Shown: piece by piece, positions 1 through 64,000 of the stretch | How the letters are laid out: each line of letters starts with the position of its first letter | How positions within the stretch are numbered: the first letter of the stretch is position 1 | Notes under the pieces: model-generated | Database searches by the model: none | The model's input: only the letters and a program-made list of their open reading frames with translations | What the model was told of the DNA's origin: nothing | Origin: a virus | Taxonomy: Duplodnaviria; Caudoviricetes | IMG/VR virus record: IMGVR_UViG_3300020161_002395 | Coordinates: 100,711-164,710 of that record | Strand: one strand, 5' to 3' | Length of the DNA: 64,000 bases | Program-made: the position numbers and the translations under genes

Positions 1-367
1 CATCGGTATAATTAGTACCAGTCACATGTCTTGTTTCAATTAAGTTTCTGGTTGGATCTCGATTAGTTGGGGAATTTCCATCAACTACCTTTGTATAAGT
101 TTCATTATATAAACTAGCATTAGACCCAGTACTGTTTGGTGTTAAATATGTAATAATACCAGTTGGATCAATAGATGTTCCACCATTACCGAATGCCATC
201 TCATGTATAATGCCTTGGTTGGTATTAGCAATACTCTGTGCCAAGGCAATACTCATATTTTCATAATGAATTGCATTTGTCTTATCAATGAATACCTCAT
301 TAGATAGTGGGTCATATATCTTTATATGACCTCTAATATGTACTCCTGTCATGTCTTTATTCTGCAT
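1..367 (-). CDS. Probable virion structural protein of the baseplate operon (3' end runs off window)
   Basis: Read manually: ATG at 367 after GAGAG, MQNKDMTGVHIRGHIKIYDPLSNEVFIDKTNAIHYENMSIALAQSIAN..., apparently continuing off the window edge. Not in the ORF track. Confidence 0.7.
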   Translation of the reverse strand, partial: MQNKDMTGVHIRGHIKIYDPLSNEVFIDKTNAIHYENMSIALAQSIANTNQGIIHEMAFGNGGTSIDPTGIITYLTPNSTGSNASLYNETYTKVVDGNSPTNRDPTRNLIETRHVTGTNYTD

Positions 368-386
368 ATTAATCTCTCTTATCCAT

Positions 387-395
387 ATATTTATC
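387..395 (-). promoter_or_regulatory. Putative late promoter (ATAAATA core)
   Basis: Minus-strand GATAAATAT ~20 nt upstream of the 367 start; the same core recurs before other structural genes. Confidence 0.45.
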
Positions 396-423
396 AAGTA
401 TTATTATCTACTGGTTTAATCAA

Positions 424-3400
424 TTACTTCAACACTGTATACCATATACCAGGCTCTGCTTTCAAAAATGTTGATACAACATCTGAACTGCCATACACAC
501 TACTATCATAATTTCCAATTCTAGTCCCTTGATTCAATAAATTTATATTATATCCGTCCCAATTTATTCCAGTACGTTTAACAATTGTAATTCTAGTACC
601 AGGTGTTAAATTGTTAGTCAATCGCATAGTTGATGATATCCCGTCCACTGAAAAATCAGCATCAAATTGTATATCACCAGCTGGACTATCTTGATTAATG
701 TTAACATTATGCACTTTATATGGTTTTTTCTTTAATCGTATATTACCAATGAAAAAATCCCATTTTAATATATCATCATGAAATTTTAATCCACTAATAT
801 GTGCTTCTTTACATCTATAGGTATAACTACCAACAATTACTATTTGATCAATTGCATAAGTTACATTAGATGCCCATACTGTACTATCATTGTATCCACC
901 TACAAATACTTCAATATCATCAGCTTGTCCATAATTAGATGGAATAGATGATGTAAAGCCAGTATCATAGTTCCATGGAGTTGATGATTTAGTTGGTATC
1001 ATATCATCTAATTGGATTATATTAGAACCAGTTGATACTATTTGTTTTGTAATATTAGTCTCGATATATGGAATGGTTTCACTCGCACCAATATCTTGTA
1101 CATATGATCCAGCGGTATGAACTACCGGTGTTCCTGTGCCAAGAGTTCCTCTACGCAATTTACTTAATACATTCCCGTTTATTTCAAAGTATTCAATACG
1201 TTCACCTCGTATTTCAACAACACCAGGTTTATTATTAAGTGGATTTGGATTATCGAAATTACTACCATCAGCCACAGTAATTATAATGTCATTCCATTTT
1301 AAATCATTGACTAATATTGTTTGTTTTTTCAAACTCAATCGTTTATAATGAGTTCTATTCAACATATCTTTGAATTGCATATAAGATATAGAAGGCAATA
1401 AAATATTACTTCCAAATGTAATTATTGAAAAGTCATCAGTTGATAATGAACCATCTTCAAGTTCAATAGATGATTTATTTTCATTCAATCTGTAATCTAC
1501 ACTCGGTACTAGTAATATTCCATTTTTAACAACCCATACATAATTATCATTGATAACTGGTCTATCTAACGTGATAATTCCACCTAAAATATTATTATAT
1601 GTATAATATTCTGGCTCTTCTGGTGTTAAAATGATATCTAAATTCAAGTCCGAACGTTGAATATCTAAACTAGAATGTTCATATGAATTAATAATCTCAA
1701 CCGAGTGTGAACTATCATAACTTTGATTGAAATATATTTTTGATGGCTCATTTGTAGTCGCAGGAATAATAGAATATCCCTGTTCACTTATTAAACTAAT
1801 AATTAATTGTTTTCCATTATATTGATTGTAAATATTTTTTGTTATTTTTACAGTTATACCACTTAAATCAACTGAATAATCTTCTCCAATTATTAATAAA
1901 TTACCATCAGCGTACACTTTTATTGTATATACATCATCTTTATACGGTTGTTTTTTAAGTTTATCAACGGTATAATTCAATTTATTACTTTTTAAAGTAT
2001 AATAACTATTATTCGGTGATTTTAATATGGTTTGATCTACTCTTACAATTACTTTTGATTCAATTTGGAATGAATCACCATATGACGACATTAACATATA
2101 TGGACTGTCAGCTGATCTACCATCTACTGGAATTTTTTCAATTTTGGAAAACGAAAATGATCTACTTGCACCATTATTAATTATATAATCTATATTTGAA
2201 TAACTGACAGGTGCTTCATCAAATTTAATTGCTATAAACCCATCAAGATTTATCAAATTGTATGAACCTGGTGTACCATTTACATTAACTAAAGATGAAA
2301 CTGGAGTAATCCATGGTGCTTTTGTTAAAAATTCCTTAGTATTACCATCTCCTACAATGTGTCCAACATCCAATAAATTATTACCACTGTATCCAATCTC
2401 ATATATGGATATCAATGAATCAGCAGCAGGCACTTGATTAAAAACTACAGCGTTATTAATACCATCTATTATATAATCATCACTAATATTTTTTATTACA
2501 GATTGATTAGCATTCGTTAACTTTACAATTATAGATTTATTGTTAACATTTTTATATGTTATTGGGAATGATTTTATAACACCATCTGCATAATAATTAT
2601 CAATGTTTACATTAGCCGAACCATTCGATTGCATATCAAACACTTTAATTGCTACTGAATCCACGATTTGTCCTGGTACTACCTCTTCTGGTGCCGGACT
2701 TGATGTTGGTGTAACAAATCCATCACCATCAATGATAATATCATCAGCGGCCAATCCCTTTGCTGTTGAATATGCCAAATCTCCACCACTTAATGCAGTA
2801 TCATAATCAGCTTCTAATGGTTTTATTGACCCATCGCTTGTTATTTTTCTGAAAATAAACTCATCATTAGTTCCAACCGCGACAGTATTTGGTATGGTTA
2901 TAGTTCTATGAATTCCATCACCAATAAAAGATGACATTACTGCATTTTCATTAGATTGTCCATCAGTATTATAATATTGATCATCTATTCTAACAGGATT
3001 GTCAGTTGAACCATCTGGTTTATGATATATATTTATTACATCCCCATTATCTGGAATATATGGGAGGTTAAATTCTCGTGTATCAGCAGCAACATAAACA
3101 ATATAATCATCAAATGTTGAATCCATTGTATCCCATTTATCTGAATAATACGGTGAGCTATCCCATCCTCTGCTTACTTCAAACCCAAGACCACTAACAA
3201 TAACTCCACCATAATCCATCCCAGTCATTAATTGCGATAAATCTTTTCCTAAATCACCATCACCAGGATTGTAATAATATTGAATTCTATCAGCAGCATT
3301 TAATAAAGACCAGTCTTTAATATATGTTATTGAAATAATAGCATTATTTGTTGGTGGAGTTAAAAATGTAATCGATCCTATATAATTTGTATGTCCATTT

Positions 3401-6400
3401 ACAATTGTTTTTACAATTTTTAATTTGTAATCATCTCGTAATGCATCGATACCATTAATTGTTACACTTGATGTTCCTATTCTAACATCAGGTGCCCATT
3501 TTAATGGGAATATTAGTCTTGAACCAGATCCAGAAAATGTTTCTGTTTCTTGTAATTTAGTAATATAATATGACTGAGTAATTCTATCAAATTTTATTTT
3601 AATTAGGTTTGAACGAATAACACCATCTCCAATAATAGCAACTGCTGTTGCTTTTTTTCCAGTGATTGATATCCCGCCTTCAAGCTGAATAGTTGGCGCT
3701 GATAAATATCCAGTACCACTAGTCATTAAAATTATACGAGTTACTTTCCCGTTTGCGATAAAAGCCTTGGCTGTCGCAGTCATTTTTGATTTACCAATAA
3801 TATTTACAACCGGTTCACTGATATACCCTTCACCTCCATCAACCACTATGATATTAAGTAGATTGAATCCAACATTATCTACCCAGTGTTTCCATGGGTA
3901 TGATTGTATATGTGAATCATCAATGTTAATAATACCGTCTACTACATTGGTGTCAATTATTCCATTATTTCCATTATCATATACAGGTGGTATATCAAAG
4001 TCGGTTATTGATAATTGATTCAAATCAGTTTTATTATATGCACTAATATATTCACGTACTATAGTTCGATACGGTTTTACTTCGGATACATAGTCTTCAA
4101 AATTTGTTAGATTATCATTTCTATAAGTAACAGATTGATGCAATTCACCTAAATTATGGGTTGCTTTTATAAAACTGGTTTTAAATATCCAATCGACATA
4201 TGTTTGTTCACTTAATACATATCTCACACATGTAAAAAATAAATTCAAATATTCAGTTTTTAAATCATCAATGAAAATATCAGTTTTAATGCTATTCAAA
4301 ATAACTCTGAGTTCAGTTGATGCACTATTATCAAAAATGCCACCATCATATAACAAATTATCATACCCAACGATTGAATGGGAAAATTCATATAATGATT
4401 TACTTAATTGAATAGTTCCATTCTGCGATGCTATAATTTGATACGAGCTAGTCCAATCAATAGATTGAGATTCAGCGTACTTTTTCAATACAACCCATGT
4501 TCCTAAATTTGTGTAACGAACTTTAACCAATTCACCAATATTAACTTCAATTGAATTTAAATCACTATATGTATCAACTGAATATTGGATCGCACTAAAT
4601 TGATTATATCCGTCAGCATACCAATCAATATACCCCCAATACTTTCTAGTATCATATGTTTGTGAACGTATTCTAGACCATAATAAAGTGGTTGGATCAT
4701 AAGAATATATACTCCATACATCTGATGATTGTGAATCACTATGTACCAACACAGAATAATCCCTAACTATCATAATAGTATTATCATTATATCCATATCC
4801 ACTATTCACGATTGTAGCACCAATAATTTGACCATAGTTATTAATATTAGCTTTTATTACTGCATCAACACCAGACCCAACTACTTCTATAAATGGTGCA
4901 TTGATATATCCTCTACCCGAACTTATTATATTAATACCAATAATTCTACCATCTGTTATCTGAGGCTCGATAACAGGTCTAGAATAAGAATTAATATTTG
5001 CAAATCTTAATTCTGCATCAGTATCAACCATCTCATCATATAATCCTCTAATAACATGTGGCTCTGCTTCATAACTTTCTAAATTACTAATGTCACGGGT
5101 CTCGGTTATTAATACAGACTTTAATATTAAATTGGCTTGTTCAACATATTGTTTTAATGCCTCATATCTATTAATAAACATGCTTTGATTTGGTCGGAAT
5201 TCAACACCATATCGTAATTTTAATGGTAATGATGTATCAGGAAGTACTCTATCTTGTGCATCCTTTCCGCATAAACTATCAATCCATTTTTTTTCTATTA
5301 AAGATGGTATGTTACTATTAATATCCGTACCCACCATTTTCCATTGTGAATGAATATTATTCTCGCTATTATCAACCAACCAATATTCAACCGATAATAC
5401 AACATTTTTATCATTTAGTAACGATTTTATATTGACTAAACTAAATGAATTTGAGCCAGTCAATGCAAGGTATTGATATCCTTCTCCACGTGGATTAGAT
5501 ATTAAACTAGATATATTCTGTGCAGAAATATGTCTACCAGATGTATTTGGTGTGGTTTTTTTATTCTTAACCCAATAATAATACGTATTCTTAAATGTTT
5601 TACTAACATTATCATATTTTCTTTTTATACTATATGCTAAATCTCCATATAATGATTGGCCACTCATTCCGATAGTCAATCCAACTTCGGTGTCAGCCTG
5701 CAAGTCCCATTCTGATGGTAGGTATTTTGATTCAACCCATTCATAAATATCAACCGATGCGCCCGTAGCTAGTGTACTCCATGTACTATTTCTATAAACA
5801 ATATCATTATCATTGCTGTCAACAAATTTTGAAGTTCTTAAATCCCACCATAATGTTCCGACATTTTTAGTAGTCCATGCCATCCCATCATCAACATTAA
5901 CAGCTGGTGTACCAACTGAATATATAGCTGGATCATAAAAAACCTTATATTTTATTTCAGAGTCAGCAATACCTGCTATTTTACCATTCAATGGATCAAT
6001 AATATCCAAATATTTTATTAATTCATTAGTTGATTTATTATATAAAAATGCCTGTTTGATTTTTTTAACATCCGGAATCAATATTTCATTATGCTTAATG
6101 GTCCAGCTGTAAGTATTTGGCTGTTTTCTATATTCATATATTACACCAGATTTTATAGTATTATAAGTAGCATATGGGGAGCTAACAATTACACAGTCTG
6201 AGGCCGCTATCAGAACCGTTCCATACCCATCTTCTTCAGAATCAGTCATTTCCAAGCTTTCACTAAAAACCCATTTAGATCCATATTGGTTATAGACATC
6301 AATTCTTCCACTGTCTAAATTGTTTTCATCAATAAACTGGGTAGTACTATCATCAAATATAGTGTTATCTGTAAAATTCAATTTTACAACTGTATCTGCA

Positions 6401-9400
6401 TTTTTACTATAAACCAATAAAGTTTTATAATCATTTGCAAATAATATTTTTGTACCAAAGTACCCAGATACCTCCGGACTATTGTTTATCAATTCTTGAT
6501 ATTGGATATACGTGCCAGTATCTTTATAAACAATCACTTTGCCTTCATTATTTTTTTCACCATCAAATAATATATCTGAAATTGAAATATATTCACCAGT
6601 AGGTGATATTGTTATATCTTTTCCAAAATATGAATTGGTACCTGTAATAGTTTGGGTCAATATATCATTTTTATATACAAAAACTTTTCCGTCCAAATCA
6701 ACATTTCCAGGTGCTGAAATTAAAATAGTATTTCCATCATTAGTACCAATTATTTTATTTCCATATCCGCTATTGGTATTAGTACCATGTTTTGTTTTTG
6801 CAGTATTATATTTCCATTCTGTTGTAGTAAATGTTACCATACCGGACGGAGTTGAATCTGGTTCCGCATTTAATAGTACTGTTTTATTAACAGAATTTAC
6901 ACTAACTACTTTTTGAGATTTTGTAAATCCTGTACCATGCGCGGTCATCCCAGCTTGTATGCCTGATACATTAGATAATTTTATTGTTGTACTAATGCTT
7001 CCAATTTCATCATAATATGCAGTTGCCCAGACAGTATCATTGTATTCCAGTTTATACACCGTGCCGTTTCCATAATCAGCACCTACATATAAACAATTAC
7101 TTCCGAAGAATAAACTTGAACCAAATTTTTCATTTTGTGTAGGATTTGGACTTAATACAGTATCAACTAATGTATAGATATTATTAATATCCTTTTCATA
7201 TAATGATATTACACCATGGTTAGTAATACTAGATTCATTCGACTGTTCATTAATAACATTCATAAACCCGTTTAATTGATACGAACCATAACTAACTGTT
7301 GATGAACCAGTTGCCATCCATCTTCCATCACTAGACATTGCAATTGTTGTTGCAATACTGGTTGGGTTTACATTCACAATAGTTGGTGTTATGAATGGGA
7401 TCTCGATAATTTGACGTTGAACCCATGGACTAGTTGTACTTCCTCTATCATAGGTGATGACTTCACCAGTATCTAACGTGGTTGCTATTAATCTAGCATC
7501 TGAACTTATTTCAATCACCTTTCCATATTTTAAGTTATTAATTGGATTTCTATATAAATGTGAATAGCGTGTATATACCGGTGAATATTCCCATGTTGAC
7601 CATAACCCAGAACCATTATCATCTGTCCACAATAACTCTTTTTCTTTTAATATTTTTGGCAATTTTAGATCAATATTATCAATTGAATCAACTCGTTGAC
7701 TATCAAATGAATAAATTATTGTATTTTCATTATTATCATATGGAGCTGTAAACTGTAATCCTTTAATGTCAATAGTTAATACATTAAGTTCAACACCTGA
7801 TATCTTATAAAATCCACTGATTCCTGTTGTTGTAAATGAATTATCAACTTTTATGTTTTCTCTAATTCCAATATAAGATCCAACTGCCAATGATATCAAC
7901 CTGTCAGTTGTAATTGTTAATACATTATTATCATATGTAATATTATTAATTACAAGATTAGTATCAGTGTATCTGTAAACGTTCCATCCATTTATGTCAA
8001 ATGAACACCATACATAATCACCATTAACAAATTTGGTGATATCCTGTTTTAAAATTTCATCAATTGATTTTAGACTAATTAATACCTCATTTTCTCTAAC
8101 ATAACCAGCTGTTCTTAAAAATGGTTTTTTATCTGTCAACATTGGCCATGGATTTGAGTTATATCCAATTGGTTTTAAATATACATCGTTTTGTGATTGT
8201 CTTATGATAAAATCAACAGAAGATGAGTTAACTTTATCTATTAATTCTACACCCTGTGGATTGTTCTTGAACAATGATTCATCCAATATAAACTCAATAT
8301 TTTCATATGAACTACTTGCACCATATTGACCGACCCTAACTGCCCATTCTTCATTGAATTTTAAACTTTCTTGGTTATCAGCACTTAATACATCAAATAA
8401 TTTATTAAATACATTTTGTGTACCTTTTTCAATGATCATGCCTTGGTAAAATTTGAACTCACTAACATCATCTTGAATTATATTTTCTAAATATTGTCGT
8501 TTTTGATATCCAATTAAATGCTGTGCCATTTTTTGTTGTGTTATATCAAAATTATCACTATCCAAACTATAAAAATCTTCAAACTGACTGGCTTTATAAT
8601 TCCAATTTGGTAATAATGCTGGTACTGGTTTTTTATCTAATTTAATCCATAACGTATGATTGAATTCAGCAGTACCATTTATAAATTTACTAGCACTATA
8701 ATAAAATTCTTTATATTTTACTATATCGCCTAATGCATAATCTTTCCATGCTTCCCAATCTTGGATTTTAGCTTGATCAAAAATAAACCCAGGTACATCA
8801 AAAGCACCGTACCAACCAATACTAAGATACCCAGCTACTTTTATTCTATCTTGTTTATACCCACTTTCTGGATTGTAAATCGTGTCATTGAACATGGTAG
8901 AGTTATCAATAATGACGACTTGTTCTTTCTGCACTAAGAAAAATGTTGCACCATAAATGCCATCATCACCAATCGGTGTGTAAGTAACGGCATTATCTTC
9001 TCTATAAGAATTTAAAAAATTATATGGTATTGTTTGTCCATCAACACGATAGATTTCATAACCATTAAATGAATTAGTAATATCATCAACAACTGACATT
9101 GGCGAACTGAATGTCAATTTTTCAGCCGATGGGCTTAATGAAATTACAGAACTACCAATTGTACTCAATCCATCCAATTTTACAAAATCATTAGTATTAA
9201 ATATAGATGATTGCGAATTTCGTATTGCACGATAATAATCACCATTATACATAACAATCGACCCATATGATACTAATGCATCAGCATCCCAATCATCCCA
9301 TTTATCCTGTCCAGTTGACCAATTTTGAGTAGTCCAGAATAAAAATTCTTTCGCACTTGTTTCCCAATTGGTCACACTAGATAAATTAGTATTAAAATCA

Positions 9401-12400
9401 TCAAAAATAAAACCTTGATCTTTTAAGTATTCACCATATCCTTGAAGAAAATCTACAACTTCCTGTGTTGTTCTAAATTTAGTATTATAAGGAATTGTTA
9501 ATGCTGTTTCTCTATCCCATCTTTTTCTAAGTATCGCATCTTTTCCACCTATAATAGGTAAATCAGGTAAAATTTGATAATATGATTGATCAAATGATGC
9601 GCTAGTTGTATGTAACGATTTTACTCTATAATATTTCCCATTATAATTTACAATTTTACCAGCAGAATATTGTTGATTTGATGTCCATAAAAGATAACTT
9701 TCTGATATCCCACCGACATTTATTGTAATACCAGATTGTTGCCATGCATAATATTTAAAATATGGTGTTGTTTTACTGTATCCCTTTACTTCAAAACCAT
9801 CAGGCAGTTTTGTAACAATTACCCCACTGTAAGTAATCTTTTTAATAGGGTTAGAACTATTCAAAATTATATCATAATTTTCGTGTGGTACAAAAACATT
9901 ACCAGTTGATAATGGTGTTTTTGAATCCAGCAATAAATTGAATTTTTCTTTACTAGTAAAAGATCCAAGTCTATGAGAGATTCTAGGTGTGATATTAGTC
10001 AAATCATATTGATATTGTGTATATGATTTTAAATTATCACTCAATATATAATTTACTAGATAATTGATTATACCAGATGTTTGTGAACGATTTATACTCG
10101 ATTGGATGCTTGGCAATACAATATCACTTGGTTTTATGCGTAAGCCAGTATCTTTATACACTAATTGGTCGGTTTTATTTCTAATAATTCTTGATCTATC
10201 TAATAAAACACCGATAGTTTGATTTGGTTTTAATAACATTATAGTAATTATTATCGCAAATGGATAATACGAACTACGTCTCCATGCTGATTCAATTGGA
10301 CTCATATCTCCAAAAACAAAATCACCACTAACTGATTCAGTAATAATACCATTCGCTAAATCAGACATGAGAGGACTTATTAATTCTCCATATTCATCAA
10401 CTGGAATATGTGATGTAATGAATGGTTTAGCATATCTTTCTAATTTAATAGTTGGTTTTCCTGGTTCTTTTACAAATCCATTACTTATATCATCCCATAA
10501 TACAAAGTTATTACTGGTATATGGAGCTGGCCCATATACATCAGTCCACCAGTATGGTTCTTCTGTAAATCCCAACATTTCCCATGGACATAAATGTGGT
10601 CTATCAGTATCTAAAATCCATTTATATACACCTCTCCAATATCCTGGTACTGTACTCCCATCTGGTGCTGAATGACCTGAATAATTGTAAGTAAATGAAT
10701 TACTTCTATCAAAACTTAATGGTTTTGAAAAATCACGGTCGATCAACGATGTCCATTTATAAAAATTAGGTGCTAATACATTATTAAATTCTGACAAACT
10801 ATATTCAGTTTTTCTATTGTATCCTGGAATAATGTCATTTATATCAAATATAGTTGTATCATATGTTACTTTAATATTATTATATATTCTCTTTTCTAAT
10901 TCAAGTAACAATGCATCACGGTAATCTGGTGTACCATTAACATCATATGTACCATATGCTAATACTTGACTACCATCATGTCCTTGTATCATCCAACGTG
11001 GAGTTACAAAACTAGTGTCTAGATATATCATTGGTTGATATTTTGGAAATATTCCCAATTTTGTTGGTGTTTCTGGTATGAAACACCCATCGGTATTTTC
11101 ATATTCATAAATGGTTATTACATCATCATTAACCAGTTTAGATGTTATTACAACAAAACCTTGTGTATCAAAATAATAATCACGACTATATAATAATTGT
11201 TCGTCATTGACATATACAATCACAGATTTATTAGAAAGTAATTCCATGGAGAATACAGTAGTCAGTGGATAAAGTTTTATTCTATAATCTACTACTTGTA
11301 TAATAGTTTTTATACTTGCACCACATGGGGCCATATCACTAAAATAATAAGGAAAAGTATTTGGTTTATCTTTATTAATTTTATCTAATACCAAGTTCAC
11401 ATGTGATATTATATCGGTATCTACACCAGTCTGTTCAGCTACTTTAATAAAATTTCTTTTGAATTTACCGTAATCATCTCTACTCTTTTCAATTGATCTA
11501 ATAATATTATTAGTTTCAGTTGTAATATGATATAATGATAAACTAGCTGGACCACTATGTTGTATGAATCGAGTACCGTACTGTGATGTATTACCTAAAT
11601 CTCTTAAATTACTAATACCAGGAAAAAAACCAACAAATGTTGATAAATTGTCAACAATAGAATTAACATGATCAATGATTTCCCCTAAAGTAAAATCGGT
11701 CATTTCATCATTCATTGGATTATTCTGTAGATTTAATGGAATTTCATAGTAACCAGTTTCATTAATTAGTTGTGATGAAAATGCTCTAATTGTTAATACA
11801 TCAGTGGTCATTAAATCGACAGCTAACTGTATAACCTTGTATACAGGACCATCAGTAATGTTCCAGTTAGATTTGTCTAATCTAACACCATTAACGTACA
11901 ATTTGACTGTCAAATCACTTAACTCATTAATATTATCAAAAATATCAATTTCAAAATTGTTTACTTGGTTGGATGATTTGTAAATTCTAATTGCCGCTTG
12001 TGTATTATCTAGTGTATTTTTTTGCCAACCGTTTACATATATGATATTACCAGAATAATCCATTTTTGACAAATAACCAACATTAATTTTTTTATCAATA
12101 ACTGAGGTTAGTTCTTTATATATAAATGAATCTGACACCATATTAAAATTAAAAACAATATCACCTATATTATTAATATTCTTATATGATAAAGGAAATC
12201 CTAATACAGAATCATTTGATCCAGTACCAATTTTATATGAAAATATCTTAGTTCCGTTAAAGGTAGTTCCAGTGAACACACTTGCATCACTGTAACTCAC
12301 ACCATTTTCATCAACAACATCAAATAATGGTGGTTGATTTAATGAGGTTTTTTGCTGTGTTTTTACCCAACTTTCACCATTAAACCAATACATATCACCT

Positions 12401-13986
12401 TGGTTTTTAACACCAGAGTGAATTAAAACTACTTGGTCCGTTTCAGGATTACCTACTTCAACTAGGTGAATTATTTTTGATAATGAAACCCCATTCAATG
12501 ATAAATGGTCGTAATCTAAAATTTGTACTTCATATATTTTATTTTTAACCATTGGATCAGTATCAGCTGCTGCTAGAATTCTATGACCAGCTATTAAATC
12601 AATACCATCAATGTTATATCCATATGAACCTTCAATGGTTGAAAAAATATCAGTTGTGTAAGTATCAATAAGATCAACATCTTTAATAGCAGTTGTACCA
12701 AAGTTAAACAATCTTAAATCGGCTTCGAATTCTATGATTGCACGTTTTGCTCTTGTAGATTGATCTAGTTCTGCTATTTTATTGTTATATCGAGCACTTG
12801 ATTCGATTGTATCTTTATGAAACCATCTATTATATCTAGACCATGGATTGTGATCTCGGCTAGATCTGTTTATAACGATGTAGTCTGGGGTTCCTGCAAA
12901 CGAAGTTGCATCACTAAATGGCATTTTGTCAAATGGTGTTGTATCAAACTGAACAGTAACAGAAGATGTATATGAACTTGTCATTTCTAATACAGATTCA
13001 TCCACTAATGTTATAGCGTTACCAACACCTTCAACATAATATTTCCCAGTAGAATATTCATTTGGTTCTACATTACCACCGAATGTGACTTTCATACCAT
13101 TACTCAATGGTGTTCCATCTGGTAATGCATATGTTTTTTTGCCTAATAATTCTGTTTCAACATTGATATATGAATTTTCTTCAATGGTTAAAATATGAAT
13201 TACTCCACCCAAATCAGTATCATTCTCACTCTGATAATATAATACAGAAGGAGCATCATATGGTATTGTAAATGTTATAGTACCGGTTTCTATAGTATTA
13301 TTTTTTAATCCAATATCAGTATATCTATTACTAGTACCAGAACTTCTATGTGTCTTAAAACTAAATGGGTTTCCTGGACTATTAATCTCAAAATTATATG
13401 TCTGCCCTTTGAATAAGGTTAGAGTTGGGTTTCTATCCAATCCATTAGGTGTAAATATATAAGTGTTATTATCACCTTCAGATTCAATAACAACAGTATA
13501 AGTACTTTCTATCTTATGTCTCTGTCCATATATTCTAATTACATCCGGGCCATAAGGTAACCAATAATAGTTCTGAAAATTTGATACTTTATCCCAGTCA
13601 ATATGTGGATCCCAACTATAAAATTCTTCTTTATTAATTCTTGAATGATTTGATACATCACTTCCAAAAACATCTAATTGATTTATATAATCAATATAAT
13701 CTTTAAACAATATAGTATTATTCAATGAATCTTTAATAACTAATCCTGGCTCTAATTGATAATTTTGTCGTACTGCATCGACCGCAGATAAAAATATGTC
13801 ATCCCCATTAGTTGCTTTTGCATTTCTACGACCAATATATCCATTTACTTTTTTAACAGTACCAGGTTTAATCAATTGATCCATTGTAGCTTGTAAAAAC
13901 TTTTTATTAAAATCTGTTGTATAAATTCTAGGTAAAAAGCTTGAAGAAATGTTATTACTGGCGTTTGGTTTTGTGCTATCTGCCAT
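424..13986 (-). CDS. Giant (4520 aa) virion structural protein, probable baseplate wedge/appendage component
   Basis: Uninterrupted ORF, TAATG-coupled to the gp6-like gene. Contains W-x5-Y-x2-G-x-IV-x-Y-x-G-x-YY (CBM5/12-like) modules, FG-GAP-like propeller repeats and 'G.GY...P' beta-modules. Confidence 0.75.
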   Translation of the reverse strand: MADSTKPNASNNISSSFLPRIYTTDFNKKFLQATMDQLIKPGTVKKVNGYIGRRNAKATNGDDIFLSAVDAVRQNYQLEPGLVIKDSLNNTILFKDYIDYINQLDVFGSDVSNHSRINKEEFYSWDPHIDWDKVSNFQNYYWLPYGPDVIRIYGQRHKIESTYTVVIESEGDNNTYIFTPNGLDRNPTLTLFKGQTYNFEINSPGNPFSFKTHRSSGTSNRYTDIGLKNNTIETGTITFTIPYDAPSVLYYQSENDTDLGGVIHILTIEENSYINVETELLGKKTYALPDGTPLSNGMKVTFGGNVEPNEYSTGKYYVEGVGNAITLVDESVLEMTSSYTSSVTVQFDTTPFDKMPFSDATSFAGTPDYIVINRSSRDHNPWSRYNRWFHKDTIESSARYNNKIAELDQSTRAKRAIIEFEADLRLFNFGTTAIKDVDLIDTYTTDIFSTIEGSYGYNIDGIDLIAGHRILAAADTDPMVKNKIYEVQILDYDHLSLNGVSLSKIIHLVEVGNPETDQVVLIHSGVKNQGDMYWFNGESWVKTQQKTSLNQPPLFDVVDENGVSYSDASVFTGTTFNGTKIFSYKIGTGSNDSVLGFPLSYKNINNIGDIVFNFNMVSDSFIYKELTSVIDKKINVGYLSKMDYSGNIIYVNGWQKNTLDNTQAAIRIYKSSNQVNNFEIDIFDNINELSDLTVKLYVNGVRLDKSNWNITDGPVYKVIQLAVDLMTTDVLTIRAFSSQLINETGYYEIPLNLQNNPMNDEMTDFTLGEIIDHVNSIVDNLSTFVGFFPGISNLRDLGNTSQYGTRFIQHSGPASLSLYHITTETNNIIRSIEKSRDDYGKFKRNFIKVAEQTGVDTDIISHVNLVLDKINKDKPNTFPYYFSDMAPCGASIKTIIQVVDYRIKLYPLTTVFSMELLSNKSVIVYVNDEQLLYSRDYYFDTQGFVVITSKLVNDDVITIYEYENTDGCFIPETPTKLGIFPKYQPMIYLDTSFVTPRWMIQGHDGSQVLAYGTYDVNGTPDYRDALLLELEKRIYNNIKVTYDTTIFDINDIIPGYNRKTEYSLSEFNNVLAPNFYKWTSLIDRDFSKPLSFDRSNSFTYNYSGHSAPDGSTVPGYWRGVYKWILDTDRPHLCPWEMLGFTEEPYWWTDVYGPAPYTSNNFVLWDDISNGFVKEPGKPTIKLERYAKPFITSHIPVDEYGELISPLMSDLANGIITESVSGDFVFGDMSPIESAWRRSSYYPFAIIITIMLLKPNQTIGVLLDRSRIIRNKTDQLVYKDTGLRIKPSDIVLPSIQSSINRSQTSGIINYLVNYILSDNLKSYTQYQYDLTNITPRISHRLGSFTSKEKFNLLLDSKTPLSTGNVFVPHENYDIILNSSNPIKKITYSGVIVTKLPDGFEVKGYSKTTPYFKYYAWQQSGITINVGGISESYLLWTSNQQYSAGKIVNYNGKYYRVKSLHTTSASFDQSYYQILPDLPIIGGKDAILRKRWDRETALTIPYNTKFRTTQEVVDFLQGYGEYLKDQGFIFDDFNTNLSSVTNWETSAKEFLFWTTQNWSTGQDKWDDWDADALVSYGSIVMYNGDYYRAIRNSQSSIFNTNDFVKLDGLSTIGSSVISLSPSAEKLTFSSPMSVVDDITNSFNGYEIYRVDGQTIPYNFLNSYREDNAVTYTPIGDDGIYGATFFLVQKEQVVIIDNSTMFNDTIYNPESGYKQDRIKVAGYLSIGWYGAFDVPGFIFDQAKIQDWEAWKDYALGDIVKYKEFYYSASKFINGTAEFNHTLWIKLDKKPVPALLPNWNYKASQFEDFYSLDSDNFDITQQKMAQHLIGYQKRQYLENIIQDDVSEFKFYQGMIIEKGTQNVFNKLFDVLSADNQESLKFNEEWAVRVGQYGASSSYENIEFILDESLFKNNPQGVELIDKVNSSSVDFIIRQSQNDVYLKPIGYNSNPWPMLTDKKPFLRTAGYVRENEVLISLKSIDEILKQDITKFVNGDYVWCSFDINGWNVYRYTDTNLVINNITYDNNVLTITTDRLISLAVGSYIGIRENIKVDNSFTTTGISGFYKISGVELNVLTIDIKGLQFTAPYDNNENTIIYSFDSQRVDSIDNIDLKLPKILKEKELLWTDDNGSGLWSTWEYSPVYTRYSHLYRNPINNLKYGKVIEISSDARLIATTLDTGEVITYDRGSTTSPWVQRQIIEIPFITPTIVNVNPTSIATTIAMSSDGRWMATGSSTVSYGSYQLNGFMNVINEQSNESSITNHGVISLYEKDINNIYTLVDTVLSPNPTQNEKFGSSLFFGSNCLYVGADYGNGTVYKLEYNDTVWATAYYDEIGSISTTIKLSNVSGIQAGMTAHGTGFTKSQKVVSVNSVNKTVLLNAEPDSTPSGMVTFTTTEWKYNTAKTKHGTNTNSGYGNKIIGTNDGNTILISAPGNVDLDGKVFVYKNDILTQTITGTNSYFGKDITISPTGEYISISDILFDGEKNNEGKVIVYKDTGTYIQYQELINNSPEVSGYFGTKILFANDYKTLLVYSKNADTVVKLNFTDNTIFDDSTTQFIDENNLDSGRIDVYNQYGSKWVFSESLEMTDSEEDGYGTVLIAASDCVIVSSPYATYNTIKSGVIYEYRKQPNTYSWTIKHNEILIPDVKKIKQAFLYNKSTNELIKYLDIIDPLNGKIAGIADSEIKYKVFYDPAIYSVGTPAVNVDDGMAWTTKNVGTLWWDLRTSKFVDSNDNDIVYRNSTWSTLATGASVDIYEWVESKYLPSEWDLQADTEVGLTIGMSGQSLYGDLAYSIKRKYDNVSKTFKNTYYYWVKNKKTTPNTSGRHISAQNISSLISNPRGEGYQYLALTGSNSFSLVNIKSLLNDKNVVLSVEYWLVDNSENNIHSQWKMVGTDINSNIPSLIEKKWIDSLCGKDAQDRVLPDTSLPLKLRYGVEFRPNQSMFINRYEALKQYVEQANLILKSVLITETRDISNLESYEAEPHVIRGLYDEMVDTDAELRFANINSYSRPVIEPQITDGRIIGINIISSGRGYINAPFIEVVGSGVDAVIKANINNYGQIIGATIVNSGYGYNDNTIMIVRDYSVLVHSDSQSSDVWSIYSYDPTTLLWSRIRSQTYDTRKYWGYIDWYADGYNQFSAIQYSVDTYSDLNSIEVNIGELVKVRYTNLGTWVVLKKYAESQSIDWTSSYQIIASQNGTIQLSKSLYEFSHSIVGYDNLLYDGGIFDNSASTELRVILNSIKTDIFIDDLKTEYLNLFFTCVRYVLSEQTYVDWIFKTSFIKATHNLGELHQSVTYRNDNLTNFEDYVSEVKPYRTIVREYISAYNKTDLNQLSITDFDIPPVYDNGNNGIIDTNVVDGIINIDDSHIQSYPWKHWVDNVGFNLLNIIVVDGGEGYISEPVVNIIGKSKMTATAKAFIANGKVTRIILMTSGTGYLSAPTIQLEGGISITGKKATAVAIIGDGVIRSNLIKIKFDRITQSYYITKLQETETFSGSGSRLIFPLKWAPDVRIGTSSVTINGIDALRDDYKLKIVKTIVNGHTNYIGSITFLTPPTNNAIISITYIKDWSLLNAADRIQYYYNPGDGDLGKDLSQLMTGMDYGGVIVSGLGFEVSRGWDSSPYYSDKWDTMDSTFDDYIVYVAADTREFNLPYIPDNGDVINIYHKPDGSTDNPVRIDDQYYNTDGQSNENAVMSSFIGDGIHRTITIPNTVAVGTNDEFIFRKITSDGSIKPLEADYDTALSGGDLAYSTAKGLAADDIIIDGDGFVTPTSSPAPEEVVPGQIVDSVAIKVFDMQSNGSANVNIDNYYADGVIKSFPITYKNVNNKSIIVKLTNANQSVIKNISDDYIIDGINNAVVFNQVPAADSLISIYEIGYSGNNLLDVGHIVGDGNTKEFLTKAPWITPVSSLVNVNGTPGSYNLINLDGFIAIKFDEAPVSYSNIDYIINNGASRSFSFSKIEKIPVDGRSADSPYMLMSSYGDSFQIESKVIVRVDQTILKSPNNSYYTLKSNKLNYTVDKLKKQPYKDDVYTIKVYADGNLLIIGEDYSVDLSGITVKITKNIYNQYNGKQLIISLISEQGYSIIPATTNEPSKIYFNQSYDSSHSVEIINSYEHSSLDIQRSDLNLDIILTPEEPEYYTYNNILGGIITLDRPVINDNYVWVVKNGILLVPSVDYRLNENKSSIELEDGSLSTDDFSIITFGSNILLPSISYMQFKDMLNRTHYKRLSLKKQTILVNDLKWNDIIITVADGSNFDNPNPLNNKPGVVEIRGERIEYFEINGNVLSKLRRGTLGTGTPVVHTAGSYVQDIGASETIPYIETNITKQIVSTGSNIIQLDDMIPTKSSTPWNYDTGFTSSIPSNYGQADDIEVFVGGYNDSTVWASNVTYAIDQIVIVGSYTYRCKEAHISGLKFHDDILKWDFFIGNIRLKKKPYKVHNVNINQDSPAGDIQFDADFSVDGISSTMRLTNNLTPGTRITIVKRTGINWDGYNINLLNQGTRIGNYDSSVYGSSDVVSTFLKAEPGIWYTVLK

Positions 13987-16900
13987 TAGTTACTCCCGTA
14001 TAATGAACTTGTTATTGCTTGTTGTGATGAAACGGTTGAATCAACTGCAGTTCCGCTCACTGATTTAATGTTACTTGTAGTAATTCCAGTAATGATTTCT
14101 ATATCATCAACTGTAGCCCCATTTATAAAAAGTTGGTTACTCAATGATTTTATTTCAAATAAGCTTCCAAAATTTAATGTACCCTGTCTAGGCACTATCA
14201 CAATTGATGAAATATTTGGTGATAATTTATTCATAATGTAGGTTGATAATTCTGAAAAATAGAAAGTATCTCCAAAATCCCAATTTTCTAATGCAAAAAA
14301 TTCATTAATAGCACTTATAACTTGTGATTTTATATCATTGTTAGATATTACTTGACCTTGAGTTTTAATAACTTTAAAAGATGCTTGTAAATCTGGAGTT
14401 GCTTTACTTCCAAATAATATTCTATAATTAACTGGGTGATATACGATTTCATCTGATGTAGCTTTAATTAAATTCAAGTTAGATGATAATGTATTATACA
14501 ACTCAGCCGAACTTGGTGGCAATGGCATATTAATTACTGACCCGCTTACCCACTGTCTATATAATATATCATAAGATTTAGTCAATACATAAACATCTAT
14601 AATATTACTAACACCTGGATCTATTCTAGAATCATAGTCTGCACTATGGGTATATTGAAACTTTAAGTTATCCCTACCTGAATATACCTTATAATCAAGT
14701 GTTGGTGTAAATGTTCCAGATGGGAGTTTTAATTGTTTTACTACATCAGTATCGATAAAATAAAAATATTGTCCATTTCGATATTGAATCAATGATCCAA
14801 CATCAGATTGTGATTGTAAAATTTTAACTTTAGTATCTATATTTGAAACATATCTGTAATCTTCTTGACCAATTGAAATTGTATATTTTTCTAAAATTAT
14901 ATATTTTGTTAACACATTAGTAGTTGGAGATACAATATTTAAAAATGATTCAGGATTGTCAACAGTTCCGTTATAATCAGTGTCGGCAAATGTTACTATT
15001 ATTTTTTTGGTATCAATGTAGCCATCTAATCCAACATACTCTGAAACAATGTCCCATTTTATATCTGTAGTATATGGTTGTGTACTATCAGGTTGATTGT
15101 TTACACCAAGTATATTAATCCTGTCACTAACTACAGAATTAGTTCTACTATCATATATTTTCAAGTTACTATCAAAATAAAATCTCAGCTGTTTATCACT
15201 TTCAAAAATATATCTAGATTCCCTACTGGTGATTGTATAATATTCATTATCTGTCGTAAATAACAATATCCAACTAGAATCTTGTTGTGTATTAGTAACA
15301 ATCCCCTGCTTCAATAATGAAAAATTTGATGATGTATCTAAGTTTGTTTCAAATATAACTTTCCAAGATTGTGTTGATGCATCATATCGCAATCCAAATG
15401 GTTTATTAGAAAATATCAAATCTATCATAGTTGTCACTACAGCAGAATCTAACGAGGTTCTCCATTTTGGAATTATCTGTGTTATAATAGCATTAGTAGG
15501 TATTACGTTATTTAAGGTAATCGGTCCTGTACCGTCTGCTAGTATACCAGACCCTGCAGCGCGACCATCATCCACTATTGATACTACCTCAGCCCATAAT
15601 TCAGTTTTTGCACCCAATGATGTGGCAACACCATTTGTTAATTTATTATTATTAGTTGTGTCAAAATACTTACCTGATGGTGCGGAAAACTTTACCAATG
15701 CACCGGCAGTAACATATTTTAACAACGTATTCACTGAACTTCCTACAGCATATATTTCACCATCTAATACATTACCTATATTACCAGTTGACGAATTATA
15801 ATCAGTCGTCACAGAATTCCATAATATGTTCATACTGGTTGTTACATAATTTATGTAATTTGAATAATAAAAATTTCTAACACCAGGATTGGCAATTATA
15901 TCTAAAACTGTATTATAGATAATTCCTTCAATATCCGTTCTTGTTGAATATGAAAATCTGGTCGATGACGTATATGTTTCTGTATGTAAAACCCCATCAT
16001 CAGCAAATAAATTTGTGGTACTATACTTCCCAGTTGGATCAACTAAGTCAAAATATCGACTAATACCACTAGATGTTCTATTAACAGCCTTAACTTTAAG
16101 TACTTGCTGATTAACACTTAATGGACTTATGTTATAATCTTCACCAGTTATCATTCTATTTTGAGTATAATAATTTGCTGGAGCATTTGCTTTAATACTA
16201 TTATTGGATTCAGAAGAATCTGAATTGGCCACCGATGTTGATAAACTAAGTGATAAAGATAATGTCTCAATTTGGCCAGTAATTGATGTATATGGAATTG
16301 CTATAGAAACACTTTTAATATCTTGGGTATTTATTGTATATGACAGTCCATTACTTATTCTATAATAAGTTCTAAATGTCCCAAGAGGTAAGTTTCCAAA
16401 TGTACCATCACTAAATGTCAAACTAACTGAATCACCAACTCTAGTAGTAACTCCATATATATTTCTAATGCTTTTAACAATACTGTTATATATTATGTTG
16501 TTTCCTTCAAAACTTGGAACTTGTGTCCATATTTCTGATTCACTTCCATTTGCATCTAATCTATATAACCATATATCATTATTATTAATATTTTGGGAAT
16601 CTATATCAATTGATTCGTTTGAACTTGGCTGAGATATTGTAAATGTTCCAGTATTCAATGAACCTTGTGTAAAATTAAAATAAAATCCTGTTCCAGAACT
16701 ACCATACCCCTTCCCATCATCTTTATAAACACAGGCAATTTTATTAGCTATTCTCGGAGCTTCTTCATAAATGTAATTTTGTCCACTGAATGTAGTACTA
16801 GTTATTTCAAAATTCATATTACTACCAGATATAGACTTAGTGAAAGAATAAACCGGAACGTCAGCATTAGATGATTCAAATCTGTATTGCTCTGTTGGGG

Positions 16901-17444
16901 TTCCTTGAATAATTGCTTTATCAGATGGGTTTCCGAATTGTTGATTTGGTGAGAAAGCTGCATTTATAACTTTAAAGAACTGATCATACCAATTTGAATT
17001 TGATGGATCATTCCAAGTAATTATTTGCCCAGATAGATTTCTACCGTTGCTATCAATAACATTTTCGGTTGTTTGAATAGTATTAAATTTTAACAGACCT
17101 TGTGCAGGAATATTTCTTTTTGCATTATAACTGATCAACCGTGCCAATCTTAAAACACTATCACGGCGCTCTGCCAACTCTAAGAAATTCTCACGAGCAT
17201 TTAAATCTACTCTAAATGCAATACTTTGACCAAGAAATGCAACTAAATCAATAAGAGCTAGATACTCAGAACTTTCTATATAATCATTAAAATCTTCCGG
17301 GTAATTCTGTCTTATGTAATCAATCATTACTCTACGTAAATTTTCAAAATCATAACTTTGAAAATCCGCATTTCGATATGATTGATATATTTTCTTCCAA
17401 TCCTCAGCTAGTAAAAGTCTGTTTTGTCTATCTGTTGAGCTCAT
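13986..17444 (-). CDS. gp6: Baseplate wedge protein, T4 gp6-like
   Basis: N-terminal 'SYDFENLRRVMIDYI...DFNDYIESSE...LIDLVAF...ARENFLELAERRDSV', 'FSDGTFG', 'TQNRMITGEDY'; adjacent to the gp25-like gene. Confidence 0.85.
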   Translation of the reverse strand: MSSTDRQNRLLLAEDWKKIYQSYRNADFQSYDFENLRRVMIDYIRQNYPEDFNDYIESSEYLALIDLVAFLGQSIAFRVDLNARENFLELAERRDSVLRLARLISYNAKRNIPAQGLLKFNTIQTTENVIDSNGRNLSGQIITWNDPSNSNWYDQFFKVINAAFSPNQQFGNPSDKAIIQGTPTEQYRFESSNADVPVYSFTKSISGSNMNFEITSTTFSGQNYIYEEAPRIANKIACVYKDDGKGYGSSGTGFYFNFTQGSLNTGTFTISQPSSNESIDIDSQNINNNDIWLYRLDANGSESEIWTQVPSFEGNNIIYNSIVKSIRNIYGVTTRVGDSVSLTFSDGTFGNLPLGTFRTYYRISNGLSYTINTQDIKSVSIAIPYTSITGQIETLSLSLSLSTSVANSDSSESNNSIKANAPANYYTQNRMITGEDYNISPLSVNQQVLKVKAVNRTSSGISRYFDLVDPTGKYSTTNLFADDGVLHTETYTSSTRFSYSTRTDIEGIIYNTVLDIIANPGVRNFYYSNYINYVTTSMNILWNSVTTDYNSSTGNIGNVLDGEIYAVGSSVNTLLKYVTAGALVKFSAPSGKYFDTTNNNKLTNGVATSLGAKTELWAEVVSIVDDGRAAGSGILADGTGPITLNNVIPTNAIITQIIPKWRTSLDSAVVTTMIDLIFSNKPFGLRYDASTQSWKVIFETNLDTSSNFSLLKQGIVTNTQQDSSWILLFTTDNEYYTITSRESRYIFESDKQLRFYFDSNLKIYDSRTNSVVSDRINILGVNNQPDSTQPYTTDIKWDIVSEYVGLDGYIDTKKIIVTFADTDYNGTVDNPESFLNIVSPTTNVLTKYIILEKYTISIGQEDYRYVSNIDTKVKILQSQSDVGSLIQYRNGQYFYFIDTDVVKQLKLPSGTFTPTLDYKVYSGRDNLKFQYTHSADYDSRIDPGVSNIIDVYVLTKSYDILYRQWVSGSVINMPLPPSSAELYNTLSSNLNLIKATSDEIVYHPVNYRILFGSKATPDLQASFKVIKTQGQVISNNDIKSQVISAINEFFALENWDFGDTFYFSELSTYIMNKLSPNISSIVIVPRQGTLNFGSLFEIKSLSNQLFINGATVDDIEIITGITTSNIKSVSGTAVDSTVSSQQAITSSLYGSN

Positions 17445-17460
17445 AATTAATCCTAATAAT

Positions 17461-17470
17461 TGTATTTATT
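17461..17470 (-). promoter_or_regulatory. Putative late promoter (ATAAATAC)
   Basis: Minus-strand AATAAATACA in the intergenic gap upstream of the gp6-like gene. Confidence 0.5.
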
Positions 17471-17490
17471 GAATTAATTAAGTATGTATA

Positions 17491-17934
17491 TTATTGCATT
17501 AATAATCCATTTTCTTGATCAAATCTGAGTTGTAATGATTGTGTCATATTATACGGCATATATGTCAATGAACATTGAATCTGAATTCCACTCTCATATT
17601 GGGTAACTATTACATTTTCAGCTCGTATTCTAGGATCATAATTTATGATTTCATTAACATTTTGTAATATTAAATTTTTTACATGTTCAGTCAATGGTTC
17701 AAATAGTAAATCCCATATAATAGTACCAAATGTAGGATTCATCAATCTTTCACCTTGTCTAGTATAAAAATGGTTTAATAAGTCCTGTTTTATTAATTCA
17801 AAATCATACAACTTAAAATTTTCAGTATTAGTATTTACTGTACTGAAACCTTTATACATTTTTGATGTTATTTGATTTGGTTTATGTACTGCTGGTAATG
17901 ATATTTTATCATAAAGTCTAGCATTTGAACTCAT
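17491..17934 (-). CDS. gp25: Baseplate wedge subunit / sheath initiator, gp25-like
   Basis: 'LIKQDLLNHFYTRQGERLMNPTFGTIIWDLLFEP...YDPR' is the gp25 signature; 147 aa. Confidence 0.9.
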   Translation of the reverse strand: MSSNARLYDKISLPAVHKPNQITSKMYKGFSTVNTNTENFKLYDFELIKQDLLNHFYTRQGERLMNPTFGTIIWDLLFEPLTEHVKNLILQNVNEIINYDPRIRAENVIVTQYESGIQIQCSLTYMPYNMTQSLQLRFDQENGLLMQ

Positions 17935-19475
17935 TTTTCTGCTCCTTTTACTTTAGCAAATGTATCGGTTGTAGTTGTATATTTCTGCCACATATCAGCT
18001 GGTGCTTTCATAGACTCGGTTGGTGTTGTACGTTCATTATCAACATTTCTATCAGTATTAGCTGATGAATATTTGACAGGATCTAAATTTTCATGCTGTG
18101 GATACGGTTCATGCGTTGGTACTCGACGCATTATTGTTTCGATAGTACTGCCATCTTCCATTGGTAAAATATGTGTTAATAATTGTGAAGTAACTTCCGC
18201 AATAGCAGCTTGAATACCATTAGAATGAATTTTTGAAGCAGTCATAATATGATTTCCACCTGAATTAACTTCTGTGGTTGTACCAGCTGTAAATTTATTA
18301 CTACCAGTTGTATTAACATCTAATTTACCCTTGGTCGTAATTTTTCCGTTTAGACCAATAATCAAACTTGTATTTTTACCAGAATCTATATGTATATTAT
18401 TTGCAGATTTAACATTAATGTTTCTTCCAGCTTCTAAATTTATATCTCTATTTGCATAAAAATTAAAATCTTTATTGGTATGTAAACTAATACTATCTTG
18501 TGCATATATGTCTATTTTACCATTACTAGTCAGTTCAATCCAGGTTGTACCACTTGCATTTGATATATAAATTAAATCTTCTGAATTATGTAATAAAATT
18601 TGATGACCAGTTCTAGTTCTAAATCTTATTAATTCATTATGTGGTATTGTAACATCGCCGCCAGTTTCGCCTTGTTCAACTGCAACATATTCAGGACCGG
18701 CTTCTTTAGCTGGTTTTTTACGGAGGAATTTATCATCACCATCATCCATTACAAAAGTAGAACCACCTAACCTACTAACAAATGCATTTGGTACTTGATG
18801 TTCTTTTTTACCAATCGGTCCTCGTTTAGCAGTTTGTCTTTTATCAGTTGGTCCAGGTGTACTAATACCAAACACCATACTGGGTGCCTCCCGTCTAGCA
18901 CTACTAGTCGTTATTCCTCGAATATCATCTTTTATCAATCCTTGTGATGATAAAACATCCGCTAATGGGTGTTTTGGTTTTTTAACTTTGGTGGCATCTA
19001 CTGTGTTTTCTGTTATTTTTTTATTATACTCAGCAACCGGAACTCTACCAGTCTGTGTTTCTACCACACTTTCAGTCGCGGCTAGACCAGGAACCATAAA
19101 GTTCATACCTTTATCCATAACACATCCAATCCAATATCCACGTTTTGGATCTCCATCGATAAAAATAACAACAACCGTTGATCCTGGATCTGGTGGTATC
19201 ATCCACATACCGTAGCTTTTTTGTGTGTTATTATAATCATCTGGGTCAGCTGCTGTATACGCTTCACTAGTTACTCCATAAAATGGACTCATATATTGAA
19301 CTTGATGTAGTTGTCCTTCTGACGCGGTATTACCAGCACCTGCTCTGAGTATTTCTACTTCTAAAATCCCCATATTAGTAGGATCAAGATGACTTATAAC
19401 CTTTGCCAAAAATGGTCCTGGTTTTGATTCCCCTTGATTCACTGACATATGATTGTTATTCGATTGATTTGTCAT
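17931..19475 (-). CDS. gp5: Baseplate central spike, gp5/VgrG-like (OB-fold plus beta-helix; no lysozyme domain seen)
   Basis: OB-fold 'YGMWMIPPDPGSTVVVIFIDGD...YWIG', 'RTRTGHQILLH' and beta-repeats. Start placed at ATG 19475 (TAATG overlap with the upstream stop). Confidence 0.75.
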   Translation of the reverse strand: MTNQSNNNHMSVNQGESKPGPFLAKVISHLDPTNMGILEVEILRAGAGNTASEGQLHQVQYMSPFYGVTSEAYTAADPDDYNNTQKSYGMWMIPPDPGSTVVVIFIDGDPKRGYWIGCVMDKGMNFMVPGLAATESVVETQTGRVPVAEYNKKITENTVDATKVKKPKHPLADVLSSQGLIKDDIRGITTSSARREAPSMVFGISTPGPTDKRQTAKRGPIGKKEHQVPNAFVSRLGGSTFVMDDGDDKFLRKKPAKEAGPEYVAVEQGETGGDVTIPHNELIRFRTRTGHQILLHNSEDLIYISNASGTTWIELTSNGKIDIYAQDSISLHTNKDFNFYANRDINLEAGRNINVKSANNIHIDSGKNTSLIIGLNGKITTKGKLDVNTTGSNKFTAGTTTEVNSGGNHIMTASKIHSNGIQAAIAEVTSQLLTHILPMEDGSTIETIMRRVPTHEPYPQHENLDPVKYSSANTDRNVDNERTTPTESMKAPADMWQKYTTTTDTFAKVKGAEK

Positions 19476-28844: not shown

Positions 28845-29879
28845 ATGAAAGTATACGAAATTATTAGTAAAAATGAAGAATTAAACGAAGGAATCAAATC
28901 TAAGGTATTTGGTGGTGCATTGGATGCATTAATGAGAGGAATTGGAAAGGGTTCGACCAAACATGAATTGGAGGAACTAGCTAGATTTATTAATCATGAA
29001 GGTAAATTGGATATTGATTTAATTAGATCAACCCGGAAATGGGGTCCAACATTTGCTGATGAACTAGAAAGAAATCCTGGGTTAGTTAAGAAAATAGAAA
29101 ATTTACATGCAAATAAATTGAAAGATATACAATTTACTAAGAATGTAGCTGACCTTAAAAAAATGACATCTAACATTAAATCTGTTGGTGGAACGTTGAT
29201 AGAATGGATTAAAGCAGCAGCTTCTTTATACATTGGATTTACTGGTTTTATTGAACCAATTCAAACATATATCAATAACATTGACATTGCTGAACAACGA
29301 TATCTTGATACAGGAAACTGGTCAACAGAAGAATTTGAAATATATAGAAGACGAGAAGTAGGTGCATTGGTAGGTAAATTAACAGAATCTATTGTTACAT
29401 TAGGCGCAGCAAAAGTATCAGGTGGAATTGCAAAAGGCATTTTACAAAGACTATCAAAATTATTTGGATTGAAAGGTAATATAGGTCCATTAGGAACTGT
29501 TATTGATGGGTTAACTACTGTTGGTGCAATTGGTGCATTAAAATGGATGAATAATGAACAAAATGCATCTATTATTGCTAATCAACTGGCATCACCTATT
29601 ATTGGTGATATAACGGCCAACGACGTTGCTGGTGGTGCTATTACCACTATGATTGATGCATTCAAAGGGATAAATTCTCAGACATCTGGTCCTAGTACAA
29701 CATCTACTGATAATACCACATTACCGGTGAATACTGCACAACCAGCTAACACAGCCGCTCCTGCTAATGGTCAGCAACCTGCAAGTGCTGCCTACAATCC
29801 AGATGATTGGGAATATTATTCTCCATCATTAGTTAAAAATAAGACGACTGGTGAGATTAATTTCAAGCCGTCAAATTAA
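28845..29879 (+). CDS. Hypothetical protein, possible internal virion/ejection protein
   Basis: 344 aa, preceded by a late-promoter core; N-terminal MKVYEII...ELNEG; Gly/Ala-rich amphipathic segments; P/A/T-rich linker. Confidence 0.6.
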   Translation: MKVYEIISKNEELNEGIKSKVFGGALDALMRGIGKGSTKHELEELARFINHEGKLDIDLIRSTRKWGPTFADELERNPGLVKKIENLHANKLKDIQFTKNVADLKKMTSNIKSVGGTLIEWIKAAASLYIGFTGFIEPIQTYINNIDIAEQRYLDTGNWSTEEFEIYRRREVGALVGKLTESIVTLGAAKVSGGIAKGILQRLSKLFGLKGNIGPLGTVIDGLTTVGAIGALKWMNNEQNASIIANQLASPIIGDITANDVAGGAITTMIDAFKGINSQTSGPSTTSTDNTTLPVNTAQPANTAAPANGQQPASAAYNPDDWEYYSPSLVKNKTTGEINFKPSN

Positions 29880-30107
29880 TGGTAATTGAGTTTTCTTAGT
29901 AGTTTCGATATTTTCTTTAATAATATTATACATTATATCTCGATCTTCGGAGGTGTATCTATCCATTAAATCATTAATAGATACACCTCCTCTCATATAC
30001 CAACTTATCTTGAAATAATCTTCTTTAAGATGTTTAATTTCGTCATCTAGCCTAACTAGATATTCATTTATTTCTTCAGATGATAATCCAATTAGGCGTT
30101 GTCGAAA
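29871..30107 (-). CDS. -1 frame C-terminal extension of the gp26-like chaperone (GT-like product)
   Basis: Open frame FRQRLIGLSSEEINEYLVRLDDEIKHLKEDYFKISWYMRGGVSINDLMDRYTSEDRDIMYNIIKENIETTKKTQLPLI*, beginning at the slippery site; no ATG until codon ~38. Confidence 0.65.
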   Translation of the reverse strand, partial: FRQRLIGLSSEEINEYLVRLDDEIKHLKEDYFKISWYMRGGVSINDLMDRYTSEDRDIMYNIIKENIETTKKTQLPLI

Positions 30108-30916
30108 AAATTTGAATAATCTAGATCTATATTAAGAAATGCTTCTTGACCGCATTCACATTTAACTGACATTGGAGGAATACTCCATTGTCTTTTTGTA
30201 TTTTCAATTTGTGCTTTTATGGCATCGGTAATTTCTTTATCACAATTCTCAACCCATTCTAAAATAAAACCACGTTCAGAAACTGTCATATCTGCAGTTT
30301 GCACTGAATCTATACTAGCAACAATTGAATCTTTTTGAATCTCTGCTAATTCCAACCATAATTGATTTATTGATTCTTGTTGTTCATCTTTTGATTCTAA
30401 TTTTTCTACTTGTGATAATTTCTGTCTTAATTCAAAATTCTTGATATTAAAATCAGTAAATTGTTTATAACTAAATGGTTTAGTTTTTATAATTAAATCT
30501 CTTATTACTATTCTATTATCATATTTACATGCCATTAAATGGTCTATTCCATTTGATAATTCAGCGGTATACTCATTAACTTCACCACATGCCTTGCATA
30601 CGTGACCGATAGTCATATCATTTCCATATGTTGCAATTTTTATAGCAGCAAAAATTAATTCACTATCTAATGTTGAAATATCCCAGCCATCTTTAATAGT
30701 TGGGCAACAACTTTGAATAATTTTTACAGAGCTTTCTCCTGATAATAATGCATCTGGTGTTTTTGCAATAATCTCATCCATACCTGTCATACCATAAACT
30801 GGTAATCTATCTGTTGGTCCATCAATTGTACCAATTCTGTTATAAATTCCTTTACTTGGTAAATCAATAAAAATTTTTGGTTGTCTAAAATAATTCTGCA
30901 ATGGATTTGCTGACAT
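30092..30916 (-). CDS. gp26: Baseplate hub/tail assembly chaperone, T4 gp26-like
   Basis: 'NPLQNYFRQPKIFIDLPSKG', 'IKIATYG', CKAC and C-E-C zinc motifs; divergent from the tape-measure-like gene. Confidence 0.7.
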   Translation of the reverse strand: MSANPLQNYFRQPKIFIDLPSKGIYNRIGTIDGPTDRLPVYGMTGMDEIIAKTPDALLSGESSVKIIQSCCPTIKDGWDISTLDSELIFAAIKIATYGNDMTIGHVCKACGEVNEYTAELSNGIDHLMACKYDNRIVIRDLIIKTKPFSYKQFTDFNIKNFELRQKLSQVEKLESKDEQQESINQLWLELAEIQKDSIVASIDSVQTADMTVSERGFILEWVENCDKEITDAIKAQIENTKRQWSIPPMSVKCECGQEAFLNIDLDYSNFFDNA

Positions 30917-30927
30917 TAATATCTCCT

Positions 30928-30950
30928 GATAAATATAAGAGTATTTATAT
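30928..30950. promoter_or_regulatory. Overlapping divergent late promoters
   Basis: Plus-strand GATAAATA (~30928-35) and minus-strand TATAAATAC (30941-49) between the chaperone and tape-measure genes. Confidence 0.55.
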
Positions 30951-30975
30951 ACGCATATTTTTGGAATTTTTTATT

Positions 30976-33186
30976 ATGGCTGATCAAGAAATAGTCAATG
31001 GGTTTAAGGAAGCATTAAACTCTGTTTTTGGTGGGAATTCATCAACTACTGGTGGGAAAAATGTAACTTCACCTTCACTGGATGTTAGTAAAATCACTCA
31101 ATCATTATTGCAATTGAGTGGATCGATTGCGCCTGTTATTACTGGATTTAATAATCTAAGTAGTTCAACTACTGCATTTTCTGACACAATGAAAACCGCT
31201 GCTAGTAAACTACCGGTTGGCGGAGGTGCTGTTAAGACCATTATTGAAGGCCGCGACACTGTTAATGAAGCAGGAAAGCAAGGTTTAGCCAATAGCAGTT
31301 TCACCGCCTTGAATCAACAAGCTGCACAAGCCGGTATGACAATTAATGAATATACAAAAACCATGCGTGATGCAGATGGAAGATTACAAGGGTTTGGTAG
31401 AAATGCTAGTGTCGCTGGTGAAAATTTTTCAGATACCGTTAAACGCTCATTAGAAGGCCCGTTGGGACAACAAATGATTGCTGCTGGTATTAATACTAAC
31501 GAAATCGCTAAAAGCACCGCAGTAATGGGTATGGCTACTAGAGCTAACATGAGTGATGCCAAGGCTCGACAGGATTTAGCAAATGCTGGGGCGGCGCTAT
31601 CATTGCAACTCGATGAAACTGCTAGACTTACTGGTAAAAGTAGAGATGCAATTGCTGATGAAATGGCGGCAAAAACCAAGTCGGCACAACGGCAGTTAGA
31701 ATTACAATTAATGACTGAAGAACAACGTGCCCAATTCCAATTAACACAAGGGAAATTATCTGCACTTGGACAGCCTATCATGGATGCAGCTGCCAATATT
31801 GCAGCTGGAACAAAGCTAAGTGAGGATACAAAAAATACTTTAATAGCATTGGGTGGAGCAGGAGATGAACTTCAACGTGCGGTTAAAGCCCAACAAAATG
31901 CTACAACGGCAGCTGAAAAACAAGCTGCTGATGCAGCATTAGAAAAAGCGAAAGCTGATATTCTGGCTAGAACGCAATCAAGCGAATATGCTAATTGGGC
32001 CCTAAACAGTACCGGTGCATTGCAATCTCAGCTGATTAAAATAAAAGATGGAACAATTGCCGCTGAAAACGCACAACGAGCAGCAGTTGACTATGCTAAA
32101 ACTACAGGAGCAGATCCAACAAAGGCAGTAGATGCCGCAAAAGCAGAAGTAATTCAGAATCAACAGCTTAAAGATGCTCAGGGAAGACAACTTGAGGGTG
32201 CAGTTGTCATGGGTGAACTTAATAAATCAGCAGAGGGTATGAGAAAAACAGCAGTTGGTGCTGCTGGGGCATTGGACACCTTGAATAAAGAATTAGGAAA
32301 AACACCAGAACGATTAAAGCCGATATCTGATGTATTAAAAACACTTGGTGATTATAATAAAACTAGTGATCAGAATAGAAAAAATTTCGAAGATTTAAAA
32401 AATATTATAAAACCAACTACTGAAACAAAACCAGCTACTGAAACAAAACCAACCGAATCAACGCCTGGTGGAATTAAGCCGTCTGATATTGTACCTGGTA
32501 CACCGTTAGAAAAAAGACATACTGGTTCATTTGGTAAAAAAGGTACTGATATAGAAGATTTTGGTGAAAATACTCCAATGCTTCTTGGTGGTAAAGAATC
32601 AGTAATGACGGAGAGTAGATATAATGAAATGGTTGTAAAACCAAATGAAGTTATATCACAATTACCTAAAATGTTTTCTTCAATCACTGATGGTGTTAGT
32701 AATATAGATTTTTCTAAACAATTTGAATCATTAAAGGGAGAATTGAACAAAGAACCTCCAAATAAAGACACTACCCCAATCATGAATCAATTTGAATCAT
32801 TAAAGGGAGAATTGAACAAAGAACCTCCAAATAAAGACACTACCCCAATCATGAATCAATTTGAATCATTGAAGGATGTACTGGTTTCTCAAGTATCTAA
32901 TTTCCCAGAATTCAAACCAGAAATGTTTAATATTGCACCACAAATTTCATCATTAATTGAAAAAATAAAACCAGTTGAACAAAAACCTGAGCCAAAAATT
33001 GAGCAACCCCCTGTTAAAGAAAAACAATCTGAAGAAATTCATACAATAACAATAAAAGATCTACACGATGTGATGATTGATGTAAATAAGAATATAATGC
33101 TTATGGTAAATCACACCGAATCAATAAGTGATTCTAGCAACAAATCTGCAAGGTATGCTAGTGAATCAACCGGATCTAGAATATAA
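30976..33186 (+). CDS. Tape-measure-like protein
   Basis: Long Ala/Gln-rich helical protein next to the assembly chaperone; likely start ATG 30976 (MADQ). Confidence 0.6.
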   Translation: MADQEIVNGFKEALNSVFGGNSSTTGGKNVTSPSLDVSKITQSLLQLSGSIAPVITGFNNLSSSTTAFSDTMKTAASKLPVGGGAVKTIIEGRDTVNEAGKQGLANSSFTALNQQAAQAGMTINEYTKTMRDADGRLQGFGRNASVAGENFSDTVKRSLEGPLGQQMIAAGINTNEIAKSTAVMGMATRANMSDAKARQDLANAGAALSLQLDETARLTGKSRDAIADEMAAKTKSAQRQLELQLMTEEQRAQFQLTQGKLSALGQPIMDAAANIAAGTKLSEDTKNTLIALGGAGDELQRAVKAQQNATTAAEKQAADAALEKAKADILARTQSSEYANWALNSTGALQSQLIKIKDGTIAAENAQRAAVDYAKTTGADPTKAVDAAKAEVIQNQQLKDAQGRQLEGAVVMGELNKSAEGMRKTAVGAAGALDTLNKELGKTPERLKPISDVLKTLGDYNKTSDQNRKNFEDLKNIIKPTTETKPATETKPTESTPGGIKPSDIVPGTPLEKRHTGSFGKKGTDIEDFGENTPMLLGGKESVMTESRYNEMVVKPNEVISQLPKMFSSITDGVSNIDFSKQFESLKGELNKEPPNKDTTPIMNQFESLKGELNKEPPNKDTTPIMNQFESLKDVLVSQVSNFPEFKPEMFNIAPQISSLIEKIKPVEQKPEPKIEQPPVKEKQSEEIHTITIKDLHDVMIDVNKNIMLMVNHTESISDSSNKSARYASESTGSRI
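32719..32870 (+). repeat. Exact 69-bp in-frame tandem duplication (2.2 copies)
   Basis: QFESLKGELNKEPPNKDTTPIMN x2 plus QFESL; units start at 32719, 32788 and 32857. Confidence 0.92.
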
Positions 33187-33232
33187 GGAAATATAATAAT
33201 GAACGAACAATACAATGAAGTGGGGTGTATAA

Positions 33233-36200
33233 ATGACATGGCGTAAATACTTCACTCCTGTGGCAACAAATACAGAATTAAGCCCAATTTCTGGTAATAC
33301 ATCAAAGGCTGGTCCAGCTAGAACAAATTATTCTAGTTATTTACCAGATGTTTATTCAGGAAGTCCAAATAGAATTGAGAGATATCAGCAATATGAAGTA
33401 ATGGATAGTGATCCAGAAGTAAATGCAGCTCTTGATATTTTAGCAGAATTCTGTACCCAAAAATTAAAAGATGGTAAGAGCCCATTCACAGTTAAATGGC
33501 GCAGTAAAGCTACCAATTCAGAAGTAAAAATTCTTGGTGAATACCTCCAACAATGGAATAAATTACAACAATTCGACACCAGAATTTTTAGAATCGTCAG
33601 AAATGTTTACAAGTACGGTGATGCATTTTTTATTCGTGATCCAGAGACACAAAAATGGTCATGGATAGATCCTAGTAAAATTGTAAAAATTATTGTTAAT
33701 GAAAGTGATGGTAAAAAACCTGAGCAATATATCGTTAAGGATTTGGCTCCGAATTTTGAAAATTTAGTAGTTACACAAATTACTCCTAATATTAATCCAA
33801 GACAGGCTGGTGGTGGAATGACTTCTGGTGCTGGATATATGGGTTCTCAATCCGCGCAGAGAGGATCATCTGGACCATATCCTAGTTCTAGTTCTGGTAG
33901 TAGATTTGGATTAGCGGAAACTGAACATGCTATTGATGCTGAACATGTAGTTCATTTATCGTTATCAGAAGGATTGGATAACAACTACCCATTTGGTAAT
34001 AGTTTATTAGAAAATGTCTATAAAGTTTATAAACAAAAAGAGTTATTAGAAGATGCTATTTTAATTTATCGTATTCAACGTGCACCTGAACGTAGGGTAT
34101 TTCATATTGATGTCGGTAATATGCCATCACACATGGCAATGGCCTTTGTTGAACGTGTTAAAAACGAAATACATCAACGTAGAATTCCTAGCCAGTCTGG
34201 TGGCGGATGTTTTGCAATGGACACAAGAGTTCCATTATTGGATGGTCGTTCGTTGACAATAGCAGAATTAGCTAACGAATTTAAACAAGGAAAAGAAAAT
34301 TGGGCATTCAGTTGTAATCCAGAAACTAGAGAAATGGTACCAGGATTGATTACTTGGGCTGGAGTAACACAGCGTTCAGCAAAAGTAATAGAACTAGTGC
34401 TGGATAATGGTGAAACCATTATATGTACGCCAGAGCACAATTTTCCAATCGTTGGTAAAGGTAAAGTTGAAGCGAAAGATATTATAATAAATGAGGATAG
34501 CTTAATTAGTTTTAATACTAGGTTATATTCTATTAATGAAAAAAATAATGTTTCAGACCCACAATACCACCAGTATTTTGAACATAAAACAAATAAATGG
34601 GTTTTTACACATAGAAAAATTGCTAATTTTTTCAAGGATAGATCCCAGCATAATGAAATGGTATATTCAATTGTATCTGAAAAAAAATCAGTAATCCATC
34701 ATAAAGATTTCAACAAATACAATAATACTCCATCAAATTTATGGTTTATGAACGGCTATGATCATTTTATATTGCATTCAGAACAGTATAGTACATATCA
34801 CAATACATTGTCAGATGATGAAAAACGCCAAATTATTGAAAAAGGAAAAATCACAAAACTTAATAAATCACCAGACGAACGAGCAAAAATCTTTTCTAAA
34901 ATATCGTCTGGGAATAAACAAGCTTGGAAACGTATGAAATCTGATAAAGTCAGGTATGAAATCAGAAAAAAACAATTATTGAACAATTTAACATTTCGTA
35001 ATGAGCCATGGCAAAATCAACCACTAAAAGTCAATGACAGAATGATTGAAATATTAAAAACAATTGTCAAAGATGCAAATATAACAAAACGAGATGCAAG
35101 TAAAATACTTTCATCAACTGATGAATTTATGCAAATTTACAATGCGTTGAATAGTAAAGAAGATAAGAAAATATGCAAATTAACCCCGTATATTTCAAGA
35201 TCTACTATTGATACTATATTAAATAATTATGGATATTCATCTTGGCTACAATTTTTACGGGAGCAAGGAAAAAATAAAAGCCAGCCAGTACGTAAATTGA
35301 AATGGGACATATCTATGTTAAAAATTTTAATAGATATTGTCAAAACTAACGATATTAAATATAAAAGCGAAGCATATAATGCTATTTCAGAAAATAATAA
35401 TTTTTTAAATATTTTTAAGCAATTAAATAAAGATATCAAAGGAAATTCTAATATTAACAATTTTTCTAAAAATACTTTTAATGTATTTTTGAACGACATG
35501 GGGTATAACTCTTGGAAAGATTTTATGGATTGCAAAAAAGAATTCAACCATAAAGTTGTATCAATTCGAGAACTTGATGACTGTATCGAAGTTGGTACAC
35601 TTACTATTGATGGGGCTGAACTTTATCACAATTTCCATACGTTTGCAATTGAACACGGGGTATATACATACAATTCTAATGTTATCGACAGTGCGTACAA
35701 TCCATTATCAATAAATGAGGATTACTTCTTTCCAATGACTGCTGATGGTCGTGGAAGTAAAGTAGATGTTTTACCTGGTGGTACTAATTTAGGTGAAATT
35801 GATGATTTGAAATATTTCACAAATAAATTATTCCGTGGTTTACGTATTCCTAGTTCATACTTACCGACTGGCGCAGATGATAGCCAAGCATCATTTAATG
35901 ATGGTCGTGTTGGAACAGCATATATTCAAGAATTAAGATTTAACAAATATTGTGAAAGATTACAATGGTTAATAACGGAATCGTTTGATTCAGAATTCAA
36001 AATGTATATGAATTCATGTGGAGTTAATATTGATTCAAATTTATTTGAATTAAATTTCAATCCACCAATGAATTTTGCAAGTACGAGACAAAGTGCATTA
36101 GATAGTGAACGTATTAATACATTTAATACAATTCAACAAGTACCATTTATGAGTAATAGGTTTGCATTAAAACGATTCTTAGGATTATCAGATGATGAAA

Positions 36201-36436
36201 TGGCCGATAATGAACGGTTGTGGGCAGAAGAAAATGGTAAAGGAATGCCAACTCATACTGATGCAGCTGGAGAAATGCGTAGCGCTGGGTTATCTGCTGC
36301 TGGTATAGAAGGCGATTTGGGAATGGCCGGTGATTTAACAGCACCAGATGGAATGGAAGGAGATATGCCTATGGATATGTCAGGTACTGCAGCTCCACCA
36401 GTTGCAAGCGCACCATCTACAGCACCCGTGGCATAA
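33233..36436 (+). CDS. gp20: Portal protein (gp20-like) containing an intein
   Basis: 'LLEDAILIYRIQRAPERRVFHIDVGNMP', 'EDYFFP', 'LPGGTNLGEIDDLKYF...LRIPSS', 'ELRFNKY'. Confidence 0.93.
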   Translation: MTWRKYFTPVATNTELSPISGNTSKAGPARTNYSSYLPDVYSGSPNRIERYQQYEVMDSDPEVNAALDILAEFCTQKLKDGKSPFTVKWRSKATNSEVKILGEYLQQWNKLQQFDTRIFRIVRNVYKYGDAFFIRDPETQKWSWIDPSKIVKIIVNESDGKKPEQYIVKDLAPNFENLVVTQITPNINPRQAGGGMTSGAGYMGSQSAQRGSSGPYPSSSSGSRFGLAETEHAIDAEHVVHLSLSEGLDNNYPFGNSLLENVYKVYKQKELLEDAILIYRIQRAPERRVFHIDVGNMPSHMAMAFVERVKNEIHQRRIPSQSGGGCFAMDTRVPLLDGRSLTIAELANEFKQGKENWAFSCNPETREMVPGLITWAGVTQRSAKVIELVLDNGETIICTPEHNFPIVGKGKVEAKDIIINEDSLISFNTRLYSINEKNNVSDPQYHQYFEHKTNKWVFTHRKIANFFKDRSQHNEMVYSIVSEKKSVIHHKDFNKYNNTPSNLWFMNGYDHFILHSEQYSTYHNTLSDDEKRQIIEKGKITKLNKSPDERAKIFSKISSGNKQAWKRMKSDKVRYEIRKKQLLNNLTFRNEPWQNQPLKVNDRMIEILKTIVKDANITKRDASKILSSTDEFMQIYNALNSKEDKKICKLTPYISRSTIDTILNNYGYSSWLQFLREQGKNKSQPVRKLKWDISMLKILIDIVKTNDIKYKSEAYNAISENNNFLNIFKQLNKDIKGNSNINNFSKNTFNVFLNDMGYNSWKDFMDCKKEFNHKVVSIRELDDCIEVGTLTIDGAELYHNFHTFAIEHGVYTYNSNVIDSAYNPLSINEDYFFPMTADGRGSKVDVLPGGTNLGEIDDLKYFTNKLFRGLRIPSSYLPTGADDSQASFNDGRVGTAYIQELRFNKYCERLQWLITESFDSEFKMYMNSCGVNIDSNLFELNFNPPMNFASTRQSALDSERINTFNTIQQVPFMSNRFALKRFLGLSDDEMADNERLWAEENGKGMPTHTDAAGEMRSAGLSAAGIEGDLGMAGDLTAPDGMEGDMPMDMSGTAAPPVASAPSTAPVA
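34208..35674 (+). mobile_element. Intein (489 aa) with HNH-type endonuclease domain
   Basis: Block A CFAMDTRV, block B 'IICTPEHNF', HNH 'VIHHKDFNKYNNTPSNL...H', block F/G 'VGTLTI...HTFAI..GVYTYN' then Ser+1. Confidence 0.9.
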
Positions 36437-36443
36437 ATACAAT

Positions 36444-36686
36444 ATGATTTTAAGAGAACTATTTTATATTGACCCGGATACTAGGCACGTAGCCAATGAC
36501 TTACGTTATAGTCCTGAGCGTGACACTACAACTATGCATCGAGGAGATACTCGTAAAACTAGGTTGACATTTAGACAACTGAATGAATTGCGTAAAAGTA
36601 GTGAAGCGCACCTATTAGAACAGGAAAGTGAATTACAATTTATTCATGATATGTATGCTGCACCACCACCTGCATCGCCAATGTAA
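36444..36686 (+). CDS. Small head-module protein (hypothetical)
   Basis: MILRELF...DTRKTRLTFRQLNELRK; follows ATAAATAC at the portal stop. Confidence 0.65.
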   Translation: MILRELFYIDPDTRHVANDLRYSPERDTTTMHRGDTRKTRLTFRQLNELRKSSEAHLLEQESELQFIHDMYAAPPPASPM

Positions 36687-36797
36687 TTATTTAAAAAAAA
36701 TATAAATAAAAAACTGGCGTTTTTTATGCATTTGAGCACTATTTTTGATAAGTAGTGTAAATATATTACAGCCTTGAAAATATCACAGGAGATTAAA

Positions 36798-37712
36798 ATG
36801 ACTGATAGAGCACAATTTGAAGCTATGCTTGAAGCGTTGATTAATGAAGATCAAGAAACAGCAAAAGAAATTTTCCACAACATTGTTGTTGGAAAATCAC
36901 GTGAAATTTACGAAGAATTATTAGAATCAGATTTCCCAGGAGAGGAAGAAGAGGAAGAAGAAACAGACATGGATTCTGAAGAAGATGATGCTGAAGATGA
37001 TTCAGAAAATCCGTTTGACTCTGATGACTCTGATGATGAAGAACCAGCATTCGGCGATGATGAAGATGATGGTGAAAGTGAAGGCGAGCTAGAAGATCGC
37101 GTATTAGACTTAGAAGATGCGTTAGAAGAATTGAAAGCTGAATTCGACCAATTGTTATCTGGTGAAGAAAGTGAGCCAGAACACGCTGATATGTTTGGTG
37201 GTGATGAAGAAGGTGATGAATTTGGTGGTGATGAATTTGGTGGTGAACCAGAAGACGAATTTGGTGCTGATTTAGGTGATGATGATGCGGAAGTTAAAGA
37301 AGTACATATTACACACCAATTTGTAAGAGAATCAGATGATGAATTCAATCAATTCATGGAATATGTAAATAAAGTTGCATTACCAAAACATGGTGATAAC
37401 GGTATTCAAAACAAATCAGTTATCGATAACATGAAAAATGATATGGGTGGAACAACTGCTAACATCGCACAAAACTTTTCTACAACATCAGGTGGTACAA
37501 AAGGTGGTTTAGCTAAACCTTCTACACAACTTCAAGATGGTGGAAACATCAATAAACCAGGTGCAAATGCAGGTAAAACCGCATTCAAAACAAAACAACC
37601 AGGTGGATTTGGTGACAATAAAGGTAATAAAGTAGTTGGTGCAGGTTCTGGTAAACCAAATTCTGTATCAGGTGTAAACAATAAAAGTTTAACCAAAAGA
37701 TTAGGAAAATAA
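36798..37712 (+). CDS. Acidic prohead core protein (gp67/68-like position)
   Basis: AGGAG RBS; very D/E-rich, between portal and protease. Confidence 0.65.
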   Translation: MTDRAQFEAMLEALINEDQETAKEIFHNIVVGKSREIYEELLESDFPGEEEEEEETDMDSEEDDAEDDSENPFDSDDSDDEEPAFGDDEDDGESEGELEDRVLDLEDALEELKAEFDQLLSGEESEPEHADMFGGDEEGDEFGGDEFGGEPEDEFGADLGDDDAEVKEVHITHQFVRESDDEFNQFMEYVNKVALPKHGDNGIQNKSVIDNMKNDMGGTTANIAQNFSTTSGGTKGGLAKPSTQLQDGGNINKPGANAGKTAFKTKQPGGFGDNKGNKVVGAGSGKPNSVSGVNNKSLTKRLGK

Positions 37713-37715
37713 AAT

Positions 37716-37931
37716 ATGTTATATCTCCGAGAAAACCTCAGTTTCAACGAAGCACAAATGATCGTTGAATCTGACGATAGAGAAGGTAAAACATTGCATA
37801 TGTCTGGTATCTGCATTCAAGGCGGTATCCGTAATGCAAATCAACGTGTTTACCCTGTGAGCGAGATTAGCAAGGCTGTTAAGACCCTTAACGATCAGAT
37901 TCAAAACGGTTATTCAGTACTCGGAGAATGA
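37716..37931 (+). pseudogene. Truncated 5' fragment of the prohead protease (probable original allele)
   Basis: 71 aa; last 47 aa are 43/47 identical to the downstream protease; stops at GE just before the VDHP motif. Confidence 0.8.
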
Positions 37932-38740
37932 ACATGAGAATGGGAATGTGTGGGAGATATAAAGACCAGTATTTGAGATCATATTCTGAATTTATATTCG
38001 CTGTATATCTTGATACTGTTTTACAGGTATCTTTCGTCACAGAACCATTCTCATTACAATCAGCAATATCCACTAAACGTAAAATTCCTGATTTTTTATA
38101 TAAAGATACAAAGTATAATATATCTACTATTGTTGAAATTAAAGATACGGATGAAAAGTTAGAAGAAGTTATATTAGATTATGCGACTAATAGTTATAAG
38201 AATATTCAGGATTATAATATCAGATTTGTTAATTTGAATAAAAAAGCAAAAAAACATATGATAATTACTATTATAAACACTATTGGTATAAATAATTGGA
38301 ATGAAATGTCAACTTCCTATAAAAAAAATTCTAAATCAACGGAATTTTATGGGTTTCCAGGGGAATTAAATCCTCGATATGGAATAAAGTTGACCGACGA
38401 AATTAAAAATAAAATTAAGAAATCATTACCATCGAAGCACGGAATGAATAACCCACATTATGGAAAAACACATTCTACTGAAGCAAAGATTAAAATAGGT
38501 TCTAAATGGCAAAATGATGATAAAAAACATAGTATGCAAAGAAAAGGTATGATAACTCATATAAATTCATTTAACGATACACAATATCAGGAATTTGTGA
38601 AATATGCAGATTCGGTGTTATCTGGAATTCCAATCATTAAACCTTCATTTGTTAATAATGCATATGCTATCAGTATTAATAAAATTAATTTATTATTTGG
38701 TGATGCGGAACTATTTAAGGAAGAATTAATACGAAGATGA
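37928..38740 (+). CDS. Homing endonuclease, PD-(D/E)XK (TnsA-N-like) with NUMOD3
   Basis: 'RSYSE...EPF...IPDF...IVEIK' and 'NPHYGKTHSTEAKIKI'; ATGA overlaps at both ends. Confidence 0.75.
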   Translation: MNMRMGMCGRYKDQYLRSYSEFIFAVYLDTVLQVSFVTEPFSLQSAISTKRKIPDFLYKDTKYNISTIVEIKDTDEKLEEVILDYATNSYKNIQDYNIRFVNLNKKAKKHMIITIINTIGINNWNEMSTSYKKNSKSTEFYGFPGELNPRYGIKLTDEIKNKIKKSLPSKHGMNNPHYGKTHSTEAKIKIGSKWQNDDKKHSMQRKGMITHINSFNDTQYQEFVKYADSVLSGIPIIKPSFVNNAYAISINKINLLFGDAELFKEELIRR

Positions 38741-39384
38741 AAATTTTATTACAAGAAACTATCGCACCAAATATGACACAATGTGTTTTGGAATCAAAAG
38801 ATGAAAATAATTTTCATGGTACACCAGAAAAAACATTATATATGTCTGGCATTTGCATACAAGGTGCGATCCGCAACGCGAATCAACGTGTTTACCCAGT
38901 TAGTGAAATCACAAAAGCTGTTAAAACGTTAAATGATCAAATACAAAATGGATATTCAGTGTGCGGAGAAGTGGATCATCCAGATGATCTAAAAATAAAT
39001 TTGGACCGTGTATCACATATGATAACTAATATGTGGATGGATGGTCCAAATGGTTATGGCAAGCTTAAAATCTTGCCAACCCCTATGGGACAACTAATTA
39101 AAACAATGTTGGAAAGCGGAGTTAAATTAGGTGTCTCCTCTAGAGGTTCTGGAAACGTCAGTAGTGATGGATCCAATTCAGTATCAGATTTTGAGATTAT
39201 CACAGTAGATATGGTAGCTCAACCCAGTGCTCCAGGTGCTTACCCAACACCAATTTATGAACACCTAATGAATACAAGAGGTGGTTATAATGCCTTTCGC
39301 GTAGCGCAAGAGGTGAAAGGTGATTCACAGGCGCAAAAATATCTCAAAGAGAGCTTATTAGGCATAATAAGTAATCTCCAATAA
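38737..39384 (+). CDS. gp21: Prohead protease, T4 gp21-like
   Basis: 'NANQRVYP', 'GEVDHP', 'VSH', 'LGVSSRGSG', 'DMVAQPSAPGA'. Confidence 0.92.
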   Translation: MKILLQETIAPNMTQCVLESKDENNFHGTPEKTLYMSGICIQGAIRNANQRVYPVSEITKAVKTLNDQIQNGYSVCGEVDHPDDLKINLDRVSHMITNMWMDGPNGYGKLKILPTPMGQLIKTMLESGVKLGVSSRGSGNVSSDGSNSVSDFEIITVDMVAQPSAPGAYPTPIYEHLMNTRGGYNAFRVAQEVKGDSQAQKYLKESLLGIISNLQ

Positions 39385-39396
39385 TAGGAGAAACAC

Positions 39397-40485
39397 ATGT
39401 TAGATGCATTAAACAAATTATTTGAAAGCAATGTGATTTCTGGAGAGATTAAAGAGTCAATTGAACAAGCTTGGGACCGTAAAATTTTAGAAAACCGTGA
39501 ACAAGTAAGTCAACAACTAAGAGAAGAATTCGCTCAAAAATACGAACACGATAAAGCAACGATGGTTGAAGCAGTAGATCACATGATCTCTGACCAACTT
39601 CGTAGTGAAATTGGCGAGTTTGCTGATGATCGTAAGCAATTAGCAGAAATGAAAGTTAAATATGCTAAAAAAATCACTGAAAGTGCTAATGTTATGAAAA
39701 CATTCGTAACACGTCAATTAGCATCAGAAGTGAAAGAATTGCACGAAGATCAAATGCAAATGGCAGGTAAATTTGGTGTATTAGAAAACTTCATTGTTGA
39801 AGCTCTAGCTCAAGAAATTACAGAGTTCTACAAAGATAAACAAGATTTGGCCGAAACAAAAGTAAGATTACTTCGTGAAGGTCGTAAAGAAATCAAAAAA
39901 GTAAAAGAACAATTTGTTCAACGTGCTGCGGTAATGGTTGAAAGTGTTGTGAATAAAGGACTACGTTCTGAAATTACATCATTAAAAGAAGACATTGAAG
40001 CTGCTCGTCGTCAAGAGTTCGGTCGTAAGTTATTCGAGGCTTTTGCTGCTGAATATCAGACCAGTTACTTGAATGAGAATTCGGAAACTGCTAAATTACT
40101 CAAAGTCATAGACATGAAAGATCAAGCGATGCAAGAAGCAGCGAAAGCTGTATTATCTGCAGAGAAGATTTTAGAAAGTAAACAAGCAGAAATTCGTATG
40201 TTGAAGGAATCTCAACAAAGAAAAGAAATCATGAGTGAATTGTTAGCTCCATTAAATAAAGAGCAACGTTCAATTATGGGCGAATTAATGGAGAGCGTAA
40301 AAACCTCAAAATTAAATGAAAGTTTCGAAAAGTATCTACCAGCCGTTATAGCTGGCAAAGCTCCACAAAAGAGACAGGCACTAGTAGAGGCTAAAGAAAT
40401 AACTGGAAATAAAACTTCCACAATCACTCGTAGCAGCGAAGCGGAATCTAATATCATTGATATTCGCCGTTTAGCTGGGCTTTAA
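39397..40485 (+). CDS. gp22: Prohead scaffold/core protein, gp22-like
   Basis: Glu/Lys-rich coiled coil between protease and major capsid; AGGAG RBS. Confidence 0.78.
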   Translation: MLDALNKLFESNVISGEIKESIEQAWDRKILENREQVSQQLREEFAQKYEHDKATMVEAVDHMISDQLRSEIGEFADDRKQLAEMKVKYAKKITESANVMKTFVTRQLASEVKELHEDQMQMAGKFGVLENFIVEALAQEITEFYKDKQDLAETKVRLLREGRKEIKKVKEQFVQRAAVMVESVVNKGLRSEITSLKEDIEAARRQEFGRKLFEAFAAEYQTSYLNENSETAKLLKVIDMKDQAMQEAAKAVLSAEKILESKQAEIRMLKESQQRKEIMSELLAPLNKEQRSIMGELMESVKTSKLNESFEKYLPAVIAGKAPQKRQALVEAKEITGNKTSTITRSSEAESNIIDIRRLAGL

Positions 40486-40502
40486 ATTTAAGGAGAAATT
40501 AA

Positions 40503-41672
40503 ATGTCAGAATTACTTAATGGCCGTTGGGCAGAAACTAAAGAAGCCCTATTAGAAGGTCTACAAGGCACAAAAAAATCAGTAATGGGTGTTACTTTAGA
40601 AAACACTCGTAAATATTTGGTGGAATCACCAACCGCTGGCGCGACATCAGCAGGTAACGTTGCAACTTTAAACCGTGTAATTTTACCAGTTATTCGTCGT
40701 GTTATGCCAACCGTTATTGCTAACGAATTGGTAGGTGTACAACCATTAACCGGTCCTGTTGGACAAATTCATACTTTACGTGTACGTTACTCAGATACAT
40801 CATCAGCAGCTGGTGTGGTAGCTGGTGAAGAAGCGTTAAGCCCATTCAAAATTGCGGAAGCATATTCTGGTAATACAGCATCTGGTAAAGCAGCTTCTAC
40901 AGCTACTTTGGAAGGACAAGCTGGTAACAGAATGAGCATCCAAATCTTGAAACAAACTGTTGAAGCGAAAACTCGTAAATTGAGTGCTCGTTGGACATTT
41001 GAAGCGGCTCAAGACGCTCAAGCTCAACAAGGTATTGATGTTGAAGCAGAAATTATGGCTGCTTTAGCACAGGAAATCACAGCTGAAATTGATCAAGAAA
41101 TCTTAGCTTCATTAAGTTCATTGGCTGGTGCAGCTACTCAAACTTATGACCAAGCACAAGTTTCTGGTACAGCTACTTTCGTTGGTGATGAACACGCTGC
41201 GTTGGCTATCCAAATCAACCGTGTTTCTAACTTAATTGCACAACGTACTCGTCGTGGCGCTGGTAACTGGGCAGTTGTATCTCCATTTGCATTAACTATC
41301 TTGCAATCTGCTACAACTTCAGCTTTTGCTCGTACTACTGAAGGTACTTTTGAAGCTCCAACTAACACAAAATTCGTTGGTACTTTAAACAATGCATTGA
41401 AAGTTTATGTAAACAGCTATGCAAACGACAGCACACCAATCTTAGTTGGTTATAAAGGCGGTTCAGAATCAGACGCAGCAGCGTTCTACTGTCCATATAT
41501 CCCATTAATGAGTTCTGGTGTTGTTCTTGACCCATCAACATTTGAACCAACCGTTTCATTTATGACGAGATATGGCTACGTGGAGCTCAGCAACACTGCC
41601 AGCAGCCTTGGGAATGCCGCCGATTACTTAGGTAAAGTTGCTATCACTGACGGAAACGTTAAATTTAGCTAA
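40503..41672 (+). CDS. gp23: Major capsid protein, gp23-like
   Basis: 'LVGVQPLTGPVGQI', 'VEAKTRKLSARWTFEAAQD', 'EITAEIDQEI', 'FYCPYIPL', 'TRYG'. Confidence 0.95.
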   Translation: MSELLNGRWAETKEALLEGLQGTKKSVMGVTLENTRKYLVESPTAGATSAGNVATLNRVILPVIRRVMPTVIANELVGVQPLTGPVGQIHTLRVRYSDTSSAAGVVAGEEALSPFKIAEAYSGNTASGKAASTATLEGQAGNRMSIQILKQTVEAKTRKLSARWTFEAAQDAQAQQGIDVEAEIMAALAQEITAEIDQEILASLSSLAGAATQTYDQAQVSGTATFVGDEHAALAIQINRVSNLIAQRTRRGAGNWAVVSPFALTILQSATTSAFARTTEGTFEAPTNTKFVGTLNNALKVYVNSYANDSTPILVGYKGGSESDAAAFYCPYIPLMSSGVVLDPSTFEPTVSFMTRYGYVELSNTASSLGNAADYLGKVAITDGNVKFS

Positions 41673-41696
41673 TTTATACTTAGGTATGACTTATAT

Positions 41697-41724
41697 AAAA
41701 GGGCTCTTCGGAGCCCTTTTTTTA
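41697..41724 (+). terminator. Rho-independent terminator
   Basis: AAAAGGGCTC-TTCG-GAGCCCTTTT followed by a T run. Confidence 0.9.
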
Positions 41725-41834
41725 TATCTTAGCGTTTAAGGATAAATACTTACAGTCATAATATATCTGACTAATCGTTGGATTTATGCTGAAATCCCTC
41801 AGCGTATGGCCTAGAACGTCAAGGAGACAAACAA

Positions 41835-42806
41835 ATGGGAAGACCTCTTAATAAAAAATATTTCGGAAACCGTAACATCGGTTCATTAAGTACAACAGCT
41901 GATAATGGAATCGGCGGCACCGGCGTAGCTAGTGTGACATTAAACCCTGCAAGTTTGGGTGCATATACAACTCGTCCTTCAACAACATTTAGTGATCCAG
42001 ATTTATTAGCAGAAGGTGGTGTCCGTGCTACTGGTAGTGTTACTTCACAAGTTAATATTATAACTACTTTTGGTGGTACTATGAGCAATTATACAACCGG
42101 TGACATCGTTACTATTGGTAATGGTACACTTTTTACTGTTACAGCCCCGGCTGGTACAATTACTGGTGCAACTATTACTGAACGTGGTACATACTTATAT
42201 GCTGATGGTGCTCTACCAACAGGTGCTCAAACTGTAACTAATGTTACAGTTACAAATCCAGCAGCAACTGGTGCAACTTTCACTGTTAATTATAATGCTA
42301 AAGAAGTTTTAATTACAAATCAAGGTTCTGGCTATTCACATGCAACCGATGCAACTGTAGCATTTTCTCAATCAGTGGCAGCATCATCAGTTAACATGTT
42401 AGTAGATTCTGGTATTGTTGGAACACCTGGTAATCAAGAAAATGCAATTAGTATGACCGCTCAGTTAGCTGGTGGTACTGCAGTAATAGTTGATATTATT
42501 AAACAAGTGTCAGGTCGTAGATACAAAGTTACTGATGGAACCCGTACTGGTATTGTTAAATTACAAGACTCTGCAGTTTCTGGTGATGGCCAAGCAACCA
42601 TAATTGCAACTGATGCATCTAGTGCTACTTATTATGTCACAAAATTGACTGCACATAAAGCTACATTAACAAGAATTAGTGGTACTTATGAATTTGCATC
42701 TGGAGCAGCAATCGCTTGGACTATGAATGGATCTAGTGGCACGAAAGCATACCCTGCTCAACCATACTTAGCGACCGGTGTAAACGTTCAAATCGCAAAT
42801 ACTTAA
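41835..42806 (+). CDS. Virion structural protein (beta-rich, possible head decoration)
   Basis: Thr/Gly/Ala-rich; follows the MCP; has its own ATAAATAC core (~41742) and an AAGGAG RBS. Confidence 0.65.
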   Translation: MGRPLNKKYFGNRNIGSLSTTADNGIGGTGVASVTLNPASLGAYTTRPSTTFSDPDLLAEGGVRATGSVTSQVNIITTFGGTMSNYTTGDIVTIGNGTLFTVTAPAGTITGATITERGTYLYADGALPTGAQTVTNVTVTNPAATGATFTVNYNAKEVLITNQGSGYSHATDATVAFSQSVAASSVNMLVDSGIVGTPGNQENAISMTAQLAGGTAVIVDIIKQVSGRRYKVTDGTRTGIVKLQDSAVSGDGQATIIATDASSATYYVTKLTAHKATLTRISGTYEFASGAAIAWTMNGSSGTKAYPAQPYLATGVNVQIANT

Positions 42807-42825
42807 TTACAAAAAACAAAAACTT

Positions 42826-42847
42826 GGAGGGTATATTGCCCTCCTTT
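42826..42847 (+). terminator. Weak terminator/hairpin
   Basis: GGAGGGTA-TAT-TGCCCTCC-TTT. Confidence 0.5.
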
Positions 42848-42861
42848 AAAAGGATTTATGA

Positions 42862-45800
42862 ATGTCAAGAATATTAAAAGTTAGTCAAAGTGATTACAGA
42901 TTACAAGTACAATCTGGTGGATCGATTACCTTAGATACAGGATCGAATGCTGGTACAGTTGTTATTACTGGGAATCTTGACGTTAAAGGTACTACAACAA
43001 CTGTAGAATCATCTACCACTACCGTAAAAGATAATATTTTACAATTAAACTATGGACAAACTGGTAACGGTATCAGTAGTACACTTGGATATCAAGCTGG
43101 TATTCAAATTGGTCGTGGAAATTATTCAGATGCTAAATTGGTATTTGATGAATCTTTACAATTTTATGATTCACAAACTGATGATATTTTAACTGGTGGA
43201 TTTAGTTTTAAGACAGACAACGGACAACTAGTTGGCATACGAACTAATTCTATCACTACTGGTGGATTTGATTTAAACCTATTAGGTAATGGAATCCATA
43301 CGGTATCCGTTAAAGGTACATCCGACTATGAACAACATGTGTTAGATTATTCAGCATGGCTTACTTCAAAAGGACCTATACCACATAGCGGTCCAATAAC
43401 ATTAAATGAAGATCCAGATGGTCTTATTAATGCACAAGCATTGGTTGATTATGTTGATTCCGCCTTTTATTATTATGGGCCACATTTTATCAAAGAGGGT
43501 GATACCAAAGTACAAACTTATGATAGCTCTGATGGTAACAGTCCAAGTAGAATAACATTTGACGTTGATGGATATGAATATGGTAGATTTACATCATCTG
43601 GATTTAATGTTGGAAATGTTAATATAAATGGTAGTACTATAAAAACTACTAATTCTAATAGTAATTTATCAATATCAGCTGATGGAACTGGTGTAATCAA
43701 TTTATTAAATAAAACTAATATAAAAAATGATTTGCATGTTTATGGTGTTCCATATGGTACAGCGCCTATTGTAACTAATGTAATTTACGTTACGATGGAT
43801 GGTTCTGACACTAATGACGGATCTGCACAAGATTCTACTAGAGCATGTAGAACAATTGGTGGTGCAATGCAATCACCCTTATATAATGCTGGTACATCCA
43901 TTAAAGTATCTCCAGGTCATTATTTAGAAAACAATCCTTTATTAGTTAAACCATATACATCTATTATTGGTAGTGATTTAAGAACCACATCAGTAGAACC
44001 AATCAACAAAACACAGGATTTATTTCATGTTCAAAGTTCATGTTATCTTGCTCAAATGCAATTTATTAATGGAAGAAGTGGGATAGTAAATCCTAATTAT
44101 GATCGTGGAGCATATGCAGTATCATTTCCAACTGGTGATAGAATTGATTTGTATAAATCCCCATATATTCAGAACTGTACCAATCAATCAGGACCATGGT
44201 TGTATGATGGGGCAATGTTTGTACCAAATCAAACGGTACAAATCCCATTAGCAGTTGCGACTACCTCATTTGATAATAATCAAACAACTATAACTGTGAC
44301 ATTTACCGAAGGATTAGCAGAATTAACCGCTGCAATTGCTGAAAATCCTGATATTGCAATTAATACAGCTCCACAAGATCAAGGATTCTTTTCTGCTAGA
44401 ACATTGGTATTAGCAAACGAGGAATTTATTAAAGAGCAAGCTGTTGCATATATTGATCAAACATATCCAACATTAGATTATCAACGTGAAGAATTTAGAA
44501 GGGATGTTGGATATATATTAGAAAATGTATTATTTGATGCAACATTTGGTGGGAATTCAAAATCAGTTGAAGCAGGTGAATTCTTTTGGCTGGGTTCTAC
44601 TAGTAAAATTAGTGGAATAAAAACTCAATTTAATGCAGGATTGGAATATATTATATCATTAATTACTTCTATTATCAGCAATAACGCAATAAATGTAGAC
44701 AGATTAAGTACTACCGGTACTACTACAATAAATTCTAATATAATTACAAATATTTCATCATCTGCTATAAAACAAATTGTTGTTGGAAAATTAATAACTG
44801 GTACTAATATACCAACTGATACGTTTGTTGAATATATTGATAATGAAAACTATACAATTACAATATCAAACAATGCCACTGCTAGTGGCAGTACTACATT
44901 TACAACTAGTTATCAGACATTTAATAGTAATTTAACTAATGGTAACATAGCATTAGCGGCATTAACACGCAATATTCAATTAATTGAATCTATTATTACA
45001 TCTAAAAATAATATACCAGAAGTTTTTTATAGTACTGGTACAGAAATAGGATTAGTCAGTGCAGAAATATTGTTGCAAAAAAATAGATTATTCATACAAA
45101 AAGAAATAACTGCATATATCGCTGCAACATATCCACAATTTACCTATAATATTTCTACTTGTGAAAGGGATATTGGTTTAATTGTTGATGCACTAACACA
45201 AGATATTCTATTAGGTGGTAATGCAAATTGTATTAATGCTGGATTATCATATTATGAAGCATCTGATTTATTAATTGTTGGTGAAGTGCTAGAAACACGT
45301 AGTGCGCTTGATAGAGTAATTACAATTTCTAAATTAATTGTACAAAATCAAACAGTTTCTAAAACTAGCGGAAACTTACAAACACAATATACAAATACTA
45401 ATTTTGAACGTGGTGTTATTACAGCAAACGAGCCATCAATCATTACTAGAAATATAGAAATAATAAAAGCCATTATTACAAATGGGCCAACAGCACAGCC
45501 TATAAAATATAGTGGTAGTGGGTTGTTTTCTGCAACTGGGATAAGTGCGGATGATGTAAAACAATCAACAAGAGTATTAACTCTTACACAAATAACTGGA
45601 AATACATATTCTGTTGTTTTAAATACACCAACAGTTGGGATTGGTACAAATTCCACTCTATACTTTGGATATACGTCTGTTTACCCAGTTGTTGAATCTA
45701 CCATACCTTCTCCAAGATGGGATAATAGAAAAGTAGATCCATATGGGTCAATGGGTGGAATGTTAGTCGATGGAAATCAAATTACTGATATTTCACCAAT

Positions 45801-47361
45801 CAAATCATGTGTTGCTGATGCATTTACTCAGGTTAATCAAGGTGGTAGAGGTGTTCGTGTCACTAATAATGGATATTCACAACTTGTATCAGTATTTACA
45901 TTGTTCAGTTCAATTGCAATTCAATGTGATAACGGTGGAATTGCATCTATAACAAATGCTAACGCCAACTTTGGTGATTATTGTATGGTTGCGAAAGGAT
46001 ACGGAAAACGAGAATTTAAAGGAACTGTTTATAATCCACCTGACTTGCCATTGTTTCCACAAGGAAGATTCCCAACGAGAAATGTTATTGAAATATTTGT
46101 TCCAGATTTAGAGCAAAGACCACATATATCTTTGATTATGGAAGTAGAACCACCTGATAACTATGTTAATAATTTAGGTACTTCTGGATTTATAACATCA
46201 ACCTCAACAATATCTACAATAATATCTGGTTCATTAACCATTAATGATATTGATGTTTCAAATATGTTTATAGGACAGAAAATATACTTACGAGATCAAT
46301 TCGGTAGTTTTTCTGACCAAATTTCTGGTACTAATTATATTGAAGATGGTACTACAATTGTTGATATAGGTCCTAGAACGTTATATTTAAGTGTTCCAAT
46401 TAAAATTGGTGGCGGTGATGTAAATAATCCAAATTATTTTAATTTATATACAGTTGGAAATGCATATTATACTATATTATCTAGTACAATAGCACCAAGA
46501 CCAAATTCAGATACTCTTTCTGAAAATGCATTAATATTACCTGCTGAACAAAAAACTCCACATTTGGCTGCATTAGAAAAACTGAAAACTCTGTTACAAG
46601 ACATTGTACAGAATAATACTATTACTAGATTGCAAACTACTATTGCTCAATATAAATCTACTGTTAATAGTAATTCTACCACGGCTACTAGGATAGGTAC
46701 ATTGGTTAATATTGTTAAAACAATTGTTGATAATGGTGTATCGTCTGCTCCTGATATTGTAAAAATTGGATCAGTAACTGATTCTGATGGTAATGCAAGA
46801 TCATTAATTTTAAAAAATATAGATTTTCTGGTGGCAGAAATAAAAGCATTTATGGATATTAATTATACATTTACATATGATATAAATTTATGTAAACGAG
46901 ATGTTGAATTAATAAGCAAATGTATAGCTGATGATTTATTGAGCGGTGGAAATTACAATTCCGTTAATTCTGGATTATCATATTTTTCACGCACGGGAAC
47001 ACATCACTATGTCACAATAGAAGAAAGTACATATGATTATAGTTTATTTAAACACGGTGCATTAGTTAATTTCTATCAAAGAAGTTATATGTCAGCATCT
47101 GGGTACTTGTTTGAATATGTTGGTTCAGGTTCTAATTATGGTGCATTACCGCAGGTAGGACGATTTGACCCAATACAAAATAGAGAAGTGAATATGCTAG
47201 ATGGTGGTAAAGTTTTCTTTACCTCTACTGATCAAAATGGTGATTTTAGAATCGGATCAGGACTAGTAATTAGTCAAGCAACTGGGGTTTTAAGCGGTAG
47301 AACGTTCCAGAAGAGCTTATTCGCGGAAATGACACCGTTTATACTTGCAATTGAAGGTTAA
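42862..47361 (+). CDS. Large fibre/appendage protein with pectin-lyase-like domain and three helical (C/F)xRD repeats
   Basis: 'IYVTMDGSDTNDG...TIGGA...PGHYLENNPL...IIGSDLR' beta-helix cap; repeats RRDVG, CERDIG, CKRDVE. Confidence 0.65.
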   Translation: MSRILKVSQSDYRLQVQSGGSITLDTGSNAGTVVITGNLDVKGTTTTVESSTTTVKDNILQLNYGQTGNGISSTLGYQAGIQIGRGNYSDAKLVFDESLQFYDSQTDDILTGGFSFKTDNGQLVGIRTNSITTGGFDLNLLGNGIHTVSVKGTSDYEQHVLDYSAWLTSKGPIPHSGPITLNEDPDGLINAQALVDYVDSAFYYYGPHFIKEGDTKVQTYDSSDGNSPSRITFDVDGYEYGRFTSSGFNVGNVNINGSTIKTTNSNSNLSISADGTGVINLLNKTNIKNDLHVYGVPYGTAPIVTNVIYVTMDGSDTNDGSAQDSTRACRTIGGAMQSPLYNAGTSIKVSPGHYLENNPLLVKPYTSIIGSDLRTTSVEPINKTQDLFHVQSSCYLAQMQFINGRSGIVNPNYDRGAYAVSFPTGDRIDLYKSPYIQNCTNQSGPWLYDGAMFVPNQTVQIPLAVATTSFDNNQTTITVTFTEGLAELTAAIAENPDIAINTAPQDQGFFSARTLVLANEEFIKEQAVAYIDQTYPTLDYQREEFRRDVGYILENVLFDATFGGNSKSVEAGEFFWLGSTSKISGIKTQFNAGLEYIISLITSIISNNAINVDRLSTTGTTTINSNIITNISSSAIKQIVVGKLITGTNIPTDTFVEYIDNENYTITISNNATASGSTTFTTSYQTFNSNLTNGNIALAALTRNIQLIESIITSKNNIPEVFYSTGTEIGLVSAEILLQKNRLFIQKEITAYIAATYPQFTYNISTCERDIGLIVDALTQDILLGGNANCINAGLSYYEASDLLIVGEVLETRSALDRVITISKLIVQNQTVSKTSGNLQTQYTNTNFERGVITANEPSIITRNIEIIKAIITNGPTAQPIKYSGSGLFSATGISADDVKQSTRVLTLTQITGNTYSVVLNTPTVGIGTNSTLYFGYTSVYPVVESTIPSPRWDNRKVDPYGSMGGMLVDGNQITDISPIKSCVADAFTQVNQGGRGVRVTNNGYSQLVSVFTLFSSIAIQCDNGGIASITNANANFGDYCMVAKGYGKREFKGTVYNPPDLPLFPQGRFPTRNVIEIFVPDLEQRPHISLIMEVEPPDNYVNNLGTSGFITSTSTISTIISGSLTINDIDVSNMFIGQKIYLRDQFGSFSDQISGTNYIEDGTTIVDIGPRTLYLSVPIKIGGGDVNNPNYFNLYTVGNAYYTILSSTIAPRPNSDTLSENALILPAEQKTPHLAALEKLKTLLQDIVQNNTITRLQTTIAQYKSTVNSNSTTATRIGTLVNIVKTIVDNGVSSAPDIVKIGSVTDSDGNARSLILKNIDFLVAEIKAFMDINYTFTYDINLCKRDVELISKCIADDLLSGGNYNSVNSGLSYFSRTGTHHYVTIEESTYDYSLFKHGALVNFYQRSYMSASGYLFEYVGSGSNYGALPQVGRFDPIQNREVNMLDGGKVFFTSTDQNGDFRIGSGLVISQATGVLSGRTFQKSLFAEMTPFILAIEG

Positions 47362-47373
47362 GAGGATTTATTC

Positions 47374-49782
47374 ATGGCATTAATACCATTAAACACATTT
47401 AAAACAAAAACTGCAGTGTTAACCACACTGAAATATAACCAAGCAAGATGCGCTAGGGATACTGCTTTGATCATTGATTCAATTGCATATGATTTGATAT
47501 ATGGTGGAGACACACAATCTACATTTGCAGCTATTCAATATTGGGCACAGGGTGTTAGTAAAATTCCTGGTGATATTCCACAAACGTTGATTGCTATGGA
47601 ATATGCAAAAAAAATCATAGTTCAAATTTTAAATAATCAAACAATAACAAAATCTACAAGTAATACAATTACTCAACCTACTCCTGTTGCTCCACCAGCA
47701 TCAGCAGATGATATTAATATAGTTATTTCTGAATTTGATTTGATTATAGAAATAATTGAAAACGGTATCAGTGGAGTTACTGATAGAATTTCACCTAATC
47801 AATCGAGTGGTGTATCATCTCGTGCTGCAACTATTTTAGCTCAAAATAAAATTTTTATTCAAAATGAAATTGTAGCATATGTAAAAGATAACTTGATTGC
47901 TGCTGACTACACATACAATAAAACTGATTTTAAAAGAGATTTAAAAATCGTTATTGATTCAATTGTTTCTGATTTAAGATTTGGAGGAGATACACAGTCA
48001 ACATTTGCTGGATTACAATATTGGGCAATGGGCGCAACTGAAATTGCTAATGAATCATTACAAACACAAGCAGCAATATCTTATTTAAAAACTTTAGTTG
48101 GTAAAGTAATTTTAAATGAAACTATTGATAAAACTGAAACAAATACTCAATCACAGGTTATAAATATTACTAAGACTGGATCAACAACTAGTAAAACTAT
48201 TGCTGATTCATTATTCGATACTATTCTTGATATTTTAGCAGATGCGTCTGATGGTACTAGAACGCTAGATATCAATAGCCTTATTATTTCAAATTCTACA
48301 TTGACCACTGACATTGGATTTACAAATGCTTATCAAGCTATTATTTCCAATAAATTATTTTTACAAGAAGAAGTAGTTAAATGGATAGATGCTCAGACGG
48401 TTAGCCCATTTGATAACGTTGATTTCATAGCTGCATATGATGATGTAGCAGCTGATACTTGTTTCCGAGATGTTGGGTATATATTGGATTGTATTTGCTT
48501 TGATATGAAATATAGTGGGAACCGACAATCAATTCAAGCAGGGGTTTATTATAATGGATTTGACCAATCAGTTGGTGTGTTAACAGAAAAAACATTATAT
48601 ATTAATGCATATAAGTATTTAAAAAGAATAATTGGAGATGTAATCCAAGGATTTCCAATTACTACTGTATACCAAGCTGTTTATAAACAAGAATTATCAT
48701 TACCAGCTGGTGGATTGATACAAGCAAATGCTGCGATTAAAAATTTAAATCATATTATAGATATTATTGTTGATAATCCAACAACTATTGATAAAAAGCC
48801 AATTTCATTAAATCAACTAAATGATAAAATGTATGCAATATCAGCTGGTGCATTAATAACTAATGAAACATTTTTAATAGAGGAAATTGTTGCTTATATT
48901 GATAATATTAATAGCACTAATTTTGATTATCCTAATTCTAATCTATATGATAATACCAATAAATGTTTTAGAGATATGGGATATATTATTGATTGTATAT
49001 CATTCGATTTAACTCATGGTGGCAATAGACAAGCTATACAAGCAGGGGTGTATTATTATGGCCATTCCTCTACTGTATCTATTGTTCCAACTGAAAAAGC
49101 TGATACGTTAAATGCATATAATTATATGAGATATGTCATTGAGAATGTTTTAACATCTACATCTGAATTGGTATCTTCACTTAATTACCCAGCTGCTCCG
49201 TATCAAACAGAAGCACAAAAAGTTGCATTACCAGTATCTAGTACTACTGTATATAATACTGCAAGTGGTTTAATTACAACAATGAATGGAATTATTAATT
49301 CAGGACCACCATCCTCTTCACCAACCCCTATCAGTTTAACAAAAGCAACTGATACTAGTGGAGATTTAAACAAAGCATTTAATTTATTACAGGCAAATAA
49401 ACCGTATATAGTAGCAGAAGTAATTGGTTATATGAATTCATTAAAAACACCAAATACTACTAAAATTTATACTGCACCACCTGGTGTAACATCAATTGTA
49501 TTAATGGCTCAAGTTGCAAATGTAACTGATCATGATATAAACGTTACATTTGCACATTATCGTAATATTCCAGTATATGCAGATCCATCTACATTAAACG
49601 GTGCACAACCTGGTGATACTATAACAGAATTAGTTGATGGGTTTAGTGTTCCAGCAAATGATTCAGCATCCTTAATTCAGGGAAAAATGATTATCGAAAG
49701 TTTCGATAGTATTATAGCTTATGCCAGTGAAGGTGCTGGTTTAAAAGTTACACTTAGCATATTAGAGACCGCCAATGCCTAA
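47374..49782 (+). CDS. Virion protein with four helical (C/F)xRD...G(D/N) repeats
   Basis: Repeats read in the translation; small beta-domain at the C-terminus. Confidence 0.65.
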   Translation: MALIPLNTFKTKTAVLTTLKYNQARCARDTALIIDSIAYDLIYGGDTQSTFAAIQYWAQGVSKIPGDIPQTLIAMEYAKKIIVQILNNQTITKSTSNTITQPTPVAPPASADDINIVISEFDLIIEIIENGISGVTDRISPNQSSGVSSRAATILAQNKIFIQNEIVAYVKDNLIAADYTYNKTDFKRDLKIVIDSIVSDLRFGGDTQSTFAGLQYWAMGATEIANESLQTQAAISYLKTLVGKVILNETIDKTETNTQSQVINITKTGSTTSKTIADSLFDTILDILADASDGTRTLDINSLIISNSTLTTDIGFTNAYQAIISNKLFLQEEVVKWIDAQTVSPFDNVDFIAAYDDVAADTCFRDVGYILDCICFDMKYSGNRQSIQAGVYYNGFDQSVGVLTEKTLYINAYKYLKRIIGDVIQGFPITTVYQAVYKQELSLPAGGLIQANAAIKNLNHIIDIIVDNPTTIDKKPISLNQLNDKMYAISAGALITNETFLIEEIVAYIDNINSTNFDYPNSNLYDNTNKCFRDMGYIIDCISFDLTHGGNRQAIQAGVYYYGHSSTVSIVPTEKADTLNAYNYMRYVIENVLTSTSELVSSLNYPAAPYQTEAQKVALPVSSTTVYNTASGLITTMNGIINSGPPSSSPTPISLTKATDTSGDLNKAFNLLQANKPYIVAEVIGYMNSLKTPNTTKIYTAPPGVTSIVLMAQVANVTDHDINVTFAHYRNIPVYADPSTLNGAQPGDTITELVDGFSVPANDSASLIQGKMIIESFDSIIAYASEGAGLKVTLSILETANA

Positions 49783-52700
49783 ATTATTAAGTAATAGAGT
49801 AAAAGCAACCCCATCGGAACAATTATCACCATCTAGATATCAATACGTTGAATTAAACCAAGCGCAGCCAGCACTTGGTACACCATTGACTGATAAAAGT
49901 GTTCTACTGGCCAATATAGATGGTACTACGGAATGGGTACCACAAGATGTTATTACCGTAAATGTAGTACCAAATAAAAATACAATTTATGTATCAAAAA
50001 GTGGTAGTGATAGTAATGTTGGAAATTCAATTTCATCAACAAAATTAACTATTAAAGGTGCGTTAAATGCAGCAACTTCTGGTACTTCTATAATAATTTA
50101 TGCTGGTGATTATACTGAGGTAAATCCATTAATAATACCAGAAAATGTTTCCATTATTGGACAAGATGAAAGAGTTAATGTTATACCAAAAAATATAACA
50201 CAAGATGTATTCAAACTTAATAGTGGTTCATCAATAGATGGTATTACAGTAGTAAATCATAAGTACCCAAGTTTTGCATTCAGTCTTAAAAGTACTGTTA
50301 ATATTAAAATATCACCTACAATTAATAATTGTTCTAGTATTACAGGACCATTCTTAGCAGATGGTACATTATTTGTACCATATGTAACAGTCCAAAACAG
50401 TTCAATAACACCTGGTGCAAGCCCATTGCTAGATGCCGATGTACCTGATGTTAATAAAAGAATTAATATCACAGGTGCTGGTGGTGGTATATTCATAGAT
50501 GGTAGTGAAATAATTTCTCAATCATTGTATAAAAATGTAATAGTTGATCAGTTCATTTCTTCTAATCAAGGTGGAATTGGTGTCCATGCTACTAATAATG
50601 CTACAATAATTATACAAAATAGTATTTCTAAATTTTGTACAGTAGGTTTTAAAGCAACCAATGGTGGTTATATAGATTTAACATCATGTACTACTGAATA
50701 TGGTACATATGGAATAGTTAGTGATGGATATTATTCAACACCATATATTGATTCTGGAATAATTTCTACATCACAGTTTAGTAGTGTAAGTAATATTTCT
50801 ATAACAAATCAGGGTACAGGATACAGCAGTAATCCATCTGTGGTAGTTGGTACCCAATGGACAACTGGTGGGACAGTTGCTACTCATAGTCAAATTTTTT
50901 ATGGTTCAAATTTATATTTTGTAATGACAGGTGGCGTGTTGGGATCTATAGCCCCAACCTTTACAAATAACACCCCAACTGCGAATGGTACTGCAACGTT
51001 AATATATACTGGTACGGCTGCTACCGCAACTGCTATAATGAGTGGCGGGAAAATAACAAATATAGCATTTACAACTGGTAGTGGATATACAAGTATACCA
51101 ACTATTACTATTGTTGGAAGTCATACAATACTCGCAGAAGCAAGCGCTGAATTGACTGGTATATCGTTAGTGGCAGTTGGAAATATTACTAAAAAACCAT
51201 TAGTAAGTACGTTAATATCATTCCAATATAATCCAAATTATTATTATATAACAGATGCTACTGATATAGTTGGCACTAATTCGAACATAAAAGTATCACC
51301 AGAATTATATTATGTGTTAGGAAATTATACTGCATCAGTATATTATGAAAGTAGAATTATTGCAAATGGTCATACATCAAAATATATAGGAGCAGGAACA
51401 ACATTAAACGCTTTAGCAACTAACACTGGTAAACCAATATATGCAAATGAAACGGTCGAATCAAACCATGGTAAAATATTTTATGCTGGTGTTAATGAAA
51501 CTGGGTTATATAAAATTGGTGAAATTTTTACTGTAGATAATATTACAGGAGTTACATCTGTAAATTCAAATGTATTCGATCTAACCAATGTTAGTGCAAT
51601 AGGTCCATTGAATCGAAGTGGTGTAATTTCTGGTGTTCAGTTAAGAGAAATAAGTGATGATGTAACATTAACAGCAACCACTGGTATACGTGATAGTTTC
51701 ACTGCCCCTACCCAACATGCTGTATATACATTTTTACAAAATAATTACTTATCATTGACAGGTGGTACTGTTACAGGAACTACTAATATAAATGATTTAA
51801 TATTGTCAAGTAATGGCATTACTACCAAAAATACAAATCAGAATTTAATTCTAAATCCAATTGGCACTGGTAATATAGACGTTTCAGCTAGTAGAATCAT
51901 TAATGCCTCATCCCCAACTAACAGCACTGATCTTGCAACAAAGGGTTATGTTGATGATGCGGTATCAGGTGCTGGGACTACATACCCATCGTTTAATATA
52001 GGTGATTTTTATATTCATAGTGATATAATTGAAAATTCTAATACAAATGGGAATATCACATTAACAACCACTGGTACTGGTCAAACTGTTATTACATCAG
52101 TAGTTGATAGTTCAAGCACTGGCACAGGCGCTTTGGTGATTAATGGTGGGGTTGGTATTGGGAAGAACTTGAATGTTGCAGAAGATGTATACGCTACTAC
52201 ATTCCATGGTGATTTAGATGGAGCTGCAACAACTGCTGCAACTGTTACCACTGCTGCTCAGACTAATATTACATCAGTTGGCATATTAACCGGATTACAA
52301 GTAGATAATATTAATATTAATGATAATACCATAAAAAACACCAGTTTAAATTCTAATTTAATTTTGGGAGCTACTGGAACTGGTGATGTTATTCCTGAAG
52401 TAAATAATTCTATTGATTTTGGTTCAAATACTTATACATGGAAAAAGGGATATTTTACGAATATTTCAGGTACGCTTGATACAGCAGCCCAGCCAAATAT
52501 TACTTCATTATCATCTAATGTTAAAATATTTGACAACACATTTGGATTAACACCAACACTTGATATCGGATTTACTAATAGTAACAAGTTTGAAATATCA
52601 ACCTTTCAAACTAGTAGTTCATTAACATATACAAAATTTGTCAATTTTAGTTCTGGTACAAATAGTAATTATTTTGAATTCCATCCTGATCAAAATTTAG

Positions 52701-53650
52701 AACTAACTATTGCACATGACCTGGTTACAGTTGAACATAGTTTGCGTGTAAAAAATAACTTAGTAATTGATAACCCTATATTAAATTTAGGGTTGGATAC
52801 CACTGATATTTTAACAACAAATGATTTTGGAATTTCATTTAAAAACAATTATAACTTGTTTTCATATGTTACTAGTATTGATATCACATCAACTGGTACA
52901 GTTAATACAGTTATTATTAATCTGAACGATACTGTTGCAAATGTTAATATAACAACTAACGATACAATTCACATTGCTGGTGCAAATTTAGCTGGGATTA
53001 ATGGTACATGGCAGGTGACTGTTGCAAACCCAACTTCATTAAATGTTACGATTAATGTGACAACACAAATACCAGCTACTACATATGTAGATCATCCATC
53101 TGTTATACTATTAAATAAAATTGGATTTTTTGGATACAACCATTCAAATGATTCATTTACATTTATCCCAGATGCTCAAATAAGTAGCAACGATGTAACT
53201 GGCTCTACTGGAACAATTAACGCAAAGATTAACAGTGATAAAGTAACAATTACATCTGGTACACTGGATAATGTTGTTATTGGTAATACTACTGCAAATA
53301 CTGGTAAATTTACTAATGTAATATCAGATCAACTTACTGCTAAATCAACCATATCAGTATCTAATTCAATTGGAACAGGTGTGATGTTAGATGTTTTTAA
53401 TAAAACAGAAATTGATTCAGCAAAGTATGTAATAAAAATTAAAAATAATACAAATAATAATATAACAGTGCAAGAATTTTTGTTAGTACAAGATACAATC
53501 GATATTTATATGACAGAATATGCTGTTATTAATACCGGTGCACCATTTGGAGTTTTATCAGGTAGTTTTGATGGAAATAATGTAAATGTAATATTTACAC
53601 CTGATACTAACGATAGTATCTCTATAAAATTAATAAAATTTTACGCCTAA
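49775..53650 (+). CDS. Fibre/appendage protein, paralogous to 42862-47361
   Basis: 'IYVSKSGSDSNVG...TIKGA...GDYTEVNPL', 'DLATKGYVD', 'GALVINGGVGIGKNL', C-terminal SAKY..MTEYA domain. Confidence 0.65.
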   Translation: MPKLLSNRVKATPSEQLSPSRYQYVELNQAQPALGTPLTDKSVLLANIDGTTEWVPQDVITVNVVPNKNTIYVSKSGSDSNVGNSISSTKLTIKGALNAATSGTSIIIYAGDYTEVNPLIIPENVSIIGQDERVNVIPKNITQDVFKLNSGSSIDGITVVNHKYPSFAFSLKSTVNIKISPTINNCSSITGPFLADGTLFVPYVTVQNSSITPGASPLLDADVPDVNKRINITGAGGGIFIDGSEIISQSLYKNVIVDQFISSNQGGIGVHATNNATIIIQNSISKFCTVGFKATNGGYIDLTSCTTEYGTYGIVSDGYYSTPYIDSGIISTSQFSSVSNISITNQGTGYSSNPSVVVGTQWTTGGTVATHSQIFYGSNLYFVMTGGVLGSIAPTFTNNTPTANGTATLIYTGTAATATAIMSGGKITNIAFTTGSGYTSIPTITIVGSHTILAEASAELTGISLVAVGNITKKPLVSTLISFQYNPNYYYITDATDIVGTNSNIKVSPELYYVLGNYTASVYYESRIIANGHTSKYIGAGTTLNALATNTGKPIYANETVESNHGKIFYAGVNETGLYKIGEIFTVDNITGVTSVNSNVFDLTNVSAIGPLNRSGVISGVQLREISDDVTLTATTGIRDSFTAPTQHAVYTFLQNNYLSLTGGTVTGTTNINDLILSSNGITTKNTNQNLILNPIGTGNIDVSASRIINASSPTNSTDLATKGYVDDAVSGAGTTYPSFNIGDFYIHSDIIENSNTNGNITLTTTGTGQTVITSVVDSSSTGTGALVINGGVGIGKNLNVAEDVYATTFHGDLDGAATTAATVTTAAQTNITSVGILTGLQVDNININDNTIKNTSLNSNLILGATGTGDVIPEVNNSIDFGSNTYTWKKGYFTNISGTLDTAAQPNITSLSSNVKIFDNTFGLTPTLDIGFTNSNKFEISTFQTSSSLTYTKFVNFSSGTNSNYFEFHPDQNLELTIAHDLVTVEHSLRVKNNLVIDNPILNLGLDTTDILTTNDFGISFKNNYNLFSYVTSIDITSTGTVNTVIINLNDTVANVNITTNDTIHIAGANLAGINGTWQVTVANPTSLNVTINVTTQIPATTYVDHPSVILLNKIGFFGYNHSNDSFTFIPDAQISSNDVTGSTGTINAKINSDKVTITSGTLDNVVIGNTTANTGKFTNVISDQLTAKSTISVSNSIGTGVMLDVFNKTEIDSAKYVIKIKNNTNNNITVQEFLLVQDTIDIYMTEYAVINTGAPFGVLSGSFDGNNVNVIFTPDTNDSISIKLIKFYA

Positions 53651-53675
53651 ATAGACATATAGGAGATTTTAAAAG

Positions 53676-56600
53676 ATGTCAACAACAAATAAACAATTTC
53701 TAACACGAGCAGGTGTAAATTTACCAGCCGGGTCAAATACCCAGGCACCGTTAATATTTCAAACTGGTACTAACTTATCTACACCTGCATTAGGTGCGAT
53801 GGAATGGGATGGCTATAACTTATCTATCACAGAATATTCATCAAATGGTACTAGTAATGCAATACCTGCATCGACAGTAAGAAGAACTATTGCTTATAAT
53901 GATTCGACCATTTTACCAAAAGTTGATACACTGACCGCCAATGGTACTACACAAGGCACAACTACTGCTAAAATTGTCAATGACGTTGTATACGTTTCTG
54001 GTGCATCAGTATCAACTGGTCCTGGATATAATGGCGTAATATTACCACCAGCAGTCCCAGGTAGAAAAGTTACTATTATTAATATAAGCACTAATCCAAT
54101 TAATATTTGGCCATATCCTGCAGTGTCTGATTTAACAGGCGTTAGTTCAAATGGAACTGTATTAACAGTTGGATCGACTGCAAACTTATACCCTGGTATG
54201 ATTTTAACTAATTCAAATTTTGTTGACAGTACCGCGAAAATTATTAGTATTACCGGTAATACAACAATAGTTATTGACACTGTTCCTACTACTGCATTAG
54301 CAGGTGCAACAGTATCTATATCAAATGCAGGAACAGGAAGAATTAATGGAAGCGCTGATAATCAGGCATATGCATTAGACAAATCATCATCCATTGAAGT
54401 GATCGCCTATGATTCTACTTATTGGTATACATTGGCTGCAACTCCTCTTCAAGCATCAGGGGTTAGTACTACTACTTACACTCTAGGTGATTTAATTGTT
54501 GCAAATGGAACTACAACATTAGGAGTAATTAATGATATTGCCATCGGTAATGTATTATTATCAGGTGGTGTTGGTGCATCACCAACGTATGGTAAAGTTA
54601 ATTTAACCACTCATATTACTGGAATTTTACCAGTTGCAAATGGTGGTACAGGCACTAATGGATCAGGTTTATTAGCATCTGGTACTTCTTATGATATCGT
54701 TAACACGGGTGTTACATCATTAAATATTGGTGGAGCAGCTACTTCTATCAATATTGGTGCAGCAACTGGAACAACAACTATTAATAATGATTTAACTGTT
54801 GCAGGTAACTTGGTAGTTGGCGGTGATCAAGTTATTAATAACACAACCAATGTTGCAATCGAGGATACTGTATTTGAAATGAATCATCCAGCAACCGGGT
54901 GGTTAACAGCTGATTCTGGGCTTGATGTTGGTACGAAATTTGACTGGTATAAATCGGCTGGAAATCAAGTTATTGTTACAGGTGGTTCATCAACTGGTAC
55001 TACATGCACCTTAAATGTACCTATATTCATTTCAGCTGGAACAATGATTACAATAGCTGGAGTAGCACCATCTTCTTTTAATGGTACATTTGTTGTAACT
55101 AGTTCAACTTCTGGTGCATCACCAACACTTACTTATACATCTGGTACTGCATATACAGGTGCTGTGACAACATCTGGTGCGTTGGGTAGTATAACTAAAG
55201 TGGTTAACTTTACTGGTCCAGCTATTACTAGTTTTACATGGACCTCGAATGTAATCACAGTGTCATATACCGGGCCAGCACTACCATTTGCTACAGTAGT
55301 ATCTCCTACGTATTCATCATCTACGAATATTATCACCCATTCTGGAGCTGTAGTTGTATATCCTGGTATGTACTTAGTTGGTGAAAATATTACAGCTGGT
55401 ACATATATTCTTAATGTTACCGATAGTACACATTTTACAACTAATATTAAACCAACTGGTGCTAACTCAGGGTCTATTACTGCGTCCGCCCGAGTAACTA
55501 TTACAGGTACTACAAGTTATAATGGAACATATACACTAGCAGATGCATCTGCTAATAGTTTTACTATTTCAAAATCAGGGTCGGCAGCAGCTGAAAATTC
55601 TGGTACATTTACATTCGATGGTAGATATGCATTTGGTGGTTGGGCCAATGATTCGCAAGCATTTGAATATTATAAAGAAGGTGAAGAAGCTACATCTGGT
55701 GTATTTTCTGGAATATACGGAAATATAAAAGCAGCTCAATTCCAAACCCCCTCATCGACCTTGAGTCTTGTTAATTCTGATATTACTGCTGGTATATCAT
55801 TAAAAATACCAACTAATACTGTTTATGATATTGATAGTTCAACGAGCGCAACTGTTGGCCAAGGATCAGTGATTAGTATTGGGCAACAAACCGTAGCAGC
55901 TAAAAATGCAACTGTTAATTATACTAATTTAGCATCATTATATATCGCCAATGCACCAACTACCGGTTCTAATGTCACTGGTATTAATAAATATGCAATT
56001 CAAGTGGCAGCCGGTGATACATTATTGGGTGGTGATTTAGCAGTTAATGGTGGAGACATCACTACAAATCAATCCACATTTAATTTATTAAATACCACTG
56101 CAACAACTGTCAATGCATTTGGTGCTGGTACAACTGTAAAAATTGCAACACCTGGTACTACTGGTTCTACTGCAACCACTGTTGAACTTAGTAATAACAC
56201 TACCGGTGCAACTACTTTTAATGTTGGTACTGCATCTAACTCAGCATCAACATTTACATTTGGTGGTGGAATAACTACTGGTACTAACACTATTAAAATT
56301 GGTGCAGGTACTAGTGGAGGAACTGTTGCATTTGATTCTGGATTAGCATCTGCTACTGCTACATTGTTTGCATCAACAACTGGTACAGTTAAAGTAGCTG
56401 AGGTTTCAACAGCACTAACTTTACAAAATACAACTACTAGTGCTACAACTTTAAATATCGCAACTGCAACTGTTAGTAACAATAATACATTAACATATGG
56501 TGGTGCAGGCACATCTGGTACAAATAAAATTGTTCTTAATTCAGGTGGTGCAAATATTGTTTCATTAGATGCAGGAAATGCTGGTGCAACTGGTAATATA

Positions 56601-58484
56601 TTCCCAATCATTACTGGTGATATCAATATCGGCGGTGCAGCGGTGGATGTTAATATTGGTACAACTGCTGGTAACTCTATATTAGAGATTCGTGGTAATG
56701 CTACATCAGGTACTACTACTATTAGAACTAATAGTGGTGTTACAACTGCAAGTGTTTTTGATACTCATGCAACAACAGGATCAATATTCAATGCTGCACC
56801 AGTTATTAGTATTGGTAATACCATTGCTGCAGTTACTACTACTGCTAGAGCATTAAATATTTTCACTTCAACCCCAACCACTACCACTACAAGTCAATCA
56901 ACCTTGACATTTGGTGCACCAGTCACTTCTGGTACTAATAAAATTGTAATCGGTGCTGGCGCTGGTGCAACCGTTGCATTTGATTCTGGATTAGCATCTG
57001 CTATTGCTACATTGTTTGCTACATCAACTGGTACAGTAAAAGTAGCTGAGTCTTCAACAGCACTAACTTTACAAAATACAACTACTAGTGCTACAACTTT
57101 AATTATTGCTGGTGCAACTGCTAATAACAATAATACATTAACATATGGTGGTGCTGCAACCTCAGCAACTAACAAAATTGTTATCAATTCTGGTAATGGT
57201 GGTATTACTACATTAGATGCAGGAAATTCTGGTGCAACTGGTAATATATTCCCAACTATCACAGGAACTGTAAATTATTCTACATTAGCTACTACTGTTG
57301 CTATTGCAAATACTACAGCATCTGCTGTTACTGTTAATATTGCAACAGCTGCAACCAATGCAGGATCAACATTAACATTCGGTGGTGCTGTTACTGGTAA
57401 TACATTAAAAATTAAAAGCACAACCGCTGGTACTGTTAATTTAACAACAGATGTTACAACCGGTTCTGCAAATATATTCACTAGTGTTACTGGTACTATT
57501 ACACTTGGTGCATCAACCATTGCAACAGGTGGAACTGGTGTAGTGAAATTGGGCGCTTCACCAAGTCAAGCTGCTACTGGAACTGAGGTTGTTACAGCAG
57601 ACTGGGTTATTAATAATGTCGGTGCAATTAATTCAGTTGTTACTGATTTAGGTTCATCGATAACTGCTAATCAAGTGATCGATACAACTACATCAGGTGC
57701 AGGGGTATTCACAACATCTAACTATCGTTCTGCAAAATATATTGTTCAAGCAACGCAATATGGTTCTACTTCATCAAGAACACAGTCTTCTGAAATCTTA
57801 GTAACTCATGATGCTCCATTTGTAACTACAACTGGATTTGCTGGTAGTGCTACTGGTGCAACTAGTGTTACATTAAGTAATGCATCCGCTGCTGCATATT
57901 ATGGTTTATATATTGGTATGACTGTTTCAATTTATACAGTTAGTGGTTCTGATGTAATTTCAGGAGGTACTGGTACTATTACTTCAATAACACCTGGTAC
58001 ATCTATGGTAATTTCAACTTCAAGTGGTAATACTACGATTACAACTGGTACAGTGTTGAAAGCATATGTAACCAATCCAATTTTCTCTGGAACAATTTCA
58101 ACCACTGCTGCTGCTATTACTGCAGTAACAACCACGACTGGTGTATTATATCCAGGAATGCAATTTGTATACAGTACCGTTACTTATACTGTAACTTCTA
58201 TATCAACAAATGGCACAACTGTTACTGGAACATTATCAGCATCGCCTGGTAATTTAGCTAGTGTTTCAATTACTGGAAAAGTGAATATTTGGATGACTGA
58301 ATATGCAGTTTTAGAAACTAATGGAACAGTTTCAACTATAACCGCTGATATTAATGCATCTTCGCCATATAATATTAGACTGTATGCTTCACCATTAACC
58401 TCTAATACTGTCAATGGTATTGGAATTGGAACATTACGAAAAACAATATTCAAAATAGAAAAGGAATTAATTGAGCTTGCTTGA
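53676..58484 (+). CDS. Long tail-fibre-like protein (Thr/Gly/Ala-rich)
   Basis: 'LPVANGGTG', 'INIGAATGTTT' repeats, C-terminal SAKY..MTEYA domain. Confidence 0.7.
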   Translation: MSTTNKQFLTRAGVNLPAGSNTQAPLIFQTGTNLSTPALGAMEWDGYNLSITEYSSNGTSNAIPASTVRRTIAYNDSTILPKVDTLTANGTTQGTTTAKIVNDVVYVSGASVSTGPGYNGVILPPAVPGRKVTIINISTNPINIWPYPAVSDLTGVSSNGTVLTVGSTANLYPGMILTNSNFVDSTAKIISITGNTTIVIDTVPTTALAGATVSISNAGTGRINGSADNQAYALDKSSSIEVIAYDSTYWYTLAATPLQASGVSTTTYTLGDLIVANGTTTLGVINDIAIGNVLLSGGVGASPTYGKVNLTTHITGILPVANGGTGTNGSGLLASGTSYDIVNTGVTSLNIGGAATSINIGAATGTTTINNDLTVAGNLVVGGDQVINNTTNVAIEDTVFEMNHPATGWLTADSGLDVGTKFDWYKSAGNQVIVTGGSSTGTTCTLNVPIFISAGTMITIAGVAPSSFNGTFVVTSSTSGASPTLTYTSGTAYTGAVTTSGALGSITKVVNFTGPAITSFTWTSNVITVSYTGPALPFATVVSPTYSSSTNIITHSGAVVVYPGMYLVGENITAGTYILNVTDSTHFTTNIKPTGANSGSITASARVTITGTTSYNGTYTLADASANSFTISKSGSAAAENSGTFTFDGRYAFGGWANDSQAFEYYKEGEEATSGVFSGIYGNIKAAQFQTPSSTLSLVNSDITAGISLKIPTNTVYDIDSSTSATVGQGSVISIGQQTVAAKNATVNYTNLASLYIANAPTTGSNVTGINKYAIQVAAGDTLLGGDLAVNGGDITTNQSTFNLLNTTATTVNAFGAGTTVKIATPGTTGSTATTVELSNNTTGATTFNVGTASNSASTFTFGGGITTGTNTIKIGAGTSGGTVAFDSGLASATATLFASTTGTVKVAEVSTALTLQNTTTSATTLNIATATVSNNNTLTYGGAGTSGTNKIVLNSGGANIVSLDAGNAGATGNIFPIITGDINIGGAAVDVNIGTTAGNSILEIRGNATSGTTTIRTNSGVTTASVFDTHATTGSIFNAAPVISIGNTIAAVTTTARALNIFTSTPTTTTTSQSTLTFGAPVTSGTNKIVIGAGAGATVAFDSGLASAIATLFATSTGTVKVAESSTALTLQNTTTSATTLIIAGATANNNNTLTYGGAATSATNKIVINSGNGGITTLDAGNSGATGNIFPTITGTVNYSTLATTVAIANTTASAVTVNIATAATNAGSTLTFGGAVTGNTLKIKSTTAGTVNLTTDVTTGSANIFTSVTGTITLGASTIATGGTGVVKLGASPSQAATGTEVVTADWVINNVGAINSVVTDLGSSITANQVIDTTTSGAGVFTTSNYRSAKYIVQATQYGSTSSRTQSSEILVTHDAPFVTTTGFAGSATGATSVTLSNASAAAYYGLYIGMTVSIYTVSGSDVISGGTGTITSITPGTSMVISTSSGNTTITTGTVLKAYVTNPIFSGTISTTAAAITAVTTTTGVLYPGMQFVYSTVTYTVTSISTNGTTVTGTLSASPGNLASVSITGKVNIWMTEYAVLETNGTVSTITADINASSPYNIRLYASPLTSNTVNGIGIGTLRKTIFKIEKELIELA
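56270..57260 (+). repeat. Internal duplication (~330 bp, ~650 bp apart) in the fibre gene
   Basis: 'VAFDSGLASA.ATLFA..TGTVKVAE.STALTLQNTTTSATTL...NNNTLTYGGA...DAGN.GATGNIFP' occurs twice with near-identical DNA. Boundaries approximate. Confidence 0.8.
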
Positions 58485-58506
58485 TAAAACCATTTAACTG
58501 AAAAAG

Positions 58507-58538
58507 AAGGGCTGATGTTCAGCCCTTTTTTATAAATA
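58507..58538 (+). terminator. Terminator fused to a perfect T4 late promoter
   Basis: AAGGGCTGA-TGT-TCAGCCCTT-TTT, then TATAAATA at 58531-38. Confidence 0.8.
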
Positions 58539-58570
58539 CAGTATACAAATTTTGTGGATAGGGAAACAAA

Positions 58571-61500
58571 ATGTCAAACATATTAAAAGAATTCAACGTA
58601 AAACATGGTGCACTGATCGGTACCAATAATGCCAATTATATTCAAGTAATGGGATCAGCATCTGGTAATTCAGTTGCAATTAATGCAATTGGTAGTGATA
58701 CTGATATTAGTATCTCATTGGTTCCAAAAGGCAATGGAACAGTTAATGTCCCATTAGCACAAGCTATTATGCCCCTTGGCACAGCGAATGGGGTATTATA
58801 TTTAGATGCATCTAAATCTATAACATCTGGTACTGGTCTTACATTCACTGGAACTAATCTCGGTATAGGAACCACAACACCATCAACCAAATTGGAAGTA
58901 ACTGGTGATATAAAAATATCTAATACGACTGAAATTTTAACTAAAACTGATGGTGTAGAAGGTTGGAGTTATCGGGCAATATTTAACCAAAGCGGTCAAG
59001 AAAATGCTGCTGGTGGTGTTAGTATGAGTGCTGATGGAACTAATTTATATGTTGTAGGAACTACTAATGATACTGTTTATCAATATCCAGTAATAACACC
59101 ATATGATATTTCTACTGCTACTACTGTTGGATTAAAATCTTATTCAGTCACTAGCACTGCTGGAGTTCCTGTTAATATATTTTTTAAACCAGATGGCACT
59201 GCATTTTATATTCTTAATGATTCAACAACTGAATCTGTTCAAAGATTTAATTTATCCACGGCTTGGGATGTATCAACTGCAACTTATGTGAATTCGTATG
59301 CATTTACTATAGAAACTTCACCAGCAGGATTAGAATTTAGTCCTGATGGATTGAGAATGCATATTGTTGGAACAACTAATGATACGGTTTATCAATTTGC
59401 ACTATCTACAGCATGGGATTTAAGCACTGCAGCAACTACTGAAACTTATACATTTAGTGTAACTGCATTTGAAAGTGCCCCATCTGGTATTGGATTTAAT
59501 TCAACTGGGACAATAATGTATATTGTTGGAATTACCAATGATTGTATAATCCAATATAATTTATCAACTGCATGGAATATTACAACAGCAGTATATAGCC
59601 AAAGATTACCATTAATAACAAGTGGATTTACTGTCAATGCTCCACGTGACATTTATGTTGATTTAGCTAATAATGTAATGTTAATAGTTGATGATGGCGC
59701 TGATAGGGTTTTTCAATATAATACAAATACTAATGCATTAAAAATAATTGGTAATCAAGTAATAGTTAATCCTAAAACAGTGTTTAATAATGAAGTTCAT
59801 GTTCAAGGTCTAACTAGATTTATTGGTAATATTGAAGCTAGTAATGCATTAACAGTAAGTGGAACATTTACAGTAAACGGAACTCCGACACTCGCTGGAG
59901 CAACAACAAGTGGAACAACACTTGGAACTGCTGCAACAACTGGGACAACAATTATTGGTGGATCAAGTCAGACTGGTACTATTACAGTTGGACAGTCTAC
60001 TGTATCCCAAACATTAAACTTTGGGACTGGTGCGACTACATCAGTATCAACTAAAACTATTAATATTGGAACTAATGGTGTTGCATCTTCTATTACTAAT
60101 ATTAATATCGGTTCAACCACTAGTACATCAACTGCCACAATCAATGCAACGACTACTATCAATGGTAGCGCCACAGTTTCTGGATCTCTTGGACGTGTAT
60201 CATTAGCTACAGGTTCAGGTGGTAACATTTCAATAGGAAGACAAGATGGTGTTGCATCTTCCCCATATCTTGATTTTAATACTGGTTCTACACTTGTTGA
60301 TTATGATTCTCGTATTATTGCATATGGTGGTAATGGGGTTGTTGGAAATGGTAATATAGCCATTTTATCTGCTGGGGTTGGTATTGGCATACAAACACCT
60401 GAATCTAAATTACATATTAGAAATGATGTAGATGGAACCACTCAGACTATTATTCAGAATAGAAATGCAACTGGTACACCCTTATCGGCATTAACATTTA
60501 TTTCTGGAGCATTTGATTATGCGGATTCGAGATATGCACAGATTGTTTCAGGTGGTGGTTCCTCCAATTATATAGCATTTTCAACTAGCAAAGGTGCTGC
60601 ACCTACCGAAAAAATTCGTATCGACTCCTCCGGCAACCTCGGTTTGGGTGTTACGTCACCTGTATCTGATAGTTTATCTATAACTCAATATAAAAATCTT
60701 TCTTGGGTTTGGTCTGATGGTGCTAATTATGCAAACATATTTAACCAAACCAGTTCAGCTTCCTTGATTTTAGCCAGTGGATATAAATTATCTAGTACGA
60801 CAAATGGCTTTGCCAGTAGTTTTGGTGGAGCTTGGTCTAAATCTGCAATAGAAGTTGGTGGTGGTGGGGCAATAAGATTCTTTGTTGACCCTGAAACAAC
60901 TGTTTCTGTAGGTACTGATATTTCACCAACAGAACGTATGCGTATCGACTCCTCTGGTAACGTGGGGATTGGAACAACCGGTACTGTGAGTGCTAAATTG
61001 GAAGTGAATGGAACCGTTAAATTCCCGAGCGTTGGAACTAGTGGGCTTGTTGGTTTAGGCGCAGGTGGCTTGTTGAGTTCCGTAACAATTGGGTCTGGAT
61101 TAGATTTAACAAGTGACACATTGACTTCAACTTATTCATATACTCTACCAACTGCATCTACAACAGTATTGGGTGGTGTTAAAGTTGATGGTACATCAAT
61201 TACAATTAATGGTAGTGGGGTTATTAGTGGAGCATCAACCTATACTCTACCAACTGCATCTACAACAGTATTGGGTGGTGTTAAAGTTGATGGTACATCA
61301 ATTACAATTAATGGTAGTGGGGTTATTAGTGCATCTGCCACTGTAAGTATTACTGATGATACATCGACAAGTGCAACATATTATCCTGTGTTCTCAACTA
61401 CCAGTTCTGGTAGCCAAACTTTAAAGGTATCATCGACTAAATTGCAGTTTAACCCAAGTACTGGTACGATGTATTCCACTATATTCCAATCATTATCTGA

Positions 61501-61777
61501 TGCATCATTAAAAACTAACATAACAGCAATTGATAATCCTTTTTCTATATTAGAATTATCAGGGGTTAAATATGATTGGGTAGATGGAAGTGGTACTCAA
61601 TACGGATTCATAGCGCAAGAAGTAGAAAAAATAATTCCTGAATTAGTTGGATTTAATGGTGAATATAAGAGTGTAAATTATAATGGTGTTATACCATTCT
61701 TGGTCGAAACTGTTAAAAAACAGCAATCAGTAATTGAAGATTTAATTAGTCGGATTGAAAAATTGGAGAATAAATAA
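58571..61777 (+). CDS. Tail fibre with beta-propeller repeats and a C-terminal intramolecular chaperone (peptidase S74-like)
   Basis: 'GIGTTTPSTKLEV', repeats 'F.PDG..MY.VG..ND.V.Q..LSTAWD.STA', 'RIDSSGN', 'SDASLKTNI...YGFIAQEVEKIIPELV'. Confidence 0.82.
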   Translation: MSNILKEFNVKHGALIGTNNANYIQVMGSASGNSVAINAIGSDTDISISLVPKGNGTVNVPLAQAIMPLGTANGVLYLDASKSITSGTGLTFTGTNLGIGTTTPSTKLEVTGDIKISNTTEILTKTDGVEGWSYRAIFNQSGQENAAGGVSMSADGTNLYVVGTTNDTVYQYPVITPYDISTATTVGLKSYSVTSTAGVPVNIFFKPDGTAFYILNDSTTESVQRFNLSTAWDVSTATYVNSYAFTIETSPAGLEFSPDGLRMHIVGTTNDTVYQFALSTAWDLSTAATTETYTFSVTAFESAPSGIGFNSTGTIMYIVGITNDCIIQYNLSTAWNITTAVYSQRLPLITSGFTVNAPRDIYVDLANNVMLIVDDGADRVFQYNTNTNALKIIGNQVIVNPKTVFNNEVHVQGLTRFIGNIEASNALTVSGTFTVNGTPTLAGATTSGTTLGTAATTGTTIIGGSSQTGTITVGQSTVSQTLNFGTGATTSVSTKTINIGTNGVASSITNINIGSTTSTSTATINATTTINGSATVSGSLGRVSLATGSGGNISIGRQDGVASSPYLDFNTGSTLVDYDSRIIAYGGNGVVGNGNIAILSAGVGIGIQTPESKLHIRNDVDGTTQTIIQNRNATGTPLSALTFISGAFDYADSRYAQIVSGGGSSNYIAFSTSKGAAPTEKIRIDSSGNLGLGVTSPVSDSLSITQYKNLSWVWSDGANYANIFNQTSSASLILASGYKLSSTTNGFASSFGGAWSKSAIEVGGGGAIRFFVDPETTVSVGTDISPTERMRIDSSGNVGIGTTGTVSAKLEVNGTVKFPSVGTSGLVGLGAGGLLSSVTIGSGLDLTSDTLTSTYSYTLPTASTTVLGGVKVDGTSITINGSGVISGASTYTLPTASTTVLGGVKVDGTSITINGSGVISASATVSITDDTSTSATYYPVFSTTSSGSQTLKVSSTKLQFNPSTGTMYSTIFQSLSDASLKTNITAIDNPFSILELSGVKYDWVDGSGTQYGFIAQEVEKIIPELVGFNGEYKSVNYNGVIPFLVETVKKQQSVIEDLISRIEKLENK
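61139..61331 (+). repeat. Exact 91-bp direct repeat, 102-bp period
   Basis: YTLPTASTTVLGGVKVDGTSITINGSGVIS x2 (61139-61229, 61241-61331). Confidence 0.9.
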
Positions 61778-62955
61778 TGTCTGGTTTTAATTCACCTATT
61801 ACAGGTGATTTTGATAAGTATTTTATGACCACCACTGATCTAATTGAACGCTATGCTACCGGTGGATTATGGGGATGGGGGTATAATGGTTGGGGACAAC
61901 TTGGTGATAGCACCCTGGTTGAAAAAGTCAGTCCAGTACAAACCATAGCAGGTGGAAATAATTGGAAACAAGTTTCATGTGGTGAAAATCATACTGTAGC
62001 AATCAAGACTGATGGTACTTTATGGAATTGGGGTATTAATAATAATGGTGCTTTAGGTAATAGCACTACATCTCATAAATCCAGTCCAATACAAACCATT
62101 ACAGGTGGTAATAATTGGAAACAGGTAGCATGTGGTTATAATTTTACCGCAGCAATCAAGACCGATGGTACGTTATGGACTTGGGGTTATAATGCTGATG
62201 GACAATTAGGTGATAGTACCATTGTCAATAAAAGTTCACCAGTTCAGACCATAGCAGGTGGAGCTAATTGGAAACAAGTTGCTTGTGGTAATTATCATAC
62301 CGCAGCAATTAAAACTGATGGTACTTTATGGCTTTGGGGATATAACTTTAGCGGTGCTTTAGGTGATAGCACACATATTATTAAATCCAGTCCAATACAA
62401 ACCATTGCAGGTGGAAATAATTGGAAACAAGTTGCTTGTGGGTTTGTGCATACAGCAGCAATCAAAACTGATGGTACTTTATGGACTTGGGGTAATGGAG
62501 GGGCTGGCCAAATTGGTGATAGCACGATAGGAGTACCTAGATCTAGTCCAGTTCAGACCATAGTAGGTGGCAATAATTGGAAACAAGTTGCATGTGGTAG
62601 TGAATGTACCGCAGCAATAAAGACCGATGGTACTTTATGGAATTGGGGTGGTAATGCCTATGGACAACTTGGTGATAGCACTCTGATTAAAAAATCCAAC
62701 CCAGTGCAAACCATTGCAGGTGGAACTAATTGGAAACAAGTTGCATGTAGTATATATAATACCGCAGCAATCAAGACCGATGGTACTTTATGGAATTGGG
62801 GTTATAATTTTTATGGGCAACTTGGTGATAGCACTATAGCTAATAAATCCAGTCCAATCCAAACCATTGCAGGTGGAACTAATTGGAAACAAGTTGCTTG
62901 TGGTAATTATCATACCGTCGCAACACAATATTCAGAGATAGGACAAGTATTATAA
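61777..62955 (+). CDS. RCC1/BLIP-II-like 7-bladed beta-propeller
   Basis: Seven ~53-aa repeats 'LW.WG.N..GQLGDST....SSPVQTIAGG.NWKQVACG...TAAIKTDGT'. Confidence 0.88.
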   Translation: MSGFNSPITGDFDKYFMTTTDLIERYATGGLWGWGYNGWGQLGDSTLVEKVSPVQTIAGGNNWKQVSCGENHTVAIKTDGTLWNWGINNNGALGNSTTSHKSSPIQTITGGNNWKQVACGYNFTAAIKTDGTLWTWGYNADGQLGDSTIVNKSSPVQTIAGGANWKQVACGNYHTAAIKTDGTLWLWGYNFSGALGDSTHIIKSSPIQTIAGGNNWKQVACGFVHTAAIKTDGTLWTWGNGGAGQIGDSTIGVPRSSPVQTIVGGNNWKQVACGSECTAAIKTDGTLWNWGGNAYGQLGDSTLIKKSNPVQTIAGGTNWKQVACSIYNTAAIKTDGTLWNWGYNFYGQLGDSTIANKSSPIQTIAGGTNWKQVACGNYHTVATQYSEIGQVL

Positions 62956-63644
62956 TGTATTTATTAATAGAAAAAACACACGATGGTATGGATTTTGTTC
63001 ATCTAGGACCAATGAATTGGAGACCTAGCTTTTTCCAATCTTGTTTACGAGACGATTTGGAAATAGAATTCAATGTGCCATTATCAAACGACACAAATGA
63101 AGCAATAATTATTAATGAAATTGCTAGAATTATCCCAGTAACCGATATCGGACTAACAACAGAATATAATCCAAAAATTCAAAGATTAGTTGGACCAAAA
63201 TATAATTTCTTTGACACCTATGCTGAAATGTATCACGATGTTGAAAATAAGCCAATCGAAGTCGTAAAAGAAGAATTGAAACCTATTATTGCTGCTAACC
63301 GTTATCGATATGAAACAATGGGTATTGTTGTTGATATCCAAGGTAAATCTCTATCGATTTTAACAACACGCGAAGATCGTGGGTTATATTTACAAGCATA
63401 TCAACTAGGTAAGGATAATATAAATTGGAAATTTAGAAGTGATTTTTTAACATTATCTAATACTGAACTCGGTACTATTGTTGAAGCTGTTGCAAATCAT
63501 GTACAGAGTGCATTTGATTGGGAATCATCTAAAATACAAGAAATCGATATTGCTACAACATTAGCAGAATTAAATGAATTAAAATTGGTTTCTGATAATG
63601 TAATATGGGAACCAATAATCAATACACCATCTGGAATTATCTAA
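62955..63644 (+). CDS. Tail-fibre-associated protein (DUF4376-like C-terminus)
   Basis: 'IAANRYRYETMGI...NWKF...HVQSAFDWE...I....TLAEL'. Confidence 0.6.
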   Translation: MYLLIEKTHDGMDFVHLGPMNWRPSFFQSCLRDDLEIEFNVPLSNDTNEAIIINEIARIIPVTDIGLTTEYNPKIQRLVGPKYNFFDTYAEMYHDVENKPIEVVKEELKPIIAANRYRYETMGIVVDIQGKSLSILTTREDRGLYLQAYQLGKDNINWKFRSDFLTLSNTELGTIVEAVANHVQSAFDWESSKIQEIDIATTLAELNELKLVSDNVIWEPIINTPSGII

Positions 63645-64000
63645 TGGCTACTAATTTTAATGAAAGTGGTGGCACTGATTTAACTACTAAATTTGTGACC
63701 AAAAATTACTTAATCGATGTTTATCCATACTTAAATGGATTAGGTAATAACATTAAAATGGCCGGATTATGGACATGGGGTTATAATGGATATGGTCAAC
63801 TTGGTGATAGCACCATAACACATAGAAGTTCACCAGTTCAGACCATCGCAGGTGGAACTAATTGGAAACAAGTTGCATGTGGTGAATATAATACCGCAGC
63901 GATCAAGACCGATGGTACATTATGGACATGGGGTTCTAATATTTATGGGCAACTAGGTGATAGTACAAATGTTGCTAAATCCAGTCCAGTACAAACCATA
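63644..64000 (+). CDS. Second RCC1-repeat protein (partial)
   Basis: ATG in a TAATG overlap; MATNF...GLWTWGYNGYGQLGDST... in the same repeat framework; runs off the window. Confidence 0.85.
   Translation, partial: MATNFNESGGTDLTTKFVTKNYLIDVYPYLNGLGNNIKMAGLWTWGYNGYGQLGDSTITHRSSPVQTIAGGTNWKQVACGEYNTAAIKTDGTLWTWGSNIYGQLGDSTNVAKSSPVQTI

Follow-up and report, generated by a model that had tools for sequence, protein, structure and literature searches.

A putative homing endonuclease gene and a foreign 5' half in the prohead protease gene of a T4-like freshwater phage

In the 64,000-nt stretch of phage DNA analysed here (the window), an endonuclease gene and a foreign copy of the first third of the prohead protease gene lie together inside the resident protease gene, with a stub of the old gene upstream and a complete, chimeric protease gene downstream. 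Comparison with relatives suggests that this arrangement probably arose when a free-standing homing endonuclease cut near the catalytic-His codons of the protease gene, a process whose one-sided repair would sometimes leave a stub. An intact empty site in a near-identical relative, natural proteases that resemble the foreign half, a fixed genomic position for the endonuclease family and a second stub-bearing lineage all bear on this reading.

Anatomy of the insert and its empty site

The window contains a protease stub, an endonuclease gene and a full-length protease gene in succession (Table 1), coupled as the earlier note described by ATGA overlaps at 37928-37931 (stub and endonuclease ORFs) and 38737-38740 (endonuclease and protease ORFs). 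The stub encodes 71 aa ending in ...GYSVLGE before a TGA stop and has a weak Pfam match to Peptidase_S77. The downstream ORF matches Peptidase_S77 (PF03420) with 85.2 bits against a gathering cut-off of 27, in agreement with the claim that the insert carries its own 5' half and keeps the protease intact. Insertion next to the catalytic His motif was likewise confirmed, the insertion point lying two codons before the His codon. GGAGAA stands at both junctions, at 37923-37928 and 38965-38970, and the boundaries of the insert can be slid by 6 bp inside this repeat. Its left copy doubles as a Shine-Dalgarno-like sequence 7 nt before the ATG at 37934, the start used by gene callers and by all homologues (268 aa); with an alternative ATG at 37928, the endonuclease ORF (37928-38740) would encode 270 aa. 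A consensus scan for promoters and terminators gave nothing above shuffled expectation. Rfam C/D-box matches at 37029-37083 were weak and sub-threshold, and we took them as chance.

Table 1. Features of the protease locus, in window coordinates
Feature	Position	Strand	Description
Stub	37716..37931	+	First 71 codons of the resident prohead protease gene; stop codon TGA arises at the junction
Left junction GGAGAA	37923..37928	+	Last resident codons (Gly-Glu); read from sequence
Foreign insert, 1042 bp	37929..38970	+	Missing from L005, 79 other relatives and a relative's contig in run X7
Endonuclease gene, 268 aa	37934..38740	+	Putative N-terminal PD-(D/E)XK-type nuclease, two NUMOD3 motifs, C-terminal helical domain
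Complete chimeric prohead protease gene, 215 aa	38737..39384	+	Peptidase_S77; exact protein on record from 20 contigs
Foreign 5' protease part, 78 codons	38737..38970	+	Came with the endonuclease gene; SVCGE signature of 215-residue proteases
Right crossover interval	38965..38972	+	From donor-type TGC codon to T of recipient-type GTG codon
Resident 3' protease part	38971..39384	+	Holds VDHP (catalytic His) and GVSSRG (catalytic Ser); 408 of 414 nt as in L005

The gene order is T4-like, with protease, scaffold and Gp23 capsid protein. T4 gp21, the prohead protease of that phage (Peptidase S77, PDB 5JBL), is a clear homologue of the target (phmmer E = 6.5e-14), although identity is low by a by-eye estimate from the alignment and the window gene belongs to a giant uncultured freshwater phage. 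The VDHP and GVSSRG motifs of the window protease align to T4 gp21 (5jbl_A), with the His opposite chain position 104. We take the catalytic residues of T4 gp21 to be His85 and Ser140.

The state before insertion is represented by L005, a near-identical relative whose protease gene is uninterrupted. After GGAGAA, L005 runs on into GTGGATCAT, and the L005-type empty site reads GTACTCGGAGAAGTGGATCATCC. Both flanks of the insert are 98.6% identical to L005 at the nucleotide level, with a sole clean insert of 1042 bp between the two GGAGAA copies. The earlier note had predicted that deleting 37929-38970 would recreate one intact gene; removing these bases yields exactly the gene of L005. The stub is identical to the L005 5' part at 210 of 213 nt, and its 71 codons match the start of the intact gene of both L005 and L008 with 100% amino acid and 98.6% nucleotide identity. 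A stub-type start was found in all 80 insert-free relatives, and the N-terminus at 38737 is accordingly not the ancestral one, as had been predicted. In run X7, from a different study, the site is also empty, with ...GGAGAA leading straight into GTAGATCATCCAGAT.

The layout is real and not a misassembly. Empty-site relatives share freshwater samples, so a chimera of two co-occurring phage strains could be imagined, but in three runs belonging to two studies, whose samples may include the source of the window, single Logan contigs bridge both junctions, spanning 37400-39209 or further with 0-1 differences. The exact sequences of the stub, the endonuclease and the chimeric protease are on record from 24, 21 and 20 contigs, respectively, across three data sources (JGI, Logan and ENA), and an assembly artefact, which the earlier note named as a refuting outcome, has a negligible probability. 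We give equally little credence to an intron or intein, in which the insert would be spliced from RNA or protein and the stub plus the 3' part would form the real protease. Without the insert the stub is indeed in frame with VDHP. Against this, no Rfam intron family was found in 37000-40000 even at E <= 1, Pfam detected no Hint/intein domain, the insert is coding throughout, and a TGA ends the stub and leaves the ORFs separate. The downstream ORF is moreover a complete protease of natural type with its own start. The description of the insert as non-splicing, with no room for an intron core, was thus upheld. Among the runs listed as containing the sequence, none is recorded as RNA.

The two 5' halves of the protease gene are clearly different alleles. 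Their duplicated 141 nt (37788-37928 and 38830-38970) are identical at 110 of 141 positions, with third codon positions holding 25 of the 31 differences and a longest identical run between the two copies of 17 nt. At the protein level 43 of 47 residues agree, with 23 synonymous and 4 non-synonymous codon changes, matching the earlier observation of a duplicate conserved in protein with many third-position differences. Compared with L005, the foreign 5' part differs at 32 of the shared 141 nt (77% nucleotide identity) and the 3' part at 6 of 414 (Fisher p = 3.5e-15). The foreign part is also 7 residues longer than the resident half, starts with a different N-terminus, carries a Cys in SVCGE, and has its closest counterparts in the 215-residue proteases P0007 and P0008 (77%, against 64% for the 5' half of L005, equal to the stub). 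AU tests at the protein level did not discriminate firmly with halves this short, the foreign one having only 78 residues (p = 0.056 and 0.40). Judged by length, N-terminus and signature residues, the new half is a foreign allele of the natural 215-residue type. The earlier note had called it a "synonymous-recoded" copy of the resident half; since it most resembles the 215-residue proteases, the apparent recoding reflects foreign ancestry and not re-spelling.

The point at which foreign sequence gives way to resident sequence can be located from residues on either side. Chimeric proteins read CGE/VDHP, the nearest 215-residue proteins CGE/ADHP and the 208-residue relatives LGE/VDHP. Because the donor-type C and the recipient-type V flank the interval, the right crossover is pinned to 38965-38972. 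At least three different 3' parts (P0006, P0129 and P0130) occur with this same CGE/VDHP junction.

The endonuclease family and its genomic position

The endonuclease of the window has a NUMOD3 match (E = 1.2e-6), and NUMOD3 is present in 26 of 26 family members. Residues E21, P54-D55 and E70-x-K72 are invariant across these 26 proteins, and the window gene is intact and keeps every family-invariant residue. The predicted structure (pLDDT 76) gave weak fold matches, to PD-(D/E)XK nucleases only, the best being TnsA (1t0f_A, Z 5.5, rmsd 4.3, 118 residues); Foldseek against the PDB returned no match at E <= 0.001. Tn7_TnsA-like_N was detected in 2 of the 26 members (E = 0.0033, below the curated cut-off), and no HNH domain was found in the endonuclease or in the 26-member family. 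Together, the invariant motif and the weak matches point to a nuclease of probable PD-(D/E)XK type. Homologues were not found in viral contigs with the single protein or alignment A1 as query, nor in genome contigs, cultured phage genomes (tblastn) or PHROGs; loci L131-L138 were found with the family alignment A3.

The family sits directly upstream of the S77 protease gene in all nine other loci that were fetched (L130-L138, about six further lineages), or 10 of 10 with the window. Five of these lineages are without a stub: there the endonuclease gene is placed between an intact protease gene and its upstream neighbour. The stub-bearing cassette, which the earlier note took for the form of the element, is therefore not the usual form of the family. 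A GGAGAA leader before the gene is shared with the window only by L130, and we did not count it as evidence.

One other lineage, L137, combines a stub, an endonuclease gene and a full protease gene; L138 is its near-identical twin, on a contig that starts inside the endonuclease gene. The family member in L137 is 37% identical to the window endonuclease. Its stub junction lies 16 codons further upstream than that of the window, and left junctions alone therefore do not mark the cut. When L137 was compared with L139, all 41 mismatches lay within the initial 158 nt of the comparison, which end at the Pro of GECDHP, and the remaining 400 nt were identical (p = 7e-25). The boundary between divergent and identical sequence thus lies at the catalytic-His motif in two lineages (the window, and L137 versus L139). 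On the sequence comparison, L137 is a second, independent stub event.

Proposed origin and competing explanations

We propose that a free-standing gene for a PD-(D/E)XK-type endonuclease with NUMOD3 motifs has its usual place directly before the prohead protease gene of T4-like giant freshwater phages; the donor arrangement is modelled on family members more distant than the immediate donor group (P0007 and similar). During a mixed infection, the enzyme would have cut the ancestral protease gene on the boundary between GGAGAA and GTGGATCAT or no more than a few bases away. The right end of the break would then have been repaired on the donor protease gene, copying the donor 5' protease part and the endonuclease gene leftwards. 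Among relatives, the gene upstream of the protease is 39-83% identical and the protease 79-87%. Because the upstream gene is so poorly conserved, the left end of the break would have found no homology past the endonuclease gene, and may have been joined illegitimately at the break, possibly via the 6-nt GGAGAA. In T4, one-sided homing with microhomology junctions has been shown experimentally (Parker et al. 1999, summarised in PMC2988022), illegitimate junctions forming at microhomologies when one flank is without homology (PMC2988022). The expected product is a resident 5' stub, the endonuclease gene and a foreign 5' part that continues in frame into the resident 3' part, an arrangement in which the protease is kept intact and the original target sequence is no longer in one piece.

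Since resident-type homology flanks the insert on both sides, in the stub and in the 3' part, the cassette could in principle home as a unit into empty-site relatives. It is possible, though we advance this only tentatively, that the cassette is an actively homing unit, intron-like without splicing, which would copy itself into any empty-site phage and whose diverged duplicate would keep the protease, block re-cleavage and resist deletion. The effects put forward in the earlier note are plausible but putative: the layout may make the cassette immune to cleavage, hinder its excision and give the endonuclease gene late expression through coupling.

Two other histories deserve consideration alongside one-sided homing. 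The layout could be a recombination scar left without any endonuclease action, with an illegitimate crossover of co-infecting phages duplicating the 5' part and the endonuclease gene as a passenger. One illegitimate plus one homologous exchange would suffice, cleavage by the endonuclease is only predicted, and the phage group is highly mosaic, as in variants P0130 and L139. We nevertheless consider such a scar unlikely: the endonuclease family is tied to one locus in every case fetched, the second stub event is independent and involves a 37%-identical family member, and the boundary falls at the same catalytic-His motif in both lineages. A dedicated "self-repairing" cassette, in which the endonuclease gene travels with a 5' half re-spelled under selection for immunity and against excision, would fit the short identical runs between the two copies, the resident-type homology on both sides and the occurrence of one junction with three different 3' parts; the whole empty-site sequence is also kept at neither junction. 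The new half, however, fits the natural 215-residue group in length, N-terminus and signatures, and this match means that ancestry explains its divergence. Most family members are, in addition, plain intergenic genes without a stub, and the stub junctions of the window and L137 differ. We regard selection for such a cassette as very unlikely.

Precedents and significance

The layout is already known from fungal mitochondria, and its closest precedents are the mobile endonuclease ORFs (mORFs) found there and the MobA element of T4-like phages. Gene hybrids with mORFs occur in atp6 of Allomyces macrogynus (Paquin et al. 1994, cited in PMC3630166) and in atp6, atp9, cox2 and nad3 of Glomus (PMC3630166). 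As in the window, the gene harbours an endonuclease ORF accompanied by a foreign, mostly synonymously diverged gene end, which makes the hybrid full-length again, and the native end survives as a remnant matching close relatives, the contrast from which foreign origin is deduced. In the window, the foreign in-frame end is present at the 5' rather than the 3' side, and the native remnant matches L005 and L008. The two systems are thus mirror images: the replaced end is 5' and the remnant upstream in the window, but 3' and downstream in mitochondria. The mitochondrial endonucleases are of the LAGLIDADG or GIY-YIG type and their ORFs are fused in frame, while the phage enzyme is a predicted PD-(D/E)XK-type protein with NUMOD3 whose ORF is separate from its neighbours and overlaps them.

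Endonuclease genes of T4 resemble the window in lying between genes, being present or absent among close relatives, and having co-converted flanking sequence. Three features of a homing endonuclease gene are likewise found in the window, namely a putative nuclease domain joined to DNA-binding modules, presence or absence at a fixed locus and a sharp co-conversion boundary. The T4 cases differ in nuclease family, and are either intergenic or split their target into two working pieces, as in nrdA of Aeh1, genes 39 and 60 of T4 and gene 43 of phage 25; none of the known T4 cases is described with a duplicated stub beside a restored gene. The MobA element (mobA with the gene 60 bypass cassette; bioRxiv 10.1101/2022.08.31.505936, citing Bonocora et al. 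2011) is an endonuclease element inserted into an essential gene in the region that its own enzyme cleaves, with a short homologous replacement (homR) of the deleted target segment and destruction of the target site. Its enzyme is of the HNH type, the gene is split into two polypeptides with added tails, and ribosomal bypassing is needed; in the window, by contrast, a single ordinary ORF makes up the restored gene and a stub preserves the part that was replaced. We rejected MobA as an identification, given that the endonuclease lacks an HNH domain and the downstream ORF encodes the whole protease uninterrupted. A literature search, which covered few subscription journals, found no phage case of an endonuclease with a replacement gene end and a stub.

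The locus provides a clean before-and-after pair in a phage, with an empty site in 98.6% identical flanks, candidate donor proteases and a second independent event. It also defines a small, uncatalogued family of putative PD-(D/E)XK-type endonucleases with NUMOD3, which comprises about 27 clusters at 50% identity and whose target region can be predicted. The catalytic-His codons form a fixed limit to the exchange of alleles in this core head gene. Both phage phylogenies and gene calling are affected, since stubs and chimeric genes are misleading for each. The window illustrates a way for a free-standing endonuclease gene to settle in an essential gene with no intron or intein, by bringing a replacement end. 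If the cassette does home as a unit, such "gene-start replacement" would be a general, undescribed third way into essential phage genes, beside introns and inteins.

An insertion in the prohead protease gene

The window covers the final 64 kb of an IMG/VR virus record (164.7 kb, estimated completeness ~45%), and the runs containing its sequence are freshwater and lake metagenomes. Among cultured relatives, the closest are giant phages infecting Pseudomonas, Salmonella, Vibrio, and Agrobacterium, with short stretches of DNA matching at 67-75% identity. The protease locus is a T4-like head module in which a protease fragment, the stub, and an endonuclease gene precede the gene for an S77 (T4 gp21-like) prohead protease. 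The acidic upstream protein (312 aa, TTG start, long Asp/Glu-rich runs) is the most variable of the module, with 39-83% protein identity and indels among relatives, compared to 79-87% for the protease.

Features of the protease locus (window coordinates)
Feature	Coordinates	Remark
Very acidic protein gene	36774-37712	upstream of feature under study
Feature under study	37716-39384	
Stub	37716-37931	
Insert	37929-38970	
Endonuclease gene	37934-38740	
Chimeric protease gene	38737-39384	
New 5' half of the protease gene	38737-38970	
Scaffold-like protein gene	39397-40485	downstream of protease
Gp23-family major capsid protein gene	40503-41672	Pfam E = 3e-98

Re-reading the window confirmed the layout described in the earlier note: three open reading frames, their overlaps, GGAGAA at both junctions, and a diverged 141-nt duplication. 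The duplicates are identical at 110/141 nt, with 25 of the 31 differences at third codon positions; 23 codon changes are synonymous and four non-synonymous. The longest identical run between the two protease 5' copies is 17 nt. Single Logan contigs span both junctions with 0-1 differences (three runs from two studies, whose samples may include the window's source), and the exact sequences recur in JGI, Logan, and ENA records on 24 contigs for the stub, 21 for the endonuclease, and 20 for the chimeric protease, which effectively rules out an assembly artefact. An intron and an intein were effectively excluded by Rfam and Pfam domain searches, respectively.

In a run from a different study, a relative's contig passes from GGAGAA directly into GTAGATCATCCAGAT, an empty site. 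A protease scan of IMG/VR yielded 80 loci, all uninterrupted, encoding proteases of ~208-214 residues; all 80 have the stub-type start (MLYLRENLSFNEA...) and continue through ...LGEVDHP. The start at 38737 is therefore not the ancestral one, in agreement with the earlier note, and by these comparisons the stub is the resident protease start. The closest relative, locus L005, matches the stub at 210 of its first 213 nt and window positions 38971-39384 at 408 of its last 414 nt, while its identity to the new 5' copy falls to 77% across the shared 141 nt (32/141 differences versus 6/414 in the 3' part; Fisher p = 3.5e-15). This pattern therefore indicates one clean 1042-bp insertion into an L005-like ancestor.

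Origin of the new 5' half

A donor search with residues 1-80 of the chimeric protease alone retrieved a distinct group of proteases, ~215 residues long (P0007-P0023 and others), which share the longer, different N-terminus of the new half; those nearest to it also have the signature SVCGE, with ADHP directly after it. Identity of the new half is 77% to the group members P0007 and P0008 and 64% to the L005 5' half, which is the same as the stub; for the 3' part the order is inverted (99% to L005, 87% to P0007). A tree of 5' parts placed the new half within the 215-residue group and the stub with L005 and the relative L008, with moderate support; AU tests on the short protein segments gave p = 0.40 and 0.056. 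Support for foreign origin comes mainly from the contrast in DNA identity, the difference in length, and the signature residues. The earlier note had proposed a synonymously recoded replacement half; in identity, length, and signature the segment is instead nearest to the 215-residue proteases, and its "recoding" is simply the normal synonymous divergence that a foreign allele carries.

The chimeric junction CGE|VDHP joins a donor Cys to a recipient Val, therefore placing the right crossover within 38965-38972. At least three different 3' parts follow this junction (proteins P0006, P0129, and P0130), consistent with either spreading of the cassette or subsequent recombination downstream. P0130, from an 802-bp ENA contig, has the same foreign 5' part and junction, and its last ~75 residues differ and are closer to the 215-residue group, a further mosaicism downstream.

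The endonuclease family and a second stub

The endonuclease gene is intact in the window, and NUMOD3 is the sole Pfam match of its product. Among 1.84 billion cluster representatives, a profile search returned 27 proteins at E <= 1e-30, nearly all full-length relatives of ~220-300 residues; the remaining weaker matches cover the NUMOD3 part only. Invariant in 26 aligned members are R17, S18, E21, E39, P54-D55, and E70-x-K72, and we take E21, P54-D55, and E70-x-K72 to be the classic PD-(D/E)XK pattern. An AlphaFold model (pLDDT 76) gave weak structural matches, which for the N-terminal domain were consistently PD-(D/E)XK nucleases: TnsA (Z 5.5), then Bax1, SdaI, R2 endonuclease, MspJI, and VRR-NUC. 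Two family members also match Tn7_TnsA-like_N weakly. Because of the invariant motif and these weak matches, the window protein is probably a PD-(D/E)XK-type endonuclease. It shares with I-TevI-like enzymes a modular layout of catalytic domain, NUMOD3 motifs, and C-terminal helical domain.

We compared nine other family loci from about six further lineages; L130 comes from a JGI metagenome, the others (L131-L138) from IMG/VR. At all nine the endonuclease gene lies directly upstream of the S77 protease gene, usually overlapping it, in the order acidic protein, endonuclease, protease, scaffold. In five of these lineages, the endonuclease gene is preceded by no protease fragment at all, and thus the family's ordinary state is a free-standing gene before the protease gene. 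A stub-bearing form is seen in the window and L137, and is not the family's ordinary form. In L130, GGAGAAT stands where the window has GGAGAA before the endonuclease ATG, and other family members lack it. The L130 endonuclease homologue (L130:446-1317) consists of two overlapping ORFs, 446-1105 and 1102-1317, instead of one, because of either decay of this copy or a frameshift introduced by sequencing. The protease gene after the L136 endonuclease gene (L136:2688-3310) matches in three pieces and three reading frames, reflecting frameshifts or sequencing errors.

L137, a second, independent stub case, begins within a protease fragment that reads ...IFVQGGIKNHNQRVYPVREIAKAV and closes with a stop after seven unrelated codons; a family member at 37% identity and a complete 213-residue protease come next. 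The fragment matches the corresponding protease region at 57/72 nt, with mostly synonymous differences. Its near-identical twin L138 begins inside the endonuclease gene and hence cannot show a stub. Relative to the window, the L137 stub terminates 16 codons further upstream, so the left junction has no fixed site. From protease residue 29, L137:898-1539 and its relative L139:3-560 differ by 41 mismatches, all in the first 158 nt and none in the remaining 400 nt; the mismatch zone ends at the Pro codon of GECDHP (p = 7e-25). The L139 5' part matches neither the L137 stub nor its new half and so represents a third allele, which points to repeated swapping of 5' parts at the catalytic-His motif. 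Therefore, in two distant lineages, the edge between swapped and unswapped sequence lies within ~10 nt of the catalytic-His codons.

A different endonuclease gene of 221 aa (GIY-YIG-like start YLYKWTN..GKWYIGS, NUMOD3, PHROG 314 "homing endonuclease") lies between protease and scaffold in L008:4624-5289 and L013:4618-5283, and also in L010, L014, and L016. In L008 and L013, the two read for this, the last ten protease residues are SLVNIINGLK versus SLLGIISNLQ, and L008 differences from the window cluster at the protease 3' end. The protease gene thus seems to have a separate endonuclease landing site on either side.

Probable intronless homing and its alternatives

The simplest account, which we regard as probable, is intronless homing with one-sided repair. 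A putative enzyme would cut a protease allele that lacks the endonuclease gene, at or close to GGAGAA|GTGGATCAT; the right end would invade a donor protease gene, and synthesis would copy the donor 5' part and endonuclease gene. With sufficient similarity in the upstream gene, the outcome would be the plain intergenic arrangement and a converted 5' part; where upstream homology fails, the left end would be joined illegitimately and the resident 5' part would persist as a stub. In T4, experiments have demonstrated one-sided homing with microhomologies at the junctions (Parker et al. 1999, summarised in PMC2988022). The left join in the window coincides with the 6-nt GGAGAA, also the ribosome-binding sequence 7 nt before the endonuclease ATG, and microhomology with the element's own leader is a possible route. 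Insertion separated the resident half-sites, one now at the stub junction and the other at the chimeric junction, which would give the genome protection if the recognised sequence extends across the junction; the 17-nt limit on identity should hinder deletion by homologous recombination.

A recombination scar carrying the endonuclease gene as a passive passenger is unlikely, as it leaves unexplained the family's strict tie to the protease locus, the second stub event in L137, and the breakpoint common to two lineages. The stronger claim of the earlier note, a purpose-built, re-spelled cassette, is superfluous for explaining the data and we consider it less likely still, although the cassette may presently behave as a re-spelled, self-repairing unit.

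Among described systems, fungal mitochondrial mobile endonuclease ORFs come closest to the window arrangement. In Allomyces atp6 and Glomus atp6, atp9, cox2, and nad3, PMC3630166 describes an endonuclease ORF with a foreign, mostly synonymously diverged gene end, the native end being left as a remnant. Both systems combine a foreign gene end with a native remnant, but the window has the arrangement mirrored onto the 5' side, in a phage host and with a different nuclease family. Known phage endonuclease insertions inside genes split the target into two working pieces (PMC2988022). The MobA element likewise carries a short homologous replacement segment, but requires a split gene and ribosomal bypassing (bioRxiv 10.1101/2022.08.31.505936). 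Our literature search, of incomplete coverage that leaves absence unproven, found no phage report of a stub beside a restored gene. The window case is real, recent, and well documented; its principle is known, and what is new is the setting, the orientation, and the endonuclease family.
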